From: Ostreococcus lucimarinus
Lineage: Eukaryota
NCBI GenBank assembly: GCA_000092065.1
Contig: CP000601.1
Strand: one strand, 5' to 3'
Length of the DNA: 64,000 nt
The notes under the pieces were generated by a model. The model had not been told where the DNA came from and made no database searches. It saw nothing but the letters and a program-made list of their open reading frames with translations. Within the stretch, counting starts at the first letter, position 1. Each line of letters opens with the position of its first letter. The position numbers and the translations under genes were made by a program. Of the stretch, positions 1 through 64,000 are shown piece after piece.

Positions 1-747
1 TTGAGCGGCGACCCACAACGCGGCACCACAAATTCCATTCGGACGACGACCAGTCTGCATCCAATCCCGCTTCATGGACGCCACGAGCCGCAGCGCCGTG
101 TTCGCCACGGTGTGCATCCGTCGTCCCAAGTTCAACTTGTCCGCGAATCGATGAATGAACAGACTCGGATCGATCGGCTTTTGCATGAGCGGATGCTGCT
201 CCAGTCGCAACAACCGACACAACTGTAAGAACACGCCCCCCAAAACGTACACGTTCGTCTGTAAAATATCCGCGAAATCAATCAACATGTACGGTCTCGA
301 TTCCTGTCGACAGATGATGTACATGCACGCCCCCGCCACTTGCGAAATCCTTCGCCCTCGCGTAAAATTTCTCTGCACCGCGAGCTTATACAGCCGATGC
401 GCCGCGTCCACGACGTCCTCCCTCGGTCGTATCCCCAACCGATCCGCCAACTGTTTAATCTCCAGCTTCCCTCGATACAGCGTGCGCTCGTGCGAGTCCA
501 ACTGCACGCCGTACAGTCTTCCGCCTCGCGTCGCCCGTATCACCCCGTGCGCCACCCCGCTCTCCGGCACGTAGTGTCCATCCGGCACGGACGCTCCCTG
601 CGCGTTCTTCACGAACGTCGCGTCCGCGCTGAACGCCGCGCGCTCGTCTAAAATCTTCCCGCACGTCGTGCAGCACGTGAACCCGTTCGCCTCGTTCGTC
701 TCCGCCGCGACCCGTTTCCCGCACGTCTCGCACCACCGGTGCACCAT
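1..747 (-). CDS. BRF1: TFIIIB subunit BRF1 (TFIIB-related factor), N-terminal zinc ribbon and both cyclin-like repeats. Partial: the gene continues beyond the window start.
   Basis: Not in the ORF track because it runs off the edge. My manual minus-strand translation from the ATG at 747 reads MVHRWCETCGKRVAAETNEANGFTCCTTCGKILDERAAFSADATFVKNAQG... (Zn ribbon with C-x2-C...C-x2-C), then RRISQVAGACMYIICRQESRPYMLIDFADILQTNVYVLG ... DPSLFIHRFADKLNL ... MKRDWMQTGRRPNGICGAALWVAAQ. This matches yeast and human BRF1 block by block. Confidence 0.8.
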   Translation of the reverse strand, partial: MVHRWCETCGKRVAAETNEANGFTCCTTCGKILDERAAFSADATFVKNAQGASVPDGHYVPESGVAHGVIRATRGGRLYGVQLDSHERTLYRGKLEIKQLADRLGIRPREDVVDAAHRLYKLAVQRNFTRGRRISQVAGACMYIICRQESRPYMLIDFADILQTNVYVLGGVFLQLCRLLRLEQHPLMQKPIDPSLFIHRFADKLNLGRRMHTVANTALRLVASMKRDWMQTGRRPNGICGAALWVAAQ

Positions 748-871
748 CGCGCGCCGCACCGCGCACCTCGCGCACCTCGCGCACCTCGCGTCCCGCGCGC
801 ACCGCGCCGTCCTCTCCCGTCGTCGCGCGTCGCGAGCCCAATCCTCGTCGCCCAATCGTCCCGCGCCGACT

Positions 872-990
872 CGACGAAAAACAACCCTCGTATGGCGATC
901 CCGGACGGACGAAAAACACCCTCGTGTGGCGATCCCGGACGAAAAATACCCTCGTATGGCGATCCCGGACGAAAAACACCCTCGTGTGGC
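872..990. repeat. Minisatellite of about four tandem copies of a 30-bp unit (gaaaaacaccctcgtgtggcgatcccggac), about 125 bp upstream of the BRF1 start codon.
   Basis: Read directly from the sequence. It shows up in the track ORFs as the 10-aa periodic peptides KHPRVAIPDE and RSRTKNTLVW. Coordinates are approximate. Confidence 0.6.
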
Positions 991-1183
991 GACGTCCAGC
1001 GCGGTCGCCGGCCGACGGGCCGCGTCAGCGCGCGCGACGCGGACGCGGACGCGCGCGACGCGCGGCAGTCGGCGGCGCGCGTCGGCCGGGCGATCGCGAC
1101 GCGCGCGCTGACGCGGACCGTCGGCCGCGACGCGAGGCGCGACGCGAGGCGACCGACGAAGGACCGACGGGGCGACGGACGCG

Positions 1184-3061
1184 GTGGTTGACGGACGGAC
1201 GGACGGACGGACGGACGGACGCGCGACGACGCGCGACGACGGGACGACGGGACGACGGGACGAGGCGACGAGGCGAACGTCGATGGACGACGGCGCGAGA
1301 AGCGCGCGCGCCAGAGCGCGGACGAAGACGGCGCGGGACGAGGACGAAGACGGCGCGGGACGAGGCGCGGAGGCGGCGCGCGACGACGGGGCGGCGACGA
1401 CGACGCGAACGACGCGGATGGACGAGGACGGCGCGGGAGGATTCGCGCGACGGAGTCGAAATATATTCGCCGACGCGCAGCGACGGCAGTGGTGCAGAGA
1501 GCGGCAGATCGGGGAGCGACGGGGAGGCGCGGCGAGCGCGAAGACGGGGGCGACGGCGCTGCGGTGCTCGAATAAGCGCTTCGTGGAGGAATTGAGGCTG
1601 AGGGAGACGCTGGAGAAGCACGGTGGGTGCGTGAATTGCGTGAGTTGGAACGACGATGCGTCGCTGTTGATCTCTGGGAGCGATGATATGACGGTGTGCG
1701 TGTGGGGGTGCGGGGCGAAGATGCCGCTGAAGGGGTCGGCGTTCACGGGGCACACGCACAACGTCTTCGCGAGCGAATTCGTGCCGCAATCGAACAGCGC
1801 GTACTGCGTCACGACGTCCGCGGATGGAGACGTGCGGTTGGTGGATTTAGAGCGTGGGTTTCGAGGGCCCGCGCCCGCGCATTACGGTTATCGCCTGCGC
1901 GGGGCGAATCAACCGAATTCCGAGTGCAGTCGCTCGCTCTGGCACGGTCGAGGCGCGGGGATGGGGTTCGGCATGACGTTCGTGCCGAACGAACCGAATA
2001 CGTTTTTGTCGTGCCATCAAGACGGTCGCGTTCGTTTGTTCGACTTGAGGCAAAGTCACGGTGGTTTCGAAGGAAACTCACACGAAATCGTCGTCGATTT
2101 GAGCGCGTGCGGGCCGACGTCGGAAATCGTGTTCGACCCGACGGCGCCTACGACGTTCGCCGCGTGCTCGGACGATCCTCACGTGCGCGTGTTTGATCTC
2201 AGACACGTCAAGAGTAACCGGCGAGAAGCGGCGCGCGAATGTCCAGCGGCACCGAGTCCGAGCACGTCGCCCACGGGTCAACCGATGTTTCTGAGATCGC
2301 CTCGGCCTTCGATGAATCACGACATTCCGTGCGTCATGATGCTCAGTCCGCTCGAGCTCGGTCGAGGCGTGCGAAGCCCGGGCTTTGAGGGTATATCTGG
2401 CCTGGCTTACTCGTCCAAGGGCGAACTCGCGATTAACTGCAAAGGCGACGACGTGTACCTGTTGGACACTCGCCGAGCGGCGGCGAATATCAATTCTGAG
2501 GAACGTATTTTTAAGTCGTTCTCCGTGCCGTGGGAAATGCCGATCACGCATCAGGCGGCGAAGAGGTACGTCGGACGCAGAAATGTGAAAACCTTCTTAA
2601 AGGGTGTCGCTTTTATGTGCGACGATGAGTACGTCACGACGGGTGGTGACGATGGCAACGTATACGTCTGGCACAAAGATACGTGCGAGCTCGTGTGCAA
2701 AATGCAAGCAGACAGTCAGGTGGTGAACACCGTTTTGCCGCACCCGCACTTGCCGACCATCGTGTGCTGCGGTATAGACAATCACGTGCGCGTCTTCGAA
2801 GCTGGTGATGGTGGAGTGCATCTCGGCACCCCTCCCATGCGCGATGAACACGACGCTTGGGGATTTGACGAAGAAGATGACGAGGAAGAAGAAGATACGG
2901 ATGAAGACGATGAAGACGAAGCGAGCACCGATAGCGACGACGACCACCGCGGCGAAAATCTCGCGAGATGGTCTCGAGCGCTCGTCGATGCTGCGGATGC
3001 GCCAGAAGAGGATGACGACGATGATGCCGACTTTGAACCTGATTCGATGCGCGAAAACTAA
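1184..3061 (+). CDS. DCAF8: WD40-repeat protein of the DCAF8/WDR42 type with an acidic C-terminal tail (DDB1-CUL4 associated factor-like).
   Basis: HGGCVNCVSWNDDASLLISGSDDMTVCVWG ... GHTHNVFASEFVPQSNSAYCVTTSADGDVRLVDL ... LSCHQDGRVRLFDL ... TTGGDDGNVYVWH matches the DCAF8 repeats. The C-terminus is a poly-D/E tail. The track start at 1184 is GTG inside a low-complexity tract, so the true ATG is more likely at 1283 or 1418. Confidence 0.75.
   Translation: MVDGRTDGRTDGRATTRDDGTTGRRDEATRRTSMDDGARSARARARTKTARDEDEDGAGRGAEAARDDGAATTTRTTRMDEDGAGGFARRSRNIFADAQRRQWCRERQIGERRGGAASAKTGATALRCSNKRFVEELRLRETLEKHGGCVNCVSWNDDASLLISGSDDMTVCVWGCGAKMPLKGSAFTGHTHNVFASEFVPQSNSAYCVTTSADGDVRLVDLERGFRGPAPAHYGYRLRGANQPNSECSRSLWHGRGAGMGFGMTFVPNEPNTFLSCHQDGRVRLFDLRQSHGGFEGNSHEIVVDLSACGPTSEIVFDPTAPTTFAACSDDPHVRVFDLRHVKSNRREAARECPAAPSPSTSPTGQPMFLRSPRPSMNHDIPCVMMLSPLELGRGVRSPGFEGISGLAYSSKGELAINCKGDDVYLLDTRRAAANINSEERIFKSFSVPWEMPITHQAAKRYVGRRNVKTFLKGVAFMCDDEYVTTGGDDGNVYVWHKDTCELVCKMQADSQVVNTVLPHPHLPTIVCCGIDNHVRVFEAGDGGVHLGTPPMRDEHDAWGFDEEDDEEEEDTDEDDEDEASTDSDDDHRGENLARWSRALVDAADAPEEDDDDDADFEPDSMREN
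1186..1262. repeat. (GACG)n microsatellite followed by (GGGACGAC)n-like repeats.
   Basis: gacggacggacggacggacggacg followed by cgacgggacgacgggacgacggga. It gives the TDGRTDGR peptide in the track ORF. Confidence 0.5.
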
Positions 3062-3291
3062 ACGAATGTTCTAGCATACTGTACTGTACAACGATGGAGC
3101 TCGGAAAAACGACGCTGGCGACGACGAAGGATGACAACCGCGGTCTGGGATGATTGCGAGATGACGACGACGACGACGACGACGCTACCGAGCGAAAGAA
3201 TATCCAATTTTTAATTTCAGCAATTAAACTGATGACGATGAAGTAGACGCGCGATGTTTAAGATGCGAAACTTCTTTTATTTAGATACGCG

Positions 3292-3963
3292 CTACTTCAC
3301 GAACCTCGTAATGATGACCACAACTACGCCGACGACGACCAAAAAGAGCAAGAGCATGATGCACTTATCCGTCGCTAACCCACGGGTGATGTCCTTCAGC
3401 ACGCCAAACGACTTTTTCAACGAAAAGTGGATTTCATCGAGATCATCTACGATTTTCTCCAGTTGTTTTGTCTGCCCGCGCAACGCCTCGGCGGTTTGCG
3501 TCCCTATTTGAATCGTCTCCTCAACCACCGCTTCGCTTCGCATGATGCTCTTATCCGTTTGGTCCATGACGTTCCTACCGTGATCAATCAAATCCCCAGC
3601 CTCCATGAGTTGCAACTGCTCATCCTCTACAATCTCCCCCTTTGGCTTTGGCCGGAACGCCGGCAACGTAAACGCCGTCGACGTAGCCGTCGTCGACGTC
3701 GTCACCCCTCCCGACGTGCTCGCTTCCCCGCCCTGACTACCAACCTCGCTCTTCCTCTCTTCTTGTTTCTCCGCGATCGCAATCTGCGCCTCCTTCTTCA
3801 TCTGCACAAACTTGTTCAACCTCGACACGTATTCCTTCTTCGCCGCCGCCAACGCGTTCGCGTCCATGGCCCCTTCGCTCAGCGCCCGTCTCTCAAACTC
3901 CTTGATCAGCTTTTTACTCTCCGCCATTTTATTGGTCAACTTTTTCAAGTGTCCGCTCGACAC
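3292..3963 (-). CDS. NPSN: Qb-SNARE of the novel plant SNARE (NPSN) family.
   Basis: The C-terminal SNARE motif plus TM anchor, DDLDEIHFSLKKSFGVLKDITRGLATDKCIMLLLFLVVVGVVVVII, is almost co-linear with Arabidopsis NPSN11 (DSIHFSLKKASKLVKEIGRQVATDKCIMAFLFLIVIGVIAIII). Confidence 0.8.
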   Translation of the reverse strand: MSSGHLKKLTNKMAESKKLIKEFERRALSEGAMDANALAAAKKEYVSRLNKFVQMKKEAQIAIAEKQEERKSEVGSQGGEASTSGGVTTSTTATSTAFTLPAFRPKPKGEIVEDEQLQLMEAGDLIDHGRNVMDQTDKSIMRSEAVVEETIQIGTQTAEALRGQTKQLEKIVDDLDEIHFSLKKSFGVLKDITRGLATDKCIMLLLFLVVVGVVVVIITRFVK

Positions 3964-4448
3964 CGACGTCTCGCGGCTCTCGAGAACGTCCTTACGCTTG
4001 AATCCGTCCCTGCGCCGACGCGTCGCGAGCTCGCTCCGTCAGTCCCGTCCCTCGCGCGTATTCCGTCTCGTCGCGTCGCTCGCGTCGCTCGAATCCCATC
4101 CCATCGCATCGCGCGACGCACTCTAACTCCGCGAACGCCGTCCGCAGCTGATCTCGCGTCGCCTGCGCGCTCATCGCGTCGTCGTCGACCGTCGATCGCG
4201 CCACGTGTTGTCGGTCGTCGTCGCCCCGCGCGCCCGTCGCGACGACTCACGCCCGATCGCGCGTCGGCGATCGCGCCGTCGTCGCGTTCTCGCCGTCGAC
4301 CGATCGCGATCGCGCGATCGCGTCGAGACGTCGCGTCGAGACGTCGTCGAATTGTGGCGTCGACGCGCGCGCGCATTCGCGTCGTCGCGTCGACTCGCGA
4401 GCGATTAGAATGACTCGTTCGTTACAAACTCGCGCCCGTCGTCGTCGC

Positions 4449-4877
4449 TCAAAACAATCCGAACAGTTTCTTCTTCGGCGCCTCCTCCTTCCCGCCCTTC
4501 CCGCCCTTCCCGCTCGTCGTCTTCGTCTTGCTCGACGTCGTCCCCGCGGCGACGCCGCCCCCCGGCATCGTCCGTCCCGCGCGCGACGGTCTCGCGCTCG
4601 AGATCGTCCTCTGAAACTCCCTTCGCGCCCCGAACGCGGTCGACGCCTCCTTCGCGCCCCGCGCCTTGCGCTTGTTCTCGTCGATCTTTCGCTGCTTCTC
4701 CGCCATGCGTCGTTGAATCTCCTTCGCGTCGATGTTCGGCCCGAACCCACCGAGGCTTTCGATCTTCGGGCGCGTCGCGCGCGCGCGTCGCGTCGTCGCC
4801 GTCCCTCTTCGCGTCGTCACGCGCGTCGCGACGAGCGCGCGCGAGCGCGTCATCGTCATCGCGCGCGGCGTCGCCAT
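4449..4877 (-). CDS. Small basic protein of unknown function (142 aa) with an R/T/A-rich N-terminus and a GKGGKGGKEEAPKKKLFGLF C-terminus.
   Basis: Codon-plausible ORF in a gap between two clear genes. I recognise no family. Confidence 0.35.
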   Translation of the reverse strand: MATPRAMTMTRSRALVATRVTTRRGTATTRRARATRPKIESLGGFGPNIDAKEIQRRMAEKQRKIDENKRKARGAKEASTAFGARREFQRTISSARPSRAGRTMPGGGVAAGTTSSKTKTTSGKGGKGGKEEAPKKKLFGLF

Positions 4878-5314
4878 CGCGTCGTGCTTCGCGTCGTCGC
4901 GTTGTGTCGCGACGCGTCGCGTCCGCGCGCGTTCGGGGTCCGCGCGGCGCGGCGCGCGCGCGGAGGGCGCGCGCGCGAGGGCGCGCGCGCGAGGACGGTC
5001 TCAATCGGACGGTCTCGTCGAACGGAAGGCGCGAGCGCGGGCGGCGCGGGCGCGCGGGCGGTCGGACGGACGACGAACGACGCCATCGAGCGACGCGCGG
5101 CGGCGATGCGGTGACGACGCGCGCGAATCGGGCGAGGAAACGACGCGCGCGCGCGTCCGGGATGCGCGCGCGCGGACGCGGGCGCGAGCGCGCGACGGGG
5201 GCGCGCGAGGAGGCGACGCGACGACGCGCGGGATGTCGTTGGGGACACTCGACGCGCGCGCTGACGGCGCTCGCGCCGGCGCTGTGCGTCACGCTCGGCA
5301 GCGGGGGGGAGACG

Positions 5315-8300
5315 ATGGTGACCGTGGTCGCGATCGGGGCGAGCGCGGCGCGCGGGATGGACGCGATGGGGAACGGAGAGGGGGCGCTGGGCGCGATTTG
5401 GACGACGGCGACGGCGGCGCTCGGGACGCTGCTGACGAGAGGGAGCTGGCGGACGAGCGCGACGGTCGGGACGTCGTGCGCGCTGCTCGCGGTGAATGGG
5501 GTGAATTTGTTTTTATTTTGCTCGTGGTGCACGCTGCAATTTCGGTGGATACACGAGTCGCACGCGGGCGCGGCGGCGACGTGCGAGCGTTTGATTTTCG
5601 CGCTGTGTCCGCCGACGACGACGACGATTCTGACGTGGGCGTTCGCGAGCGCGAGCGCGGGAGCTGAGAGAGCGGCGTTTTACGGCTCGGTCGTGTCGTT
5701 GATCACGCATCGGATGTTTTTGTTTCCGTGCGCGAGCGCGTGCGCGGCGGTGACGAAGACGAACGGGCCTCCGTCGGACAAGCGCTCGGCGTTGACCGAG
5801 AGCGACGCCGAGTACGCCACCGTGGCCACGCTCGGCTTACCCGTCGCGTTGTATTTATGGACGAACCTCGACACACTGTTCAAGTCCCTCGATCACGTCT
5901 TCGCGTGTGGGGCGTTGGTGACGGTCCCGGTGTTGTATTTAATAGCCGCCGGCACGGAGAAGTCGTTGTGGTGGCGCGCGCGCGGCGTCGACGTGGCGTC
6001 GAAAAGGATGGAAACCGCCGTGCTCCTCTTCGCACTCACTGGATTTGCGGTGAGCGTTGAAGGTGGAATAATATTTAGTGAATTTGCCGAGTACATCGAA
6101 ATCATGGCTCCTTTGAATTACATCATGGTGACGGTTTCCGTCCACAGCGCGCTGGCAGTTTTCGCCGCGTGCTACGCAAACGCCGTCGGCGACGGCGTCC
6201 CGACGGGTGCGGTGAAGGCGACGTTGGCTCTGTCTACGTCGACCGCAATTTGTGCTTTGGGTGCACCTCTGTGGATGATTCCGATCCCCATCGCCGGATC
6301 ATCGTCATTCGTCAAATATTATTACGAGGACCGAGAGCCGAAGGATTACGGCGTGTTTGCCGCGAGTTGCGTCGGATGCTTTTCGTGGTTTCTTTCGAAG
6401 AATTTCTGGTCACTCGATGTGCGCGTGGGAGCTTTCGACGTCAAACAATTGTGTGTCGCCATATTACTCCTCGCCGTGGCGGCTTTGGCTTTGCCAGCGG
6501 TGTTGAATACGAAAAGCGCGCGCGCGCCGACGGTTGGCGTCCTCGTCGTCTGTTACGTCTCGGCGCTCGCAACGATTGAACAAATCCTGAGTCAAGCGAC
6601 GCATGACGACGATTCTTTGATTTATCCACCATATTTGGTCATCGTCACTTCCATCAGCGGCTTCTTGGCGAGTCGAGGCCTCGTCATCAGCGGGAGAATC
6701 AGTCGCGAATTTGGCTGGGTGATGCAGAGCGTGTGCGGCGCAAAGCTCTCCATGCTCTTTGTTCGCGGTTTGAAGGAAATGTTCAGCGTCTTGGTGGTCG
6801 TGCTCGCCATCACCGCTCCGCACGCGATGTCACGGCGAATGACTCAATTATCTCCGGGCGCGAGCGTTGGTTATTGCGTCGCTTTGGTGTTCTCTTTGGT
6901 ATTCGCTCGGTTTGCGATGTTTGACGTTATATTTGAACTCTCGGGTCACCGACCGACGGACGCGACGCTCTTCGGTGGACTCCTCCTGATCACGGGGGCG
7001 AGCTTGGCGTCCGTGGTAACGCGACAAAGTTACGGTGATGACATGTTTAGCAAACGATTGATGATGCTCTTGAGTTTCTGTGGCGTCTTTCTCATCACCT
7101 TCCGACCGCCGATGCCTTGGAAGGGCGAGGTGGGCATGTGGTATGACGCCGAACACGTTCCCGACTCTGAAGAAGACGAAGCGAGAATGTACGGCGTGCG
7201 CGAGAACGCGCATCATGGATGGCCGAGCTGGTTGCTGATGTTAGCCGCGCTCACCGCGATATTCGCCGTCTCGTCTCCACGACAACAGACAAAATCAACG
7301 TCAACGATTCGAATCGCCTTAAGCGCCGTGTGCGGTGGGAGCGTTGGTTTATATATGGCGCTGGAATTCTTCGTCCAGCAAGTGGCGCTGACGGCACTAC
7401 TATTTGTCGCGTGTGCGCTGGTGGGAGTGTTCTTGTCTTTCACGTACAGCCCTTCGCCGAAGTCTTCGCGCTGGTTGCCTTACGTGTATTTATCGTTCGT
7501 CTCCGTTCTCGGCTTGGCGTACGTCACACAAATGGGTGGCTCAGACGAGACTGTGGACGACCATCAGGCGAGAATGGAAGGAAAATTCGGTGTCGTCGGC
7601 GTTTTCGCCGGGACTTCGCTGCAAATCGCGTTTGCTCTGAAGTTGAGAATCAAAACGAGCCTGGAGAGCGTGCAACATCGACGACGTCAAGGCGGTACTT
7701 CACCGTTCCTTCCCGCCACTGGTCGCAGTCGTCCGGAATATTTCCGCGGTGTCGCGAGCAGAAACGAGCACAGAGAACTCAAGGCAAAGGCGATCGCTTG
7801 GATGCCAATCATCGGGAACATCGCCACGCTCACGTCCTTTCTCGCGTGCGTGGTGCTGAGCGATGAGTTGGCCGATGGCTCCGCGTTTTCGGTCTTCGTC
7901 CTCGCGCCCATTCTGCTTCTTCTTCACCAAGACTCGGTGATATTTCCTATACTGGAAGACAGCCAACGATACGCTCCACCGCTCGCGATGATCGTGGGTA
8001 AGATGTGCTGGGACGCCGTCGCCGCCATCCTCGCCGGCCCGAACCGAGTTCACGTTCTCGCCGCGACCGCCTCCAAGTTGCCGTGGATGACGCTCAACGC
8101 GTTGAGTCTGCTCCTCGCTTCGGTGAATAGCATCAATTTGGTGCACTACCTCGCCACGAGCGTTCGCACGGACGGGATGACGCTCATCTTGACCGCCCCG
8201 CTCGCCGTCGTGGCGCCGTTTCTTTCAAAAATTCCCTCCGTGCGCGCGCTCGCCTTCACCAGTCTCATCGCCGTCGTCACCCAGCACACCCTCCAGCGTC

Positions 8301-8332
8301 GAGCGAAGATCGTCGGGCTGAAGTATTTATAG
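5315..8332 (+). CDS. Large polytopic membrane protein (about 1005 aa, 18 or more predicted TM helices). Possibly NEF1 (no exine formation 1)-like.
   Basis: Long uninterrupted ORF with alternating hydrophobic helices along its whole length. The track start at 4904 is GTG in GC-rich low complexity that overlaps antisense noise, and the first ATG (MVTVVAIG) is at 5315. The family assignment is a guess. Confidence 0.6.
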   Translation: MVTVVAIGASAARGMDAMGNGEGALGAIWTTATAALGTLLTRGSWRTSATVGTSCALLAVNGVNLFLFCSWCTLQFRWIHESHAGAAATCERLIFALCPPTTTTILTWAFASASAGAERAAFYGSVVSLITHRMFLFPCASACAAVTKTNGPPSDKRSALTESDAEYATVATLGLPVALYLWTNLDTLFKSLDHVFACGALVTVPVLYLIAAGTEKSLWWRARGVDVASKRMETAVLLFALTGFAVSVEGGIIFSEFAEYIEIMAPLNYIMVTVSVHSALAVFAACYANAVGDGVPTGAVKATLALSTSTAICALGAPLWMIPIPIAGSSSFVKYYYEDREPKDYGVFAASCVGCFSWFLSKNFWSLDVRVGAFDVKQLCVAILLLAVAALALPAVLNTKSARAPTVGVLVVCYVSALATIEQILSQATHDDDSLIYPPYLVIVTSISGFLASRGLVISGRISREFGWVMQSVCGAKLSMLFVRGLKEMFSVLVVVLAITAPHAMSRRMTQLSPGASVGYCVALVFSLVFARFAMFDVIFELSGHRPTDATLFGGLLLITGASLASVVTRQSYGDDMFSKRLMMLLSFCGVFLITFRPPMPWKGEVGMWYDAEHVPDSEEDEARMYGVRENAHHGWPSWLLMLAALTAIFAVSSPRQQTKSTSTIRIALSAVCGGSVGLYMALEFFVQQVALTALLFVACALVGVFLSFTYSPSPKSSRWLPYVYLSFVSVLGLAYVTQMGGSDETVDDHQARMEGKFGVVGVFAGTSLQIAFALKLRIKTSLESVQHRRRQGGTSPFLPATGRSRPEYFRGVASRNEHRELKAKAIAWMPIIGNIATLTSFLACVVLSDELADGSAFSVFVLAPILLLLHQDSVIFPILEDSQRYAPPLAMIVGKMCWDAVAAILAGPNRVHVLAATASKLPWMTLNALSLLLASVNSINLVHYLATSVRTDGMTLILTAPLAVVAPFLSKIPSVRALAFTSLIAVVTQHTLQRRAKIVGLKYL

Positions 8333-8771
8333 TTCATAGCGTCGTCGCCGATTGTAGAGCGCCCGAGCGACCGACTTCCTCTCGACGCGCGCGCGCGCGC
8401 CGATCGAGTCCCCACTCCTTGAGTCACGAACGCTCGCATCAACCCTGGCCCACGGGGTCGGGTTCGATTTCGCCGCGCGTTCGCTCGAACGACGTCGAGC
8501 TCGGCCCGCGCCCATCCGTCTCTTTTCGACGCCCCGCCGTCGACGACCCGGACTCGGCCGATCTTTGCGCGCGCTCCACGCACGTAAACGTCACGCACGC
8601 GCGTTCGATCGATTCACCGCACGCCTCGCGCGCACGGACGCGCGCGACGGACGCGCGAAGAAAGTTCTAGGGTCTTCAGTTTGAACGACGCCGAAATCGC
8701 ATTCATCCGCGACTCGTCCTCGATCGAGGGACTGCGTAAAGTTTTAGACACGCGAGCGTCGTAAACGCACG

Positions 8772-9200
8772 ATGCCGAAGAGTAACTCCAAGGGAAAGGG
8801 AGGGAAGAACCGTCGTCGCGGGAAAGGGGGCGGCGAAGACGAGAAGCGCGAACTCATCTTCAAAGAGGACGGTCAAGAGTACGCGCAAGTGTTGCGCATG
8901 CTCGGGAACGGGCGCTTAGAGGCGCAGTGCATCGATGGGGTGAAGCGTTTGTGTCACATTCGCGGTAAAATGCGGAAAAAGGTTTGGGTGAACACCGGGG
9001 ACATCATCCTGTTGGGCTTGCGGGACTTTCAAGACGAAAAGGCGGACGTCATCTTGAAGTACTTGGCCGACGAGGCGCGCTCGTTGAAGGCGTACGGGGA
9101 ACTCCCGGACACTTTCCGCGTGAACGATACGGATACGTTCGAAGAAGAGCGCGACGAGAACGATGACTTCTTCGATTTCGACGACATTAATGACATTTAA
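8772..9200 (+). CDS. EIF1A: Eukaryotic translation initiation factor 1A (eIF1A).
   Basis: [97 protein letters not shown]...[10 protein letters not shown] is essentially the canonical eIF1A sequence, including the acidic DDFDDI tail. Confidence 0.95.
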
Positions 9201-9271
9201 GCGCGCGCGCTTGAAAATTGTGTAGCATCATCAATCACCCGTGGCTAATTTGTGAGTTGTTCAATAAAAAT

Positions 9272-10396
9272 CTACGTCAATCTAGCCTCGAACATGTTTG
9301 CATAAAATCTCATCTGCGCAGGTCCGTCGTCTCGACACAAAACGCCTCGGCTTTCTGCCATGTAGAGGTACTCGAGCGCTATTTCGGGCGTCGTCGCTAA
9401 TATTTGCGCCGCCTCGTACGAATCGATTGAATGCTCGTAAGACGGCAATCGCGCGAGCAATCGCGCGCACGCTTCCTCGTCTGTGCGTTCTACGGTATGA
9501 ATCACCATCACTCCGCTTTCAAATTTACGCAAGTGCAAATCGACCCCGAGCGACTCCCACGATTCGCTCGCGCGAAGCATGTCTTGCGGGGAAACTAACT
9601 CCGTGCCTCGCGCGCGATTGAACAAACAGAACGCATCGGTGACGGTAATGATGCCGTTCGATTTTTGCACCACGGGCGTTATCCAATCCGCTAATTGTTT
9701 ACCTAATTCTCGATGAAACTCTGCCCCCGCGTTCGCGCGCGTCACCGGACTCGTAATCCCGAGACTGAGCACGAGACGCTGAAGCTCTGAACTTTCCCCT
9801 TTCCCGTCCATCGACTCCGCGAGCCGCTCGGCGAGCGTCACCATCTCTCCAGCCTTCGCCATGAGCGCTCTGAGATCGGTAAACGCCTCGTCCATCGTCT
9901 TATTCGTCGCCTCCGCGCGTTCGAGCTGTCGATTCACCGCGCCGCCGACGCCCGCCGTCGCCGCCGACGCGCCGCTCGCCCGCCGCCTCGCATCCTCCCG
10001 CGTCGTCTCCACCGCCGCCGTCGCTTTCTGTCTCTTATACTTTACGATCGCGTTCTCGATTTTCCCGCACACCTCCTCCGCGCTCGCCCCTCGCGCGCCG
10101 ATCGTCACCCGTCTCCCGCTCGTCAAAACCAGCGCCACCCCGCGCTCGCGCCTCCTGAACAACCCACCCAGCGTCGACCGCGACTCCTGCGCTCGTTCGC
10201 ACGCCGCCACGTCGTCGTACTCGATCACCGTCCCACCCTCGGCCGCGCTCCCCGCCGCCGCCGCCGTCGCCGTCGTCTCGAACGTCAAAATCAACCGTCG
10301 CGTCGTCGCCCGCGCGACCGCGTCTCGCCGCGCGCGCGCGCCGTCGTCCGCCACGACCACGCGCGCGCGCTCGACGAGCGCGATCTCGTCCCGCAT
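9272..10396 (-). CDS. VPS36: ESCRT-II subunit VPS36, with a GLUE domain and two winged-helix domains.
   Basis: ITVTDAFCLFNRARGTELVSPQDMLRASE ... MVIHTVERTDEEACARLLARL ... GVLCRDDGPAQMRFYANMF matches the VPS36 C-terminal WH domains. The track start at 10492 is GTG and the first ATG (MRDEIALV...) is at 10396. VPS36 is head-to-head with the AsnRS gene. Confidence 0.8.
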   Translation of the reverse strand: MRDEIALVERARVVVADDGARARRDAVARATTRRLILTFETTATAAAAGSAAEGGTVIEYDDVAACERAQESRSTLGGLFRRRERGVALVLTSGRRVTIGARGASAEEVCGKIENAIVKYKRQKATAAVETTREDARRRASGASAATAGVGGAVNRQLERAEATNKTMDEAFTDLRALMAKAGEMVTLAERLAESMDGKGESSELQRLVLSLGITSPVTRANAGAEFHRELGKQLADWITPVVQKSNGIITVTDAFCLFNRARGTELVSPQDMLRASESWESLGVDLHLRKFESGVMVIHTVERTDEEACARLLARLPSYEHSIDSYEAAQILATTPEIALEYLYMAESRGVLCRDDGPAQMRFYANMFEARLT

Positions 10397-10513
10397 GCGC
10401 GTCACGCCCCCGACGCCGTCTCCCGTCCCGTCGCGCGCGTCGACCGCGACGCCCGACGGACGACGCGCGTCGAGCGAAAAAGTCGTCCACACGAGAAAAA
10501 AACGATCAACTCA

Positions 10514-12391
10514 ATGGTTCGCAAGTGGCCGTCGAACGCGATTTTATGGTCTCGGCGACCGACCGCGCCTTTGCCGACGACGAATTACGGGCGCGCGACG
10601 TCACTGGACGTCCCCGCGGGCGACGGCGCGATGATGTCGCGCGCGTCCGTGGACGCGGTGCGCGGCGCGCGACTCGGCGCGCGACTCGGTGCGCTCGCGA
10701 TGCGGGCGAGAGCGACGCCGGGAGCGATCAAACACGCGCGGAGCGCGCGCGCGGTGGCGACGCGGGCGACGTACGGACGACCCGAGCGCATCGCGCGCGT
10801 GAAGGGAAACGACGGGGGGGCGTCGCGCGTGGGCGAGGCGTTGGAACTGCGAGGGTGGGCGCGATCGGTGCGGACGCAGAAGGGAATGGCGTTCATCGAC
10901 CTGAACGATGGGAGCGCGATCTCGGGGATGCAAGCGGTGGTGAACGAGGGAAGCGCGGCGTGGGACGCGCTCGACGCGGGCGGCGTCTCCACGGGGGCGG
11001 CGCTCAGGGTGAAGGGGAAACTCGTGGCGAGTCCGGGAGGGAAGCAAGCGGCGGAATTGGCGGTGGAGGAGATTGATGTCATCGGAACGGCGGATCCGGA
11101 GACGTATCCGCTGCAAAAGAAGCGACACACGCTGGAATATCTTCGAAGCATCGCGCACTTGCGACCTCGCACAAACACCATCGGCGCCGTGGCTCGCGTG
11201 CGCAATCAGTTGGCGTACGCGACGCACACGTTCTTTCAAGAGCATGGGTTTTTATACGCCAACACGCCGATCATCACCGCGTCGGATTGCGAAGGCGCTG
11301 GGGAACAGTTTCAAGTGACGACGCTGTTGAACGGCTTCGGCGCCGGCGAGTGGACGACGCCGGCCTCGGTCGTGGACGAGCAAGAAGCCATGGTGAAGGC
11401 ACAGGGTGACGCGGTGAAGGCCCTGAAGGAGGCGAAGAAAGCGGGAGACGCGACGAAAGAGCAAGTTGATGAGGCCGTGGCGAAGCTTTTAGATCTCAAG
11501 GCGAGCGTCGAGGCGCTGAAGAACAATCGCCCGTCGTCCGACTTGCCGAAGAATAAGGATGGTTCCATCGACTATTCTCAAGACTTCTTCGGCAAACCGT
11601 CTTATTTGACCGTGTCTGGGCAATTGAACGGTGAAATCATGGCTTGCGCGGTCAACGACATCTACACCTTCGGTCCGACGTTCCGCGCGGAGAATAGCAA
11701 CACGTCGCGCCACCTGGCTGAGTTTTGGATGGTAGAGCCCGAACTCGCGTTCGCGGATTTGAACGACGACATGGATTGCGCAGAAGCGTACTTGAAGTAT
11801 TGCCTGAACCACGTCCTCGAGCACTGCGACGAAGATCTTGAATTCTTCGAGAAGAACATCTCCAAAGACAACCTGAGAGAGCGACTTCGAAACGTCGCGT
11901 CGCAAGAGTTTGCGCGCATCACGTACACCGAAGCCGTCGAGCACGTGTTGAACGCGAAGAAGAAGTTTGAGTTCCCAATCGAATGGGGATCGGATCTTCA
12001 GAGCGAGCACGAGCGGTACATCTCAGAAGAAGTCTTCAAAGATCGCCCCGTGATCGTGCGCGATTATCCGAAAGATATCAAGGCGTTCTACATGCGTCTC
12101 AACGACGACAACAAAACCGTCGCCGCAATGGACGTCTTGGTGCCCCGCGTTGGTGAGTTGATGGGTGGTAGCCAAAGAGAAGAACGCCTTGATGTCTTGG
12201 AGCGCCGAATCGAAGAGGTTGGTTTGGAAAAGGAGTCGTACTGGTGGTACTTAGATTTGAGACGATACGGTTCGCAGCCGCACGCCGGTTTCGGCCTCGG
12301 TTTTGAACGCCTCGTTCAGTACGTCACAGGTGTGGAGAACATTCGTGACGCCATTCCTTTCCCCCGTTACCCGGGTAGCGCTGAGTTCTAG
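10514..12391 (+). CDS. Asparagine--tRNA ligase (class II), with an N-terminal organellar presequence and an inserted WHEP-like helix.
   Basis: Anticodon-binding block (ELRGWARSVRTQKGMAFIDLNDGS), class II motifs (YLTVSGQLNGEIMACAVNDIYTFGPTFRAENSNTSRHLAEFWMVEPELAFADL; GGSQREERLDVLERR; GFGLGFERLVQYVTG). The alternative start MMSRASV is at 10631. Confidence 0.85.
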   Translation: MVRKWPSNAILWSRRPTAPLPTTNYGRATSLDVPAGDGAMMSRASVDAVRGARLGARLGALAMRARATPGAIKHARSARAVATRATYGRPERIARVKGNDGGASRVGEALELRGWARSVRTQKGMAFIDLNDGSAISGMQAVVNEGSAAWDALDAGGVSTGAALRVKGKLVASPGGKQAAELAVEEIDVIGTADPETYPLQKKRHTLEYLRSIAHLRPRTNTIGAVARVRNQLAYATHTFFQEHGFLYANTPIITASDCEGAGEQFQVTTLLNGFGAGEWTTPASVVDEQEAMVKAQGDAVKALKEAKKAGDATKEQVDEAVAKLLDLKASVEALKNNRPSSDLPKNKDGSIDYSQDFFGKPSYLTVSGQLNGEIMACAVNDIYTFGPTFRAENSNTSRHLAEFWMVEPELAFADLNDDMDCAEAYLKYCLNHVLEHCDEDLEFFEKNISKDNLRERLRNVASQEFARITYTEAVEHVLNAKKKFEFPIEWGSDLQSEHERYISEEVFKDRPVIVRDYPKDIKAFYMRLNDDNKTVAAMDVLVPRVGELMGGSQREERLDVLERRIEEVGLEKESYWWYLDLRRYGSQPHAGFGLGFERLVQYVTGVENIRDAIPFPRYPGSAEF

Positions 12392-12454
12392 ATTTAGTCT
12401 AACGCGGCTGTAACTAAACTACTTAATCTACGCTAGTCTACGTCTACGGTGTCT

Positions 12455-13936
12455 CTACAGTAACGCCTTGCTAAGCGCTTTGAACGTGTAAAGTGATCCC
12501 GTCACGACCACGACAATCTCGTCGTCGCCGCGCGAGAGCGCTCCTTTCAAGGCCTTCTCGAAATCATCTTCTGAGGTGGGAGTCGGACCATGCGCTGGGC
12601 CGATATAAGCCTTCGCGAGCGTCTTCGCGGGCGTCGTTCGAGACGATGCGCCGGCGACTTGCATTTGAGTGCACACCACACCGACGGGATCCGCCCTGTA
12701 CAGCTCTTCAATAAATCCTCCGTGATCCTTGTCGTCCGCCATCGCTACGACGAACAAAAGTTTTCGGTCGGGATAAACCTCACGAATCGTGTTCACGAGA
12801 ACTCGAGCGGAACCTTTGGTGTGCGCGCCATCAGCAATCATCGTGGGCCCTCCACTCGTCTCAAATACTTCAAAGTTCCCCGGACTGCGCGTCGTTTCCA
12901 AGCCTCTTCGAATATCTTCCAGAGATGCGTCGATTTTGTTTTGAGCGCGAAGCCACCACAGAACACGAAGCGCAAGACTTATGTTCTCGCGCTGGTGCGG
13001 CCCAGCGAGAGGAATTCGAACGTTCGAAAGGGTGGACGCTATTTTACCATCCACTTTGATGTCGATGTCGACGTCCTGCGAAGCGATCGAGTCTTCCACG
13101 TGATACCGCACGAGACGCGTGTCTACGCATACGTTATCGATAACGTTCGCCCCACGCGCGCGGAGCGCAGTTTTCAACATTGTTGTTATTCGTTCGTCCA
13201 CGTTTGGGGCACAAAACACCGGACGACCTTTATGCGCGATGCCAGCTTTTGCGTCTACGATTGTCTCAATCGAACCGCCGAGCGCTTCGAGGTGTTCCTC
13301 ACCTATGTGTGTGATCACCGCTGCTTCTAGATTTTCTGCCGCGAGTACGTTTGTGGCGTCTCGACTTCCCCCGAGACCGACTTCCACGAGCGCTAAATCG
13401 ACGTTTGCCTTTTTAAAGTATGCAAAGGCGAGCGCCGTGAGGACTTCAAAGTACGACAACTGACCGCCCTCACGCTGTTGTGCAGACTTTATCTCTCGCT
13501 CTAAATCGCGCAGTACGTCGAGAACTTGTGCAGACGCATCACTTTCGCTACTCCGAATCCTTTCCGCCACGGTATACACGTGAGGGCTCTTATACGTGCC
13601 GATTCGTAATCCAGCGGCGCGCAGGACGCTCGCGAGCACGGAAACCGTCGTTCCTTTCCCCTTCGTTCCCGACACGTGTATCGTGTTATACGCCCTGTGT
13701 GGATCGTCAAAGTCTCGCAACAATCTATGCATGCGTCCGAGATCGAATCCGTCCGTCGTATCCGTCCCAGCGTTTCGCGGGACGCCGCTCTTTTCGTGAT
13801 TGACGAAGTCCCGCAACGCTTCGTCCACCGTCGCGAATGCGGTCGATGTGCGGGCTCGTGCGCGCGCTCTGTGCGCGAACGAGAACAAATTCTCACAGAG
13901 CTCGCGGTGTTGGCGCGAACACGCCGAGCGTCGCAT
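12455..13936 (-). CDS. FPGS: Folylpolyglutamate synthase / dihydrofolate synthase (Mur ligase family).
   Basis: The P-loop HVSGTKGKGTT, then GTYKSPHV, THIGEEHLEALGGSIETIVDAKAGIAHKGRPVF and the C-terminal Mur ligase domain. The ATG is at 13936. Confidence 0.85.
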   Translation of the reverse strand: MRRSACSRQHRELCENLFSFAHRARARARTSTAFATVDEALRDFVNHEKSGVPRNAGTDTTDGFDLGRMHRLLRDFDDPHRAYNTIHVSGTKGKGTTVSVLASVLRAAGLRIGTYKSPHVYTVAERIRSSESDASAQVLDVLRDLEREIKSAQQREGGQLSYFEVLTALAFAYFKKANVDLALVEVGLGGSRDATNVLAAENLEAAVITHIGEEHLEALGGSIETIVDAKAGIAHKGRPVFCAPNVDERITTMLKTALRARGANVIDNVCVDTRLVRYHVEDSIASQDVDIDIKVDGKIASTLSNVRIPLAGPHQRENISLALRVLWWLRAQNKIDASLEDIRRGLETTRSPGNFEVFETSGGPTMIADGAHTKGSARVLVNTIREVYPDRKLLFVVAMADDKDHGGFIEELYRADPVGVVCTQMQVAGASSRTTPAKTLAKAYIGPAHGPTPTSEDDFEKALKGALSRGDDEIVVVVTGSLYTFKALSKALL

Positions 13937-14162
13937 GGTAGCGACGCACCGAGACGCGCGTGCGAAGCGCGGTCTGCGGTCACTCGTCGGGCGAGCAGAA
14001 GAGCGGCTGCGAAGTCGGCGAGCTCTCGTTGGCTCCTCGCACCGCTCGAATCGTGCGAAGAATGATGAGTACTAATGAGAAAGGTGGTAATAAAAAGTCC
14101 TAAACTCGACCGCGTCGCTCGCCCGCCGGCACGACGACGACGTGGTCTTCAAAACGCATTCG

Positions 14163-15134
14163 CTAGCGAGGAGGCGCTGGGGAGTTTTCCAAAATCACTC
14201 CGCCGACCTCGACGCGAGAACCACGCCCTGTGATTATCGTGTTTCTAACATTGTCTGCTATTCTGGGATCCAGTCCTGCACCATCCGCGCACGTCACTCG
14301 ACTCGATCGCGTCTCTTCCGATCCAGCCGTTCTGAAATCTCCCCAATACTCCTTGTCCCCCGGTCCGTCCGCGGAGCCAAAGTTGACGTACACCGGACTG
14401 TCAAACAACTCTGGATACGTCGCCAGTAGCTCTCTCTCGGCGTAACGCAACGTATCTAACACCAACGGTAATTTTTGACGAAACACGACCGAACGAAGGG
14501 GCGCCGCCCATCGTATCCACCAAGCCTCCTTCGCGCTCACCTGACAAAACACGTGCAAGCCGTCCTCGCGCCACTCCGCGAGCACCTCGTCTCTGAGCAA
14601 TCTCGTGTACCATATCGACGTTTGATCGTCGTTGAACGCGTCGCCTACCGTGAGCGTCAAATTCCTCGTCACATCGTTGTGCGTCAGCGTGTAACGCCGC
14701 TGCAATAAAGACTCCGGTTCCACCCGCGTCGAGCTCGCGTCGAACGCCACCGACACTCTGTCCGGGTCAAACTTCAAGGCGTCGAAAACCGCGTTCGTCG
14801 TCGTCTGCGCGCGCGCGATCGCCGTCGGTCAGTGTCACGATTCCATCGAGTCGCACTCGCGCCTTTCTCGCGCGTCGCTCGCGGTTTTAGACGTCGCCGT
14901 CCCCCCCCATCGCGCGAAAACCGCGCCTCGGACGTCCCGTCCCGTCCCGATCGACGCGCGTCGCGCGCGCGTCGCGTCGCGTCGGTCGCCGCGCACCTTC
15001 CCCCGTCCGCGCCCCTTCGCCGGCCGTCCTCGCGCGCCGGGTCCCGGTCGCCGTCCGCTCGCGTCGCGCGTCGACGTCGACGTCGACGCCCCGCTCGCGC
15101 GCGCGCGCGTCGCGAGCGCCCTATCCAGCGCCAT
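14163..15134 (-). CDS. SGR: STAY-GREEN (SGR) magnesium dechelatase. The conserved core is 14163..14757. A probable transit-peptide exon lies at 14857..15134 (or ends at 14839), with an intron of about 99 nt.
   Basis: The core RRYTLTHNDVTRNLTLTVG ... RLLRDEVLAEWRE ... LHVFCQVS ... KLPLVLDTLRYAERELLATYPELFDSPVYVNFGS is co-linear with Arabidopsis SGR1 (RTYTLTHSDITAKLTLAIS ... RLYRDEVVAEWKK ... ELPVVLKAFVHGD). The core ORF has no in-frame ATG and lacks a presequence. An ATG-initiated, same-frame ORF (14835..15134, MALDRALATRARASGASTSTS...) lies just upstream and is separated only by two TGA codons. A GTGCGA donor and a CAG acceptor in matching phase would join the two ORFs. Confidence 0.7.
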
Positions 15135-15372
15135 GGCGTCGACGGCGCGCGCGTCGCGTTCGCGCGTCGACGACGCGCGCGCGTCGACGACGCTCGCGAC
15201 TCGTCGACGACGACGTCGACGACGACGACGCGCGTCGCTGTGCCGGGCGTCGTCGCGTCGTCGGATCGTCGTCTCGTCGTCGTCCCGCGGCGTCCCGCGC
15301 GTCCGCCTCGAGCGCGAGCGCGAGCGGTCGCGAGCGGTCGCGATCGGACGATGCGACCGATGGTGCGATTGA

Positions 15373-17238
15373 ATGGATACACACGGACCACACCGATCCC
15401 ATCGACGAGTCTCGACTCGAGAACGAGTCCCTCGACGCCCGACGCGCCCCGACCGACGTCACGCGATCCGATCCGCGCGCGGCGTCGTCGCGTCGGCGTC
15501 GTCGCGTCGGCTCGTCACAGCGCGCGTCCGGGACAGCGAGCGCTCGAACGCCCGAACGCGCGAAGCGCCCGAGACGGATCCGAACGCCACGAATCCGCGC
15601 CGAGCGATCGAGCCCGCCATGCGCACCGTCGCGCGCGCGTTCGCGACGACGACGACGTCGAGCGCGAGGTGTGATTATCGCCGTCGAGCGACGACGACGC
15701 GCGCGACGACGAGCGCGGTGCGCGCGGACGCGCGGCGCGCGCGATCGGGGAGGTATGCGATCGTTCCGCGATCGATCGAGGGCGAAGGGAACGCCGCGGT
15801 CGTCGAAAGAAGCGTCGAGGGCGAGGAGGGGGAGAAGATGATGTCCCTGGAGGCGAGACGCGAGGCGCTGAGGTTGCCGCGCCCGGACGTCGCGGCGCCG
15901 GGGATGGAGGATCCGTGGAACGATGAGAAGTGGCAAAAGGTGAAGTGGACGGTGTTTCGAGACGTGGCGTACGACCTCGGACCGTTCTTTGAGAAGCATC
16001 CGGGCGGGAACTGGTTGTTGAACCTCGCCATCGGTCGCGACTGCACGGCGCTCATGGAATCCTATCACTTGCGACCAGAGGTGGCGACGGCGCGCTTCAG
16101 GATGTTACCCAAGCTCGAGGGGTTCCCGGTCGACGCCGTGGCGAAGTCACCGAGACCGAACGATTCGCCGCTGTACAACAACATCCGCAATCGCGTTCGC
16201 GAGGAACTTTTCCCGGAAGAAGGGAAGAACAAACACAGAATGGGTGGCGACCACGCGACGATAACGATTTTGTCTTTCGCCGCGTTTGCGTACGGTGTGT
16301 ACGCCACCATCCCGGGCTTTCTCTCGGGTTGCCTCCTTGGCTTAGCTGGTGCGTGGATCGGGCTCACGATTCAGCATTGCGCCAATCACGGGGCGATGTC
16401 ACCGTCGCCCGCCGTCAACGGCGTCCTCGGTTTGACGAACGATCTCATCGGCGGCTCGTCTTTGATGTGGCGATACCACCACCAGGTGAGCCACCACATT
16501 CACTGCAACGACAATGCTATGGATCAAGACGTGTACACCGCCATGCCTCTCTTGCGTTTCGACGCTCGTCGTCCCAAGGCGTGGTACCACCGCTTCCAGC
16601 ACTGGTACATGTTCTTGGCCTTTCCGTTGTTGCAGGTGGCGTTCCAAGTCGGCGACATCGTCGGTTTGTTCACTCGCGATACCGAAGGCGCAAAGCTCCA
16701 CGGGGCGACCACTTGGGAACTTGCCACCGTAGTTATCGGCAAGTTTGTGCACTTCGGTTTGTTGGCTGCACCTTTGATGAGCCACGCGGCTTCCGCCGTC
16801 GTCGCCGGCATCGTCGGTTTCATGGCGTGCCAAGGAGTCGTCCTCGCGTGTACGTTCGCGGTGAGTCACAACGTGCCCGAGGCCAAACTCCCTGAAGATA
16901 CCGGTGGAGAGGCGTGGGAAAGAGATTGGGGCGTGCAGCAGTTGGTGACTAGCGCTGACTGGGGTGGAAAGATTGGAAACTTTTTCACCGGCGGTCTGAA
17001 CTTGCAAGTCGAGCATCACCTGTTCCCGGCGATTTGCTTTGTGCACTACCCCGCGATCGCGAAAATTGTCGCGGAAGAAGCGGCGAAGATGGGCATTCCT
17101 TACTCGTCATACAGAACACTTCCCGGCATTTTCGTCGCGTTCTGGAAATTCGTCAGAGACATGGGCACGGCGGAGCAAATCGACGACGTTTTACTTCCGA
17201 AGTTCGCGAACCCGCAACTTTCGCCAGCCATCAATTAG
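15373..17238 (+). CDS. Cytochrome b5-fused front-end fatty acid desaturase with a long N-terminal organellar-type extension.
   Basis: The cyt b5 motif EKHPGGNWL, then the His boxes HCANHGA, HHQVSHHIHCN and QVEHHLFP (Q in the third box is diagnostic of front-end delta-4/5/6/8 desaturases). The first ATG is at 15373 and a transit-peptide-like alternative (MRTVARAFATTTTSS) is at 15619. Confidence 0.85.
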   Translation: MDTHGPHRSHRRVSTRERVPRRPTRPDRRHAIRSARGVVASASSRRLVTARVRDSERSNARTREAPETDPNATNPRRAIEPAMRTVARAFATTTTSSARCDYRRRATTTRATTSAVRADARRARSGRYAIVPRSIEGEGNAAVVERSVEGEEGEKMMSLEARREALRLPRPDVAAPGMEDPWNDEKWQKVKWTVFRDVAYDLGPFFEKHPGGNWLLNLAIGRDCTALMESYHLRPEVATARFRMLPKLEGFPVDAVAKSPRPNDSPLYNNIRNRVREELFPEEGKNKHRMGGDHATITILSFAAFAYGVYATIPGFLSGCLLGLAGAWIGLTIQHCANHGAMSPSPAVNGVLGLTNDLIGGSSLMWRYHHQVSHHIHCNDNAMDQDVYTAMPLLRFDARRPKAWYHRFQHWYMFLAFPLLQVAFQVGDIVGLFTRDTEGAKLHGATTWELATVVIGKFVHFGLLAAPLMSHAASAVVAGIVGFMACQGVVLACTFAVSHNVPEAKLPEDTGGEAWERDWGVQQLVTSADWGGKIGNFFTGGLNLQVEHHLFPAICFVHYPAIAKIVAEEAAKMGIPYSSYRTLPGIFVAFWKFVRDMGTAEQIDDVLLPKFANPQLSPAIN

Positions 17239-17357
17239 AATTATAACTTACCTTACGCGCTTGTTGACTTCAAACGAGCAAACGACAGAAATACGATTAT
17301 TGTGATATACTTACACCTCCGCCTCATCATTGTTTTGATCTAATTCTAACTTACAAA

Positions 17358-18392
17358 CTACACACGAATTCTCAAGTTGAGCAACTCTCGCTCGGCGCTC
17401 GTTCGATTAAACGTCACACTTTGTCCGATACTCACCGGCTCCGGGGGTGCACCACCCTCTTCGTATGCCTCGTAACTTCTTAAAGTCCCATCAGGACCGG
17501 CATACGCGCCGTCGACGTAAGAATGGCAGTTGTGCAAACCGGCGTCTGAAAGCAGCTGCTTCGCCCACGCCGCGGAACTACTGCTTCGGCTATGCAACAA
17601 GATGAGATTATCCGACGTCGGCTTGTGAAATCGGAACATCCGCACCCACTCTTCATCGTTCATATGCACTGCTTTGGGCAGATGATCCACCGGGACGTGC
17701 GTTGACCCCTCGAGTGTTCCGTAAAGCGCGCGCTCGTCAAACCTTCGAATGTCCAAAATCACTAGTCCCAGCGCATTGCCGTCGTCTCTCACCGTTTCCA
17801 GGAGAAGTAACACCGCGTCGAAGCTCAGAGCTCGATCTTTCCCTGATGAAAACACAGCGGGTTCGTCGAAGTGTGCTAGAGGTACCGCCGCGGCGAGTCC
17901 GCCGTCCACGATGGAGCACCGCGTGAATCCCAGGCTCGTCGCGAGCGCCGCGGCGTGCGACGAGCTATGCCCGTGCGTGCTCACAAAAATCATCGTCGTC
18001 CTTAAACTCGGCACGGGAATGTTTGGAAATCTCTTCTTCCACAGTGTGTTACGATTGCGCAACAAGTTCGCCAACTCTTCCGGTAAGATGTGCGTCACGG
18101 CGAGTCTGTCGCTCAGCTTCGTCACCGCCGTCGCCCCCCCGTCCTCGCTCTTCGGTCTGACGTCTAATAGCAAGTATTTCACCGGTTTCGTTTGAACCAA
18201 CATCCAAAACGCTTTCGCACTCAGCACCCCGTACGTCTGTTTGTTCAATTTCACCGTCGGTTGCGAGCTCGACGTCGTTCGCTGTCTCGCTCGATCTCTG
18301 TGCTTGGCGCTTCGCAAGACGCGCACGGACCAGGCGATGAGAGACAGACACACGGCGGTGGTTAACGAACCGCCGACGTTGGTGACGTGCAT
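17358..18392 (-). CDS. Tandem rhodanese-like domain protein with an N-terminal membrane anchor. The catalytic Cys is absent from both domains.
   Basis: Two rhodanese-type folds (LLLDVRPKSE...VSTHGHSS and ILDIRRFDE...ILLHSRSSSSAAW). A Ser sits where the active-site Cys is expected. The start MHVTNVGGSLTTAVCLSLIAW is at 18392. Confidence 0.6.
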   Translation of the reverse strand: MHVTNVGGSLTTAVCLSLIAWSVRVLRSAKHRDRARQRTTSSSQPTVKLNKQTYGVLSAKAFWMLVQTKPVKYLLLDVRPKSEDGGATAVTKLSDRLAVTHILPEELANLLRNRNTLWKKRFPNIPVPSLRTTMIFVSTHGHSSSHAAALATSLGFTRCSIVDGGLAAAVPLAHFDEPAVFSSGKDRALSFDAVLLLLETVRDDGNALGLVILDIRRFDERALYGTLEGSTHVPVDHLPKAVHMNDEEWVRMFRFHKPTSDNLILLHSRSSSSAAWAKQLLSDAGLHNCHSYVDGAYAGPDGTLRSYEAYEEGGAPPEPVSIGQSVTFNRTSAERELLNLRIRV

Positions 18393-19096
18393 GATATTCG
18401 TCCGCACGCGCGCCGCGCGCGTCCGTCTGCGGGCGCACCGCCGATCACGCGCGCGGTCGACGTGGACGCGCGTCGAGTCGATTTCGAACGAACGAACGCC
18501 AAAACGAACGCGCGTCGAGCGATTTCGTGGGCGTCTCGAGGGCGCGCAACCCTACGAAATCGTCGTCGAAAAATCACGCACTCAAAGACAATTTAGAACT
18601 ATCTGCAAACACGGTACGCGCGCGATAAACGCCGCGTCGGCCCCCGCGCGCCGCGCGCGCGAACGAAGCGACGTTCGTGGCGACCGTTGAAGCGCCGAAC
18701 CAGAGCGCGAGACCGCGCGCGCGTCACAGCGCGCGGCGAAATTTGCGAAAGCGTCCACACGAACATGCTCTCGGTTTCGACGTCGTCGCGATCGCTCGCG
18801 AGCGCACCGACGGCGCGCCGAGGATGGCGTGGGCGTCGCGGCGGGAGCAGGTTAGAAACGGTTCGACGGGCGCAAATCGGCGTCGATCTCGTCGACGCGG
18901 CGAGAAACGGGTTGGAGACGTTCGTTCAAAGGGTACGTTATCGACAAGCGCGAGATTCGGACCTAAAATCGATCGGTGCGCGCCGACAGAGCGATGTCAA
19001 GAGTGGTTTTGTTGCCTCTCGCCGCACGCTCTCGGTGAAGCAAACGAGCGCAAACGCGACGAAGATTGAGGCTGACCGATTTATTTTCATTCGTAG

Positions 19097-20597
19097 GCAT
19101 CGAAGGCGTTACCAATACTGCTTGGACACGACGATACTGTCGAAATCGAGCGGGAAAACGAGTCGTTAGACGCCGCGAAGACAAACTCGAGAACGCGAGC
19201 CGCAGAGCTCACCCAGGCGCGCGTGGAGAGTTTGCTTAAGCCCGACGCGGGAAGAGATGATATATTCCACGCCGCGGGTCAAGGGTTAGCTGGTGTCGGA
19301 GGCGACGTCGTAGCGATTGGTTGGTGGGACTCACGCGGGGTAGAAGGCACGTCCCCGCAACTTGAATTGCAGGCGCTCAACGACGGCGCCAGGGCACAAC
19401 TCATAGGGGTGGTGCTCTTGGCGCTTAAAGAAGGGCTCGAGAACATAGAAGAGAGCAACGGAAGCTTGCGTGAACTCATTCAAACAGTGGCTAGGGTCTC
19501 CGCGAATGATTGGATGAATTCGATGGCGCTTGACATCGGCGCCAAGGAGCGGTGCGCTCGGGTGGTTCGCGTGGCCGGAGACGTGGCCGATGAAAAAATT
19601 TGGCAGAACGGTACGTATGATCTCGCTTTCGTCTTCGACCGAGCTGATCGCGTTTTTCACAGGAGAAATACTTGAAGGAAGTAAGATGGCTTTGTATGCC
19701 GGAGTGATGATGTATTTGGCCAAGGTACGTCTAACTTTCGCTGAGCTTCACAAATATTTATTTAATTATTCTGAATTATTTCAATCATCGCAGAACTCCA
19801 ATCGAACGGACAATATTTCCGAAAGCGTTCAAGTCGTTGAGAAATCGACGAAAATTAACACTCAAGACGTCGAACCGGTGCTGGAATTCTTCAATTCTCC
19901 TATGGCTTCGGTGTGCGTTTCGGTTTTGCAGGACGTGGTATTAAATATTGCCGACTCCGTGGCGTGTGCTTACGTGACGTGTGCGCGTGAAAGCGGGCTA
20001 CAAGCGCCTGTAAATGGTGGAGTCGCACGTACGGAGGACACAGGAGCGGTCGTGCGCATTCCACCGTTCAGAGACGCGTTGAGCGTTCGCTTGAAGAGCA
20101 CACGTTCGTTGGAAAAATTTCGAAATGAAACATCATTGCGCACGTGGCTTGCACGCAATTATTACGACGTGGTCGCGATGTACGAAGATTGGCATAAATT
20201 GTGGGGCATGAATGCAAACGGCGAGGTACGTATCTCCGCGCGACGGCGCGTTTGAATTAATTTTTTAATTTGTCGCTGAAATTAATTATTTTTCACACAG
20301 CTCGTGACGAGGAAAATTCACGTTTGTCGCCAGCCAGAGCTCGCAAAGGTGAAGGGATTTCGTTTAGCTGTTTCTATGATAATAGAACTCGCTGATGTGA
20401 GCCTTCCCTTGTTCAGAAGCGCACTGAACAACTGCAGCCGGGTGGCTTCTTGGTTACTGGTGACATTAATTGGTGCGTTTGAAATTAATTATTTTGTGCA
20501 TCGACTTACTCTCTCTAACGCAGGCCGTTCGCTTGGATTGGTGTATCGTGGAATCAAAGAAAGCATGGACCCTCAAAACAGAGTGAAATTCACGTAG
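19097..20597 (+). CDS. Multi-exon gene of unknown function in an AT-richer block. Proposed exons are 19097?-19610, 19663-19724, 19794-20225, 20301-20472 and 20524-20597. The 5-prime end is unresolved.
   Basis: Three track ORFs (19223.., 19530.., 20304..) are joined in frame by introns with canonical signals: GGTACGTATG...TTTTCACAG (52 nt), AAGGTACGTC...ATCATCGCAG (69 nt), GAGGTACGTATC...TTTCACACAG (75 nt) and an optional GTGCGT...TAACGCAG (51 nt). The exon at 19223 has no ATG, and the acceptor-like tttattttcattcgtag at about 19096 suggests at least one further upstream exon. Confidence 0.55.
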
Positions 20598-20715
20598 TAG
20601 ACGACAGGCAGCACGGGGCGATCGCTTCTACGCTGGGGAAAAAATTAATAATAAATGACTCCCGTCATATGTCACTACAGCACTGTAAAATCTAATGAGG
20701 AGAAAACGTCTCATG

Positions 20716-22362
20716 CTAATCGTCTTCCTCGCTATCCTCTTCCTCGTCGTCTTCCTCGTCCTCGTCTTCGTCGTTATCGTCGGTTTCGTAATCTACTTCA
20801 TCGTCCTCCTCGTCTTCCTCCTCGTCTGCGCTGGCTGACTTTTTCGGCGCAGGTTCGGAGTCTTCATCCTCACCTGGGTTCACGAAGCCGTCTTCCAACA
20901 CCCAGCCGTGCTGTAGGAGTAACTCATACACACGAATAGCCTTGAGTGGGTCTACTTTGAACATATTCCGAACGTGATTTCTGTTGAGCGGCTTTTCGGA
21001 CTTGAGACCCTCTCGCATCAACTCCACCTTCATCGAGAGATACTGCACAGGCAATAAGCGACAGCTCCTGCACAACTCCTTTTCGTCGTCGTTCAAAAGG
21101 TCTACGCCTGGAAGATCGGCGAGATCAAGTGACAAGTACATTCGACGGCGAGGACCTAAGCTCGACGTACGAGGCGTCGGGATCACGGATACCGTCTTGT
21201 CTTCGTCGTTCATGCGAGTCAACTGCTCATTGATTTGTGTGGCATCTCGCACGATGAACTTGTTCGCTCTGGCTATGTTCTTGCTAGTTGGATGCTCGAT
21301 CGCGTGTAGACGAGCGAACTCCGTCTCACGACGACGCTTCTCCAAATCGTAATCCTCGCCCTCTGCGATGGTATGAATACCATTGCGTCTGTACTCTTTC
21401 AGTTCGGTGATGCGGGTTCGGATTCGGTGCTCCGCGGCGAGACCCTCGAGCAAGACGTCGTACTCGGTACTCGTGAGAAAGCGTGCAAATATACGCATGG
21501 TGCCGTGTAAGTCGCGCTCGTATTGTGAACGCTTCTTTTCCACGTTTTGTTGCTTTTTCACGTTCAGCAGATTGCGTTCGAGAATGAATTGTTTTCTTCT
21601 CGCTCGTTCTTGAAGCCGGCTGTTGTAGATTTCAATCATTCGCAGCTTCATCTGGACGTCTTCTTCGGTGTCGTTTTCGCGAAATTCCATCTCCGCCAGG
21701 GGAAGTTCGGCATCCATGTCGTATTCGGGATCGAACTCATTGCGCTTGATGTTGTAACCTGTGAGTTCCTGCACGTTGCCCTCCGTCTTCACTGCGTTCG
21801 GGTTAGCAAGCGATTCGAGAAGCTTCTCCTCCTCCTCCACATCCTTATTTTCGTTCGCCTTTTGCTCCGCCTCCGCTTTGAGCTCGTCTGATGTCATACG
21901 CGCGACGCCTTTTCCTAAAATCTTCGACATATCCGGTAACGGCGCGCAAGGAGACTTGACGTAGACTTCAAAATAGTGCGCGTGACACTGCGCGCGCGTC
22001 TTCGTCCCGACGTGTTCGCTCACCTCGGTCCAGTTCCCCAACCCGAACATCTCCACTGCCTCCAGCAATAACAACTCTTCGTCAGCCCCCCAATCTCGCG
22101 TGAACAGCGGAAACGACATGTTGTCGATGACGTGATACTGATGATACGCCTTGTGCGGGTGCGGCTCCACGCCGACCGCGAAGCACTCCGTGCACAGATC
22201 CACGTTTGCGCACTCCGCGCACCGTACGCGCACCACGTTCGAGATGTCCTTTTGGCAATAGTTACAGTTAAACAGTGCGCACGACTCCCCGTTCCCACTC
22301 AGCTTCGTCATCGCGTTTTCCGTCGCCACCCGTCGCCGTTTCGGCACGAGCGCGCTCGCCAT
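20716..22362 (-). CDS. ADA2: Transcriptional adaptor ADA2, with ZZ zinc finger, SANT and SWIRM domains and an acidic C-terminal tail.
   Basis: CNYCQKDISNVVRVRCAECANVDLCTECFAVGVEPHPHKAYHQYHV (ZZ); DWGADEELLLLEAVEMFGLGNWTEVSEHVGTKTRAQCHAHY (SANT); IRVYELLLQHGWV (SWIRM). The ATG is at 22362. Confidence 0.9.
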   Translation of the reverse strand: MASALVPKRRRVATENAMTKLSGNGESCALFNCNYCQKDISNVVRVRCAECANVDLCTECFAVGVEPHPHKAYHQYHVIDNMSFPLFTRDWGADEELLLLEAVEMFGLGNWTEVSEHVGTKTRAQCHAHYFEVYVKSPCAPLPDMSKILGKGVARMTSDELKAEAEQKANENKDVEEEEKLLESLANPNAVKTEGNVQELTGYNIKRNEFDPEYDMDAELPLAEMEFRENDTEEDVQMKLRMIEIYNSRLQERARRKQFILERNLLNVKKQQNVEKKRSQYERDLHGTMRIFARFLTSTEYDVLLEGLAAEHRIRTRITELKEYRRNGIHTIAEGEDYDLEKRRRETEFARLHAIEHPTSKNIARANKFIVRDATQINEQLTRMNDEDKTVSVIPTPRTSSLGPRRRMYLSLDLADLPGVDLLNDDEKELCRSCRLLPVQYLSMKVELMREGLKSEKPLNRNHVRNMFKVDPLKAIRVYELLLQHGWVLEDGFVNPGEDEDSEPAPKKSASADEEEDEEDDEVDYETDDNDEDEDEEDDEEEDSEEDD

Positions 22363-22487
22363 GGCGCCGAATGCGATGCCGAACGCCGATGCCGATGCGT
22401 CGCGTTACCTCCGCGTCCGCGTTCCCGTCGCGCGCGTCCTCGACGGTCGTGCGCGCGCTCACTCGCGTGCGTTCACGCGCGACTCGC

Positions 22488-22489
22488 GC

Positions 22490-22539
<50 letters not shown>

Positions 22540-22540
22540 T
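22488..22540. repeat. (CGT)n trinucleotide microsatellite of about 17 units, upstream of ADA2.
   Basis: cgtcgtcgtcgtcgtcgtcg... read directly. It appears as poly-S, poly-V and poly-R in the track ORFs. Confidence 0.5.
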
Positions 22541-22680
22541 GAAACGACCGCGCGCGTCGGGACGTCGTGAGACCGCCCGCGGTGTCAAACACACGGACCA
22601 TCACAATCACCCGCGCGCGCGACCGGGTGGATGGCGCGCGCGACGACGTCCGCCTCTACGCGACGCGTTCGACGCGCGAC

Positions 22681-23954
22681 ATGGCGACTCAAATGCAGCT
22701 CAGAGGCGTGCTCAAGGGGTGCGTCGCGCGAATCGATGATCCGAGCGCGCGTCGCGTCGCGTCGACGGCGAACGCGCGGCGAACCGATCGTTCGTGGAAT
22801 AGGGTCTGCGCCATCGAACGAGGCGGACGTTGACGCTCGCGGCGGCGGCGCGCGGCGATGGGACGCGCGACGACGGCGACGCGTTCGTGCGATGATTATT
22901 TCACGCGTCGAACGCGCGTCGTCTCGAGCGCGTGACCGTTCACGCGAAACGGACTCGAGCTCGACGAGCTCGATCACGACGTCGAACGACGACACTAACC
23001 CACACGTTTTTTTCATTTCCGCGCAGGCACGAAAACTGGGTCACGTCCATCGCGACTCCGTTGGATAACTCTGACATTCTCTTGTCGTCCTCGCGAGACA
23101 AGACGGTGATCCTTTGGAACCTGACGCGCGAGGAAGAGAACTACGGTTACCCGCGCCGATCGCTTCACGGACACTCGCACTTCGTGCAAGACGTCGTCAT
23201 CTCCTCGGACGGGCAATTCGCGCTCTCGGGGTCTTGGGACGGCACCCTTCGATTGTGGGACCTTAACACCGGTACCACCACCCGACGCTTTGTCGGACAC
23301 ACCAAGGATGTCCTTTCGGTGGCTTTCTCCGTGGACAACCGCCAAATCGTCTCCGGCTCCCGGGATAAGACGATCAAGTTGTGGAACACGCTCGGCGAGT
23401 GCAAGTACACGATTCAAGACGCCGACGCGCACTCCGAGTGGGTGTCGTGCGTGCGCTTCTCCCCGGTCACCTCCAACCCGATCATCGTGTCTGGGGGCTG
23501 GGATAAGCTCGTCAAGGTCTGGAACCTCACCAACTGCAAGATTCGCACCAACCTTGTTGGTCACACCGGCTACATCAACGCCGTCACCGTCTCTCCGGAC
23601 GGTTCCTTGTGCGCCTCCGGCGGCAAGGATGGCGTCGCCATGCTTTGGGATCTCGGCGAGGGCAAGCGATTGTACTCCCTCGATGCGGGTGACATCATTT
23701 ACGGCTTGTGCTTCTCCCCCAACCGCTACTGGTTGTGCGCGGCGACCGAGTCCTGCGTCAAGATTTGGGACCTCGAATCCAAGTCCATCGTCGACGAGCT
23801 CCGCCCGGAGTTCCCGCCGGTTGGCAAGAAGTCCCAACAACCGTACTGCACCTCCCTCCAATGGTCGGCGGACGGTTCCACCCTCTACACGGGCTACACC
23901 GATAACGTCATTCGCGTTTGGTCGGTCGGTTCCGTGGGCACCGGCATGATGTAA
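22681..23954 (+). CDS. RACK1: RACK1 (receptor for activated C kinase 1; G-beta-like WD40 protein). Two exons: 22681..22718 and 23027..23954, with an intron 22719..23026 (308 nt).
   Basis: Exon 2 is nearly identical to human RACK1 ([98 protein letters not shown]...). The conserved N-terminus [13 protein letters not shown] is encoded 308 nt upstream. A GTGCGT donor follows the G codon in phase 2, and the acceptor ttttcatttccgcgcag sits before GHENWVT. The spliced product begins [24 protein letters not shown]. Confidence 0.9.
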
Positions 23955-24102
23955 GCGGCTCACGCTTACTGGCTTTCGTTCACGTTCTTAGCAAATAGCG
24001 AGACTGTGTAATTGAACGAAGCAACGCCTGCTCAAACCAAATTCCTAAACGCGCATTCAACTAAAATTACACATCATCGCGCCGCATCTAATCGTGACGT
24101 AG

Positions 24103-24879
24103 CTATCGTCTTCGTTTCACGCCCGTGCTCGGACCGTCCTCGTCCATGTCCTCGTCCTCGTCGACGCGCTCGGCGACGTCCGGCTCGGCGGCTTTGAGTT
24201 GTTTCTTCGTCTCCTCTATCGCGGCGTTGAGCTCGTCCTCGCGCGCCAGTGATTCCGCTTTTTCACTCGACACGTACGCAATTTGCTCATTCAAACTCGC
24301 CAACATCGTTTCCGTTATCGCGTGCCACCGCGAGACGTCCGCGATGACGCCGTCGAGCGCGCTCGCTCGCGCGTCTCTCGCCTTCGCGCGTCGAACCCGT
24401 AAAACTTTATTTTTCGGATCGAGCCTTCCCCACACGATTTCTCCCAGGCACTCGTCGACGATGAACTTTTCCATCGCGCGTTCGCTCGTGAACTCCAGCT
24501 CTCGCATCAATCGTACGTACGCGATCGTCCCTCCCTCCGCGCACAGCGCGCACGTCGACAGTCGCTTCAGTTTCGCCTCCTCGCGCGTCGTCAGCGTCGG
24601 CAACTTTTCGTTTGCCGCTCGCGCGCGATATTCGCGCAGCGTGCCGTGCGCGAATATTTCCACCATCGCGCGCACCTCCGCCGCGCACTCGAACCCCTCC
24701 GTGCGCTCCATGGCGTGCAGTATCTTCGTCACGCGCATCGCGTCGCGCGCCTCGAGCGCCTCGCCGAGCGCGTCGCGATCGAGCGTCTTCGTCGTCGCGA
24801 TCGACGTCGCGCACCGCGTCACCGCGCCGTCGTCGGGCGTCATCGACGCCATCGCATCGTCCTCGTCGTCGGCGCGCAT
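24103..24879 (-). CDS. CSN7: COP9 signalosome subunit 7 (CSN7), a PCI-domain protein.
   Basis: PCI/winged-helix block LSTCALCAEGGTIAYVRLMRELEFTSERAMEKFIVDECLGEIVWGRLDPKNKVLRVRRAKARD, co-linear with CSN7 ([45 protein letters not shown]). Coiled-coil, acidic C-terminus. Confidence 0.7.
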   Translation of the reverse strand: MRADDEDDAMASMTPDDGAVTRCATSIATTKTLDRDALGEALEARDAMRVTKILHAMERTEGFECAAEVRAMVEIFAHGTLREYRARAANEKLPTLTTREEAKLKRLSTCALCAEGGTIAYVRLMRELEFTSERAMEKFIVDECLGEIVWGRLDPKNKVLRVRRAKARDARASALDGVIADVSRWHAITETMLASLNEQIAYVSSEKAESLAREDELNAAIEETKKQLKAAEPDVAERVDEDEDMDEDGPSTGVKRRR

Positions 24880-25011
24880 CGCGAGCGAACGACGCGCGCG
24901 AGTGTCGATCGATCGGCCCCGAATCCCAATCGCGCCATCTGTTCATCCATCCATCCACGCATCCATTCTTCTCTCCGCGGTCACATCGCGACGTCGGCGC
25001 GGTCGAGGGCG

Positions 25012-27615
25012 ATGCGAGGCGGACGACGCGACGCGATGCGCGCGCTCGCGCGACGATGCGCGGGCGCGACGACGGGCGCGACGACGGGCGCGACGACGAC
25101 GACGACGACGACGACGACGGCGCGGCGGTTACCGCGCGCGCGCGAGCGACGGGTCGAGCGGGACGCGGGACGCCGCGCGCTGGCGACGCGGGCGGCGCGG
25201 GACGTCGAACTGACGTGCGCCGCGTTCGCGGTGTGGGGGGCGAACACCGCGGTCGGGAAGACGCTGGTGTCGGGAGGACTGGCGCGCGCGGCGCGGAGCG
25301 CGGAGGCGGGGACGCTCTTCGTGAAACCCGTGCAGACGGGATTCCCAGAAGATTCAGACGCCGCGTTCGTGGCGCGCGTGAGCGGTGGCGTGGAGAGCAT
25401 GGGCGAACACGCGGCGGTGGCGGCGGGAGAAACGGCGAGGAAAGGATTAGAGGGCGATCGAGGGGCGTGGGCGCACACCGAGTTTGCGTGGCGACGCCCC
25501 GCGGGGCCGCACGTGAGCGCGGCGGAGGAGGGGAGAGGCGTTTTAGACGATGACATCGTGCGAGCGACGTCGAGATATTTGAGAGAATTCGCGGAAAAAA
25601 TGCGAGCGAACGAATCGGGGCAGCAGCGAGCGTTGGCGCTCGTCGAAACCGCGGGAGGGGTGGCGAGTCCGGGGCCGTCGGGAACGCTGCAATGCGAGCT
25701 TTTGCGCGGGCTACGATTGCCAGCCATACTCGTGGGTGACGGGCGTTTGGGCGGGATATCTGCCACCACGGCCGCGTACGAATCACTGCACGCGAGAGGG
25801 TACGACATCGTCGCCATCGTCATGGCGGACGATGATGGTTTGGCCAATCACAAAGCCATGGCAAAGATTTTGCCGAGCGAAACCCGCGTCTGGGCGCTTC
25901 CGCCTCTGCCCCCAGAAGGACAAGCGGACGCTTGGCTCGAAGACTCAAAGCACACGTTCGACGATTTACTGAAATACATCACAAAATGGCACGACGATCG
26001 CATCAAAACTCTGCAAAGTCTTCCAGACGAGGCTCTGACGAAGATTTGGTGGCCGTTTACGCAGCACGCGATGGTGGAGCGCGACGCCGTCACGGTGATC
26101 GATGGGAGATATGGTGAAGATTTCGCAATCTACGCCCAAAACACGCACTCATCGAAAGATGGCTCCATAGTACTTCGCTTTGATGGTTCAGCGAGTTGGT
26201 GGACGCAAGGTTTGAGTCCAGAATTGCAGCAAGAGTTGGTTCGCACCGCGACGCATGCGGCGGGACGATTCGGGCACGCGATGTTTCCAGAAAACGTGCA
26301 CCAGCCCGCCGTGGACGCGACGACGGCATTATTAGAAGGACCTGGGAAAGGTTGGGCAGCTAGAGCATTTTATTCCGACAACGGATCGACTGCGACAGAG
26401 GTTGGGTTGAAAATGGCTTTTCGCAAGTTTTACGTCGACGCAGGCTTTGTGTCTAAAGACGGCAATCAGAGAGCGAAAGATCTCGTCAACAAAGGAGCCG
26501 ATGACTTACCTCCGCTGCGAATAATAGCATTGGATGGTTCGTATCACGGTGATACTCTCGGTGCGATGGATATGCAATCACCGAGCGTTTTTACGGGTCC
26601 AATGCAAACGCCCTGGTACCAACCTCGCGGACTGTTCCTTCAGCCTCCGAGTTTAGCGATCAGAGAAGGACGTTGGAACGTGGCGTTGCCGCGTGATGGA
26701 TTATTGAACGACGGCGATCGACTCTTCCGCGAAGGCAAAGATGTGGATGAGAACACCAGTTGGACTAGCAAGGAGGCGGCTTTCAACATCGCTGCGCGTC
26801 TCGACAGCCCGCTCGCAAAAGAATACAAAATTGCGATCGACAAAGTCTTAGAACGCGCCGCGAAAGACGCCAAGGATAATAACATGGGTCACGTCGGGGC
26901 TTTAATCATGGAACCCGTGCTTCACGGTGCAGGTGGGATGGTTTTGATTGATCCGTTGTTTCAAAACATTCTCATGAAGTCGTGCCGCGAGCGAAAGATT
27001 CCAGTCGTCTTGGACGAGGTATTTGCTGGCATTTGGCGATTAGGCACGGAAGGTGCGTGGGAAATCATAGGCGAAAAACCCGATATTTCGTGCTACGCAA
27101 AACTTCTCACTGGTGGGCTCATTCCCATGTCAGCCACGCTCGCGACGGCGGATGTCTTCGACGCTTTTTACGGCCCTGGAAAAGCCCAGGGCTTGTTACA
27201 CGGGCACTCGTACACGGCATACCCCATGGGATGCGCCGTGGCGGCGAAAGCGCTTTCTATGTACAAAGACCCCGCGAAAAATCGCAACGTGATCGTCTCA
27301 AAGTCTTCGAGTACGGGCGAGCCTACGTCGGTGCTTCGCGAGCTCTGGGACGAGGACGCGTTGAAGAAAATTTCCACTTTGAGCAACGTTCGCCGAGTCA
27401 TCGGTCAGGGTTGTGTCCTCGCCGTCGAGCTCGAGGTCGAAGGTGAAGGTGGTTATAGCTCCAACGCCGCTCGAGACGTCGTCATGCGTCTTCTTCCCCA
27501 CTCCATCCAAGCGCGTCCTCTGGGTAACGTCGTCTACCTCATGTGCGCGCCGACGACGTCCAAAGACGCGTGCGACGTCCTCTTGAGCGCGCTCGCGACA
27601 GAGCTCGCGGCGTGA
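25012..27615 (+). CDS. BIO3-BIO1: Bifunctional dethiobiotin synthetase / 7,8-diaminopelargonate aminotransferase (BIO3-BIO1 fusion, as in land plants).
   Basis: N-terminal DTBS P-loop VWGANTAVGKTLVSGGLARAA. Class III aminotransferase C-terminal half (GSTATEVGLKMAFRKF; LIMEPVLHGAGGMVLIDPLFQ; DEVFAGIWRLG). The track start at 24646 overlaps CSN7 on the other strand, and the first sensible ATG (MRGGRRDAMRALARR) is at 25012. Confidence 0.85.
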   Translation: MRGGRRDAMRALARRCAGATTGATTGATTTTTTTTTARRLPRARERRVERDAGRRALATRAARDVELTCAAFAVWGANTAVGKTLVSGGLARAARSAEAGTLFVKPVQTGFPEDSDAAFVARVSGGVESMGEHAAVAAGETARKGLEGDRGAWAHTEFAWRRPAGPHVSAAEEGRGVLDDDIVRATSRYLREFAEKMRANESGQQRALALVETAGGVASPGPSGTLQCELLRGLRLPAILVGDGRLGGISATTAAYESLHARGYDIVAIVMADDDGLANHKAMAKILPSETRVWALPPLPPEGQADAWLEDSKHTFDDLLKYITKWHDDRIKTLQSLPDEALTKIWWPFTQHAMVERDAVTVIDGRYGEDFAIYAQNTHSSKDGSIVLRFDGSASWWTQGLSPELQQELVRTATHAAGRFGHAMFPENVHQPAVDATTALLEGPGKGWAARAFYSDNGSTATEVGLKMAFRKFYVDAGFVSKDGNQRAKDLVNKGADDLPPLRIIALDGSYHGDTLGAMDMQSPSVFTGPMQTPWYQPRGLFLQPPSLAIREGRWNVALPRDGLLNDGDRLFREGKDVDENTSWTSKEAAFNIAARLDSPLAKEYKIAIDKVLERAAKDAKDNNMGHVGALIMEPVLHGAGGMVLIDPLFQNILMKSCRERKIPVVLDEVFAGIWRLGTEGAWEIIGEKPDISCYAKLLTGGLIPMSATLATADVFDAFYGPGKAQGLLHGHSYTAYPMGCAVAAKALSMYKDPAKNRNVIVSKSSSTGEPTSVLRELWDEDALKKISTLSNVRRVIGQGCVLAVELEVEGEGGYSSNAARDVVMRLLPHSIQARPLGNVVYLMCAPTTSKDACDVLLSALATELAA

Positions 27616-27857
27616 TGTAACATTATACTATTTTTGTGTTGTCATCGCGTCGTTTTCGCTCCACTCTCTCCCCCCTCGACGACTTCATCGCGTCGTTTGT
27701 CGAGCACAGTCTCTAAAATCTCGTCCCGGTGCCGAGCGCGGTTCGCGAACCTCGACCGACGTCCCATCGCGAGGTCGTTAAAAATAATCGCGATCGGATT
27801 GCGGCGCGTGTTCGTCGTCATAACGCGTCGTCGTGCGTCGTCAGACTCGCCGTCGAC

Positions 27858-29621
27858 ATGGCTGATCAAGTCATCGTCATCGGCGGTGGTCTCGCGGGCC
27901 TGTCCGCGGCGCACACCGTCATCGAACACGGCGCGCGCGTCGTGTTGCTCGACAAATGTTCCTTCCTGGGCGGGAACAGCACGAAGGCGACGAGTGGGAT
28001 TAACGGAGCGTTGACGAAGACGCAGGCGCGGTTGAACATTCCCGACAGCGCTGATAAGTTTGAAGATGATATCATCAAGGGCGCGGCGGGCGTCGGGCAC
28101 ACCGAAGCGCCGGCACACACGGTGCCGCTCGCAAAGGTGCTGGCGCAAGGAAGCGGTTCGAGCGTGGATTGGTTGATGGAAAAGTTTAACCTTGACTTGT
28201 CCCTCGTCGCGCAGCTCGGTGGGCACTCGTTCCCGCGAACGCATCGAGGCAAAGAGCGGTTCCCAGGGTTCACGATCACGTACGCCCTGATGGAGGGGTT
28301 GGAGAAGATTATGGAGGAGACGAATGGGGAAATTGCGCGAATCGTGACCAAAGCCGAGGCAAAGCGGTTGCTAAAGGACGGAAGTGGTACCGTGATCGGG
28401 GTGGAATACGAGAAGGGTGGCGCTTTACATCAAGAGTACGGTCCAGTCGTCATCGCTACCGGTGGTTTCGGTGCGGATTACCAGTCAGACTCGTTGTTGA
28501 AAAAGTACCGACCCGACTTGCAGGCGCTGCCGACGACGAACGGTGACCACTGCACGGGGGATGGAATCAAGATGGCCTTGGCCGTCGGAGCGGATACGAT
28601 CGATATGGAGTCTGTGCAAGTGCATCCTACCGGATTAGTCAACCCTTCAGAGCCAGATTCCAAGGTGAAGTTCTTAGCCGCCGAGGCGCTTCGAGGCGTC
28701 GGAGGCATCCTCCTGGACGCAGACGGGAACAGATTCGCCGATGAGCTCGGTCGACGAGACTACGTCAGTGGTGAAATGAACAGAAACAAAGGGCCTTTCC
28801 GTTTGATTCTGAACGGCAAGGCTTCAAAGGAGATCGAATGGCACTGCAAGCATTACGTCGGGCGAGGCATCATGAAGCGTCACGATACGGGTGCCGAAGT
28901 TGCAAAAGAAATGGGCATCAGTCCACAAAAGCTCGCCGACACCTTTGCCAAGTACAACGAAGCCGCTCGAACGAAGAAGTGTCCGTTCGGTAAAAAGTTT
29001 TTCACCAACGCTCCGTTCGAAATGAATGATTTCTTTCACTCCGCCATCGTGTGCACCGTCGTGCACTACACCATGGGTGGACTCGCCATCAACACTGATT
29101 CGCAAATCGTCGGGTCGTCAGGACCGATTCCTGGTTTATACGGTGCGGGCGAGGTCGTTGGGGGTATTCACGGCCGTAACCGACTCGGTGGTAACTCTCT
29201 GTTGGATTGCGTCGTCTTTGGTCGCGTCGCGGGTGCCTCAGTTTCTCGACACCTCATGGCGACGGCTATCAAGGCGCTTAGATCTGGTCAATCCGTCGCT
29301 CTTAATCGCGTCGCTAACTTGAACGACAAGATCAACCCATCCATGAGCACGGCGTCCGCCGCGCCAGTGTCTAGCGGTGGCGGTGCTCGCGCTATCACCA
29401 TGGATGAAATCGCGAAGCACAACTCCGAGGGCGACCTCTGGGTCATCATCGAGGGCGCCGTTTACGATCTCACGACTTTCTTGCCCGATCATCCAGGTGG
29501 AAAGAAAGCGATCATGCTCTTCGCCGGAAAGGATGCCACTGAAGAGTTCAACATGCTCCACCCTCCGAACGTCTTGAAGAAATATCTCTCTCCAGACGCG
29601 AAGATTGGAACCGTCGCGTGA
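27858..29621 (+). CDS. Soluble FAD-dependent fumarate reductase (OSM1 / flavocytochrome-type) fused to a C-terminal cytochrome b5 domain.
   Basis: The FAD-binding motif VIVIGGGLAGLSAAHTVIEHGARVVLLDKCSFLGGNSTKATSGINGA and the FRD/SDH flavoprotein core. The C-terminal 80 aa (DLWVIIEGAVYDLTTFLPDHPGGKKAIMLFAGKDATEEFNMLHPPNV) is a canonical cyt b5 heme-binding domain. The ATG (MADQVIVIGGG) is at 27858. Confidence 0.85.
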   Translation: MADQVIVIGGGLAGLSAAHTVIEHGARVVLLDKCSFLGGNSTKATSGINGALTKTQARLNIPDSADKFEDDIIKGAAGVGHTEAPAHTVPLAKVLAQGSGSSVDWLMEKFNLDLSLVAQLGGHSFPRTHRGKERFPGFTITYALMEGLEKIMEETNGEIARIVTKAEAKRLLKDGSGTVIGVEYEKGGALHQEYGPVVIATGGFGADYQSDSLLKKYRPDLQALPTTNGDHCTGDGIKMALAVGADTIDMESVQVHPTGLVNPSEPDSKVKFLAAEALRGVGGILLDADGNRFADELGRRDYVSGEMNRNKGPFRLILNGKASKEIEWHCKHYVGRGIMKRHDTGAEVAKEMGISPQKLADTFAKYNEAARTKKCPFGKKFFTNAPFEMNDFFHSAIVCTVVHYTMGGLAINTDSQIVGSSGPIPGLYGAGEVVGGIHGRNRLGGNSLLDCVVFGRVAGASVSRHLMATAIKALRSGQSVALNRVANLNDKINPSMSTASAAPVSSGGGARAITMDEIAKHNSEGDLWVIIEGAVYDLTTFLPDHPGGKKAIMLFAGKDATEEFNMLHPPNVLKKYLSPDAKIGTVA

Positions 29622-29833
29622 TTTGACACGTAACTCGGTCGCCTTAAAACTCGCATCTTGCGCTTATAACAACACTCCATTTACTGTACGTACATCACGG
29701 TTCGATAGCGGTTTTGTCAAATAAAATTCGGACTCACTTTCACGTTATCATTAGCGTGCGTTAAGTTTACAATAACTACTAATTGAAGCGCGTTGCAGAT
29801 GTATACTTGATGGGTGCCCGCGCGCGCGGGCAT

Positions 29834-31741
29834 CTACACTTGAGGTCGCGTTTGAACGATGTAGAGCTGCCCATCTTCAGATATCGCGCCCTCAATGTCT
29901 TGAGGAGACCCACAAAGTGTCTCAATCTCTAGTGCAACCTTGGAGATGGTCGCTAAAAGCTTTTGTCGCTTGGTTTCGTCCGTAATGAGGCTGTCGGTGG
30001 AGTAGTCGACGTTTTTCAACGTTGCCTCCTCCATGGTGATGCTATCGTACAAGCCCGCACCGGCGAACCCTTCCAGGTCTTCGCCGTTACTATCGGATCG
30101 GAAAATAAGTGAATCTTGCTCCATGAAAAGTCCTTTTGACTTCGAAGGGAACCCGACGACGGTCGGATTATCCAAATTGCTCTTGGATGTCTTGAATGAC
30201 AATGCTCGACCAGAAAAGTTACCGACGAGCGCTTCGCCCAGACCACACACAAGCTCACCGTAAATTTCGCTCTTGTCGTTGTTTTGTGGATTCACTGTGT
30301 GCAGTACGAATGCGTATCGCGCACGAACGACGGGCTGACAAAGCACAGCCATGGACAAATCGGCGTGATTCAGCCCTGCCTTTTTGCAACTCAAAACGGC
30401 TCGCTCGTTGTACTTGCTTGCCCATACGCCAAGAATCGTCTTCCATGCCTTTTGACCTTGAGCGCTCGTCACGAGATCTCCCGGCCAACCGAGTGATTCG
30501 GCTTCGAAGGCGACTTTCAAACTTTTCGACAGGTCGGCCGTCGGTTTTAAAGTGGCGATACATGCCTTGACTTCCGCAATGAGTGCTTTGAAGCCAACGC
30601 CGTCTGTGGAGTCGTACGCTTCAAGTTGTTTGACTAACTCTGCAATTTGTCTCTTTGCGCCTGCATTCTCAGGGACATCAAGAACTGCATCGAACGTACC
30701 AAAAGGCATCGCAACGGACGGCGGTAACTTTATGAGGTTTGAGACTCGACCGCGAAGGAGTTGCAAGTTTCGAGATTTGCCGCCGACAAGCTCTGGGGTA
30801 AACTCTGATGACGTGGCGACAAATTTTCCTTGAAACGGACGTTTGATGATCGATATGTCACTCGAAACGGAATCGCTCGACGATGTTGCTATGACCTCCG
30901 CGTCGGTACCGATGATGCCGTCGACAACATCGAATTGCAAATCGTCGCCCTGCGCAGACGGCTTGAGTTGCACGGATTTCCCGGTCATGGCTTTCATCTG
31001 TTCTAGAACATTCACGTCAAACAAAGTAGCGAAAAGAACCTTTTCGTTACGGGCGCGAACGGCGCAGTGAGACAGCACATCTGGCATATCAGGAGTAACG
31101 ATCGCGACCACGCCAACCGGAATGTCCTCTTCGCCACCAACGCGGTCGGCAATAATGACAGTCGGTTGAGAATACTTGACATTTTGCACATCGGCGAGGG
31201 ATGCGACCGAAACAATCACGCCACTACACTCGGCGTTACTGACGATTTGCCAGCTGCCCATGTTCGCAACATTACGAATAACTGGGTCGAGAACTCTGAG
31301 CATTTGAGAAAGTGGCGCCGCTGCAGTTCCACGGATGATTTCTTCCGAGAACAGGTCGAGCACGTGTCCATCCACACCGAGCTTGTTTCCCATGCTCTGT
31401 GCCGTCGGCTGAAGTGCGTCAATATAGCGCTGAGAAATTTCGCCAAGCGAGTTTTGCAGTCGATCGCACACCGCTTTTGCCTGCAAAGCCCAATCTCCTT
31501 GGCGTCTCGCTGCTTCAAGCACATTTTGCCACTCTTTCAGGCAAATGCGCAACTCGTGGTTGCCGCTTGCAGACATGCAAAGATTCTCGAGGACGAGGCT
31601 CATGATTCTCAAAACTTCGTAAGGAGCTCGAGTAGGCAAAGATTCAAGAGATCCTTCGATGACCGAACGCGCCGCACCTTCTAACGCAAGGTTGCGCAGA
31701 CCTTCGCAACCTTCGCGACCTTCGCCGAAACGCTCGAGCAC
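29834..31741 (-). CDS. Alpha-glucan water dikinase-like protein (GWD/PWD family). It carries the catalytic phosphohistidine domain and the C-terminal nucleotide-binding domain only.
   Basis: The phosphohistidine motif DVLSHCAVRARNEKVLFATLFD (potato GWD has DVLSHVSVRARNGKVCFATCFD). The C-terminal PPDK_N-like domain ends ISEDGQLYIVQTRPQV. The track start at 31741 is GTG, the first ATG is at 31603, and an in-frame stop lies 39 nt upstream. Only 166 nt separate it from the next gene on the same strand, so there is no room for CBM or N-terminal repeat regions. Confidence 0.8.
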   Translation of the reverse strand: MLERFGEGREGCEGLRNLALEGAARSVIEGSLESLPTRAPYEVLRIMSLVLENLCMSASGNHELRICLKEWQNVLEAARRQGDWALQAKAVCDRLQNSLGEISQRYIDALQPTAQSMGNKLGVDGHVLDLFSEEIIRGTAAAPLSQMLRVLDPVIRNVANMGSWQIVSNAECSGVIVSVASLADVQNVKYSQPTVIIADRVGGEEDIPVGVVAIVTPDMPDVLSHCAVRARNEKVLFATLFDVNVLEQMKAMTGKSVQLKPSAQGDDLQFDVVDGIIGTDAEVIATSSSDSVSSDISIIKRPFQGKFVATSSEFTPELVGGKSRNLQLLRGRVSNLIKLPPSVAMPFGTFDAVLDVPENAGAKRQIAELVKQLEAYDSTDGVGFKALIAEVKACIATLKPTADLSKSLKVAFEAESLGWPGDLVTSAQGQKAWKTILGVWASKYNERAVLSCKKAGLNHADLSMAVLCQPVVRARYAFVLHTVNPQNNDKSEIYGELVCGLGEALVGNFSGRALSFKTSKSNLDNPTVVGFPSKSKGLFMEQDSLIFRSDSNGEDLEGFAGAGLYDSITMEEATLKNVDYSTDSLITDETKRQKLLATISKVALEIETLCGSPQDIEGAISEDGQLYIVQTRPQV

Positions 31742-31910
31742 TTGTTGCTCATGCGCCGAACCGAGCGGGAGGAAATTTCAGCGCGCGCGCGCGCGCGTAG
31801 TGACATTTTCAGCGAAACAGAATTCAACTCAAACTTCATCGACAGTCTCGTCAACTCTGGCGTTCTCTAGTGATGATAGGTATTAGCATTGCAATGCAAC
31901 TCTCGACGCT

Positions 31911-32537
31911 TCATTCTGATTCCGAATCGTCTTCTTCCTCGTCCTCGTCTTCGTCTTCTTCCTCTGAACTCTCTTCCTCGTCTTCGTCCTCGTCTTCCTC
32001 TTCCTCCTCTTCATCATCCTCGTCTTCTTCCTCCTCTTCGTCGTCGTCGTCGTCGTCGTCATCTTCCTCTTCGTCCTCCTCGGACATTTCTTCGTCGTCT
32101 TCCCCTTCGTCCTCTTCCTCCTCGTCCCCGGCCTCGCCAGAGATTAACTTTTCCAAATTCTTCATCTCCGCCTCCAAGTACTCCTTACGCTTCAGCTTCT
32201 TCGTCTGTTGCGCATCCATGCGAGTGCCCTCGCTTCGCTTTCGCTCCAAGTCTTCAATCTGCCGCAGCTTCTTCGCGAGCGCCCTGTACCTGACTTCCAA
32301 CGCCCCGTATTTCACCCCACCTTCCCGTCGCATCGCTTGGTCGTTCGACGCTCGCGCGCTGTTCCCAGACATTTTCAACGTGTCTCGCGCCGCCTTCTCA
32401 GCCTTGCGTTTCTGCGCGTACGTGATTCCCGGCTTTTTCGCGCTCTCCAACTTGGCGATTTGTTTGCGCGCCTTCGCGTTGTTCGGCACCGCCTCGCGCT
32501 TCGTGCGCGCCTTGTTCGTGCGATTTTGCGACCCCAT
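31911..32537 (-). CDS. Basic coiled-coil protein with a long poly-D/E C-terminal tail (nucleolar or rRNA-processing type). Family uncertain.
   Basis: A K/R-rich N-terminal half (MGSQNRTNKARTKREAVPNNAKARKQIAKLESAKK...) followed by about 80 aa of D/E encoded by (GAA/GAC)n. The plus-strand poly-Ser ORF 31870..32721 is its mirror image. Confidence 0.5.
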   Translation of the reverse strand: MGSQNRTNKARTKREAVPNNAKARKQIAKLESAKKPGITYAQKRKAEKAARDTLKMSGNSARASNDQAMRREGGVKYGALEVRYRALAKKLRQIEDLERKRSEGTRMDAQQTKKLKRKEYLEAEMKNLEKLISGEAGDEEEEDEGEDDEEMSEEDEEEDDDDDDDDEEEEEDEDDEEEEEEDEDEDEEESSEEEDEDEDEEEDDSESE

Positions 32538-32649
32538 CGCGTCGTGCGTTACGTTTTCTACTTCGACGTTCGCGCGCTTCGCTTTCGCAGAGCGTCGCGG
32601 GAAGCGGACGCGTCTCGAAGTGCGCCGCCGCCGCCGCCGTTTTTTGGTA

Positions 32650-33339
32650 TTACAGCGCCGTGGCTCGCGGATACGGCGAATCGTCGTCTTCTGCGTCGTC
32701 TACGTCTACGTCTACGTCTAAATCGTCGTCTAAATCGTCGTCTAATAATAACTTCGCCCTGTTCCAGAACGATTCGAGGTCGACGCTCGCGTCGTCGTCG
32801 TCGTCGTCGTCCCGGTCGTCGTGTCGCGGCGATTCCAGTTCCGGCGTTCCGGCGTCCACTCGCGCGCTTCGTCTTCCCATCGATCCCATCCACTTCCCAA
32901 CGCGTCGCGCGTCGCGCAAGCGCTCGATGATCACTGACCGCATCCGAGTCGCCGTCTTCGCGACCGCGGTCGCGCAGTGCTCCCCCGCGCGTTCGCGTTC
33001 GCGTTCGCCGCGCGTCCTCGGCGCGAGCGTCTCCAGCGCGCGCACCAGGTCCACGAACTCCCTCGCGCTCGTCCCGCGCGCGCGCTTATCGGGATGATGC
33101 TCTAACGCTTTTCTTCGAAACGCCCTTCGCGCTTCGACGCGCACGCGCGCGGCGTCGCGCGCGTCGCGTCGTTCGTTCGCGGCCGTTACCAGCCCGAGCG
33201 TTTTCATCGCCTTCGCGCGCGCCGCATCGCTCGCGAACGCGCGCTCGACGGCGGGGCGGACGCACGCGGCGTCGTATGTTATCGCGATCAGCGCCACCAA
33301 CGCGGAGACGCAGGCGCCGACGCGCGCGGCGCGCTTCAT
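32650..33339 (-). CDS. DnaJ (J-domain) protein with an N-terminal signal/anchor.
   Basis: The J-domain with the HPD motif (AMKTLGLVTAANERRDARDAARVRVEARRAFRRKALEHHPDKRARG). The likely start MKRAARVGACVSALVALIAITY is at 33339, and the track start at 33522 lies in upstream low complexity. Confidence 0.7.
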   Translation of the reverse strand: MKRAARVGACVSALVALIAITYDAACVRPAVERAFASDAARAKAMKTLGLVTAANERRDARDAARVRVEARRAFRRKALEHHPDKRARGTSAREFVDLVRALETLAPRTRGERERERAGEHCATAVAKTATRMRSVIIERLRDARRVGKWMGSMGRRSARVDAGTPELESPRHDDRDDDDDDDASVDLESFWNRAKLLLDDDLDDDLDVDVDVDDAEDDDSPYPRATAL

Positions 33340-33381
33340 TGAGTGACGCGCGGGAGATATTTCGAGCGGGACGCGATCGTC

Positions 33382-34587
33382 ATGACATCGCTTCGTTGCG
33401 TCGCGCGCGACGCCGCGTTCGCGCGATCGACGCGCGTGACGCGTCGATCGAGGCGCGCGGGAACGGTGCGCGCGATGTCGGACGGCATGGACGCGTTCAT
33501 GCCGCCGCACCGCGCGAATCAATCGTCATCGTCAACGACATCGTCTTCGACGGCGACGGCGACGATGACGAGCGGAAGCGAAGACCTGGATCCCGTCGTC
33601 GCGCGATCTCGCGAGGTGCTCGAGATGGCCACGGTCGGGGACTTGCTGCGCGTCACCGCGGAAGCGGCGGATGGGAGCGGACGCGATCGCGCGGATGAAG
33701 ACGAGACGCGAGACGCGCTGCGGTGGTTCGTCGTGAAGCGAGTGGGGATGAGCACGGGTGGACGACAGCTCGTCGAGGGTGAGTTAGAGGGGAAGAAGGC
33801 GCAGATATTGGATCAGGGCGGGGCGAATCAGGCGCGGATTGGGATCTCGGGAGCGTTGCTGGACGAGCGAACGCCGCTGACGAGGCTGAAAAACGTGCGA
33901 GACGCGGACAAGTTTAAACGCGCGATTAAGTCGTACGAGCGACGGGTCGAACGGGAAAGCGATGCTTTAACGCTGGTTTCGAGCGTGGATAAGGCGCTGA
34001 CGTTGAATGGGTTAGAACAAGCGGTGAAGAAGAACCCGCGCTTTTGGACGGAGGGCGACGGCGCGCACTCGAGGCGAGTCATCAAGGACCCCACGGAGAG
34101 CGCGACGAAGATGACGGGGGAACTCTTGGCGCTGAAACACGGTCACCGAGATGTGGTGTTGATGCAAATCGTGTGCGACTGGACGGATGCGCTCGAAGAT
34201 AGCGTTCGCGCCCCGTTCGCAGCGGCGACGCTTGAGGACATGTTGACGCAGGATGCGTCTATTTCAATGAGACTTTCAGAAGCGAGGTATCAAGTGGGAG
34301 AGGATAAAGATGGTAACCCCGAGTTCTCCAACGGCATCACAGCGGTAATTTATCGCGAGACCGCCAAGGAAACCGCGAACGTGCTCGTCTCCATGGGCGT
34401 TCAGGCGACGCGAAACATCGCAGGAGCGTTTCAGCAAGCCTTGGTCGGCGTCGCGCTCGGCTACACCGATGAAAATATCGCGCACCACATTCGCCGACTT
34501 CACAACGAAGACAAGTTGACGGATGAAGATATATTTGCTTTGATTATCACCGCGAGGGATGAAAAGGAAGCACTGAACGCAAAGTAG
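33382..34587 (+). CDS. Conserved-looking protein of unknown function (about 400 aa) with an organellar-type presequence.
   Basis: A non-repetitive ORF of normal composition (…VDKALTLNGLEQAVKKNPRFWTEGDGAHSRRVIKDPTESATKMTGELLALKHGHRDVVLMQIVCDW…). It is head-to-head with the DnaJ gene, about 40 bp apart. The start is either 33382 (MTSLRCVARDAAF) or 33475. Confidence 0.5.
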   Translation: MTSLRCVARDAAFARSTRVTRRSRRAGTVRAMSDGMDAFMPPHRANQSSSSTTSSSTATATMTSGSEDLDPVVARSREVLEMATVGDLLRVTAEAADGSGRDRADEDETRDALRWFVVKRVGMSTGGRQLVEGELEGKKAQILDQGGANQARIGISGALLDERTPLTRLKNVRDADKFKRAIKSYERRVERESDALTLVSSVDKALTLNGLEQAVKKNPRFWTEGDGAHSRRVIKDPTESATKMTGELLALKHGHRDVVLMQIVCDWTDALEDSVRAPFAAATLEDMLTQDASISMRLSEARYQVGEDKDGNPEFSNGITAVIYRETAKETANVLVSMGVQATRNIAGAFQQALVGVALGYTDENIAHHIRRLHNEDKLTDEDIFALIITARDEKEALNAK

Positions 34588-34647
34588 TACGCAACGCGCG
34601 CGAGCTGTAAAACACGAGAAGCAAGTAATCTCTACGCACTCTACAAT

Positions 34648-35412
34648 CTACATCACAATCTCTAAAAACGAACACCTTTCACACTTTGCGACGCACGCAT
34701 CTAAACCGTACTCATCGCGCACGCTAAACCGAAGCCCACCAGCGTTGCCGCACCCGCGTGAGACGTGTGCCTCAAATGTCTCCGCCAAACGTCGCTTCAA
34801 GTACGTCAACCCTACGTTTTCATCGGCACGCGCGATTCTAAAGTCCCCACACGCGCAAAATAACACGTGCCTGTTGTAAAGCACCCGTCTCGTGGCGCAC
34901 ACCGGACACAAGACGTCTTCGCCGCTCGACTCGGCGTTCTCGCCGACGTCCTCCGCCTCGGGAAATTTCCATCGCTCAAACGCCTCAATCGCCCGCGTCA
35001 ACCGCTCCTGTTCTTCCTCGTCTTCGCGATATTCTACCTCTGCGCGCTCGCTCATCAATCGCTCTTCGTTCGCGAGTTCTCGTTCCATCGCGTCTTGCAT
35101 CGCGAGCAACACGCGCTCGACTTCAGCCTCCGTCAAGCGCGCGTAATCATCCTCGTCCTCGTCGTCCTCGTCGAAATCATCGACGTCGGCGTCTCTGACG
35201 CCGCGCACCGAACCCACGCGTCCTCCTCTCACCTTTCTGCGCTTCGCGTGCTGTTCGAGCACGATTTCGCGACACCGCGCGGCGTCGAACGACGACGCCG
35301 TCCCGCTCGCGCTCGCCTTCTCATCCGCACCGCCGCGCGTCCGCGCGCGCTTACCCACGAGTCCGAGGACGACGCGCACGCACGCGCTTTCGAGCGATTC
35401 GTCCGCGCGCAT
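34648..35412 (-). CDS. RPAIN: RPA-interacting protein (RPAIN/RIP)-like zinc-ribbon protein.
   Basis: The acidic middle part and the C-terminal CPVCATRRVLYNRHVLFCACGDFRIA ... CVAKCERCSFLEIVM parallel human RPAIN ([26 protein letters not shown] ... CLACDTWAVIL). Confidence 0.7.
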   Translation of the reverse strand: MRADESLESACVRVVLGLVGKRARTRGGADEKASASGTASSFDAARCREIVLEQHAKRRKVRGGRVGSVRGVRDADVDDFDEDDEDEDDYARLTEAEVERVLLAMQDAMERELANEERLMSERAEVEYREDEEEQERLTRAIEAFERWKFPEAEDVGENAESSGEDVLCPVCATRRVLYNRHVLFCACGDFRIARADENVGLTYLKRRLAETFEAHVSRGCGNAGGLRFSVRDEYGLDACVAKCERCSFLEIVM

Positions 35413-35588
35413 GCCGACGCGCGCGCGCGACGCGCTGCGGCGTCGCGGTTCGCGCGCGCGCGCGGTTTGAACTCGAAATTTTTCGCCGTCGCGCGGCGAT
35501 CGTGTGACTGTTCGCCTTTTGTGACTGTTTTTGTGACTGTTCTTATCCTCGTGCCTCACTCGACGCCGCGACGACGCTCGATCGCGCG

Positions 35589-36587
35589 ATGGCGCGCGCG
35601 AAAAAGCGCGCGCGGACGATCGCGCGCGCGGCGCTCGTCGTCTCGACGGCGCTCGCGATCGAGGGCGCGCGCGCGACGACGTTCACCGCGGACGGCCGCT
35701 CGTGCAAATGGCCGCTGGAGCTCGCGGAGGACGTCTTCGTGAACGAGTGCGTGCCCTACGGACGAGACGGGGCGCTGTGGTGCGTGGCGGAGGAGGACGG
35801 AAAATGGGGCGTGTGCGCGGACTTGGATTTCGACGCGAGCGCGCGCGGGAAGGTTTCGATGGAGGCCGCGGCGCGGGCGGCGACGACGCTGGCGCGCGAG
35901 GAAGAGCTAACGTACGAAGCGAGGCGACAGGCGATGGAAGTGTTGGAATCAACGTCGACGCTGATGTTGAAGGCGTTGGCGCGCGAAAGCATCGAAATCG
36001 AGGGTAAGATCGTAGAGAATCCTGTCGTTGAATTTCTAGCCAAACGTCAGAGAGAACGACCCGACAACTTCAACGCCGTGAACGACCCGACAACTTCAAC
36101 GCCGGCGCCGGCGTCGACGACTTCCCCACCTTTACAACGGCCGCCGCCTTCGCCTCCGCCGCCTTCGCCACCGCCACTTTCGCCACCGCCACCGAATCAA
36201 CCGCGGTGCGTCGCGAGAACGGATATTCGATGGGAGAGCCCGCAAGCAGACGGATCTTCAGAGTTTGGCATGGACATTTACATCGTGCTCGCATCGGGTG
36301 AAAGCATCAGCGGCGGGTGGAAGATTTTGTTCAAGTTTGCGCGCGATGGTGTTGTGTTATACTCAAGTAGCGCGTACGGTGCGGACGCGCGCACGATGTA
36401 CGCGCCGGAGGACGGTCGCGTCTTCGAGTTGCGCGATCGCGGATACGACGCGTACATCGCGTTGTACTCCACGAAGCGGATCGGATTCAATGTGCGCACG
36501 CGCTCGGCGCAATCCTTACGCTTGTCGACTCTCGCAGTGAACGGTGAGGATTGCGAGATTGTATCCGAGTCTTCGATTCGCGCGTGA
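35589..36587 (+). CDS. Secreted protein with a signal peptide, a Cys/Trp-containing N-terminal module and an extensin-like PPSPPPPSPPP stretch. Probably a cell-surface protein.
   Basis: MARAKKRARTIARAALVVSTALAIEGARA is a signal peptide. CKWPLELAEDVFVNECVPYGRDGALWCVAEEDGKWGVCADLDFD is a Cys-rich module. The Pro-rich segment is PPPSPPPPSPPPLSPPPP. Confidence 0.6.
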   Translation: MARAKKRARTIARAALVVSTALAIEGARATTFTADGRSCKWPLELAEDVFVNECVPYGRDGALWCVAEEDGKWGVCADLDFDASARGKVSMEAAARAATTLAREEELTYEARRQAMEVLESTSTLMLKALARESIEIEGKIVENPVVEFLAKRQRERPDNFNAVNDPTTSTPAPASTTSPPLQRPPPSPPPPSPPPLSPPPPNQPRCVARTDIRWESPQADGSSEFGMDIYIVLASGESISGGWKILFKFARDGVVLYSSSAYGADARTMYAPEDGRVFELRDRGYDAYIALYSTKRIGFNVRTRSAQSLRLSTLAVNGEDCEIVSESSIRA

Positions 36588-36662
36588 CCGCACCGCGTTG
36601 AAAAGCAAATCAAGTCGCGCTGCAGCAGCATTAAAAAATAAAATAAAACAATCCATCGCGAT

Positions 36663-37736
36663 CTAAACTTGATGCATCGCCTTGACTTCGGTGAGAACAT
36701 TTCGCACTTTATCATCGGGCTCGTCTCTCAGCCCGGGAATCTCGCCGACGTCCGTTGAGGCGTCGCCCAAGAGCGCGCGGAAAGAATCCGCGACGCCTTC
36801 GCTCAAACCCACCAAATCATACCCGCCCTCTAATAAGAACACGATTTTCCCGCCGCACATCTCATTCGCCAGTTCTTTCAACTTTGTGCAAAGACGATGG
36901 TACGTTCCCGTGCGAAACGTCAACCCAGCGAGAGGATCTCGCCAGTGCGCGTCGTAGCCGGCACTGACGATGATGAAGTCGGGTTGGAACCGCGCCGCCG
37001 CCGGAACGACGATTTCTTCCAAAGCGCTCAACACCGCCTTATCACCGCTTCCCGGAGGCAAAGGTATATTAATAGTCGCACCCAGACCATCGCCTTCGCC
37101 CATATCCGTAATCTTCCCCGTCCCCGGATAGCTCCCGTCCTCGTGCGTGGAGATGAACAGCACGGAATCGTCGTCTCGGAAAATATCATTCGTACCGTTA
37201 CCGTGGTGCACGTCGTAATCGAAAATGAGCACTTTTTTATGCCCTCTAAGCTGCGCGTGTCTCGCCGCCGCCGCCGCGGTGCCGACCAAACAAAATCCCA
37301 TCGCCCCTCGCGGCACCGCGTGGTGTCCCGGTGGGCGTATCAAACCAAACGCGCTCGGCGCCTTTTCTTTCGTCTCCTTCGCGCGATCGATCACCTCATC
37401 CACCAATCGCGTCGCCGCACCGACGCCTAGCATCACGTCTTGAAAGCTCGACGGCGTGCAGTACGTCGGTGCGGTGTCTAAATTCGTCGGCGCTCGCGTG
37501 GCGCACAACAACTCGAGCCCGTTGCAGTAATTCTTCGCGTGCACACGCTCGAGCGCCTTTTTCGTCGCCGGCACGACGTCTGTGATCTCCAACACCTCAC
37601 CCGGTCTCGCGGCGGGGGTCAGAGCGCCCGCCTCGAGGGCGTCTAAGATGGCGGGCACGCGAGCGTTGCTCTCCGGGTGCCCCAACTGCACGTGCTCCAG
37701 CGCGGCGGAGGTGGCAAAGAGCAGCGACGGGGACGA

Positions 37737-37767
<31 letters not shown>

Positions 37768-37862
37768 ATTCGTCGCGCGCGAGACGGGTGACGCTCGGCG
37801 CGACGCGACGCGCGCGGTGACGCGGGCGCGACGCGAGTGAGATGGACGCGAGGACGCGCCAT
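36663..37862 (-). CDS. Class II (HDA14-like) histone deacetylase-family protein with an organellar presequence.
   Basis: The HDAC catalytic core GFCLVGTAAAAARHAQLRGHKKVLIFDYDVHHGNGTNDIF...ISTHEDGSYPGTGKITDMGEGDGLGATINIPLPPGSGD. The ATG is at 37862. Confidence 0.85.
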
Positions 37863-38209
37863 GGGGTCGAAGAGTGAAGTTGGGCGCTATTGCAACTCGA
37901 GCTAGAAATGGCCGCATTGATCGCATCGTCGCGTCGTCGTCGTCGCCATGGGCGCGTGCGCGAGCATATGCGAGAGCACGCCGGACGTGCCGGCGAACAT
38001 CATCGCCGACCCGGAGGTGCGCGCTCGGACGCGCGCGCGTCGCGCCGAGGCGCCGTCGAATCGAATCGGACGTCGCGCGCGATGATGGATGCGTCGTGGC
38101 GAACGAGTGAACGCGCGCGCCGCGACGCGACGCGACGAACGACTGACGACGAGACGAACGCGCGACGCGCCACCAGGGACCGAGCAAATTCGTCGTCAAG
38201 TCGTGCTCG

Positions 38210-39004
38210 ATGTTCAACAAGGACTACGAAGTCTATCGAGACGAAGTGGGACCGAACAATCGCTGGCTGTTTCTGAATCGCGAAGGGAAGGGTTTCTTCG
38301 ACCCGACTGGGTACATTGACTTGGAAAACTACACGCGAATCGACCCGAACGATAAGAAGAAAGGGCAAGTGCTGTGGAAGTTGAAGTACAACGAAAAACC
38401 GCACTTTGATATGGGGATGTCGCTCGGAGCCGACTCGGAGGACGACGGCGACGATAACCCCAACGTTCGAACCGTGACGAACATGTTCAAGCAGATGATG
38501 CAACAGATGCAGATGGGAGAGAACAGGTTTTACTCTATGAAATGGCGCACGTTTTCCGAGGCCAAGTTGAAGTCGGTGAAGACCCCGGGCGGGGCGTACT
38601 CGGTGAAGATCAAAGCCAAAGGCTACTGCACGCGTCAAGTGTCGGTGCACTATACCAGAGACGAACAAGGACACCAACGTCGGAATGTGAACGTCACCGA
38701 CAAGGAGTACGTGACGAAGATTTCGTACAAGATCAAGACCGCCGATGGGACGACGATCGATCGATTCGATCTCTTCTGCTGCGAAGGCTCCGACTTGAAG
38801 TGGGAGTGCGCCGCCTTCACCGCCGAGCTCCGCGGCGGTTGGATTTCCAAGTACCCGCACGAGATCACGACCAAGCCCGGCATCGATCCCGGTTTCGCCT
38901 TGCTCTTCGCGCACGTTTGCGTCACTGAGTTTGCACCGGACGAGATCAAGAAGGACTTGAAGCCCAACTGGAATCAGTGCCCCGGATACATCAATCCGTA
39001 TTGA
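38210..39004 (+). CDS. Lysine-rich protein of unknown function (264 aa) in a locally lower-GC segment.
   Basis: A clean ATG-to-stop ORF whose composition (K, Y, N and F rich, much lower GC) differs sharply from the flanking genes. I recognise no domain. Confidence 0.5.
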   Translation: MFNKDYEVYRDEVGPNNRWLFLNREGKGFFDPTGYIDLENYTRIDPNDKKKGQVLWKLKYNEKPHFDMGMSLGADSEDDGDDNPNVRTVTNMFKQMMQQMQMGENRFYSMKWRTFSEAKLKSVKTPGGAYSVKIKAKGYCTRQVSVHYTRDEQGHQRRNVNVTDKEYVTKISYKIKTADGTTIDRFDLFCCEGSDLKWECAAFTAELRGGWISKYPHEITTKPGIDPGFALLFAHVCVTEFAPDEIKKDLKPNWNQCPGYINPY

Positions 39005-39276
39005 TGAAACCAACGTTCCGCCGCGTTCCGTTCCGGCGCGCGACGTGACATGCGTCTACGAATGACTCTATTTACGGTTAATAAGATAAATATATAATCA
39101 TACACGCACTCCTTTGCGTCGTCCATCGCCGTTCGATCTCGCGCGTCTCGTCGCGATGGACGTCTCGCGCCCCCGGTCGGTTGCCCGGGGCCCGGGTGTC
39201 CGTCCAACGAGATCGCCCACGGATCGTTCGCCTTCGGTCGTCACTCGCGCGCGCGGTCGACTTCCCGCCGCTCGCG

Positions 39277-39798
39277 ATGGTGGCCGTCGGCGACCAATTC
39301 CCCGACGTCGTCGCGCAATCGCACGAGCCCTCCTGGCCGACGCCGGTGAAGATGCGCGCGCGTCTCGCCGGTAAAAAATCGCTCGTCGTCGGCCTGCCCG
39401 GCGCGTTCACGCCGACGTGATCGACGTGTCAGGTCCCGGGATACCTCGCGGGGCAGGACGCGCTGCGCGCGAGCGGGATCGATGAGGTGCTGGTGATGTG
39501 CGTGAACGACGCCGCCGTCATGGGGGCGTGGGCGATCGATCAAAAGATTCAAGGGTCAAACATTTCGTTCCTCGCGGATCCGAATTCGGTGATCACGAAG
39601 GCGCTGGACGTGGAGCTCGTCGCGCCCGGACCGTGCGCGAAGCTCGGACCGAAGCGATGCAAACGCTTCGCGATGTACGTCGACGATGGGGTGATCAAGG
39701 TGCTGAACGTGAGCGAAGCGCCGGACGATCCCGCGGGAGACGCGCGACCGGAGGCGTCGTGCATCGACAACATGTTGAAGGAAATCGCGGCGTTGTAG
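39277..39798 (+). CDS. PRX: Type II peroxiredoxin (Prx5-like) with an in-frame TGA at 39418..39420 in the peroxidatic-Cys position. Candidate selenocysteine-containing peroxiredoxin.
   Basis: Two same-frame track ORFs (39181..39420 and 39487..39798) are separated only by this TGA. Read through, the protein is ...KKSLVVGLPGAFTPT-U-STCQVPGYLAGQDALRASGIDEVLVMCVNDAAVMGAWA...RFAMYVDDGVIKVLNV..., which aligns residue for residue with Prx5/PrxII GVPGAFTPGCSKTHLPGF, and U falls on the peroxidatic Cys. Confidence 0.75.
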
Positions 39799-40370
39799 AC
39801 GCGCGCGATGACTTTGACGGGACGAAGACGACGAGGTTCAACGCGATGGTTGAGGATGTGCGCGTACGTACGTGACGCGACGCAGCGAAAGGGCTGATGT
39901 TATTGGCTCGCTGCGTCGTCGATGGAAACGAACGCGGCGTCCGACGCCGCCGTCGCCGGAACGCGACGTCGTCTTCTCGAGTTTACTTTATATACAGAAT
40001 AAGCGTCGTGCCGCGTCTCGCGACGCGCGGACAAAGGCGGCGTTAGGCGGAGTTTCGTCGATCGATCGTTTTGATTTCCGTTTCTTTCGTCCCCCGAACC
40101 TTTGTGAATACATTTACGCAACGACGAAGAAAAATAAAACCGCGGCGCTCGTCTTCTCGTCCTCCGCCAAACGAACGAACGAATGATGCGCTCTTAAAAT
40201 TTAAAAATTAAAAACGGTGATTAATTGCTATTGCTGCGCTGCGCGTGCGAGGAGATGGATACAGTGAATTGAAATTTGTTGTAATCGACGCGCCGGGCGT
40301 TTCAGCCGCCCCGACGGGCGTTTCAGCCGCCCCGACGCGAAATTCGAGGCGCGGGATTCGTCCGCGTCTC

Positions 40371-41564
40371 TTAACGGCAGTGTTCCGGGACGAAGCCCGC
40401 AGGCGGCTCGACGAAATTCTCCGGCAACTCGGTGTGACCGACGTGGAACGGATTGGCTTGTCGAATACCCATGGAAGACAGGGTGTGATTGACGTGGGAG
40501 TGCGACGCTTCGTCGGCGCGCACGGCGATGATTAAATCGCGCACCGTGGCGTCGTCGGGCATTCGCCAGTATTTAATCGCGAGCTTGGGCGCGGGCATCG
40601 TCGCCCATTCGCTCGCGGGACCGTCGCCGTCGATGTCGTGCAACGCGTGCGTGTACGTGCGCACGGCTTCCTCTTCAAGATACCCCACGAATCGATGGCA
40701 CGTTCGCGGAGAAATCAGATACGACAGAAAAAAGGCGTTGAAAAACACCCCTTGCGCGCCGAGGACGGCGAGTCGAAACATCAGCCCTGGTTCGCGAAGC
40801 TTCAGGAACGTCAGCAAGTGCATGCGTTCGTTTTCCGCTTCCTCGAGCAAGGTGTGAATCCAACCGTGATCGCGCTTGAGCGTGCGCAGAGACATCATGT
40901 GTCGCAGCATCGCGCCCACCATGCCGGGCACCCCCGCGACGGTTTCCAAAAAGATGAATCTCATCAACCATCCATCCGTGGTGAGCGATTTCTTCGGCGT
41001 GTACCCGGTGACTTTATCGAACGACCATCGCGAGAATTGCACCAACCCGTACGCCAAGTAATCGCGCACGTGTCTCGGCTGTCGATGCGCCGGTTTCACG
41101 TTTTCCACCTGTCGCAAGTCGTACTGCGGGTGAAACAGCATGTACGAGTCCGCGCTCCGCGCCATCGCGGCCGCTAATTTCGCGCTCGCCGCCTCGCTCG
41201 CCTCATCTCGCACCACCTCCGCCGCTCGCGCGCTCGCCTCGCTCGTCGACGACGCGAACGTCCGTCCCTTCCCCCCCCCCGTCGACGCCCCCGCGCGCGC
41301 ACCCTCCCTCGCGCGCGCGCCTCGCTCGCCCGCGCACCGTGCGCACGCGCACGCGCGCGTCCTCGGCGCTCCCATCGCGCGCGCTCCGACGCATCGCCAT
41401 TTCATTTCCGGTCCACGCGCCGCCGTCGTCGCGAATCGCGTCGCGCGCGCCGTCACCGCGCGATCCGTCGTCGTCGTCGTCGTCGTCGTCGTCATCGCCC
41501 ATCGCGCGTCGCGTCCTCGGTCGCGCGTCGCGCGTCGCGCGAGTTCCTCCCACGCGCGTCGCAT
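40371..41564 (-). CDS. AOX: Mitochondrial alternative oxidase (AOX).
   Basis: LETVAGVPGMVGAMLRHMMSLR...LEEAENERMHLLTFL...QGVFFNAFFLSYLISPRTCHRFVGYLEEEAVRTYT...RADEASHSHVNH carries the di-iron carboxylate E/H motifs of AOX. The N-terminus has a poly-Thr tract from (ACG)n. Confidence 0.9.
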   Translation of the reverse strand: MRRAWEELARRATRDRGRDARWAMTTTTTTTTTDRAVTARATRFATTAARGPEMKWRCVGARAMGAPRTRACACARCAGERGARAREGARAGASTGGGKGRTFASSTSEASARAAEVVRDEASEAASAKLAAAMARSADSYMLFHPQYDLRQVENVKPAHRQPRHVRDYLAYGLVQFSRWSFDKVTGYTPKKSLTTDGWLMRFIFLETVAGVPGMVGAMLRHMMSLRTLKRDHGWIHTLLEEAENERMHLLTFLKLREPGLMFRLAVLGAQGVFFNAFFLSYLISPRTCHRFVGYLEEEAVRTYTHALHDIDGDGPASEWATMPAPKLAIKYWRMPDDATVRDLIIAVRADEASHSHVNHTLSSMGIRQANPFHVGHTELPENFVEPPAGFVPEHCR

Positions 41565-41997
41565 GCCGGGTCGTCGTCGCCGCGTCGCGCCCCGTCGCGT
41601 CGGTCGCGCGTCGCGTCGAGTCGCGATGTGCGACGCCGTCGCGCGCGCGCGGACGAGGCACCCTGGATGCGGTCGTCGGTCGTCCCGTCACTTCCGGGTA
41701 TTTAGGGTTTAGGGTCGGGCGCGCCGGTCGTCGCTTCCGGGTGTGCGCGCGCGCGACGCGTCCGTCGCGTCCGGCGCGCGCGGCGCGCGAGTTCGCGACG
41801 CGATTCGATCGCGGCGACGGCGACGACGCGGATACGACGCGCGCGCGCGCGACGGGGGCGGATCGCGCGCGCGCGCGCGACGCGCGCGTCGAATTCCGAT
41901 TCGCGCGCCCGAGGCGGCGTTCGATTGGATTGGATTGGATTCGATCGATCGACGCGAGCGACGGCGCGGATCTCGACCGGCGCGATCACCGCGCGCG

Positions 41998-43371
41998 ATG
42001 GTGCGGCGAGGACGAACGGGCGTCGCGCGGGCGGCGCTGGGCGCGGCGTGCGCGGTGGTGGCGGTGGCGATGACGGCGGCGACGGCGGAGGCGCGGATCG
42101 CGACGTACGAGGTGTCCAAGGACGATAGGAGCTTGATTTTACTGCGCGAACCGTTCGGGTTCGCGGTGGGGGGGACGATGGAGATCGCGCTGAAAGAATC
42201 GCGCGTGTACCTGCCCGAACACGCGCCGCCGCTGGATAAGACAAAGCTCGGGTTTTTCATCACCGAGGCCAAGGACGAGGGCGCGCTCGACGCCGCGCTC
42301 GAGGACGGGGCGTGCGTGTTGGACGTGGATTTCGTCGATCAGGCGTTCACGTTCGCGGATATGGACGCGCAGTTGAAGAAGGGTGAGCGGGAGGTGAGTT
42401 CGTACGAGTTCATGAAGGAGATAAAGGTGCCGGGGGATTACATGCTGTTTTTCGCCAGCTGCGCGCCGCACACGGTGGTGTCGTTTGAGATCACGACGAC
42501 GTTTGCGAATAAAGACGCCAGGGGGCGTAATGATTACTTGGGAGCGGGCGAGAAGTCGTTACCGAGCGTGTATTACTTGTTCTTTTTGTTGGACACGTGC
42601 GCGGCCGTGGCGTGGGCGTTCATTCTCGGTCGAGCGAACGGGCAGCGCGGCGTGCGAAAGATTCACTGGCTCATGCTCGCGCTCGTGTGTTTCAAGACGC
42701 TCTCCGTGCTCGCGCAGGCGGGGCGGTATCACATCACGCGACTCACTGGGTCATCGCGTGGATGGACGGCGGCGTACTACGTCTTCACCGTCTGTCGGTC
42801 GATGCTCATGTTTAGCGTCATCGCCCTCGTGGGCATGGGGTGGAGCTTCTTGAAGCCGTTTTTGCACCAGCGCGAGAAGAATTTGCTCATGGCCGTGATC
42901 CCGCTCCAAGTGCTGGCCAACATAGCCGCGGTCGTGATAGGCGAAGAAGGTCCCGCCGATCAAGGCTGGTTCGCGTGGCAAAACATGTTCATCGTCATCG
43001 ACATCATGTGCTGCTGCGCCGTGTTGGTGCCGATTGTGTGGAGCATCAAGCACTTGCGCGACACCTCGGATTCGAGCGAGAAGAAGGCGAGGAATTTGGA
43101 AAAGCTGTTACTGTTCCGTCACTTTTACGTCATGACCGTGGCGTACATCTACTTCACTCGCATCATCGTCTACTTGCTCAAGTCCACGGTGGAGTACGAG
43201 TTGCGCTGGACGGCGGCGTTTTTCAACGAGCTCGCGACGCTGGCGTACTACGTCGCCACGGGCTACATGTTCAGACCGGAGGAAGAAAACATGTACTTTT
43301 CGCTCAAACACGACGAAGACGAGGACGGGGTAGAGATGAGCGACAGGGCTCGTTGGGGGGACGCGGTGTAG
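41998..43371 (+). CDS. Lung seven-transmembrane receptor family protein (GPR107/GPR108/TMEM87-like).
   Basis: A signal peptide (MVRRGRTGVARAALGAACAVVAVAMTAATAEA), a luminal domain, then seven TMs including the conserved IVIDIMCCCAVLVPIVWSIKHLR ... LLLFRHFYVMTVAYIYFTRIIVYLL ... AFFNELATLAYYVATGYMFRP. Confidence 0.8.
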   Translation: MVRRGRTGVARAALGAACAVVAVAMTAATAEARIATYEVSKDDRSLILLREPFGFAVGGTMEIALKESRVYLPEHAPPLDKTKLGFFITEAKDEGALDAALEDGACVLDVDFVDQAFTFADMDAQLKKGEREVSSYEFMKEIKVPGDYMLFFASCAPHTVVSFEITTTFANKDARGRNDYLGAGEKSLPSVYYLFFLLDTCAAVAWAFILGRANGQRGVRKIHWLMLALVCFKTLSVLAQAGRYHITRLTGSSRGWTAAYYVFTVCRSMLMFSVIALVGMGWSFLKPFLHQREKNLLMAVIPLQVLANIAAVVIGEEGPADQGWFAWQNMFIVIDIMCCCAVLVPIVWSIKHLRDTSDSSEKKARNLEKLLLFRHFYVMTVAYIYFTRIIVYLLKSTVEYELRWTAAFFNELATLAYYVATGYMFRPEEENMYFSLKHDEDEDGVEMSDRARWGDAV

Positions 43372-43438
43372 CGCGGCGAGTCGCTGCTTTCGTGCGTAGT
43401 CGATTTAATTGTTTTACAGCAAAGCGAGGACGGCCACT

Positions 43439-43882
43439 TCATTCGAACTTCCGCACGTTCGACATCTCGTCTAACATCGCTTGAATCCCTTCCTCGGTCA
43501 ACCCGCGATCTTCCTGCTCCAAGCTCGGCACTAAAGTCTTCGCCTCGTCCCAATCCTGCGGCTTCAAGTTTGAGATCGCCGCGCCTTCAAAGTCGTGCAA
43601 CCCTGAATTGTTGTGTAATTCCCGAATAGCCGCCGCCGCCGTGCTGCTCGTGTTCCCGCTGAACCGCTTCGCGTACGCTAACGTCTTCTCGAACACCCGC
43701 GTGCGCGTCGTCGACGTCTCCTCCGCTTGTTCGGCGTCGTCGGCGACTTTCGACTCGCACACGATCTTCACCTCGGCGAGCGACAAGCAGTTGGCGTCGT
43801 CGAAATCGGGACCGAGTCGCAGTTCCCCGGCGTCCTCGACGTCTTCCGCGGACTTTCTTCCTATGCACAGCGCGGCGGACAT
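43439..43882 (-). CDS. RPB4: RNA polymerase II subunit RPB4.
   Basis: VFEKTLAYAKRFSGNTSSTAAAAIRELHNNSGLHDFEGAAISNLKPQDWDEAKTLVPSLEQEDRGLTEEGIQAMLDEMSNVRKFE is co-linear with human and yeast RPB4. The ATG is at 43882. Confidence 0.75.
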   Translation of the reverse strand: MSAALCIGRKSAEDVEDAGELRLGPDFDDANCLSLAEVKIVCESKVADDAEQAEETSTTRTRVFEKTLAYAKRFSGNTSSTAAAAIRELHNNSGLHDFEGAAISNLKPQDWDEAKTLVPSLEQEDRGLTEEGIQAMLDEMSNVRKFE

Positions 43883-44048
43883 CGAGTCGCGCGCGAGTCC
43901 GAGACTGCGGATCTTCAAGTAGGGTTGTGGTGCGAGGCGGCGCGGCGAGCGTCGAGCCGCGCGAGCGGCGTCGTCTTACAAATCGTCTAACGTACAATCG
44001 CTCCCTCGAGCGCGCGCGCGCGCGCGAGCGAGACCGCGAATTTCTGCT

Positions 44049-44266
44049 TCAGTACACGTCCCTCGCCGCGACGCGATGCCCGCGCTTGAGTTTCTTCCTA
44101 TCCGCCTTGACGCCTCGTCGCTCGACGTGCGACAGCGCCTTGTCCAGGGCGGCTCTCTTGCGCTTCGCGATCGCCCTGCGCACCGTCGGCGCGCGTTTCC
44201 GCCCGACGGGCGCCGAGCGCGCCGTCGTCGTCGCGTCGTCCGCCGTCGTCGTCGTCGTCGCGACGC

Positions 44267-44310
<44 letters not shown>

Positions 44311-44426
44311 CCACCGCCGCCGCCGCGCGCCGTCGTCCCCGCGTCGCCGTCCATGCGCACGTCCGCGCCGCGCGCCGCGAGCTTCATCGCGCGAATGCGC
44401 TCTTTCCTTCGCTTCCCCTTGGCCAT
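44049..44426 (-). CDS. Small basic protein with an internal poly-Thr tract. Function unknown.
   Basis: MAKGKRRKERIRAMKLAA...(T)13...RKRAPTVRRAIAKRKRAALDKALSHVERRGVKADRKKLKRGHRVAARDVY. The poly-Thr is encoded by (ACG)n. Confidence 0.4.
44236..44300. repeat. (CGT)n / (ACG)n trinucleotide microsatellite of about 20 units inside the small basic ORF.
   Basis: Read directly. It is poly-V/R/S on one strand and poly-T/D on the other. Confidence 0.5.
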
Positions 44427-44455
44427 GTCGGCGATCGCGCGCCGCGCGCGCCGCG

Positions 44456-45190
44456 ATGGCGCCGCGACGCCGCGACGGCACTTCGATGCGCGCGTCTCGC
44501 GTCGCGCGCGAATTCCGGGGCGTCGTCGAGCGCTCCAGCGCGTCGTACGCCGCGTCGTCGTCGCCGCGATGGCGAAGACGCTCGTCCGACGGCGAGGACG
44601 CGCGCGAGGACGCGACGCCGGAATCCGACGACGCGTTCGAGGCGATGATGGCGATGGATGACGCGTACGGCTCGGGCGTCATGAGTGAGGAAAAGTCGGG
44701 TCGTCCTCGAGAGAGCGCGGCGGAGAAGGCGAAGCGCGTGGCGGCAGAGTTAGCGAAGAGAGGCATCCTAGTCGGCGATCGCGTGCGCGTGGACGTGCGC
44801 GTGGGGGCACCGCTGCCGGCGCGATCGAAAAAGTTCGCGTCGGACGCCGGCGCGGCGTCGGACGCCGGCGCGACGACGTCGACGTCGACGACGGATTCGA
44901 CGGCGACGAAGCGTCGATTCATCACGCGGGCGGTGCACGGATACGTCGTGTGCGTGCGAAACGGCCGCGCGGGGGTGAAACGCACCGGGCGCGGGGACAC
45001 GGAGACGTCGTTTCCCACGTATCCGACGGCGTGGTGCACGGCGCTCGACGTCGGCGAGCTTTGGGAGATGTGCACGGGGCCGCGCAACCTCGCCGGGGTT
45101 TCGGGCGCGAGCGACGAGGCGTTGGCGGAGTATCTCAAGGCCACGGGGCAGTCGAGCGACGAGGAGGAGGAGGAAGAGGCTCGCTCGTGA
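44456..45190 (+). CDS. Hypothetical protein (244 aa) with an acidic C-terminus.
   Basis: ATG ORF of reasonable composition (…RFITRAVHGYVVCVRNGRAGVKRTGRGDTETSFPTYPTAWCTALDVGELWEMCTGPRNLAG…). No family recognised. Confidence 0.4.
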   Translation: MAPRRRDGTSMRASRVAREFRGVVERSSASYAASSSPRWRRRSSDGEDAREDATPESDDAFEAMMAMDDAYGSGVMSEEKSGRPRESAAEKAKRVAAELAKRGILVGDRVRVDVRVGAPLPARSKKFASDAGAASDAGATTSTSTTDSTATKRRFITRAVHGYVVCVRNGRAGVKRTGRGDTETSFPTYPTAWCTALDVGELWEMCTGPRNLAGVSGASDEALAEYLKATGQSSDEEEEEEARS

Positions 45191-45623
45191 CCGGAGGCTA
45201 CAGACGTCGCGGGCGACTAGCGTTCGCGACGTCGCAGGCGCGTCGTAGGTAAAAGTGTAATTCTAGCGCATCTTAGTTTGCAGTGGCGACCGCGCGCCGC
45301 GAGCGCGAAGTCCGACGACGCGAGCGAGACCAACGTCGGGCAAAAGTATGACGGTACGCGGATTCGAGCCGCGGTTTTTGCGGTATTGTTGAGGTGTACT
45401 TGTGCGCGTATTTAACGCGCCAGAATTCCATGTGTTTCCACAACGCAAGGTACTAACCACTATACGATACCGTCTCCGATTCCCGAGGGACTCTTGACGG
45501 GTTACGAACCATCAGCGCCGGGTCTCGCGCGTTTTCTCGCGTTCGCATTGTTACAGGCGCGCGACTTTCGGCGCGCGCGTCTCGCCGCGCGGAACACCCG
45601 CATTGCGCGCTCGTCTGCGTTCG

Positions 45624-46646
45624 ATGCCTTCGCCACCTCCGACCGTGCCCAAGGCGCGCCCGCGTTGCGGTGAACCCCGCCGCGTGCTCGTCACCGGTGG
45701 TGCCGGCTTCGTCGGGTCGCACCTCGTCGACGCGCTGTTGAAACGCGGCGACGAAGTCATCGTCATGGACAACTTTTTCACCGGCTCGCAGCGCAACTTG
45801 GAGCACTTGAAGGGGAATCCAAAGTTTGAAATCATCCGACACGACATCGTGACGCCGTTCTTGGTGGAGATCGACGAAGTGTATCACTTGGCGTGCCCGG
45901 CGTCGCCGATTCATTACAAATTCAATCCGGTGAAGACGATCAAAACCAACGTCTTGGGGACTATGAACGCGCTCGGGCTCGCGAAGCGGTGCAAGGCGAA
46001 ATTCTTGCTCACGAGCACGTCTGAGGTGTACGGCGATCCGCTCGAGCACCCGCAGACGGAATCGTACTGGGGCAACGTCAATCCGATCGGCGAACGCGCG
46101 TGTTACGATGAGGGCAAACGGTGCGCTGAAACGTTGGCGTTCGATTACCATCGCGAGCACGGTTTGGAAATTCGAGTGGCGAGAATTTTCAACACGTACG
46201 GACCGCGCATGGCGATGGATGACGGGCGCGTGGTGTCCAACTTCGTCGCGCAAGCGCTGGAGGGCAAACCTATGACAATCTACGGTGATGGCACGCAGAC
46301 GCGCTCGTTTCAATACGTCTCTGACCTAGTCGCCGGACTCATCGCGTTGATGGACAACGACTCGGGCTTCGTCGGTCCGGTGAATCTCGGTAACCCCGGT
46401 GAATTCACGATGCTCGAACTCGCGGAGAAGGTGCGCGAAGTCGTGAACCCGAACGCGGAAATCGTGTTCTGCGAGAACACCTCGGACGATCCGAGTCGGC
46501 GCAAGCCAGACATTTCGCTCGCGAAGGAAAAATTAGGCGGTTGGGAACCGAAGGTGAAGCTCGAGGACGGGCTCAAGCTCATGGTGGAAGATTTCCGGGA
46601 GAGAATCGAAGATAAGCGGGCGCGAGACGCGGCGGGAGGACGATGA
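45624..46646 (+). CDS. UXS: UDP-glucuronate decarboxylase (UDP-xylose synthase, UXS).
   Basis: [42 protein letters not shown]...[36 protein letters not shown]...[12 protein letters not shown]...[11 protein letters not shown] carries the SDR Rossmann and catalytic YxxxK/T motifs of UXS. Confidence 0.9.
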
Positions 46647-46780
46647 GCGCCGTACTTCTTAGATGATTATGTTGTAATCTTACGTAACGGTGGCCGAGGT
46701 GTGTCGATGCACGGATTATTGTCGTCTCCGTTAAAAAATAGCTCGAGCGCGCTGTGCTTCGTGGTATCGCTTGGCTTAGC

Positions 46781-47649
46781 TTAGATGGCCTTGAAGTATT
46801 CCTTGGAACCCTTCGGATCCGGCTTCATCGTCGCCGCACCCGGGGTCCAGCCCGCCGGGCAGACTTCATCCGGGTTGTTTTGCACGTGCTGGATGGCTTG
46901 AAGCACGCGCAGCGTTTCGTCGACGGAGCGGCCAAACGGAGCGTTGTTGACGGTGCTGTGCTGAATGACGCCTTCGCGATCGATGATGTACAAACCACGG
47001 AGCGCGGTGCCGTCTTCGTAAAGGACGTCGTAAGCCTCGGTGATTTCGCGCTTAAGGTCGCTCACGAGCGGGTACGCCAAGTCGCCGAGACCGCCGTCGT
47101 TGCGGTCCGTTTGCAACCACGCCAAGTGGGAAAACTTGGAGTCGACGCTGCAGCCGAGAACTTCGGTGTTGAGCTTGGCGAACTCTTCGTAACGATCAGA
47201 GAACGCGGTGATTTCCGTCGGGCACACAAAGGTGAAATCGAGCGGGTAGAAGAACAACACCACGTACTTGCCTCGGTAATCGCTGAGCTTGATGTCTTGG
47301 AACTCTTGGTCGAAGACGGCTTCGGCGCTGAAGTCCGGCGCTTCGTACCCGACCAACGGCTTGCGCGCTTGCTGCGAGTCGGAAATCGTGGTAACGGTGA
47401 TCGTCAGTCTTCGCCCGTGTCCTCGCGGCCTCCCTCCGCGATCCTCGGCCGGCTCGACCGTTCGCGCGGGCTTCTTTATCCTTCCCCGATCGCATCGTCG
47501 TTCGCGCCGTCGTCGTCCGTCGTCGCTTCGCCTCGCCTCGCGCGCACCACGCGAACGGTCGATCGCGAGAAGTTTTTGTTCGCGCGCCGCGCCTTCAGCC
47601 CCGCCGTGGTCGGGGTGAACGCAGAGGTGCTCGTCATCGCGCTCGCCAT
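46781..47649 (-). CDS. Typical 2-Cys peroxiredoxin (BAS1-like, plastid). Mature-protein exon 46781..47371. A probable transit-peptide exon at about 47551..47649, with an intron of about 179 nt.
   Basis: [38 protein letters not shown]...[20 protein letters not shown]...VCPAGW carries the peroxidatic and resolving Cys motifs. The track ORF upstream of [14 protein letters not shown] is low-complexity D/R-rich and has no sensible ATG. An ATG-initiated ORF ([33 protein letters not shown], too short for the track) has GTGGTG or GTGCGC donors in phase 0, and the acceptor ccacgatttccgactcgcag lies directly before QARKPLVG. Confidence 0.8.
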
Positions 47650-48064
47650 CGTCGTCGTCGTCGTCTCGAAAGTGACGTCGCGTCGACGTCGATCGCCGAC
47701 CGCGCGGTCGGGGAAATCCGATTTTCGACGCGCGCGGCCAACACCTGGAAATCAATCTTAATCTTGCGACGGACGACGACCGCACTCCGAGGACACCGAC
47801 ACGACGGCGACGCACGCCCGATTGACGTTATCGCACGCACACCGCACGCGCATTCACCTTCACCTTCACCACCGCACCGCGCGCTCGCGGCGACGAGGCG
47901 CTCCGGACGCGCGCGCGCGCGTCGCGCATTCGCGCGCGCGAAGCGCTGGGCACGGCGAGCGATTCGTGTCGAGCGGTCGACGCGACGACGACGACGACGA
48001 TAAGGGCGCGCGCGGCGCGCGCATCGGTGACACCGAACCCGCGCGCGCGATCGGTCGACGCTCG

Positions 48065-49159
48065 ATGTCGGTCGAGATGACGCGGGGAGCGTTGGAAATC
48101 GGGGAGACGACGCTGGAGCGATACTTGGACGCCGCGCTCGCCGCGAGGGCGGCGTCGAGCGAAGGCGCGGCGTCGAGCGCGATCGCAGAGGATGAGGCGA
48201 GCGTGGTGCGATCCATGGCGAAGGCGTGCGTGCGCATAGGAGGATTCGTGCGGCGCGCTGGGTTGAAGGACGTCAAGGCGTTCGTCGAGGGGAAGAACGG
48301 CGCCGTCAACGTGCACGGCGAAGAGCAAGCGGCGCTGGACGACGCCGCGCACGAAGTGTGCGTGAAAGAATTAATACAGGGAGGGCGATGCGCGTGGATC
48401 GCGAGCGAGGAGAGCGAAGATATCGTCACCGCGAACGTCGACGGACGAATCGCCGTCGTTTTCGATCCTTTGGATGGAAGCTCGAACATCGAGTGCGGCG
48501 TCGGCGTCGGGACGATTTTCGGGCTCGTCGACGTCGGCGCGGAATCATCGCCGGAGCACGTGTACGCGCGTCCCGGACGAGACATGTCTACCGTCGGTTA
48601 CGTTTTGTACGGCGCGTCGATGGTGCTCGTTTTGAGCTTCATGTCGGAGGACGCTCACGGCGGCGTGTGCGCGTTTACGTACGACGCCGATCGCGACGCG
48701 TTCGTGCTGACGAAGCGCGATATTCGGATTCCCGAGAGCGGCAACGTGTACAGCGTGAACCAGGCGAACTATAAAAAGTGGGACGACGCCACGCGAGCGT
48801 ACATTGATGAGTGCGCGAGCTCAAAATCTCTTCGCTACATCGGTTCCATGGTCGCAGACGTGCACCGCACGTTGCTCTACGGCGGCACGTTTCATTACCC
48901 GGCGTGTTCGTCAAACGCTCAAGGAAAGCTTCGCGCCGTGTACGAATGCTTTCCCATGGCTGCCATAATAGAGCGCGCGGGTGGTCTGGCTATATCTGGC
49001 GCCAACGATAGCGTGTTGAGTTTCGTTCCGTCCACCGCGCACTCGCGAATGCCCTTCCACTGCGGCAGCGCCCGAGACATCGAGCGTCTGGATGAAATCC
49101 TCTCGAGCGAAGTCCGGGCGGGGAAGAAAGGACGCGTCTCCTCGCCGTCACCGCGATGA
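48065..49159 (+). CDS. FBP: Fructose-1,6-bisphosphatase (class I FBPase/SBPase family; N-terminus looks cytosolic).
   Basis: IAVVFDPLDGSSNIECGVGVGTIFGL; YVLYGASMVLVLS; GKLRAVYECFPMAAIIERAGGLAISG. The first ATG (MSVEMTRGAL) is at 48065, and the track start at 47822 lies in upstream low complexity. Confidence 0.85.
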   Translation: MSVEMTRGALEIGETTLERYLDAALAARAASSEGAASSAIAEDEASVVRSMAKACVRIGGFVRRAGLKDVKAFVEGKNGAVNVHGEEQAALDDAAHEVCVKELIQGGRCAWIASEESEDIVTANVDGRIAVVFDPLDGSSNIECGVGVGTIFGLVDVGAESSPEHVYARPGRDMSTVGYVLYGASMVLVLSFMSEDAHGGVCAFTYDADRDAFVLTKRDIRIPESGNVYSVNQANYKKWDDATRAYIDECASSKSLRYIGSMVADVHRTLLYGGTFHYPACSSNAQGKLRAVYECFPMAAIIERAGGLAISGANDSVLSFVPSTAHSRMPFHCGSARDIERLDEILSSEVRAGKKGRVSSPSPR

Positions 49160-49274
49160 TTTTGAAAGAACGTATTATCTAATATCTATGAATCCGTGTT
49201 TTTGTTCATTTTCACGTAGTACATCGTCGTTGATTAAAAGGTTTGTTCCTAACACTGCCTGGTCATTTCGTCGT

Positions 49275-49974
49275 TTATTCAGCCTTCGTCCCGTTGGCTG
49301 CCGTCGCGGCGTTCTTCTTGTCACCCTTGCCAGCCAAGTTCATCGCGCGCTCAATCGCCTCCGGACCGTGCTTCTTCACGAGTTCTTGAACCTTGGCGAA
49401 TTGCGGGCCCAACTCTTGTTGAATCGCCGCAAAATCACCCTTCTTCAAGTTTTCGGCGTGCTTGTCGATGGACGGCGACAGCTGGTGAAAAATCGGCTGA
49501 ATGCCCTTCTTGTACAGCGTGATGGCACCCTTGAAGCGCGGATTCACCATCCACGCGCAGAATAAAACCTTCATGATGCGGTACGCCGGAATCCTGGTCG
49601 TAGAAAGCGCGAAACGTCACACCGTGCGTCAGTCATCCGTCGTCCCCCCATTCGCTCGCCTCGGCGCGCCTGGCGAGATCTTGCGCGCGGTCGAGCCGGC
49701 GATTATGATCTTTCCCCGTCGTCGCGTCGCGCGCGCGGAAGACGCGTCCGCGCGCGCTCGCACGGCGCATCGCACGCGATCGCCGTCACGCGCACCATCC
49801 CACGACGCCGATCGCCTCGCCGATCGCGAGCGTGAACGCGATCATGAAGTACGTCAACCAGAGCGTGACATCTTCCGGGCCGATGACTTTTCTGTCGAGC
49901 AACTTTAACGCGCTGTACGTCGGGTAGCAGTACCCGACGCCGAATCCGGCGATCTTGAGACCCAATCCGAGCAT
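49275..49974 (-). CDS. HVA22: HVA22/DP1/Yop1-family ER membrane protein. Two exons (49796..49974 and 49275..49593) with an intron 49594..49795 (202 nt).
   Basis: Track ORF 49786..50040 ends ...GVGYCYPTYSALKLLDRKVIGPEDVTLWLTYFMIAFTLAIGEAIGVVGW, which is HVA22 helix 1-2. Track ORF 49275..49574 carries ...IPAYRIMKVLFCAWMVNPRFKGAITLYKKGIQP, which is helix 3. A GTGCGC donor after TG of the Trp codon and the acceptor tttcgcgctttctacgaccag give the junction GVVGW-IPAYRIMKV, co-linear with Arabidopsis HVA22a LIEWLPIWSYMKLILTCWLVIPYFSGA. Confidence 0.8.
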
Positions 49975-50183
49975 CTTCCGCGCGCGGTCGTTCGGGGCGG
50001 TGCGCGCGTCGCGGTGTGCGGCGCGCGAGTCAGTGTTCACACTCGATTTTCAAGGGGAACGACCGCCACGCGGAAATCTCGCGAAATCGTGCGCGGGTGG
50101 GCGCGGACGGTTTCGGGCGATCGAACGCGACGCCGAGCGCGCGCGAAATCGTGCGCGCGCGCGATGAATATTAAATAAACTGA

Positions 50184-50768
50184 CTACTTTTGTTGTTTGT
50201 TGTACTTTTTCACCATCCAGTCCTGCAAGACGTCCAAATCCGAAAGCCGCTCGACCTTGACGCCGCGCTTGCGCCAGTACTCAGTCATGCGCCTCACTTG
50301 CATTATGTCGCCAGTCGCCGCGATGGTTTTCGCGCGCGAGAACCAAATCTTATCGAACGCCTCTTGAATCTCGGCTTTATCGCCACCGTCGACGAATCGC
50401 TTCAAGAATTTCAGTTCCTTCAGGCGCTGAATCGAGCCGACGTCGTAGCCTTTGGCTTCGAGCTCTTCGGAAATCGCCTTCACCTCGCGCGAGCCGTTGT
50501 AAAACACCCATCCCACCCACAACGCGGCCGCGACGCACACCACCGGACCGTACACGCTATCGTCAACTTTCGCGATCTCGAACAGAGCCTCCGGCTCCAC
50601 CGCCCGCGTTCGCGTCGTCATCCGCGTCGCCGTCGGCGTCGCCGCGCCGCTCGATCGTTCTCCTCTCGCGGTCGTCGTCGTCGCCCTCCGCGATCGACGT
50701 CCGCTCGTTCGCGCGCCGTCGCATCGCACCACCGTTTGCGCGCGCGCCGACATCGCGCGCGTCGCCAT
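50184..50768 (-). CDS. Hypothetical protein with an organellar presequence and one TM helix.
   Basis: MATRAMSARAQTVVRCDG... is a presequence, VYGPVVCVAAALWVGWVF is a TM helix, and the soluble C-terminal part reads EELEAKGYDVGSIQRLKELKFLKRFVDGGDKAEIQEAFDKIWF... Family not recognised. Confidence 0.45.
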   Translation of the reverse strand: MATRAMSARAQTVVRCDGARTSGRRSRRATTTTARGERSSGAATPTATRMTTRTRAVEPEALFEIAKVDDSVYGPVVCVAAALWVGWVFYNGSREVKAISEELEAKGYDVGSIQRLKELKFLKRFVDGGDKAEIQEAFDKIWFSRAKTIAATGDIMQVRRMTEYWRKRGVKVERLSDLDVLQDWMVKKYNKQQK

Positions 50769-50860
50769 CCCGGCCGTCGCGCGTCGTCGCGTGCCGTCGG
50801 CATCCGTCGTCGAGCGGCGCATCGTGATCCAAAAGTCTCACGCGCGCCACACGGACCACG

Positions 50861-51829
50861 ATGCGCACGATGAAAAAGTGTGCGTCGCGTGACGTCACCG
50901 CACACGGCGCCGCGACGCCGCGACGCGAGACGGTCGCGATGCACGGCGTCGTGGACGTCGTCCTGGACGATGCCCCCGAACCGTCGTGCGCCGTCGCCGT
51001 CGACGCGCTGACGTACGCGTACCCGGGATGCGACGCGGTGCTGCGCGATTGGAGCCTGCGCCTGCCGCCGGGGTCGAGGTGCTTGCTTTCCGGCGCGAAC
51101 GGGGCGGGGAAGACGACGGCGCTGCACGTCATCGCGGGTAAAACCATGGTGAACGAAGACGTCGTGCGCGTGCTGGGACGACCGCCGTTTCACGACATCG
51201 CGCTCACGTGCGGGGGCGAGCTTTCTTACCTGGGCGCGCAGTGGCGGCGCAACATCGGAAGCGCGGGCGCGGACGTGCCCCTGCAAGGAGACATTTCGGC
51301 GAGGAAAATGATCGAGGGCGTCGCAGACGTGGACCCGGCGAGGCGAGAACGATTGGTGAAGCTGCTGGATGTGGATTTGGACTGGTCCATGAAGGCGTTG
51401 AGCGACGGACAACGACGTCGAGTTCAGATTTGTCTCGGACTCTTGAAGCCGTACAAGGTGTTGCTGTGCGACGAAATCACGGTGGATTTGGACATCCTCG
51501 GTCGGCTTGACTTGTTGGAGTTTTTCAAGGAAGAGTGCGAGGTGCGCGGGGCCACCATCGTGTACGCCACGCACATCTTCGATGGCATGGCGGATTGGAT
51601 GACGCACCTCGCGTTCACGTCCAACGGGCAGTTGAAGTATGGCGGCGCCAAGGTGGACATTCCGGAAATTCAAGGCACGAAACATTTATTGTCGACCATT
51701 GAAAAGTGGCTTCGCATCGATCGCGACGAGCGCCGCGCGCGAGAGGCGGCGGAACTCGCCGCCCCGACGGCGAAGAAAATCGACGCCGCGAGTCACTTCC
51801 AAACGAGGCACATGGCGTATTATAGATGA
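50861..51829 (+). CDS. ABC transporter ATP-binding protein, soluble ABCI / CAF16-like type.
   Basis: Walker A LSGANGAGKTTALHVIAGK, the signature LSDGQRRRVQICLGLL and Walker B VLLCDEITVDLD. No TM domain. Confidence 0.8.
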   Translation: MRTMKKCASRDVTAHGAATPRRETVAMHGVVDVVLDDAPEPSCAVAVDALTYAYPGCDAVLRDWSLRLPPGSRCLLSGANGAGKTTALHVIAGKTMVNEDVVRVLGRPPFHDIALTCGGELSYLGAQWRRNIGSAGADVPLQGDISARKMIEGVADVDPARRERLVKLLDVDLDWSMKALSDGQRRRVQICLGLLKPYKVLLCDEITVDLDILGRLDLLEFFKEECEVRGATIVYATHIFDGMADWMTHLAFTSNGQLKYGGAKVDIPEIQGTKHLLSTIEKWLRIDRDERRAREAAELAAPTAKKIDAASHFQTRHMAYYR

Positions 51830-52037
51830 TGGTCCACGCAGTGGGTTGATTTGAATAGATTGATTTGAATAGAACGCAACGTAAACGGTTAACATTACAC
51901 TTTTGCCTCGTCTCCGCGAACGCTCGCGTTCGAGAAATATATATTGAGTCTACTAATTCAGGGGTGCGCGCGCGCGCCGCACGCGGCGACAATTCGAATA
52001 GGATTGGATAGGTTCACGCACTCTTCGTTCGCTTCGC

Positions 52038-53008
52038 TCACTTAGAGTGCTTGGCGCTGTTGCAAATCGTCACGAAAGCCTCGCCGATCAAAGACGCGCC
52101 GCCGACGAGAAAGCCGTCAATGTCCTCTTTCTGAGCTAATTCGTCGCAGTTGCCGGCGTTGACGCTGCCGCCGTACTGAATGCGAATCTTCGACGCAATC
52201 GCCGGAGAAATATTATCCGCGCACCACTTGCGAATGCCCGCGTGCACTTCTTGCGCTTGGTCCGGCGTCGCGACCTTGCCGGTACCGATCGCCCAAACGG
52301 GCTCGTACGCGATGACGATGTTTTCCCAGTCCGCCGCGGTCACGACGTCGTTCACCGCCTTGAGTTGCGCGCGGCAAATATCCAGAGTCGTGCCCGCTTC
52401 GCGCTGTTCCAACGTCTCACCGATGCACAAAGCAACCTTCAATCCCTTGCTCAAGGCATATTTGGTCTTCTCCCCGACGAACTCGTTCGTCTCGCCGCAG
52501 AGCGCGCGGCGTTCGCTGTGCCCGAGAATCACCCACGGAATGTCGGCGTCGGCGAGCATATCCGCGCTCACCTCACCCGTGAACGCCCCACCCGCGGAGA
52601 CCCAACAGTTCTGCGCGGCGACGGCGTAGTTTTTGTTGTTGAGCTCCTTTTGCACTCGAGGAATGAAGACGAACGGAGGCGCGACGTAGACGTCAACGTC
52701 GGCGTCGATTTTCCCAGAGTTTAGTTCCTTCACGAGCGACTTGACGGACTCCGCCGTGCCGTTGCACTTCCAGTTCCCGCCGACGATAAATTTACCCGTG
52801 CCCGCATTCACGACGACGCTTCGTCGCTGCGCTGCGGCGTGCACCTGCGCGAAGAATTCCAGAAAACCGCGTCGTCAGTCTCGCGCGTCGCTTTGGATAA
52901 CACGCCCCGATCGCGCCGTCGCGCGCCGTCGAGGTCGACGCGACGTCTCCCCTCGTCGGCGCGCGCGTGATCCCTCGCGACCGTCGGTGTCGACGCCATC
53001 GTCGCCAT
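52038..53008 (-). CDS. TPI: Triosephosphate isomerase. Catalytic exon 52038..52844. A probable transit-peptide exon at 52904..53008, with a 59-nt intron.
   Basis: [12 protein letters not shown] ... VILGHSERR ... [17 protein letters not shown] ... GGSVN are the TPI motifs. The catalytic ORF starts at GTG with no upstream in-frame ATG, and it is directly preceded by the acceptor ttctggaattcttcgcgcag. An ATG-initiated ORF 105 nt upstream ([35 protein letters not shown]) ends at a GT in phase 0. Confidence 0.85.
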
Positions 53009-53123
53009 CGACGCCTCGCGGTCCCCATCGTCGCGCGCATCCCGATCCGTCGCGTTCGATGGCGCGCCGATGGCGCCGATGGGGCGCCGATGGGGACACC
53101 GCCCCGTCGTCGTCCTCGGGCGC

Positions 53124-53210
53124 CGTTCGAACGCGTTCGCGCGCGTCGGCGTCGCGTCGATCGATCGTTCGCACCCTTTGCGATCGCGCCGTCGCCTTCA
53201 CGGCGCACGA
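53124..53210. repeat. Copy A of an exact 86-87 bp direct repeat (ttcgaacgcgttcgcgcgcgtcggcgtcgcgtcgatcgatcgttcgcaccctttgcgatcgcgccgtcgccttcacggcgcacga).
   Basis: The same 28-aa junk peptide VRREGDGAIAKGANDRSTRRRRARTRSN appears in two different minus-strand track ORFs (52792..54009 and 53756..54247). The DNA is identical over about 86 bp. Confidence 0.65.
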
Positions 53211-54009
53211 GGTTACTGTTGATGAGGTACATTGCCGTCACCCCAAGAAGGCCACCGACAGCAATCGAGCCCATCGCGTCGTACATCGGACTCCCCGTCA
53301 CTTCGCACGCGATGAGCGCCGTACCCGCGATGCCACAACCCAACACCGCGGCAGCATCTTCTGCGAGCACGGCCACGCTGGTGGGATCTTTACCAGATTT
53401 GATAAATTCCCTCAGCGTCATTCCTTGCGCCTTGGCGTTGTCGCGCAACGACTCGTACGCCACCTTTAACGAAAATCCTTCCAACAACGCCGACGCGCCC
53501 AACACCGCGATCCCAATACGTATGTTTTCAGACGGCATCGGGTCCATCAACCCGTGCATCCCGTGCATCACGCTAAACCCAGCACCGAGAAAGAAAATTC
53601 CCACCGCGGAAATCAACGAATACACGAACCAACAAGTGCGAGTGAGGGCTTCGACGCGAGAGGCGATGGTTTTGGACTCTCGCGAACGCTCGGCGGCTTG
53701 GCGCCCGGCGGCGCGCGCGAACGTTTCGTAATCTTGTTCGGCTTGAGAGATGAACTTACGACTCGCGGCCTCGGACTCGACTCTGAACTCGTTCACGAGT
53801 GACTCGATGCGCTCGCGCGCGATTCGTCGATTGCGTTCGGCGAGAGATTGCATCATTTGCTGGAATCCAACCATGTCGTAACGCGTCGAACGTTGACGCA
53901 CCGTCTCGCGCGTGTAGTACGCTCTCGCCGCGTCGTTCCACGCCCCCGACGTTCGCCCGGGCACGAGAACCACGGACCAGAGTAAAACCTTCGTAATCAC
54001 CGATCGCAC
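53206..54009 (-). CDS. Membrane protein homologous to the TM3-TM6 core of SLC30A9/ZnT9-type cation diffusion facilitators. N-terminal coiled-coil. The TM1-2 region and the C-terminal cytoplasmic domain are not found, and the 3-prime end is unresolved.
   Basis: SLISAVGIFFLGAGFSVMHGMHGLMDP and LRDNAKAQGMTLREFIKSGKDPTSVAVLAEDAAAVLGCGIAGTALIACEVTGSPMYDAMGSIAVGGLLGVTAMYLINSN parallel the human ZnT9 blocks SLISGVGIFMMGAGLSWYHGVMGLLHP and DPSTNVILLEDTAAVLGV..., as far as I recall them. After ...YLINSNL the track ORF runs through the 86-bp repeat into R-rich junk that overlaps TPI exon 1. Confidence 0.5.
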
Positions 54010-54132
54010 GCGCGCGCGTCGTCAGTCTCGCGTCGAGCCCGGTCGATCGCGCCGCGACACGCGCCTTCGCGATGATTCCGCGCGCGCCGCATCGCGTCGA
54101 CGAAATCGCGCACCTCGAGCGCGCAGATGAAG

Positions 54133-54219
54133 CGTTCGAACGCGTTCGCGCGCGTCGGCGTCGCGTCGATCGATCGTTCGCACCCTTTGCGATCGCGCCG
54201 TCGCCTTCACGGCGCACGA
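54133..54219. repeat. Copy B of the 86-87 bp direct repeat, about 1009 bp from copy A, in the spacer between the ZnT9-like gene and the SPP gene.
   Basis: As for copy A. Confidence 0.65.
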
Positions 54220-54349
54220 CGTCGTCGTCGTCGCCGACGGCGCGCACGTCACGCTAAACATCGCTCGCCGCACGCGTCGTCGCGAAGTGCCGGCGCGCGG
54301 TCGCCGAGGGCGATTTCGTTTTTTCGCGAACCATCGCGCGTCGATCGAC

Positions 54350-54410
54350 GGACGTCGATCGATCGATCGATCGATCGAACGATCGACCGATCGATCGATC
54401 GATCGACCGC
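54350..54410. repeat. (GATC/CGAT)n-rich microsatellite in the promoter spacer.
   Basis: tcgatcgatcgatcgatcgaacgatcgaccgatcgatcgatcgatcgacc. It shows up as the SIDRSIDRS peptides in the track. Confidence 0.5.
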
Positions 54411-54597
54411 GCGCCAAGCCCCCTCGCGCCCGCGCGCGCGCCCGCCCAGGGTCCAGCGGTCCAGGGGCGGCGTCGAATCAATCGTCCGCCCTTCCGCAGT
54501 GCGCGGCGTGACCCCGGCGCCGGCGTCGCGCGCGCTTCGACGACGACGGTCCCGACGATCGGACGACCCGACGAACGCGCGCGCGCACGGCCGGATC

Positions 54598-57500
54598 GAC
54601 ATGGCGTCGCGCGTCTCCGCGAGCGGGCGCGCGAGCGCGAACGCGCGAGGAATCGTGACGCCGCATCGTCGGCGTGGACGGACGGCGACGACGACGAAAC
54701 GGGCGACGCGAGGGCGACGGTGCGCGCGCGTCGTGCGCGCGAACGCGTCGTCGACGAACGGTGGGCCGGGGCGATGGGATCGCGCGATGCAGACGCTGTC
54801 ATCCGTCGCCGATCCCGCGGCGACGACGGCGATGCTGGACGAGCCTTTGACGCCGCACGAAGAGATTCGTCGAGGAACGCTCGCGAATGGGTTGAAGTAC
54901 GTCATCTTACCGAACAAAGTTCCCGAGGGGAGATTTGAGGCGCACTTGGAGATGCACGTCGGGTCCGTGGACGAACGCGAAGACGAGCAAGGGCTGGCGC
55001 ACCTCGTCGAGCACGTCACGTTTTTGGGTTCTCGAAAACGAGATCAGTGGCTCGGGAGCGGTACGCGAGGGAACGCGTACACGGATTTCCACCACACCGT
55101 GTTCCACATCCACGCACCGACGACGAACAAGGATGGACATTACATGCCGCCCAACGTGCTGGACATTCTCTACGACGTCGCGTTTGCGCCGCAACTCTTG
55201 GACACTCGCGTGGCGAAGGAGAAGAAAGCCGTGCTCGCCGAGGCTCAAATGATGAACACGATCGAGTACAGAGTGGACTGTCAGCTTCTAGAGCATTTGC
55301 ACTGGGACAACCTCTTGGGCACGCGATTTCCGATCGGTAAGCTCGATCAGGTGGAAGCGTGGCCGGCGCAGGCGGTGCGAGACTTTCACGCGCGCTGGTA
55401 TTTCCCAGCCAACGCCACGCTCTACGTCGTGGGCGACTTCGATGCCTCCGTGGACGAAGTCGAGGGTATGATTTCCGCCGCGTTCGACGAAGCGGCGCCC
55501 GCGGAAGGCGCGGAAGAAGCCGAGTCTCCTCTCAAACGTCACGCGGTGCGTCCTCCGGTGAAGCACGCGTACGGGGCGCCGTCGTACGAGCTCGACGAAA
55601 TTCAACGCTCGAACGACGAGGCGAAGGCGTCGGGCAAAGACGACCCGTTCTTGCCTTTCGTCGCCCCCGAGGGTAAAGTGTCCATGTTCCAGCACGAACA
55701 CTTGTCCAACGCGAGTTTCAACATATTTTCAAAATTGGCCGTCAAGCCGCTCGAAAAGATGGGCGACTTGCACCGGACGATTTTGCAGCGCATTGTGTTG
55801 TTGGTGTTGCAGAGCCGCATTCAGGCGAGATACGCGGAAACTAATGCGGATTACAAACGCATTGAACTCGATCATAGCGACAGCGCGAGAGAGGGGTGTT
55901 GCGTCAGCACCGTCACCGTGACGTGCGAGCCGAGAGAGTACGAATTCGCCTTGCAAGTCGCCGTCGAGGAATCTCGACGATTGCAAAAGTTTGGATTGAC
56001 GCCGAGCGAGCTCGATCGTTTTAAGGCGGCGATGTTGAGAGATTCTGAACAGCTCGCGCAGCAGGCGGGATGCGTGCCGAGCCTCGAAAATCTCGACTTT
56101 GTCATGGAGCAGGACGCCTGCGGACACGTCGTCATGGACCAGGTCGCGGGTCACGAGGCCTTGGTGCGCATGTCTGATTACATCACGCTCGAGGCGTGCA
56201 ACGGCGCGTGCGATGAGCTTTTAGGTTTTATCGGTGAGTACGGCGTGGAGAACAATCGCAAACCGAACAGCGGTAAGTGCACCGCCATCGTCGCGTGCGT
56301 CCCAGCGACGATGACGAACGTCGACGGCGAGACGGTGCCGTTCGATATCACGCCCGAGCGCATAGAACAAGTTTTGGCGGCGGATTACGGTGAAATCACA
56401 GAGCCCGAGGATATCTTTGTGCCGGAGGTGTTGATTGCGGATGACGAAATCAACGCCCTCATCGAGCAAACGGCGCCGACGTTTACCGAGGCGACGTATC
56501 ACGAGCCGACCGGCGTGTACCAGCGCACGCTGAGTAACGGTATTCGCGTCAACTACAAGGTGCTCGACGCCGAGCCTGGGAGCGCGTTCTTACGACTCGT
56601 CGTCCCGGGTGGTCGTTCGGTTGAGAGCCCGAACATCGGGCCCGGCGGAATCGGTTCGTCGGCGGTCGGTTTGCGCACCGTGCAAGAGGCTGGCGACGTC
56701 GGCGAATGGTCGCGCAAGCAAATCGAGCTCTTGACGATGCAACACTTGCTCGTGTACGACGTCGAGCCCGAGGTCGAGTACATGTTTTTGGATTCCGCGT
56801 TCGCCACGGATGGAGGCTTGAGGACTATTCTCGAGATCATGCACCTCACGCTGACGAAGCCGACGTGGGACGAGCAAGCGCTCGAGCGCGTCAAGGACAT
56901 TTACCGCATGTTTCAGATTAACACGAACAAGAACATCGAGTTGCTCACGCATGACACCGTCAACGCCGTGATTTACGAAGACCGAAGAATCATGGACCCG
57001 AACAAGGAGGCACTCCAGGCGCTGACGCTGGATGGCGTTCGAGACATGATCGAAGCTCAATTCGCGAGCGGGGCTTTGGAACTCAACATCGTCGGCGACA
57101 TCATCCCCGAAGAAGTCGACGAAATGGTTCTCGCGTTTATGGGATCGATTCAGACCAAGCCCGCGCCGCCGTTGCCGCAAGTGCCCCCGCTGAAATTGAA
57201 AGAGGTGCCAAAGGATGATCCGGTGCGCGCGCAGCGGTTGTGGTTGAAGGACAGCGACGAAAGAGCGTGCGCGGTGGCCGCCGGACCGGGGCCATCCATG
57301 TGGGCGCCGATGACGAGTCTGTACTCTGAAATTCCGAGCTTTGTCAATCAAGACGCGTACACGCCGGAACAGATTGCAGCCTTGCGCGATCCCGTGAACG
57401 AGGTGGCGTCGGCGAAGGGGAACCCATTCGCACAGCAGTCTGCGCGACGCGCGAATTCTTTGGCGACGTATTGCGCGGGGATGATGCTCGCAGAAGTTAT

Positions 57501-58098
57501 CGGTGGTAGATTGTTCACAACGGTGCGCGACGCGTTGGGTCTGACGTACGACTGCAACTTTACAATGTCGTTTGGATTACAAAACAACGACGCGACGACG
57601 TACAGGTTGTTGGTGACGTCGACGCCGGAAAAAATTGATGAAGCTCTCAACGCCGGCGTGCGCGTGTTGCGTGGATTTCAGATGCAGCGCGTGAGCCAAC
57701 GCGAGGTCGATCGCGCGCGTTTAACGCTGTTGAGTCGTCATGAGATGGATTTGAAGACGAACAACTACTGGGCCGATTTGATGCAGTGCACCAACACTCC
57801 AGATTTAGCGCCGCTGAAGAAGATTCAGTGCGTCGCTGATTTACCCCTCATGTACGACGCGATGACCGTGGACGATCTTCAAGAAGTTTACGATCGTCTC
57901 GGCTTGAGCGAAGGCGAGATCTTCACCAGCGTGACGATCGCCGGGCAGACAGAGCCGCCTCCATTCCTGTCGAAGAAGGACGTCGACGCCGCCGCGCTCG
58001 CCGCCCAGACGCTGACCGCCGCGCTTGGTGGCATCAACATCGCCGAAGCGATCAAGAGATTGAAGAAAGAGCAGTCTCCGTCCGCGAGCGCGGAGTAG
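54598..58098 (+). CDS. SPP: Stromal processing peptidase (chloroplast transit-peptide peptidase; M16 insulinase/pitrilysin family).
   Basis: The inverted zinc motif in LANGLKYVILPNKVPEGRFEAHLEMHVGSVDEREDEQGLAHLVEHVTFLGSRKR, co-linear with plant SPP. A long four-domain M16 architecture of about 1170 aa. The R/S/T-rich presequence begins MASRVSASGRASANARG at 54598, and the track start at 54127 lies in spacer repeats. Confidence 0.85.
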   Translation, partial: DMASRVSASGRASANARGIVTPHRRRGRTATTTKRATRGRRCARVVRANASSTNGGPGRWDRAMQTLSSVADPAATTAMLDEPLTPHEEIRRGTLANGLKYVILPNKVPEGRFEAHLEMHVGSVDEREDEQGLAHLVEHVTFLGSRKRDQWLGSGTRGNAYTDFHHTVFHIHAPTTNKDGHYMPPNVLDILYDVAFAPQLLDTRVAKEKKAVLAEAQMMNTIEYRVDCQLLEHLHWDNLLGTRFPIGKLDQVEAWPAQAVRDFHARWYFPANATLYVVGDFDASVDEVEGMISAAFDEAAPAEGAEEAESPLKRHAVRPPVKHAYGAPSYELDEIQRSNDEAKASGKDDPFLPFVAPEGKVSMFQHEHLSNASFNIFSKLAVKPLEKMGDLHRTILQRIVLLVLQSRIQARYAETNADYKRIELDHSDSAREGCCVSTVTVTCEPREYEFALQVAVEESRRLQKFGLTPSELDRFKAAMLRDSEQLAQQAGCVPSLENLDFVMEQDACGHVVMDQVAGHEALVRMSDYITLEACNGACDELLGFIGEYGVENNRKPNSGKCTAIVACVPATMTNVDGETVPFDITPERIEQVLAADYGEITEPEDIFVPEVLIADDEINALIEQTAPTFTEATYHEPTGVYQRTLSNGIRVNYKVLDAEPGSAFLRLVVPGGRSVESPNIGPGGIGSSAVGLRTVQEAGDVGEWSRKQIELLTMQHLLVYDVEPEVEYMFLDSAFATDGGLRTILEIMHLTLTKPTWDEQALERVKDIYRMFQINTNKNIELLTHDTVNAVIYEDRRIMDPNKEALQALTLDGVRDMIEAQFASGALELNIVGDIIPEEVDEMVLAFMGSIQTKPAPPLPQVPPLKLKEVPKDDPVRAQRLWLKDSDERACAVAAGPGPSMWAPMTSLYSEIPSFVNQDAYTPEQIAALRDPVNEVASAKGNPFAQQSARRANSLATYCAGMMLAEVIGGRLFTTVRDALGLTYDCNFTMSFGLQNNDATTYRLLVTSTPEKIDEALNAGVRVLRGFQMQRVSQREVDRARLTLLSRHEMDLKTNNYWADLMQCTNTPDLAPLKKIQCVADLPLMYDAMTVDDLQEVYDRLGLSEGEIFTSVTIAGQTEPPPFLSKKDVDAAALAAQTLTAALGGINIAEAIKRLKKEQSPSASAE

Positions 58099-58264
58099 TT
58101 GCTGATTAGATGGCTATTTTAATGTAAACGCTTTCTCTCACGACGGACGGCTCGCCGTAGAGTAAAAAAGTCAACCCAGTCTCCTCGCACAAACTCGGCG
58201 TGGTCACACCGCAACGCGCGCGCACGCGTCGTCGCAGACGAACCAACTAATACTCAGACACGTC

Positions 58265-59086
58265 ATGGTGGGCACGCGCAGAGCGTCCACGTCGTCGTCG
58301 ACGTCCGTCGCGCACGGCAAAGATTTAATCAAGCAAATCCAGGCTGCGATCGCGACGAACGATCACGCCACGGCGCTGGAACGTTTGGACGATTTCAAAG
58401 TGCACGCGGCGACGACGTTCGTAGGAAACGAAGAAGACGAGCTCCGGCTGAGGCGCGAGGCGGCGGAACACGGGGTCATGATCAGCGCGGCGACGCGAGA
58501 CGAGGAGAGCTTTGAGCGACACGCCTCGCAGGCGAAAGCTGCTTACGACGCCTGCAAGCGCGCGCCTTGCAAGCAACCCATCGAGCGTTCGCAAAATGAG
58601 GCGCTCATCGTCGGGTTAAACCTGTTGCGGTTGCTGGTTCAGAACCGCATCGCCGAGTTTCACGCCGAGCTTGAGACGACGGACGACGACGTCTTGAAAG
58701 ATCAACGCGTGCAAGCGGTGTTGGAGCTCGAACAGTTTTTGATGGAGGGGGCGTATAACAAGATTGCGCAGCGACAAAACGCGCTACCAGATCCGAGCTA
58801 CGAGTATTTCATGTCGATGTTGATGAACACGGTGCGAGACGAAATTGCGAGTTGCGCCGAGAGCGCGTACGGCTCGCTTACGGGCGCAGAGGCGATGAAA
58901 TTGTTAGGATTCGCAAACGCTCAAGAGTTTGAAAAATACGCAAACGCGCGTGACTGGACGATGGACGCCAACGGAGGCGTGGTTTTCAACGAAGAAGTCG
59001 CGCCAGCGAGCGCCAGGGACATCCCGGCGGCCGCTCTGATAAATCAAACGTTGCTCTACGCCAAGGAACTCGAGCGCATCGTGTAG
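58265..59086 (+). CDS. RPN12: 26S proteasome regulatory subunit RPN12 (PSMD8).
   Basis: LLRLLVQNRIAEFHAELETT...AVLELEQFLMEGAYNKIAQRQNALPDPSYEYFMSMLMNTVRDEIASCAESAY parallels RPN12 (LLVQNRIAEFHTELE...VELEQSFMEGAYNRV...TIRDEIAGC). Confidence 0.8.
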   Translation: MVGTRRASTSSSTSVAHGKDLIKQIQAAIATNDHATALERLDDFKVHAATTFVGNEEDELRLRREAAEHGVMISAATRDEESFERHASQAKAAYDACKRAPCKQPIERSQNEALIVGLNLLRLLVQNRIAEFHAELETTDDDVLKDQRVQAVLELEQFLMEGAYNKIAQRQNALPDPSYEYFMSMLMNTVRDEIASCAESAYGSLTGAEAMKLLGFANAQEFEKYANARDWTMDANGGVVFNEEVAPASARDIPAAALINQTLLYAKELERIV

Positions 59087-59258
59087 TCGCGCAGCATGCC
59101 TAGATTGTTCATCGGTTGTCAGCACACATCACACATTAGTCTTTTACGCTCGCGCGTCCACGGCGAGCGATCGGCGCTCACTCGGCGCTACGACGCCCCA
59201 CTCGGCGTTAAGGTGTCCCACAACAGTCTTCAGTGCGCGACTCGCGACGCGCGCGACC

Positions 59259-60254
59259 ATGCCGGACGAGAACCTCACAGAGTATGAGCGCCAGCGATTA
59301 GCGCACGTTCAGCGAAACCGCGAGTACATGGCTCGCTTGGGTGTGAACGCACTCGCGGATGACATTCGAAACAAGATGTCGTCGCGGAAGATTAGCACTA
59401 CGTCACGGAAAAGAGTGAAGCGCGAAGAGCCGAGCGAGCCGACGAGGCGGTCGTCCAGGGTCGTCGGTGTGAAGGCCGAGTACGATGGATCGACCATCGA
59501 CGCCTTGCTCGATGAGGACGAGGAAAACGAAAACGGTCGGGCGAGGAAGCGCGCGAGCGTCGACGCCGAGTTGGACGACGACGAGTTGGCAAAGGACGTC
59601 GTGGCGACGTCGAGAGAATGGCTCGCAGAAGCGCGAGAAAAGTTACTCGCCACGCGTGCGGACGTTGCCAATTCTTTTGTCGAAAAGTCAGCGAAAGACG
59701 AGGCGTGGCGCCGCGACGCCGTGGCGCGTTGGGGAGACAGCGTACCGTCCGCGCGTTCTGTGAGCGATTGGAAGGCGTGGACGATGTCTCGATTAGGAAC
59801 GCCTCCGCCGCCGTCACCCATGCAATTGTTGCAAGAGTATTACGCGCATGACGCGTGGCAGTTGCTGATCGCGTGTGCTCTGATGTCGCGCGTCGCGAGC
59901 GGTGCTCTCAAACACGAATGCATATCAAACTTTTTCGCGAAATTCCCGACGCCGAGCGCGGCGCTCGCGGCGGATTCGCAGGACGTGTTCGAAATCATCA
60001 AGCGCCTCGGCTTGTTCCCCGGGAGGATGCGGACGATCGTGGAGGTGTCCACGAAGTTTCTATTGGAAACTGGCGAGTTTGAAGTCGGACTCGAGCCCGA
60101 GTTGAAAATTTACGGTATCGGCGAGTTTGGAGTGGATTCGTTTGAGATTTTTGCCCGTGGCGACGTCCGACGTAAACCAAAAGATTGCAACCTACAATCA
60201 TTTTGCGCATGGCAGCGCCGTCACGGGAACGGGAAAGTTAAAGTCGAGACGTGA
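59259..60254 (+). CDS. MBD4L: MBD4-like HhH-GPD DNA glycosylase.
   Basis: The C-terminal domain WQLLIACALMSRVASGALKHECISNFFAKFPTPSAALAADSQDVFEIIKRLGLFPGRMRTIVEVSTKFL...LKIYGIGEFGVDSFEIFARGD is co-linear with the MBD4 glycosylase domain ([68 protein letters not shown]...LHGIGKYGNDSYRIFC). Confidence 0.7.
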   Translation: MPDENLTEYERQRLAHVQRNREYMARLGVNALADDIRNKMSSRKISTTSRKRVKREEPSEPTRRSSRVVGVKAEYDGSTIDALLDEDEENENGRARKRASVDAELDDDELAKDVVATSREWLAEAREKLLATRADVANSFVEKSAKDEAWRRDAVARWGDSVPSARSVSDWKAWTMSRLGTPPPPSPMQLLQEYYAHDAWQLLIACALMSRVASGALKHECISNFFAKFPTPSAALAADSQDVFEIIKRLGLFPGRMRTIVEVSTKFLLETGEFEVGLEPELKIYGIGEFGVDSFEIFARGDVRRKPKDCNLQSFCAWQRRHGNGKVKVET

Positions 60255-60382
60255 CGTGCGATAGATGAGATAGATTGTCGACAAAACCGAGTGTGAAGCC
60301 ATCGCGAGTCGCGCTTCTCGTCGTCCCCGCGCCAAGCGCGACAACATCGTCACATCGTCGCGCACACCGTGTGTGTGCGGCG

Positions 60383-61843
60383 ATGCCACCGCTTGAGGAT
60401 ATCAAAAATGTGTTACTCGACGCGCTCACGGAGATCGAGAGCACGGCGCGCGACGTTCTCGCGAGTCTCGACGAACGTCGTCTCGTTCGGGTGTCGAAGA
60501 AGCTCCCCGGCGGCGACGTCGAATGCGGAGCCGCGAACGCGCTGTTTCACGCCCTACGCGCGCAGAGCGGTCGTTATGCGTCCACCACGGTGACGTGCGT
60601 CTCGCCCATGGGCGTCGAACGTGAACACACGGCCAAATCGCTCGCCACGGCGGCGACGGAGCTCATACCAAACGCGTTCGCGTCAAAGCATTTCGCCGCC
60701 GTGCGCGTGCACGACGGCGGTGACAGCGGGATGATCACCATATGCACGTTAGAGCGATATGCCGAGCTGCGTGACGCGGGATCGGCGATGTGCGATAAAT
60801 GCGGAAAATTTATCTCCGGCGGCGAACGCGGTTTGTGGTGGCATCGAAAGACGAGGCATAACGATTTACACCAGGAAGCCATGGACGCGGTGGAGAGAGA
60901 GCGAAACGCGCTCGTGGCGATGTCGACCTCGGGATCGAGGTCGGACCTCACGAACGGAGACGCGGCGTATTTGGATAATAAGACGAAAAAAGCGTCGCGG
61001 GAGGACGATTTGCGCGAGGCGATGGCGGCGGCCCGCCGCGGCGACGCCACTGTCATGGATGCCCTGATCGCGGCGAAGCGCGTCAAAGCACTGCCTTTGC
61101 CCGGACTTGAAGCCGCGCGGCGAGGCGATTTGAATCTCTTACGCTCGCTCGTTTCGCGCGATGGATGGGATCCACGCTCGAAGGACGCCGTCGATAAGCA
61201 CGGTTCCAACGCGTTGCTTTGGGCCGCGGGCGCCGGGCACGTCGAGTGCGTCGAGTTTCTCGTCGAAAAATGCTGTATGAATCCTCAAACCTCCGTCCAG
61301 AGCGGACGGCGCTCGTACGCCGGTCGAAGCGCCTTGCACTGGGCGGCGCGAAACGGCCACGTCGAGGTGGTGGAATATCTGCTTTCGCGCGGCGTCGATC
61401 CGAACAGCACCACTGAAGACGGATCCACCGCTTTCGCGTGGGCTTGTTGGCAAGGTCATCTCGCCGTCATGCGCCAGCTCGTTGAACGCGCCGAGTGCGA
61501 TTACAAGTCGTGCAACGATTACGGTTGTAACGTCGCGTGCTGGACCGCCATGGGCGCCGGTGGCGTCGAGTGTTGCGAATATCTCGCCTCACTCGGCGTG
61601 CGTTTCAATTTGATCAACGCCAACGGTCATAGCTGTTTACACAAAGCCGCACAGCGTGGAAATCGAGACGTGTGCGAGTGGCTCTTAGATACGCCGAGTC
61701 TGGGTCTAACGCGAGACCACGCCCAACCCGACGCGGAGGGATACGATCCGGCGGGTTTAGCTCTCGTGGAAGGCTTCAACGACGTCGCCGACTGGCTCAA
61801 GGCGCGCCAGCTGGAGCTCGAGTTCGCAAACCATAAACCTTAG
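60383..61843 (+). CDS. Ankyrin-repeat protein with an N-terminal Cys/His-containing region.
   Basis: At least five ANK repeats (GSNALLWAAGAGHVECVEFLV; RSALHWAARNGHVEVVEYLLSRGVDPN; GSTAFAWACWQGHLAVMRQLV; GHSCLHKAAQRGNRDVCEWLL). The ATG (MPPLEDIKNVLL) is at 60383. Confidence 0.8.
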   Translation: MPPLEDIKNVLLDALTEIESTARDVLASLDERRLVRVSKKLPGGDVECGAANALFHALRAQSGRYASTTVTCVSPMGVEREHTAKSLATAATELIPNAFASKHFAAVRVHDGGDSGMITICTLERYAELRDAGSAMCDKCGKFISGGERGLWWHRKTRHNDLHQEAMDAVERERNALVAMSTSGSRSDLTNGDAAYLDNKTKKASREDDLREAMAAARRGDATVMDALIAAKRVKALPLPGLEAARRGDLNLLRSLVSRDGWDPRSKDAVDKHGSNALLWAAGAGHVECVEFLVEKCCMNPQTSVQSGRRSYAGRSALHWAARNGHVEVVEYLLSRGVDPNSTTEDGSTAFAWACWQGHLAVMRQLVERAECDYKSCNDYGCNVACWTAMGAGGVECCEYLASLGVRFNLINANGHSCLHKAAQRGNRDVCEWLLDTPSLGLTRDHAQPDAEGYDPAGLALVEGFNDVADWLKARQLELEFANHKP

Positions 61844-61903
61844 CTCTAGCGTTTAGTCAAATTTCTCCACTCAAGTCGCGTCAGCTACATGGTTTGCTAC
61901 GTT

Positions 61904-62941
61904 CTATTCTTCTAATCGCGACAAGCCGACGAACGCGCACGCGTAAGCATTCGCGTGCGTCGGTACCGTACAAGAACTTATACGTTTACGCGACTGGTAT
62001 GCAGCGTTCGAGTACGGCTCCAAATAAATAGCTTCGGCGCGCGAGTCAACGTTTCGAGATTCGAGAACACGTTGGACGACGTGCCGAAGAAACGCAAAGG
62101 CTATGTCTATCGCTTCTTCGTTGTAATCGCTCACCCAAAAAGGAGGCGCGACGTTTCCTAACGATGGTGCGTTAGCTGCAAACGCATCGACGTGCTCACT
62201 GACGATTCGCTCAATAGCGCGCGCCCAGTCGCCGCCCACTGGCAATCCCGCGTTAAACGCGACGACGACGTCGTAAGCTGCTGCTTCAGATGCCGACGCT
62301 GACGCGACATCGCTGACTTCGGGATACAAGCCACGAATTGCCTGAATGCGCAGCCGCCCGGAACCATCTGTCGACGTCGCTTCACACACCACACCTGGAT
62401 AAAGGCGTCGCAAAGTCGGACCGATGAACTCGACTTCGACGCGTTCGCAGTTCTCGAGCAGCACAGCGAGCGCGGCGAACGTGCGCCAGCGGGCGAGCTC
62501 GAACGCGTCCGAGGCGCCGAGCGCTCTGATCCTAAGCGTCCCACTCGTTGACGTGACGGAATATTCCTCGTACATCCGTTCGAGCGCGTCGACAATCGAG
62601 AGCACGGGCCCGAAAGTTTCCATGAGGCTCTCATCCTCGCTGAAGCGCGCGACGATGCTCGAACGTAGCGCTTCGCGACTACTGCCGGCCGTCTTTCGCG
62701 TGTCTGCAAGCATCGCCAGTCCGCGCGCTTGTGCATCGTCGTCGCGCGTCGTCGCGCTGTCCTCACCACGACACTCGCGCCTCGCCGTCGACCGCATGGA
62801 CGCCGCGTCCACGCGTCTAGCGCGCTGCGCTGTAACGGCCTCGGCCAACGACCTGACGCCAAACGTCGACGCGCCGGAAAGAACCCATAACATTTGCGGA
62901 TCGCTGTTATTTCGGAATGTCGGGAACGTAGGGGGGCTCAA
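61904..62941 (-). CDS. Hypothetical protein (345 aa), non-repetitive. Family not recognised.
   Basis: ORF of normal composition (…LRIRALGASDAFELARWRTFAALAVLLENCERVEVEFIGPTLRRLYPGVVCEA…AAYDVVVAFNAGLPVGGDWARAIERIV…). Confidence 0.45.
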   Translation of the reverse strand: MSPPTFPTFRNNSDPQMLWVLSGASTFGVRSLAEAVTAQRARRVDAASMRSTARRECRGEDSATTRDDDAQARGLAMLADTRKTAGSSREALRSSIVARFSEDESLMETFGPVLSIVDALERMYEEYSVTSTSGTLRIRALGASDAFELARWRTFAALAVLLENCERVEVEFIGPTLRRLYPGVVCEATSTDGSGRLRIQAIRGLYPEVSDVASASASEAAAYDVVVAFNAGLPVGGDWARAIERIVSEHVDAFAANAPSLGNVAPPFWVSDYNEEAIDIAFAFLRHVVQRVLESRNVDSRAEAIYLEPYSNAAYQSRKRISSCTVPTHANAYACAFVGLSRLEE

Positions 62942-62982
62942 TTCCAGGCTCAGGTATTTGTAAAAGCTTTTTTTGACCAGAC

Positions 62983-63648
62983 ATGGTCATCGACAACGCT
63001 TTCGACGACAACGTCAAGATTGTGTTCGACCTCACCAACCAGGCGCCACTCACTCGCCAGGGCACAAACATTCTGGCAGTTGACGACCACCTTGAGAGCG
63101 CGGAAGAGAAGAAGAGAAACTCGCCCGCATGGGCGAACTTCGTTCCCTTGGACGGCTTGACGAGCGAATTCGTGCCTTTTGCAATTGGTTGGTACGGTGA
63201 GATAGGTGGAGAAGCGTTGAGTTTCATTCGAAGAATCGTTGGCCATTATGTGAGAGACGAGCGCACAGCGGCCTGGAGAGTGAGGAAAATTTTGGCGGCG
63301 ATTCAGACGAGACACCTGAACATTTTGGGGGTTTACTTGCAGAACTGTCGCTTCGACATGGAAAGCAGAGGACCCATCTTGGAAAGACTTCACGGCTCGA
63401 GATGGCAACGAAGAAATTTGTGTGAGAAAGCTTGCGGCATAAAGGCGCCTCCGCAGGCTTTCCACTCAAATCGACTGTGTGTCACGCAAGAGGAGGGCTT
63501 CGGGTCCCATTATTTTCACAGAGGACAAACTACGACTGGTCGTTTGTCGTCCAACACGAACACTGAAGAAGGCACTTTGACGCAAGAGTCCGGAGCCGTC
63601 CGGAGCGTCGAGGGGGAAGTCTGCGGTGCCGTGCTGGTCGACGAGTGA
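62983..63648 (+). CDS. Subtelomeric hypothetical protein (221 aa) in the lower-GC sequence next to the telomere.
   Basis: An ATG ORF whose composition differs from the core genes. It ends about 160 bp before the telomeric repeats. No recognisable domain. Confidence 0.4.
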   Translation: MVIDNAFDDNVKIVFDLTNQAPLTRQGTNILAVDDHLESAEEKKRNSPAWANFVPLDGLTSEFVPFAIGWYGEIGGEALSFIRRIVGHYVRDERTAAWRVRKILAAIQTRHLNILGVYLQNCRFDMESRGPILERLHGSRWQRRNLCEKACGIKAPPQAFHSNRLCVTQEEGFGSHYFHRGQTTTGRLSSNTNTEEGTLTQESGAVRSVEGEVCGAVLVDE

Positions 63649-63804
63649 TGGCCGTAGGGCGTCGTGAAGGTGCACAGGAAGGATGCGAATGATCGTGACT
63701 TTTCGGGTTTAGTACGACCCAGAGAACCTAGGACTTTAGGTGTAATAAGTATTAGCTAGTCGGTCGGTTACGGCACTTCTCCCGAAGCGCCTCCCTCCCT
63801 CATG

Positions 63805-64000
63805 CGTAGGGTTTAGGGTTTAGGGTTTAGGGTTTAGGGTTTAGGGTTTAGGGTTTAGGGTTTAGGGTTTAGGGTTTAGGGTTTAGGGTTTAGGGTTTAG
63901 GGTTTAGGGTTTAGGGTTTAGGGTTTAGGGTTTAGGGTTTAGGGTTTAGGGTTTAGGGTTTAGGGTTTAGGGTTTAGGGTTTAGGGTTTAGGGTTTAGGG
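63805..64000 (+). repeat. Telomere: (TTTAGGG)n, about 28 copies. The G-rich strand runs 5-prime to 3-prime to the end of the window, so this is a right chromosome end.
   Basis: A perfect tandem gggtttagggtttaggg... to the last base. Confidence 0.95.

Follow-up and report, generated by a model that had tools for sequence, protein, structure and literature searches.

The gene on the plus strand at positions 39277-39798 of the Ostreococcus lucimarinus window (the whole 64-kb stretch of DNA that we analysed) almost certainly encodes a selenocysteine (Sec)-containing Prx5/type-II peroxiredoxin, in which UGA-48 is recoded by a GUGA-type, form-2 SECIS. An earlier reading of the window had proposed a selenocysteine peroxiredoxin from the letters alone. 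That proposal is supported on every point that sequence can address: the UGA lies at the catalytic Cys position, selection acts on both of its flanks, a covarying SECIS follows the gene, and Cys-type homologues exist. The gene is the one already published as a selenoprotein in 2007, so that the identification is correct but known.

The features of the gene are as follows.

39277..39798, plus strand: predicted Sec-peroxiredoxin coding sequence, 173 residues and TAG; Prx5/type-II subfamily.
39418..39420, plus strand: UGA codon 48, predicted Sec at the peroxidatic position in the motif T45-P-T-U48; aligned to PRDX5 Cys47.
39427..39429, plus strand: Cys51 (TGT), candidate resolving residue in a U-x-x-C motif with Sec48; invariant across 80 loci, one of six search patterns favouring it.
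39760..39762, plus strand: Cys162 (TGC), alternative candidate resolving residue, from MAFFT alignment A3.
39796..39798, plus strand: true stop codon TAG, in the same frame as the ATG at 39277.

The ATG at 39277, the TGA at 39418-39420 and the TAG at 39796-39798 share one frame, and the TGA is the single in-frame stop within the ORF. These coordinates agree with the sequence-only reading, which had described two same-frame ORFs split only by that TGA. Translation through the TGA gives a product of 173 residues (MVAVGDQF...GLPGAFTPT-U-STCQVPGY...KEIAAL). The rest of the protein had been described as intact over about 170 residues, and indeed the 173-codon ORF carries no other lesions.

The product is a peroxiredoxin of the Prx5 type. 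It matches Pfam Redoxin (PF08534) with an E-value of 6.5e-22 and 78.4 bits (cut-off 26.6). Moreover, all 27 PDB entries that match it at E <= 1e-3 are peroxiredoxins of this type. The best match is 3uma (E 8.7e-32); human PRDX5 (1h4o, E 1.8e-25), poplar PrxD (1tp9, E 3.1e-24) and Haemophilus influenzae HI0572 (1nm3, E 6.7e-19) also match. Orthologues begin at the same MVAVGD or MVNVGD start, with in-frame stops upstream of it in three of the loci (L001, L004 and L007), though not in L006. Because the protein is without an N-terminal extension, it is probably located in the cytosol.

The TGA falls on the peroxidatic residue, as had been claimed from the letters. In the alignment with human PRDX5, the segment glpgaftptCstcqvpgyl lies against gvpgaftpgCskthlpgfv, which puts the TGA on the human peroxidatic Cys47, and the catalytic Thr and Arg are kept. 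The active-site motif is P41-G-A-F-T45-P-T-U48 (P-x-x-x-T-x-x-C, with Sec for Cys). Thr45 and Arg130 are the counterparts of human PRDX5 Thr44 and Arg127 (MAFFT alignment A3), and both residues are invariant in the alignment together with the PGAFTP motif. Arg130 sits in CKRFAM, in an invariant column aligned with LKRFSM of the human protein.

The TGA is conserved. We reached orthologous loci by way of the shortened proteins in the databases, and collected 80 further relatives on metagenome contigs (47-99% identity) with six search patterns, none of which favoured TGA over a Cys codon. All 80 metagenome loci have TGA at the same codon, as do L001-L007, L009 and L091; TGC or TGT at codon 48 was found in none of the 80. 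The codon context is T-TGA-STCQVP in 79 of these loci and T-TGA-TTCQVP in the remaining one. Furthermore, protein-coding selection operates on either side of the codon. Across four Ostreococcus-type lineages (dS 0.5-1.0), the 47 codons ahead of the TGA have a dN/dS of 0.13-0.31, and the 125 codons behind it one of 0.15-0.28. Cys-type homologues exist as well: of the 63 top homologues in the protein collection that bear the motif, 22 have Cys at the codon-48 position (P0006, P0008 and 20 others). The comparison of Cys with Sec among orthologues that the sequence-only reading called for thus yields TGA orthologues, in 80 of 80 loci and in four lineages, alongside Cys-type homologues, the Sec/Cys pairing typical of selenoproteins.

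Could the locus be a pseudogene, in which a nonsense mutation fell by chance on the catalytic Cys codon? The in-frame TGA is single, and public gene models do take it as a stop, keeping only the downstream 100-111 residues. We nevertheless regard a pseudogene as extremely improbable. The codon position of the TGA is shared by four lineages that lie dS 0.5-1.0 apart, with dN/dS of 0.13-0.31 over both sides; it is present in 80 of 80 metagenome relatives, whose identities of 47-99% exclude copies of one sequence; and the gene has no other lesions, with a covarying SECIS downstream. The earlier judgement that a disabled gene would be an unlikely coincidence therefore stands, given the low dN/dS ratios on both sides and the retention of the TGA.

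Alternatively, the TGA might be a real stop, the locus producing a 47-residue peptide and/or a 103-residue protein from an internal GTG at 39487. Gene callers give models of this kind (P0002, P0166 and P0167; L002 is split into 47-aa and 111-aa products). However, the shortened product would be without the whole active site, including Thr45 and residue 48, and without the first beta-strands. Codons 49-70, which lie between the TGA and the internal start, show in-frame conservation; purifying selection acts on the 47 codons ahead of the TGA, but in the context of a Prx domain only; and a SECIS is present. A real stop is in our judgement very improbable. An assembly or sequencing error, the true codon being TGC or TGT, has in its favour only that a one-base difference would suffice. 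TGA appears in independent assemblies from many samples, including six contigs that are 99% identical (L011-L016), which makes an error vanishingly improbable. The conserved TGA and the purifying selection on both flanks thus effectively exclude a pseudogene, a two-ORF locus and a sequencing error.

The remaining alternative is that UGA is a reassigned or leaky stop, at which Trp or some other standard amino acid is inserted. W does occur at the codon-48 position in 37 of the 63 motif-bearing top homologues. In the two W-type contigs that we examined (L009 and L091), however, the underlying codon is TGA in both, an indication that gene callers rendered TGA as Trp. Moreover, the neighbouring conserved gene at 38210-39004 ends in TGA, so TGA is not reassigned in the genome. 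A protein with Trp as its peroxidatic residue would be catalytically inactive, and the conserved SECIS points to Sec. On this evidence we give read-through as a standard amino acid hardly any credence, and return to Sec as the residue encoded by UGA-48.

The SECIS lies in the 3' UTR and has the following parts.

About 39856..39940, plus strand: SECIS, form 2 with an apical mini-stem, in the 3' UTR; from the MFE fold, covariation and a covariance model.
39856-39869 with 39928-39940, plus strand: SECIS helix I, then an internal loop.
39872..39875, plus strand: 5' side of the SECIS core, G-UGA, with an unpaired G ahead of the quartet; from 11 orthologous SECIS.
39877..39886, plus strand: 5' strand of SECIS helix II, 10 bp in the consensus and 12 bp here; pairs with 39910-39919.
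39887..39890, plus strand: unpaired GAAA with the SECIS AA motif; from comparison of orthologous SECIS.
39891..39909, plus strand: apical mini-stem (39891-39895 with 39905-39909) and apical loop; 93-98% paired.
39910..39919, plus strand: 3' strand of SECIS helix II; from the consensus fold and covariation.
39921..39923, plus strand: 3' side of the SECIS core, G-A-U; UCGAU is invariant in 11 orthologous SECIS.

The core starts (GUGA at 39872) 73 nt past the TAG stop, and the distance from the core UGA to the AA motif is 11-13 nt, depending on which two A's are counted. In the 11 orthologous SECIS, the UGA and the C-G that follows it are invariant, and the base ahead of the UGA is G in nine and A in two. 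The unpaired GAAA is found in 10 of the 11, with AAAA in L035. A conserved C·C mismatch (39876/39920) adjoins the core. By analogy with known SECIS, G39874·A39922 and A39875·G39921 would form sheared pairs, with U39873·U39923 adjoining them. For this K-turn with sheared G·A pairs we rely on the SECIS paradigm rather than on energy, because RNAalifold favours another register, in which the core is Watson-Crick paired (UGAC with GUCG).

An unconstrained MFE fold gives the SECIS architecture at -38.2 kcal/mol, with a weak single-sequence z-score of -1.74. The comparative evidence is as follows. In helix II, 98-100% of cells are paired and both sides change in six of the ten pairs; in the mini-stem, the pairs that change on both sides number from two of five (alignment A2) to four of five (A5). 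Overall, 90-92% of cells are paired; sliding the partners by 1-3 columns lowers this to 29-40%. In the MAFFT alignment, which covers 3' UTR segments from six orthologues, the two values are 91.7% and 30-40%, helix II is 100% paired, and none of 500 column shuffles reached the observed covariation score. The 11-sequence SECIS alignment agrees with the six-sequence one, but it was fitted to the model. The Bathycoccus SECIS, which is misaligned in MAFFT alignment A1, was treated separately. A covariance model built from the orthologous SECIS (R1) scores the locus at 77 bits (E 3.6e-18) and, across the whole window, detects no further SECIS.

We also scanned with a strict pattern, which required R-UGA, AA, GA and a helix II of 10 or more pairs, one mismatch being allowed. 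It has a single match in both strands of the window (128 kb scanned), and this match is the SECIS at 39856-39940. By chance, it would be expected 0.17 times per window in dinucleotide shuffles, and about 0.0004 times in the 300 nt past the stop. The check for a SECIS 3' of the stop, which the sequence-only reading had recommended, is thereby answered: a covarying SECIS is there, of GUGA type rather than AUGA type. The ATGA/GA candidates which that reading had pointed to at 39806-39850 did not hold up. That region folds into a branched structure without a core, and neither R1 nor the strict pattern matches it. An ATGAC just past the stop occurs in L001 and L006, not in L004, and we treated it as chance in GC-rich sequence. 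Two lesser R1 matches were rejected: 54337-54413 (27.5 bits) is a self-complementary (TCGA)n microsatellite, and 33422-33497 (E 0.33) is without a GA core.

The Rfam SECIS models, run on 39700-40400 at E <= 10, returned no SECIS, only chance HDV-like and snoRNA-like matches. The Rfam models and the ATGA search missed the element because it is of the GUGA type and form 2. The Rfam miss lowers the case for membership of an Rfam seed family, not the case for its working as a SECIS. The element belongs to the same class as Rfam SECIS_1 and its like and shares their architecture (helix I, internal loop, UGA/GA core, helix II, AA and apical stem-loop), but in this element G takes the place of the A ahead of the core, and the core is followed by a C·C mismatch. 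The reach of R1 is short: in Micromonas-like, Bathycoccus-like and more distant relatives it did not detect their SECIS. A looser, fold-based scan predicts plausible GTGA- or ATGA-type hairpins past the stops of Micromonas-like, Bathycoccus-like and other TGA-bearing relatives.

The neighbourhood fits the source of the DNA. Two flanking ORFs lie upstream of the peroxiredoxin.

36663-37862, minus strand: histone deacetylase (HDAC) ORF, matching O. lucimarinus CCE9901 XP_001419469.1 residue for residue.
38210-39004, plus strand: hypothetical protein ORF of 264 residues with a TGA stop, identical to an entry in the public protein collection.

The 264-residue ORF falls into the same 90% cluster as O. 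lucimarinus XP_001419679.1, a longer model of 298 residues. In the window, the HDAC and hypothetical protein genes are followed by the peroxiredoxin, then by a convergent alternative oxidase and a GOST/CAND6-7 membrane protein; this order is partly kept in a related species (L001), which has HDAC, hypothetical protein, peroxiredoxin and a convergent gene. The alternative oxidase ORF, as delimited here, has no exact match in the protein collection. The neighbouring proteins are identical to CCE9901 entries, so the guess that the DNA came from a marine picoalga was right, the species being Ostreococcus lucimarinus and the strain CCE9901 or one nearly identical to it. A tRNA scan of the 64-kb window returned no tRNA at all, hence no tRNA-Sec, and genes for the Sec machinery (eEFSec, SBP2, PSTK, SepSecS and SPS) are likewise absent within these 64 kb.

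Eukaryotes insert Sec by a pathway that uses SBP2, eEFSec and Sec-tRNA[Ser]Sec. For the Ostreococcus Sec-peroxiredoxin we infer Sec insertion, peroxidase chemistry and a recycling route. The 3'-UTR SECIS would recruit SBP2 and eEFSec·Sec-tRNA, so that UGA-48 is read as Sec. The product would be a 173-residue, probably cytosolic enzyme, in which Sec48, framed by Thr45 and Arg130, would attack peroxide and become a selenenic acid. Glutaredoxin/glutathione might then reduce it directly, which is how other Prx5-type enzymes are recycled, or recycling might pass through an internal selenenylsulfide of Sec48 with Cys51 (U-x-x-C) or with Cys162.

Direct reduction of oxidised Sec48 by glutaredoxin or glutathione is a real possibility, somewhat short of an even chance. 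Glutaredoxin as the reductant of the subfamily is supported by a related protein, a glutaredoxin-peroxiredoxin fusion (L091/P0034) that carries TGA at the peroxidatic position. An intrahelical selenenylsulfide intermediate between Sec48 and Cys51, resolving the selenenic acid, is a more tentative proposal. Cys51 is present in all 80 related metagenome loci, a count to which one search pattern of the six (STCQVPGY) contributed by favouring Cys at +3. Among the sampled homologues, Cys51 is seen only alongside TGA and never with Cys at the peroxidatic position. The Cys-type homologues and most other TGA-type homologues are without it, the +3 position in most of the latter being R, K or T. A Sec48-Cys162 selenenylsulfide we consider the least likely of the three. 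Cys162 lies at most one alignment column from the resolving Cys151 of human PRDX5. It is kept in Ostreococcus- and Bathycoccus-type orthologues, and missing in P0013, P0006, P0008 and L091; in P0013, Cys51 is present although Cys162 is missing. A further cysteine, Cys75, apparently falls in the segment ahead of VND in which poplar PrxD has its second Cys.

The closest structural relatives share much with the protein. Human PRDX5 (1hd2/1h4o), an atypical 2-Cys Prx5 enzyme, has the same fold and subfamily, the PGAFTP-x-C motif, the active-site Thr and Arg and a similar length, and a Cys near the position of its resolving Cys151 is also found in the window protein. By contrast, the window protein has Sec for Cys47, an extra Cys at +3, an insertion of about nine residues (EAPDDPAGDARPE) ahead of the C-terminal Cys, and no mitochondrial or peroxisomal targeting sequence. 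Poplar PrxD (1tp9), a plant type-II peroxiredoxin, and Haemophilus influenzae HI0572 (1nm3), a bacterial Prx5-Grx hybrid, are glutaredoxin-dependent members of the same subfamily. Whereas both use Cys, the window protein has Sec and no glutaredoxin domain; its relative L091 is itself fused to glutaredoxin, like the bacterial Prx5-Grx hybrids.

Peroxidatic Sec is also found in bacteria. Marine bacterial Sec-peroxiredoxins have a TxxU motif, and a separate family of peroxiredoxin-like proteins has UxxC (PMC1088965). The window protein shares peroxidatic Sec in T-x-x-U with the marine bacterial TxxU enzymes (PMC1088965) and with Eubacterium acidaminophilum PrxU (Sohling et al. 2001, cited in PMC7231847). 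The two motifs overlap in the Ostreococcus protein, giving T-x-x-U-x-x-C. The systems nevertheless differ. The bacterial genes have their SECIS inside the coding sequence just past the UGA, where it is read by SelB, whereas Ostreococcus has a eukaryotic SECIS in the 3' UTR. The bacterial enzymes also belong to another peroxiredoxin subfamily (COG1225 in the Sargasso set), and the +3 Cys is the window protein's addition.

The gene has been reported before. Lobanov et al. 2007 (Genome Biol 8:R198, PMC2375036) count 26 selenoproteins in O. tauri, one of them a peroxiredoxin, and 29 in O. lucimarinus, three of them peroxiredoxins, and describe 75Se labelling of O. tauri. Additional file 2 of that paper contains an 'O.lucimarinus' row reading SHEPSW.TPVKMRARLAGKKS.VVGLPGAFTPTUSTCQVPGYLAGQDALRAS. 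Machine-reading slips aside, this row is residues 15-66 of the window protein, and the 'O.tauri' row is our locus L004. The paper further states that all but one SECIS in each Ostreococcus species have G directly ahead of the core, as against A in most eukaryotic SECIS, and that a long mini-stem is characteristic of Ostreococcus SECIS. The Ostreococcus peroxiredoxin treated there is thus the same gene, and our SECIS shares both the G ahead of the core and the long mini-stem. The accessible text of the paper has neither coordinates nor a drawing for the SECIS of this gene; its exact placement and its covariation come from the present analysis.

Protein-level data exist for O. tauri. In a proteomic time series (PMC8834552), ostta09g00190, annotated 'Peroxiredoxin', is one of 24 U-containing proteins, all of which were detected, and it stands towards the upper end in mean abundance within the selenoprotein rows that we compared. 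We infer that ostta09g00190 is the orthologue because O. tauri has only one selenoprotein peroxiredoxin. PRX is moreover among the most widespread selenoprotein families in algae (PMC7539508).

There is accordingly no novelty at the level of the gene, and the practical value of the analysis is for annotation. Public protein collections contain this gene only as fragments of 100-111 residues, as versions with Trp in the active site, or as models that splice the active site out. The SECIS coordinates, together with the covarying 11-sequence alignment, could help to correct the gene models of prasinophyte genomes and metagenomes. The TxxUxxC motif of the Ostreococcus Sec-peroxiredoxin raises a small, testable enzymological question. 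If Sec48 and Cys51 do form a selenenylsulfide, the enzyme would have a way of resolving its selenenic acid that has no described counterpart among Prx5-type enzymes and is specific to Mamiellophyceae-like picoalgae.

The upstream side of the peroxiredoxin gene is adjoined by a gene for a conserved protein that has no Pfam match, and a short spacer separates the peroxiredoxin gene from the convergent alternative-oxidase gene.

38210-39004, + strand: conserved 264-residue protein
40294-40337: 21-nt unit, CGGGCGTTTCAGCCGCCCCGA, perfectly duplicated in tandem (2.1 copies), within the spacer

The 90% cluster of the 264-residue protein has 59 members, found on hundreds of marine contigs, and synteny of its gene is kept in three other Ostreococcus-type lineages. 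Two GenBank/RefSeq accessions, ABO97762.1 and ABP01312.1, are attached to the collection entry that equals the 399-residue histone deacetylase (HDAC) ORF (36663-37862, - strand). The 298-residue O. lucimarinus model that shares a cluster with the 264-residue ORF likewise has two (ABO97972.1 and ABP01222.1). In the O. lucimarinus assembly, the region that holds these two ORFs may be present in two copies, or have been deposited twice.

The SECIS models of Rfam release 15, run on 39700-40400, fail to pick up the peroxiredoxin gene's covariation-supported SECIS even at E ≤ 10; this miss suggests that they have a sensitivity gap for prasinophyte GUGA-type SECIS. Elsewhere in the window, the covariance model built from orthologous SECIS gave a 27.5-bit match that is spurious, falling on a microsatellite:

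54355-54406: (TCGA)13 self-complementary microsatellite, within the long ORF 54127-58098 (+ strand)

In public protein collections, the peroxiredoxin gene is represented solely by truncated models of 100-111 residues (window 39487-39798; proteins P0002, P0166 and P0167); one 100-aa truncated model, UniRef100_A0A7R9T063, is named 'Glutaredoxin-dependent peroxiredoxin'. In PRCOL_00002341, the homologous model from Prasinoderma coloniale, the active-site segment GLPGAFTPT-x-STCQ is missing, apparently spliced out so that the TGA is avoided. Low-GC orthologues that are apparently Bathycoccus-type (loci L057-L079, L087 and L090) have an intron directly 5' of the T-TGA-STCQ exon. At that same site L008, which comes from an assembly with 0.83x coverage, shows an apparent frameshift.

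The TGA also occurs in a fusion protein, with an ATGA-type SECIS-like hairpin ~90 nt downstream of the stop of its gene:

Contig L091, 40-903: glutaredoxin-peroxiredoxin fusion (protein P0034), TGA at the peroxidatic position (USTRQ)

Among the top homologues that bear the active-site motif, 37 of 63 have Trp at the peroxidatic position (for example P0001, P0013 and P0034). In both contigs checked (L009 and L091), this Trp is a TGA that the gene caller rendered as W. In marine eukaryote metatranscriptomes, Sec-Prx5 thus seems both very common and systematically mis-translated.

Follow-up and report, generated by a model that had tools for sequence, protein, structure and literature searches.

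Three gene fragments between two copies of an 87-nt spacer sequence in Ostreococcus lucimarinus, a probable case of DNA capture by end joining

Results

A composite insertion between the TPI and SPP genes

The window, which is the whole stretch of 64,000 nucleotides of Ostreococcus lucimarinus DNA analysed here, contains an insertion of 922 bp in the spacer between the genes for triosephosphate isomerase (TPI) and a stromal-processing-peptidase-like M16 peptidase (SPP). As judged from sequence comparisons, the insert consists of three gene pieces from elsewhere in the same species, joined end to end. We consider it probable that this is a strain-private and very recent composite insertion, which arose by end-joining capture at a staggered break with 87-nt overhangs that were filled in. 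The features of the region are as follows.

52038-53008, minus strand: TPI gene, the left neighbour (Pfam TIM, E 1.9e-92)
52844-52038, minus strand: TPI exon 2 (Pfam TIM)
53008-52904, minus strand: putative TPI exon 1, with an ATG at 53008 and followed by a 59-nt GT-AG intron, predicted from sequence alone
52792-54009, minus strand: chimeric ORF of 405 aa with a GTG start, from the ORF list; separate parts match three unrelated sets of homologs
53124-53210, no strand: repeat copy 1, target-site duplication; exact repeat, at which the left-flank alignments of all related contigs stop
53211-53630, minus strand: donor fragment C, 420 nt of a ZnT9/SLC30A9-type cation diffusion facilitator (CDF) gene, 100% identical in nucleotides to contig L033, 5999-6418
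53631-53637, no strand: 7-nt filler between C and B, AACAAGT on the plus strand; neither parent matches at the junction
53638-53879, minus strand: donor fragment B, 242 nt, internal to an intronless gene, 100% identical in nucleotides to contig L001, 3731-3972
53880-54132, minus strand: donor fragment A, 253 nt of genomic sequence derived from a gene for a small protein (P0053/P0054 family), matching genomic contig L020, 546-799
54133-54219, no strand: repeat copy 2, target-site duplication; exact repeat, at which the right-flank alignments of all related contigs begin
54601-58098, plus strand: SPP gene, the right neighbour (ORF)

The SPP gene is divergent from the TPI gene, and the same gene is annotated with the domains Peptidase_M16 and M16_C in related contigs. 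The spacer is G+C-rich and also contains a palindromic (CGAT)n array at positions 54340-54410.

The insert is flanked by an exact direct repeat of 87 nt, located on the plus strand at 53124-53210 and 54133-54219, with a start-to-start distance of 1009 nt and different bases bordering each copy. The initial annotation had described an exact 86-bp element at these two places, which was right about the exactness and both locations, while the length is 87 nt; it also correctly placed the second copy within the spacer shared with the SPP gene. Only these two copies were found in the 64-kb window when up to three mismatches were permitted, and the repeat did not occur in any of 100 dinucleotide-preserving shuffles. 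The suggestion that the duplication is recent and non-random was correct. The predicted DNA fold of the 87-nt target, examined as a cause of breakage, was no better than that of shuffled sequences (z = -1.19).

The 87-nt unit is single-copy in every related locus (29-30 loci). In the window, copy 1 retains the position on the TPI side, 116 nt upstream of the putative TPI start codon at 53008, and copy 2 retains the position on the SPP side, 382 nt upstream of the SPP start codon at 54601. The repeat is evidently native intergenic spacer that was duplicated at the insertion site.

The comparison covered 28 independent contigs, from wild material or from other assemblies, most of which share 99-100% identity with the window. 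At 30 loci in these 28 distinct contigs, the spacer between TPI and SPP contains one copy of the 87-nt unit and no insert, and the 922 bp at 53211-54132 are consequently a private insertion of the window. Such an empty site in close relatives is a hallmark of captured DNA. The identity to the window on the TPI side is about 99-100% in 27 of the 28 contigs, and the remaining one (L027) is more diverged, with 92.6% identity on the TPI side and 82.8% on the other side.

Origin of the fragments and structure of the junctions

All bases of the insert except seven could be traced to donors, each of which is intact elsewhere in wild contigs (L033, L001 and L020/L021), as is also typical of captured DNA. 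Fragment C corresponds to codons 221-359 (TM3-TM6) of a parent protein of 486 aa, which is encoded by a full-length and intact ORF in L033. The parent of fragment B is a protein of 323 aa (P0012), of which residues 160-239 are covered with 100% identity by TBLASTN, and a Pfam search of the parent identified no domain. Fragment A differs from the genomic contig L020 by a single 1-nt deletion, located 9 nt from the junction (99.6% identity over 254 aligned columns), and its parent gene adjoins the chromosome 1 gene ABO93849.1. The alignments of fragment A to L020 and to spliced contigs define four parts, all on the minus strand.

54132-54114, minus strand: 19 nt of one exon
54113-53989, minus strand: a whole GT-AG intron of 125 nt
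53988-53902, minus strand: an exon of 87 nt
53901-53880, minus strand: 22 nt from the start of the following intron

The spliced metatranscriptome contigs (L006-8) align to the exon parts of fragment A only and lack the intron. The presence of intron sequence in the insert bears on the possibility that a template-jumping cDNA over three mRNAs or pre-mRNAs was produced by a reverse transcriptase and inserted at a break. The three pieces are all in the mRNA sense orientation, as such a process would predict, and retrotransposon cDNA is taken up at breaks in yeast (PMC11372161). However, a common sense orientation has by itself a chance of 1 in 4, fragment A carries a complete intron and part of a second one, there is no poly(A) tract, and every piece is internal to its gene, all of which makes capture of a cDNA very unlikely. 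A processed retrocopy was rejected on similar grounds, as fragment A still contains the full intron of 125 nt as well as 22 nt from the following one, and an A-tract is absent.

The joints between the pieces are blunt. Microhomology is 0 nt at the junctions between repeat copy 1 and fragment C, between B and A, between A and repeat copy 2, and on either side of the 7-nt filler. Joints of this type, with no homology and a short stretch of untemplated nucleotides at one of them, are likewise found in captured DNA. The two ends of the insert, GGTTACTG... and ...GATGAAG, both consist of internal donor sequence. No terminal inverted repeats bound the insert, the 87-nt unit has two copies in the window but one in each related locus, and the mosaic junctions did not recur in the related and viral contigs compared; a transposable element or MITE was therefore rejected. 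Pack-MULEs and Helitrons resemble the insert in that they may be mosaics of several gene pieces and sometimes contain chimeric ORFs, but transposon termini, terminal inverted repeats and a typical short target duplication are all absent here, and the insert is single-copy.

None of the mosaic junctions was found in the 97 loci that were compared, in the protein collection or in viral contigs, so the physical reality of the mosaic rests on one assembly. The viral contigs, which were searched for signs of a viral origin or carriage, contained neither a relative of the ZnT9 piece nor a mosaic junction. The confinement of the mosaic to a single data set would be explained if, during assembly, cloning or finishing, foreign O. 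lucimarinus reads had been placed in a hard-to-sequence spacer, either through a clone that was chimeric or through a gap that was closed by a wrong join. The 100% identity of the fragments to their donors agrees with such an artefact, as do the G+C-rich spacer with its (CGAT)n array and the blunt joints with zero microhomology, which are expected from in-vitro ligation of sheared and end-repaired DNA. Yet a chimeric clone offers no explanation for an exact duplication of 87 nt whose flanks both keep the right order and orientation, and such a clone would have to unite five ligated fragments, among them two neighbours that overlap. The genome is also a finished one, presumably with two near-identical copies of the locus, and conflicting reads would probably have been inspected. 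We regard an artefact as an unlikely source of the mosaic, and we flag the locus as a place to check in the reference assembly.

The chimeric reading frame is not a truncated ZnT9 gene

The initial annotation had interpreted the minus-strand ORF of 405 aa as a resident ZnT9-type transporter gene, truncated or mis-modelled, that was interrupted by the repeat as a MITE-like, intronic or recombination-derived element, or that had its last exons elsewhere. A significant Pfam match and the open frame speak for such a gene. The match to Cation_efflux covers residues 128-267 only and positions 68-194 of the 198-residue profile (E 2.2e-10), and because it is partial in this way, TM1-2 and the C-terminal domain are missing from the ORF. 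The description of the ORF as similar to TM3-TM6 of ZnT9 alone was thus correct. It was also correct that the frame enters the repeat right after the last TM helix: the ZnT9-like stretch stops at ...AMYLINSN, at base 53211, where the frame passes into repeat copy 1, while the parent ZnT9 continues beyond INSN with RLLLLGRSLG...HYVDIETN.

The genomic comparisons contradict a resident gene. The complete ZnT9 gene, present in L033, is intronless, encodes 486 aa and matches positions 3-198 of the Cation_efflux profile followed by a C-terminal domain. It is located at another locus, next to LRR and IQ / Exo_endo_phos genes (L002-5, L033), and the TPI-SPP spacer is empty in the 28 related contigs. 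In contrast, the window ORF has neither the six-helix domain nor the C-terminal domain, neither its own start and stop nor the conserved position of a ZnT9 gene. Residues 1-125 of the ORF derive from two unrelated genes. No exons are missing and no nested gene model applies; the parent is intronless, and the piece in the window is a copy of its codons 221-359 with 100% identity. The earlier proposal that the repeat marks an insertion or recombination event was right that an event occurred, but the roles are reversed: the ZnT9 piece is the inserted sequence and the repeat is the resident one. Nor is the inserted element an intron or MITE-like, as it lacks terminal inverted repeats, exists as one copy, and has donors for all but seven of its bases. 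A spliceosomal intron or introner was rejected because the parent ZnT9 is intronless and continuous and the repeat is native intergenic DNA. Taken together, the empty sites and the donor matches refute an interrupted resident ZnT9 gene, which is extremely improbable.

In the direction of translation, the ORF runs through an intron, an exon and a second intron of fragment A, then fragment B, the filler, fragment C, repeat copy 1 and the 5' region of TPI. This arrangement identifies it as an apparently accidental in-frame read-through and not a gene. The long frame would be a by-product, the three pieces having by chance come together in a common sense and frame; it is open because the pieces share sense and frame and stop codons are few in G+C-rich sequence. 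The exact 405-aa product has no record in public assemblies or in the protein collection, and a sequence search of the PDB with the ORF gave nothing meaningful. The protein collection contained no close ZnT9 parent, the best match being 86% identical in amino acids and 76% in nucleotides, and a foreign or ancient origin of the ZnT9 piece was considered until the scan of metagenome DNA identified the 100% identical parent in L033. These results remove a false gene from the locus, which contains no truncated ZnT9 paralog; the true ZnT9 is complete elsewhere.

Chromosomal setting and mechanism of the insertion

ORFs in the window are identical to the CCE9901 proteins ABO97964.1, ABO97965.1/ABP01228.1 and ABO97973.1/ABP01221.1, and the window most likely represents chromosome 21 of this strain. 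Chromosome 21 is a fusion of duplicated regions of chromosomes 9 and 13, and a second copy of TPI and SPP is therefore expected on chromosome 9 (PMC2367439). A synteny break private to the window was identified to the left of the insertion.

31700-31726, no strand: rearrangement junction private to the window, with chromosome 9-type collinearity from 31715

At the break (31714|31715), the window has three tandem ACCTTCGCN units, as compared to one in the chromosome 9-type contigs. For the left side of the junction, the sole contig obtained (L097) is 75-81% identical. Most probably, this junction (chr13|chr9) marks where the two parts of chromosome 21 were fused. The private break fits chromosome 21, and a second copy of TPI and SPP on chromosome 9 would help to explain how an insertion between the two genes could be tolerated.

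From the anatomy of the insertion we infer the following series of steps. The divergent promoter spacer of TPI and SPP would have been broken by nicks on opposite strands, 87 nt apart, and both 87-nt overhangs filled in, such that each end retained a copy of the stretch. [quoted passage not shown] Two observations do not fit this scheme easily. A stagger of 87 nt is long for a spontaneous break. The shared sense and frame of the pieces, with a chance of about 1/36 under random ligation, is mildly unexpected; this oddity is a biased observation, because it was the ORF that drew attention to the feature.

Replicative template switching of the FoSTeS/MMBIR type, similar to chromoanasynthesis, could also have produced the structure during copying of the chromosome 9-derived segment of chromosome 21. 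The nascent strand would have come off its template after 53210, been extended by 420, 242 and 253 nt on three distant loci in turn, and resumed 87 nt behind the point of exit, thereby creating the duplication. A return slightly upstream gives a flanking duplication without a long staggered break, and the donors look intact in wild contigs. Template switching makes copies, and chromosome 21 is likewise built of duplicated regions of chromosomes 9 and 13 (PMC2367439). Furthermore, a distance of 21.5 kb separates the insertion from the fusion junction that is private to the window (31714|31715). The signature of that junction, with its reiterated ACCTTCGCN units, differs from that of the insertion, and a common origin is thus not indicated. 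Template switching usually leaves at least 2 nt of microhomology at most joints. Here, every junction has 0 nt and one has a 7-nt untemplated filler, which argues against this process, although the criterion is not absolute. Overall, template switching seems unlikely, and we prefer end-joining capture.

We also considered a more speculative scenario, in which the insertion and the chr13|chr9 junction stem from one burst of breakage and repair that made chromosome 21 as a neo-chromosome in a free-living haploid picoalga, and in which the A-B-C chimera, with its pieces in the same sense and frame, is transcribed as a newborn gene behind half of a strong bidirectional promoter. The chimera would join a soluble helical segment to four helices of the transporter. 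This scenario is highly improbable. More generally, an insertion on the apparent chromosome 21 may bear on the formation and the rate of degeneration of a young duplicated chromosome.

Comparison with known repair outcomes

End-joining capture as proposed here is a kind of repair outcome that is already known, and the TPI-SPP insertion is a natural example of it. In yeast, NHEJ that depends on Lig4 inserts fragments of the nuclear genome into breaks, and several donors sometimes contribute (PMC11372161); for multi-donor capture, that article cites Yu et al. 2018 (Nature). The yeast inserts are similar to the one described here in that they comprise tens to hundreds of bp from distant nuclear loci, with little or no junction homology and occasional extra nucleotides. 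They differ in that HO cleavage was induced to obtain them, for the most part in cells that were deficient in Dna2 or in stationary phase, while the insertion in the alga would be spontaneous and fixed in a strain. The pieces are also somewhat longer here (242-420 bp) and are accompanied by an 87-bp target duplication.

Target duplications have been observed in transformants of the sister species O. tauri, where the vector is inserted between direct repeats of target sequence, 518 bp long in line T3, and is accompanied by additional short sequences that are viral or of unknown origin; the authors infer an NHEJ-like repair (PMC8002553). Both systems combine a target duplication with additional short sequences. 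However, the main insert in O. tauri is an introduced plasmid, as compared to three endogenous fragments in an untransformed strain here. In another green alga, Chlamydomonas, mutant libraries contain cassettes that were inserted together with pieces of “junk” genomic DNA, most of them shorter than 320-500 bp and the longest reaching 1 kb (10.1101/464859). The target duplications in that case generally remain below 30 bp, versus 87 bp in the window. Short fragments from unrelated loci are ligated at insertion sites in both algae, with the difference that the Chlamydomonas insertions follow electroporation and the fragments probably come from lysed cells, while the setting here is natural.

Fill-in of complementary overhangs followed by NHEJ gives rise to tandem duplications (PMC8355091), and some natural insertions in rice have ectopic donors, according to the summary of Vaughn and Bennetzen (2014) in PMC7407515. 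The duplications formed at staggered breaks resemble the 87-nt repeat in that the sequence between the nicks is doubled when overhangs are filled and joined by NHEJ. They are usually directly tandem or separated by a short filler from nearby, whereas here 922 bp from three distant donors are placed between the copies. Most other cases of such outcomes come from transformants, from cancer genomes or from breaks that were induced, and the TPI-SPP spacer provides a cleanly resolved natural case, in an untransformed marine picoeukaryote, of distant fragments apparently ligated into a break together with a filled-in target duplication.

A reading frame composed of pieces from three genes

The ORF that starts upstream of the triosephosphate isomerase (TPI) gene, initially annotated as a resident, truncated ZnT9-like gene interrupted by an exact 86-bp direct repeat, and the two repeat copies are located as follows.

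Reading frame and direct repeat between the TPI gene and the stromal-processing-peptidase-like (SPP) gene
54009-52792, minus strand: chimeric ORF, 405 aa, GTG start
53124-53210: repeat copy 1 (TPI side), 87 nt, identical to copy 2
54133-54219: repeat copy 2 (SPP side), 87 nt, identical to copy 1

A search of the protein collection with the ORF returned three non-overlapping sets of relatives, each for a different part of it. Residues 7-37, approximately, resemble a family of small proteins of 157-231 aa (P0053, P0054 and P0055), residues 46-125 are 100% identical to aa 160-239 in the middle of P0012, a protein of 323 aa with no Pfam domain, and the relatives of residues 126-267 are ZnT9 proteins of 420-490 aa. 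The remainder of these three protein sets is encoded nowhere in the window, which, together with their separation along the ORF, indicates that the ORF is a chimera of pieces from three unrelated genes. The Pfam domain Cation_efflux is matched by residues 128-267 only, corresponding to positions 68-194 of 198 in the profile, in agreement with the earlier view that only TM3-TM6 of ZnT9 are represented, and the ZnT9-like stretch stops at base 53211, directly adjoining repeat copy 1. Functionally, the locus does not belong to the CDF gene family, and there is no transporter gene here.

The duplication is exact, as first described, but is 87 nt long rather than 86, and the bases bordering the two copies differ. 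Allowing for up to three mismatches, the repeat occurs twice in the window and not at all in 100 shuffles.

The site is empty in related contigs

Searching from the neighbouring genes, we obtained 30 loci that extend across TPI and SPP; they belong to 28 distinct contigs from metagenomes or other assemblies. All of these contigs except L027 (27 of 28) show about 99-100% identity to the window on the TPI side, whereas the more distantly related L027 shows 92.6% there and 82.8% on the SPP side. Identity on the SPP side, where the alignment includes a variable (CGAT)n array, is 89.6-99.9%. The left alignment stops at window position 53210-53213 in every locus, and the right alignment starts at 54133, but 89-90 nt earlier in the contig, so that every contig, L027 included, contains the 87 nt only once and has no insert. 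A 40-nt core of the repeat was found exactly once in 29 of the 30 loci, the exception being L027. These alignments show that the window has a private insertion of 922 bp (53211-54132), accompanied by an 87-bp target duplication. The suggestion that the repeat is recent, non-random and related to an insertion is thereby borne out, while the roles proposed for gene and repeat are reversed. The empty sites in the relatives, together with the donors, refute a resident ZnT9 gene disrupted by the repeat.

An assembly or cloning artefact would fit with the fact that the mosaic junctions are present in no independent data set. However, such an error would not readily create an exact duplication of 87 nt while keeping the flanking sequences in their proper order, and we consider an artefact unlikely.

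Donors and junctions of the insert

All bases of the insert except seven could be assigned to a source.

Composition of the insert (fragments on the minus strand)
53211-53630: fragment C, 420 nt, 100% identical to L033 5999-6418
53631-53637: filler, 7 nt, AACAAGT, like neither parent
53638-53879: fragment B, 242 nt, 100% identical to L001 3731-3972 (P0012 gene)
53880-54132: fragment A, 253 nt, differs from genomic contig L020 by a 1-nt deletion only

Fragment C comprises codons 221-359 of the ZnT9 gene in L033. This gene is intact and intronless, encodes 486 aa, including the C-terminal domain and the entire Cation_efflux domain (profile 3-198), and is surrounded by LRR, IQ and Exo_endo_phos genes. 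Fragment B is derived from the middle of the P0012 gene, which is also intronless. Compared with the spliced metatranscriptome contigs L006-8, fragment A proves to contain a complete GT-AG intron of 125 nt and the 87-nt exon behind it, preceded by 19 nt of another exon and followed by the first 22 nt of a further intron. Its 1-nt deletion lies 9 nt from the joint, and its parent is a neighbour of the chromosome-1 gene ABO93849.1. The donor genes are located at L001 3256-4227, in L020/L021 and at about L033 5340-6801. None of the three has an O. lucimarinus CCE9901 NCBI protein in its 90% cluster, whereas their neighbours do, and no entry for the clade-A ZnT9 was found in the protein collection. 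The donor proteins may have been overlooked in the 2007 annotation, entries may be lacking from the collection, or the donor genes may be damaged in this strain.

Each fragment is in the sense orientation of its own gene and all are in one frame, which gives rise to the 405-aa ORF. The chance of this by random ligation is about 1/36, to which little weight can be given because the feature was noticed through its ORF. An origin from cDNA would fit the common orientation. However, fragment A keeps an intron, within which the GTG start of the ORF falls. Because of this intron, the insert is derived from DNA and is not a processed retrocopy; a cDNA origin is very improbable.

When each joint was compared with both parents, microhomology was 0 nt at repeat copy 1|C, B|A and A|repeat copy 2, as well as on either side of the filler. 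The insert contains neither terminal inverted repeats nor transposon sequence. The locus is no transposon, intron or retrocopy.

The window and the probable fusion junction of chromosome 21

Several ORFs in the window are letter-identical to proteins of O. lucimarinus CCE9901, and many of the matches have paired accessions (ABO979xx and ABP012xx), implying that this genome has two copies of the region. Chromosome 21 of CCE9901 is a fusion of duplicated regions from chromosomes 9 and 13 (PMC2367439). Collinearity of five wild chr9-type contigs with the window begins at base 31715 and extends to the right; what these contigs have to the left of this point is absent from the window. Along the window, the ABP accession numbers go up while the ABO numbers go down. 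From this and the break in collinearity, we infer that the window represents chromosome 21, with the fusion junction inside. The synteny break (31681-31741, junction 31714|31715) is private to the window and truncates a gene on either side; the ALG11-like gene on the chr9 side is reduced to its last ~155 nt.

Genes to the left of the junction
27729-29621: flavocytochrome gene
29834-31741, minus strand: glucan-water-dikinase-like gene, N-terminus truncated

Position 31714|31715 probably marks the fusion of chr13 and chr9 sequence. Three tandem ACCTTCGCN units are found at the joint (31700-08, 31709-17 and 31718-26), as compared to one in the relatives, a pattern that points to microhomology or to end joining of the templated type.

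Mechanism of insertion

The simplest account, which we regard as moderately likely, is a staggered break followed by fill-in and blunt end-joining of three fragments. A staggered double-strand break would have occurred in the TPI-SPP spacer, its 87-nt overhangs would have been filled in, and three loose DNA fragments would then have been blunt end-joined between the ends. All of these steps have published precedents. Complementary overhangs that are filled in prior to NHEJ yield tandem duplications (PMC8355091), and both tandem duplications and ectopic donors have been reported for natural insertions in rice, as summarised in PMC7407515. In yeast, Lig4-dependent NHEJ captures fragments of the nuclear genome at breaks, and the events counted include some with several donors (PMC11372161). 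In the sister species O. tauri, plasmid insertions lie between direct duplications of the target, which measure 518 bp in one line, and have short extra inserts alongside (PMC8002553). In Chlamydomonas, "junk" genomic fragments, most of them <320-500 bp, are inserted together with cassettes (10.1101/464859).

Serial replicative template switching while chromosome 21 was made would likewise yield copies and a flanking duplication. However, microhomology is wholly absent from the insert and a filler is present, and the fusion junction with its tandem units looks different, making template switching rather unlikely.

The duplication leaves TPI and SPP each with their own proximal upstream sequence (202 nt and 468 nt retained, respectively, of a spacer that measures about 583 nt in relatives). 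Chromosome 9 should carry both genes a second time, and for these two reasons the event may have been tolerable. The locus resembles the complex captured-DNA insertions of yeast, plant and algal transformants and cancer genomes in all sequence-level features tested. It is a new natural instance of an already known type of event. No prior description of the locus was found, which is weak evidence, as the literature on insertion and end joining in Ostreococcus was only lightly covered. Its significance would grow if the donors turned out to be deleted in this strain, if chromosome 21 bore further inserts of this kind, or if there were expression of the chimera.

Variation in neighbouring loci

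TPI apparently has a short exon 1 (window 52845-53008; ATG 53008 to 52904), followed by a 59-nt GT-AG intron and the TIM-domain exon, and prokaryote-style gene callers divide TPI on the wild contigs into products of 66 aa and 257/268 aa. In the TPI-SPP spacer, the palindromic (CGAT)n / CGATCGAACG array (54340-54410) differs in length and is the most variable stretch among the otherwise 99-100% identical wild contigs, one of which lacks 54349-54536. At 58146, between the SPP (plus strand, ATG 54601) and PCI genes, two wild contigs (L017 and L018) have ~160 bases that the window and the other contigs lack, and the gene table of L089 shows the same wider spacing, so that it is probably a third carrier; this looks like an indel polymorphism. 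Beyond ~62900 (locus ~14500 in L022-L031), downstream of an MSS51_C-like gene, the wild contigs differ in gene content, with ABC2 transporter, TPT/pyruvyl transferase, aspartic protease or HA-domain genes as alternatives. Many of these contigs end within 10 kb, and this part of chr9 has the look of a variable subtelomeric region.

Follow-up and report, generated by a model that had tools for sequence, protein, structure and literature searches.

Chloroplast triosephosphate isomerase (TPI) has been described from Chlamydomonas reinhardtii (solved structure 4mkn) and Arabidopsis thaliana (4ohq), where the enzyme is nuclear-encoded, is made with a cleavable N-terminal transit peptide and has an experimentally grounded localization; the Chlamydomonas TPI is chloroplastic (PMC3838966). 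The closest described gene is that of Ostreococcus tauri (CEF98905.1 / XP_022839536.1, 295 aa), which consists of two exons separated by a phase-0 intron that lies inside the presequence, and a second entry from this species (OUS47640.1, 346 aa) reads through that intron. The transit peptides of green algae are usually rich in Ser, Thr and Ala, basic and free of acidic residues. As regards the joining of gene pieces at one site, templated or ‘filler’ insertions at repaired breaks and the capture of gene fragments by Pack-MULEs or Helitrons are known modes.

The window analysed here, meaning the whole 64,000-nt stretch of Ostreococcus lucimarinus DNA, contains one TPI, and we put at about 90% the probability that this locus is a nuclear gene for a plastid-type TPI composed of two exons. 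The gene itself is ordinary, since the O. tauri ortholog with the same intron is already annotated. The outcome is a corrected gene model, in which the upstream leader exon is 1.3 kb away in this genome and 330 nt away in the species as a whole.

The TPI gene and its leader exon

The open reading frame (ORF) at 52038..52844 on the minus strand encodes a complete TIM-barrel domain (PF00121, TIM, E=1.9e-92, residues 20–263), with a match of 309.7 bits against a cut-off of 20.1 that covers profile positions 2–244 of 245, and its product is a member of the TPI family. The catalytic Asn/Lys, His and Glu motifs can be read in the translation and are aligned with those of solved TPIs; the latter, including the Arabidopsis and Chlamydomonas chloroplast enzymes, match the spliced protein from query residue ~40–44 onward with E-values down to 4e-105. 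The closest proteins are metagenome and Logan calls at 85–98% identity, and one of their 90% clusters (that of P0004) includes the O. tauri protein (CEF98905.1 / XP_022839536.1). The window's TPI coding sequence is undamaged and encodes the wild protein without change. As the preliminary description had stated, the TIM ORF opens at GTG 52844 directly behind the acceptor ttctggaattcttcgcgcag and has no upstream in-frame ATG; an in-frame TGA lies at 52877–52875, and the first in-frame ATG is situated ~95 codons inside the TIM barrel, past the catalytic Asn/Lys.

The origin of the start codon was revealed by three cDNA-like, intron-less contigs from separate ENA assemblies (L012–L014), which join 54184 directly to 52844 and align to the window as 54291–54180 and then from 52845 onward with 99–100% identity, exon 2 being co-linear at 99.8–100%. 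For the junction 54184^52844, a single GT-AG placement is possible, whereby exon 1 ends in ...CAAAGG and the intron reads GTGCGA...GCGCAG, and the gene comprises the following features.

54262..54291, minus strand: 5′ UTR and transcription start (~54288–54291), the common 5′ end GGGGGACTTCGCG... of the three cDNA-like contigs
54184..54261, minus strand: TPI exon 1, coding part, 26 codons, MFSVTCAPSATTTTSCAVKATARSQR, joined to exon 2 in L012–L014
52845..54183, minus strand: intron 1 in this window, 1339 nt, GTGCGA...CTGAC...CAG, phase 0; the ordinary allele has 330 nt
52904..53008, minus strand: exon 1 as proposed earlier; intron sequence, ends ...DRG, absent from L012–L014
52895..52901, minus strand: GTTATCC motif, overlapping the GTGTTA; found in the TPI intron of all six Ostreococcus lineages examined, inverted in O. 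tauri
52845..52882, minus strand: 3′ end of the intron, with branch motif GAGACTGACG (52882–52873), T-rich tract and CAG
52038..52844, minus strand: TPI exon 2, holding the last 14 presequence residues, the whole TIM barrel and the stop (52040–52038)

Because 54184 is joined to 52844 in these contigs, the acceptor is real and a leader exon exists. The donor GTGCGA is at 54183, the branch CTGAC occupies 52878–52874 with its branch A at 52875, 30 nt from the 3′ splice site, and the acceptor CAG is at 52847–52845. Counted from ~54288, the leader of exon 1 before its coding part is 27 nt. The three contigs have an identical first base and a few extra G that are unmatched in the genome at one position, and from the shared 5′ end, the extra G and the precise GT-AG removal we infer that they are cDNA; a genomic allele that has lost its intron is a possible alternative. 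Their source is natural populations, in whose genomes the insertion described below is missing, so that their junction speaks for the short-intron allele and does not demonstrate correct splicing of the 1339-nt intron. The same junction is reflected in a collection of 15 billion proteins, which holds the exact 294-aa spliced protein (from ATG 54261) as P0288, found in 8 further contigs, together with the 298-aa P0131 and P0132 (6 contigs; N-terminus (M/V)RRAMFSVTCAPSATTTTSCAVKATARSQR), of which P0132 is encoded by L012–L014. Transcription would accordingly be expected to begin at ~54288 on the minus strand and to pass through exon 1, after which removal of the phase-0 GT-AG intron would join exon 1 to exon 2 (52844–52038).

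Two other readings of the start of the gene were weighed against this model. The preliminary description had taken 53008–52904 as exon 1, spliced from GTGTTA, or from a GT after codon 9 or 23, to 52845 and yielding a 35-aa leader. Parts of that description hold: the ATG does come from a short upstream exon, which also encodes the beginning of a leader resembling a transit peptide, the product is probably a plastid-type isoform, and the acceptor 52845/52844 exceeds chance expectation, being used in the cDNA-like contigs and retained, as CTGAC and YAG/G, in five other Ostreococcus lineages. The exon, the donor and the peptide were nevertheless misidentified. The upstream ATG ORF exists, but its ATG stands 164 nt before the GTG, 105 nt being the length of the proposed exon, and the phase-0 GTGTTA at 52903, 59 nt before the acceptor, is present but is not the donor used, which is GTGCGA at 54183. 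An ATG, an open frame and a phase-0 GT are thus all available in the window, and the ORF (52808..53008 on the minus strand, 66 aa, in a frame different from that of the TIM ORF) is intact in most conspecific contigs; however, 44 ORFs of at least 30 aa overlap the same 3.5-kb G+C-rich stretch, and therefore its occurrence is no more than chance. The segment is spliced out in L012–L014, and the protein collection, which does contain the true 294-aa product, has neither the predicted one of 303 aa nor the alternative of 277 aa that a donor after codon 9 would give. In the sister lineage L001, the two ATGs of the proposed exon are replaced by ATC and ATT, its frame is disrupted by an indel of 1 nt, the codon-9 donor no longer has its GT, and GTTATC stands in place of GTGTTA; one conspecific contig carries a 2-nt deletion (52916–52915) inside the 66-aa ORF, and across 29 conspecific contigs all variants over the 493 nt compared sit within the proposed-exon ORF. 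The encoded peptide is rich in Asp/Glu, with 6 acidic residues within residues 13–35, unlike a transit peptide, whereas the real leader has 0; and the overlap of GTGTTA with GTTATCC, which is inverted in O. tauri, points to the behaviour of a DNA element and not of a donor. Taken with these observations, an exon at 53008–52904 is very improbable. Even less credible is a gene with no intron, starting at GTG 52844 or GTG 52811 and encoding a leaderless cytosolic TPI: metagenome gene callers do give products of 268 aa and 257 aa from these GTGs, but the organism is a eukaryote, an AUG exon is spliced exactly at 52844 in the cDNA-like contigs, and the 14 residues before GTGKF lie outside the TIM fold and in all relatives make up the end of the leader. 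The two-exon model with the donor at 54183 is the one retained in the following. Micro-exons near the acceptor (MMND/GTGCGA in L008 and MGAR/GTTTGG in O. tauri) were also considered and set aside, as the cDNA-like contigs and the O. tauri model put a longer exon 1 further upstream.

Conservation across Ostreococcus and probable plastid targeting

The sister lineage L001, which has 94.6% DNA identity to the window, was compared with it after removal of the insertion. In the 78-nt coding part of exon 1, there is one substitution, which is synonymous, and one in-frame 3-nt insertion, and the 807 nt of exon 2 carry 30 substitutions and no indels. Over its 106 alignment columns, the proposed-exon ORF shows 10 substitutions and one 1-nt indel, and the rest of the intron (235 columns) shows 19 substitutions and five indels of 7, 2, 7, 1 and 1 nt. 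By this comparison, exon 1 evolves as coding sequence, and the proposed-exon ORF changes in the manner of the remaining intron. In compact genomes with a high G+C content, an ATG ORF beside a good acceptor is not evidence of an exon, and a 95%-identical relative decides such cases fast.

The position and phase of the intron are conserved. GT-AG intron signals of the form GTGCGA/CTGAC/CAG in phase 0 occur in the window, in L001 and in O. tauri, with candidates in three more lineages, and CTGAC followed by YAG/G is conserved in L001, L002, L004, L007 and L008. The intron measures 330 nt in L017, 333 nt in L001 with the same donor, and 301 nt in O. tauri (L004), where exon 1 ends MGVARCAAVRASVARTTVSRREGRSSAQ/GTGCGAA, equal to the NCBI model P0151. 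The three candidates, all in phase 0, are ...GRRSNAAK/GTACGAC with a 488-nt intron in L002, ...DGFMARVE/GTACGTG with 379 nt in L007 and ...DAFIMRVE/GTACGAA with 478 nt in L008, the exon-1 ends of the last two being homologous. O. tauri, L002, L007 and L008 share the CTGAC branch and the YAG/G acceptor, and their exon 2, in phase 0, starts with a stretch rich in Ser, Thr, Arg and Ala. The O. tauri gene is an ortholog with 87% identity in the barrel, and it resembles the window gene in its two exons, its phase-0 intron inside the presequence, its GTGCGAA donor and CTGAC branch, and a leader of similar length and composition. It differs in that the exon-1 peptide has diverged almost wholly (MGVARCAAVRASVARTTVSRREGRSSAQ in O. 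tauri versus MFSVTCAPSATTTTSCAVKATARSQR in the window) and in intron length (301 nt, as compared with 330 nt for the wild allele and 1339 nt for the window).

The GTTATCC motif found in every one of these introns has 3 copies in the 64-kb window versus 3.3 expected, and its presence in every TPI intron is therefore not a composition effect. GTTATCC, or (T)GGATAAC on the opposite strand, may be an orientation-independent regulatory site, and we take it to resemble I-box or MYB-type GGATAA elements.

Residues 1 to ~40 of the 294-residue spliced protein fall outside every PDB TPI alignment and constitute an N-terminal extension, which contains 9 Ala, 6 Thr, 5 Ser, 4 Arg and 1 Lys with no Asp or Glu. 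Comparable leaders are present in the transcript-derived P0198 of Micromonas pusilla and in other prasinophyte MMETSP proteins. The ~40-residue leader is best read as a chloroplast transit peptide, plastid targeting being the best-supported interpretation of its composition and position. On this reading, the protein would be imported and cleaved near VNA/GTGKF (a predicted site), and the enzyme would then act in the Calvin cycle and in plastid glycolysis. The chloroplast TPIs of Chlamydomonas and Arabidopsis are alike in family and catalytic motifs, and their mature chains align from residue ~40 of the window protein; their localization is experimentally grounded, whereas that of the window TPI is deduced from its leader. 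Sequence identity does not tell the compartments apart, as plastid and cytosolic plant TPIs score alike, and the literature searched gave nothing usable on a second (cytosolic) TPI in Ostreococcus or on the duplicated region of O. lucimarinus.

A different arrangement of the N-terminus was observed in the L007/L008 lineage (P0005, P0006, P0160), in which the mature N-terminus begins with Met (MKGTGKF or MQGTGKF). An MMETSP transcript ORF from this lineage, called ‘complete’ at 255 aa, starts with MQGTGKF, and the upstream exon 1 and in-frame leader are also there. From these sequences, the L007/L008 lineage could make both plastid and leaderless forms. Unlike that lineage, the window TPI has no internal Met at its mature N-terminus.

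Neighbouring genes

An ABC/CAF16-like gene (50861..51829, plus strand) is convergent with TPI, with 208 nt between the two stop codons, and the last 296 residues of its ORF match an NCBI protein of O. lucimarinus CCE9901 exactly; the window is accordingly assigned to O. lucimarinus or a conspecific. The contig L012 runs through TPI and the ABC gene and ends at 50902, near the likely ABC transcription start; as a start codon for the ABC protein, the NCBI choice at 50939 agrees better with this end point than does the ABC ORF's own first ATG. That L012 spans both genes suggests overlapping TPI and ABC 3′ ends. On the ABC gene side, positions 6077–6428 of L001 correspond to 45607–45959 of the window, where the segment is ~5 kb away and inverted, and this difference would represent a small rearrangement between close relatives.

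On the other side, a gene for a large M16 peptidase (Peptidase_M16 and M16_C domains; 54601–58098, plus strand) is divergent from TPI. The N-terminus that it probably has, MASRVSASGRASANARG..., looks like a transit peptide, and the protein is similar to the stromal processing peptidase in size and domains; a longer ORF from 54127 is probably a spurious upstream read-through. If this M16 peptidase is the stromal processing peptidase, it sits beside one of its own substrates, TPI. The ~310-nt region between the TPI start (~54288) and the M16 ATG (54601) includes a palindromic (GATC)n/(TCGA)n microsatellite of ~70 nt (54347–54417), at which several metagenome contigs end or diverge and at which spurious microRNA-model matches arise.

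The 1009-bp insertion and splicing of the intron

The difference in length between the intron of the window and that of the ordinary allele is due to an insertion with the following parts.

53124–54132, minus strand: insertion inside the TPI intron, 1009 bp, made of a 922-nt mosaic and an 87-nt duplicate
53899..54132, minus strand: mosaic piece 0, ~234 nt, part of the P0255 gene including its own intron
between pieces 0 and 1: filler of 19 nt
53638..53879, minus strand: mosaic piece 1, exact 242-nt copy of codons 160–239 of the P0214 gene, an unrelated gene
between pieces 1 and 2: filler of 7 nt
53211..53630, minus strand: mosaic piece 2, exact 420-nt copy of an internal part of a ZnT9-type cation-diffusion-facilitator gene (residues equivalent to 192–330)
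53124..53210, minus strand: duplicate, 87 nt, made of the exon-1 tail (36 nt) and the intron start (51 nt), in which the GTGCGA donor recurs unchanged (53174)

The insertion is absent from all 30 conspecific metagenome contigs (30/30) and from L001, in all of which 54133 abuts 53210. These conspecific contigs are 99.0–99.97% identical to the window and, with L001 included, have introns of 330–333 nt; ten of them, taken with 10-kb flanks, are co-linear with the window over at least 20 kb. The duplicate forms part of a direct repeat (53124–53213 and 54133–54222, 99% identical) that is single-copy in the 30 conspecific contigs and L001.

Exact DNA identity to a parent locus was established for two of the pieces, and piece 0 was assigned by protein (P0255). 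Piece 1 is 100% identical in DNA to L025 3731–3972, with 80/80 residues identical, and piece 2 is 100% identical to L037, the home of the full-length gene (PF01545, E=2.2e-10). Across the gap in piece 0, P0255 reads ...FICALE/VLLWSVVLVPGRTSGAWNDAARAYYTRETV, and 30 of 31 residues match at 53991–53899; the gap has the donor GTGCGCG at 54113, the branch motif GAGACTGACG at 54029–54020 and the acceptor AG at 53990–53989, and is best explained as an intron of the parent gene. Around the branch site, the captured intron and that of TPI are identical over 18 nt, CGCGAGACTGACGACGCG, of which the 10-mer GAGACTGACG is found in the window only at 54020–54029 and 52873–52882 (0.29 copies expected; at least two copies in 5 of 100 shuffles). 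The 18-nt identity probably reflects a shared, extended branch-site consensus, and it may also be coincidence.

All three pieces are in sense orientation and in one frame, for which the odds by chance are ~1 in 36, and this accounts for the spurious ‘cation efflux’ ORF of 405 aa ahead of TPI. This CDF-like ORF (52792–54009) was rejected as a real upstream gene, as it is a chimeric read-through of three gene pieces and the TPI intron. An origin from mRNA by retro-copying, which sense, in-frame pieces suggest, is weakened by the intron kept in piece 0, which argues for a DNA source and against an mRNA source. Exact look-up of the chimeric ORF in its 405-aa and 360-aa versions gave no record of another assembly with the insertion. 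Terminal inverted repeats, a short target duplication, Helitron termini and other copies in the window were searched for and none was found, so the insertion does not qualify as a transposable element, and an Rfam search of the intron returned nothing at gathering score, the sub-threshold microRNA-model matches being strongest on the (GATC)n tract. Like templated or filler insertions and Pack-MULE or Helitron capture, the insertion unites, at a single site, several short stretches from host genes that are not linked, filler of a few bases and a local duplication; unlike Pack-MULEs and Helitrons, it is without terminal inverted repeats, a fixed short target duplication and Helitron termini, and its duplication is 87 nt.

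Either the insertion is peculiar to the strain that was sequenced, or it is artefactual, and its structure looks more like template-copying break repair than mis-assembly. We give somewhat less than an even chance to the insertion being genuine and very recent in this strain, produced by break-repair copying from three unlinked genes. In that event, a break in the TPI intron would have been repaired with copies of ~234, 242 and 420 nt from these genes, and copying would have resumed 87 nt upstream, thereby duplicating the 5′ splice site. That the insertion arose in assembly or cloning and that the real intron is 330 nt is unlikely, yet has points in its favour: the insertion is seen nowhere else, being missing from the 30 conspecific contigs and unrecorded in both versions of the chimeric ORF, and pieces of it are 100% identical to their parent genes (L037, L025). 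Against an artefact, the insert has TPI intron sequence on either flank and a clean target duplication of 87 nt, and three short pieces with 7–19 nt fillers are typical of break repair and unlike a chimeric clone or a mis-joined contig. Should the insertion be real, it may disturb splicing of this allele, because the foreign acceptor at 53990–53989 and the second donor at 53174 delimit an 814-nt pseudo-exon that would be included unless the splicing machinery skips both sites. As 814 mod 3 = 1, inclusion is computed to end the frame 16 codons into exon 2 and to give a 314-aa product without the TIM barrel. A tentative possibility, to which we attach some doubt, is that the TPI copy of this genome has been disabled or weakened by the pseudo-exon and that the strain lives on a second TPI or on a minority of correct mRNA. 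The branch motif GAGACTGACG shared by the 3′ end of the captured intron and the TPI intron, the predicted loss of the TIM domain and the absence of the insertion from all wild contigs are in keeping with such a loss, and so is the occurrence of the identical ABC protein at two loci of O. lucimarinus CCE9901 (ABO97967.1 and ABP01226.1), whereby the region may exist twice. The TPI neighbourhood may be duplicated in that genome, with one copy free to decay or the insertion tolerated; the O. lucimarinus genome paper reportedly describes a small chromosome made of duplicated segments. On the other hand, the TPI coding sequence is intact and identical to the wild protein, and the whole insert can be skipped.

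Seen as a real event of break-repair copying, the insertion would be a natural, sudden fourfold expansion of an intron that placed a ready-made pseudo-exon in an essential Calvin-cycle gene. It would indicate that break repair can lengthen an intron and build an exon-like unit in one step, and it offers a testable case of splice-site choice among competitors in a short-intron alga.
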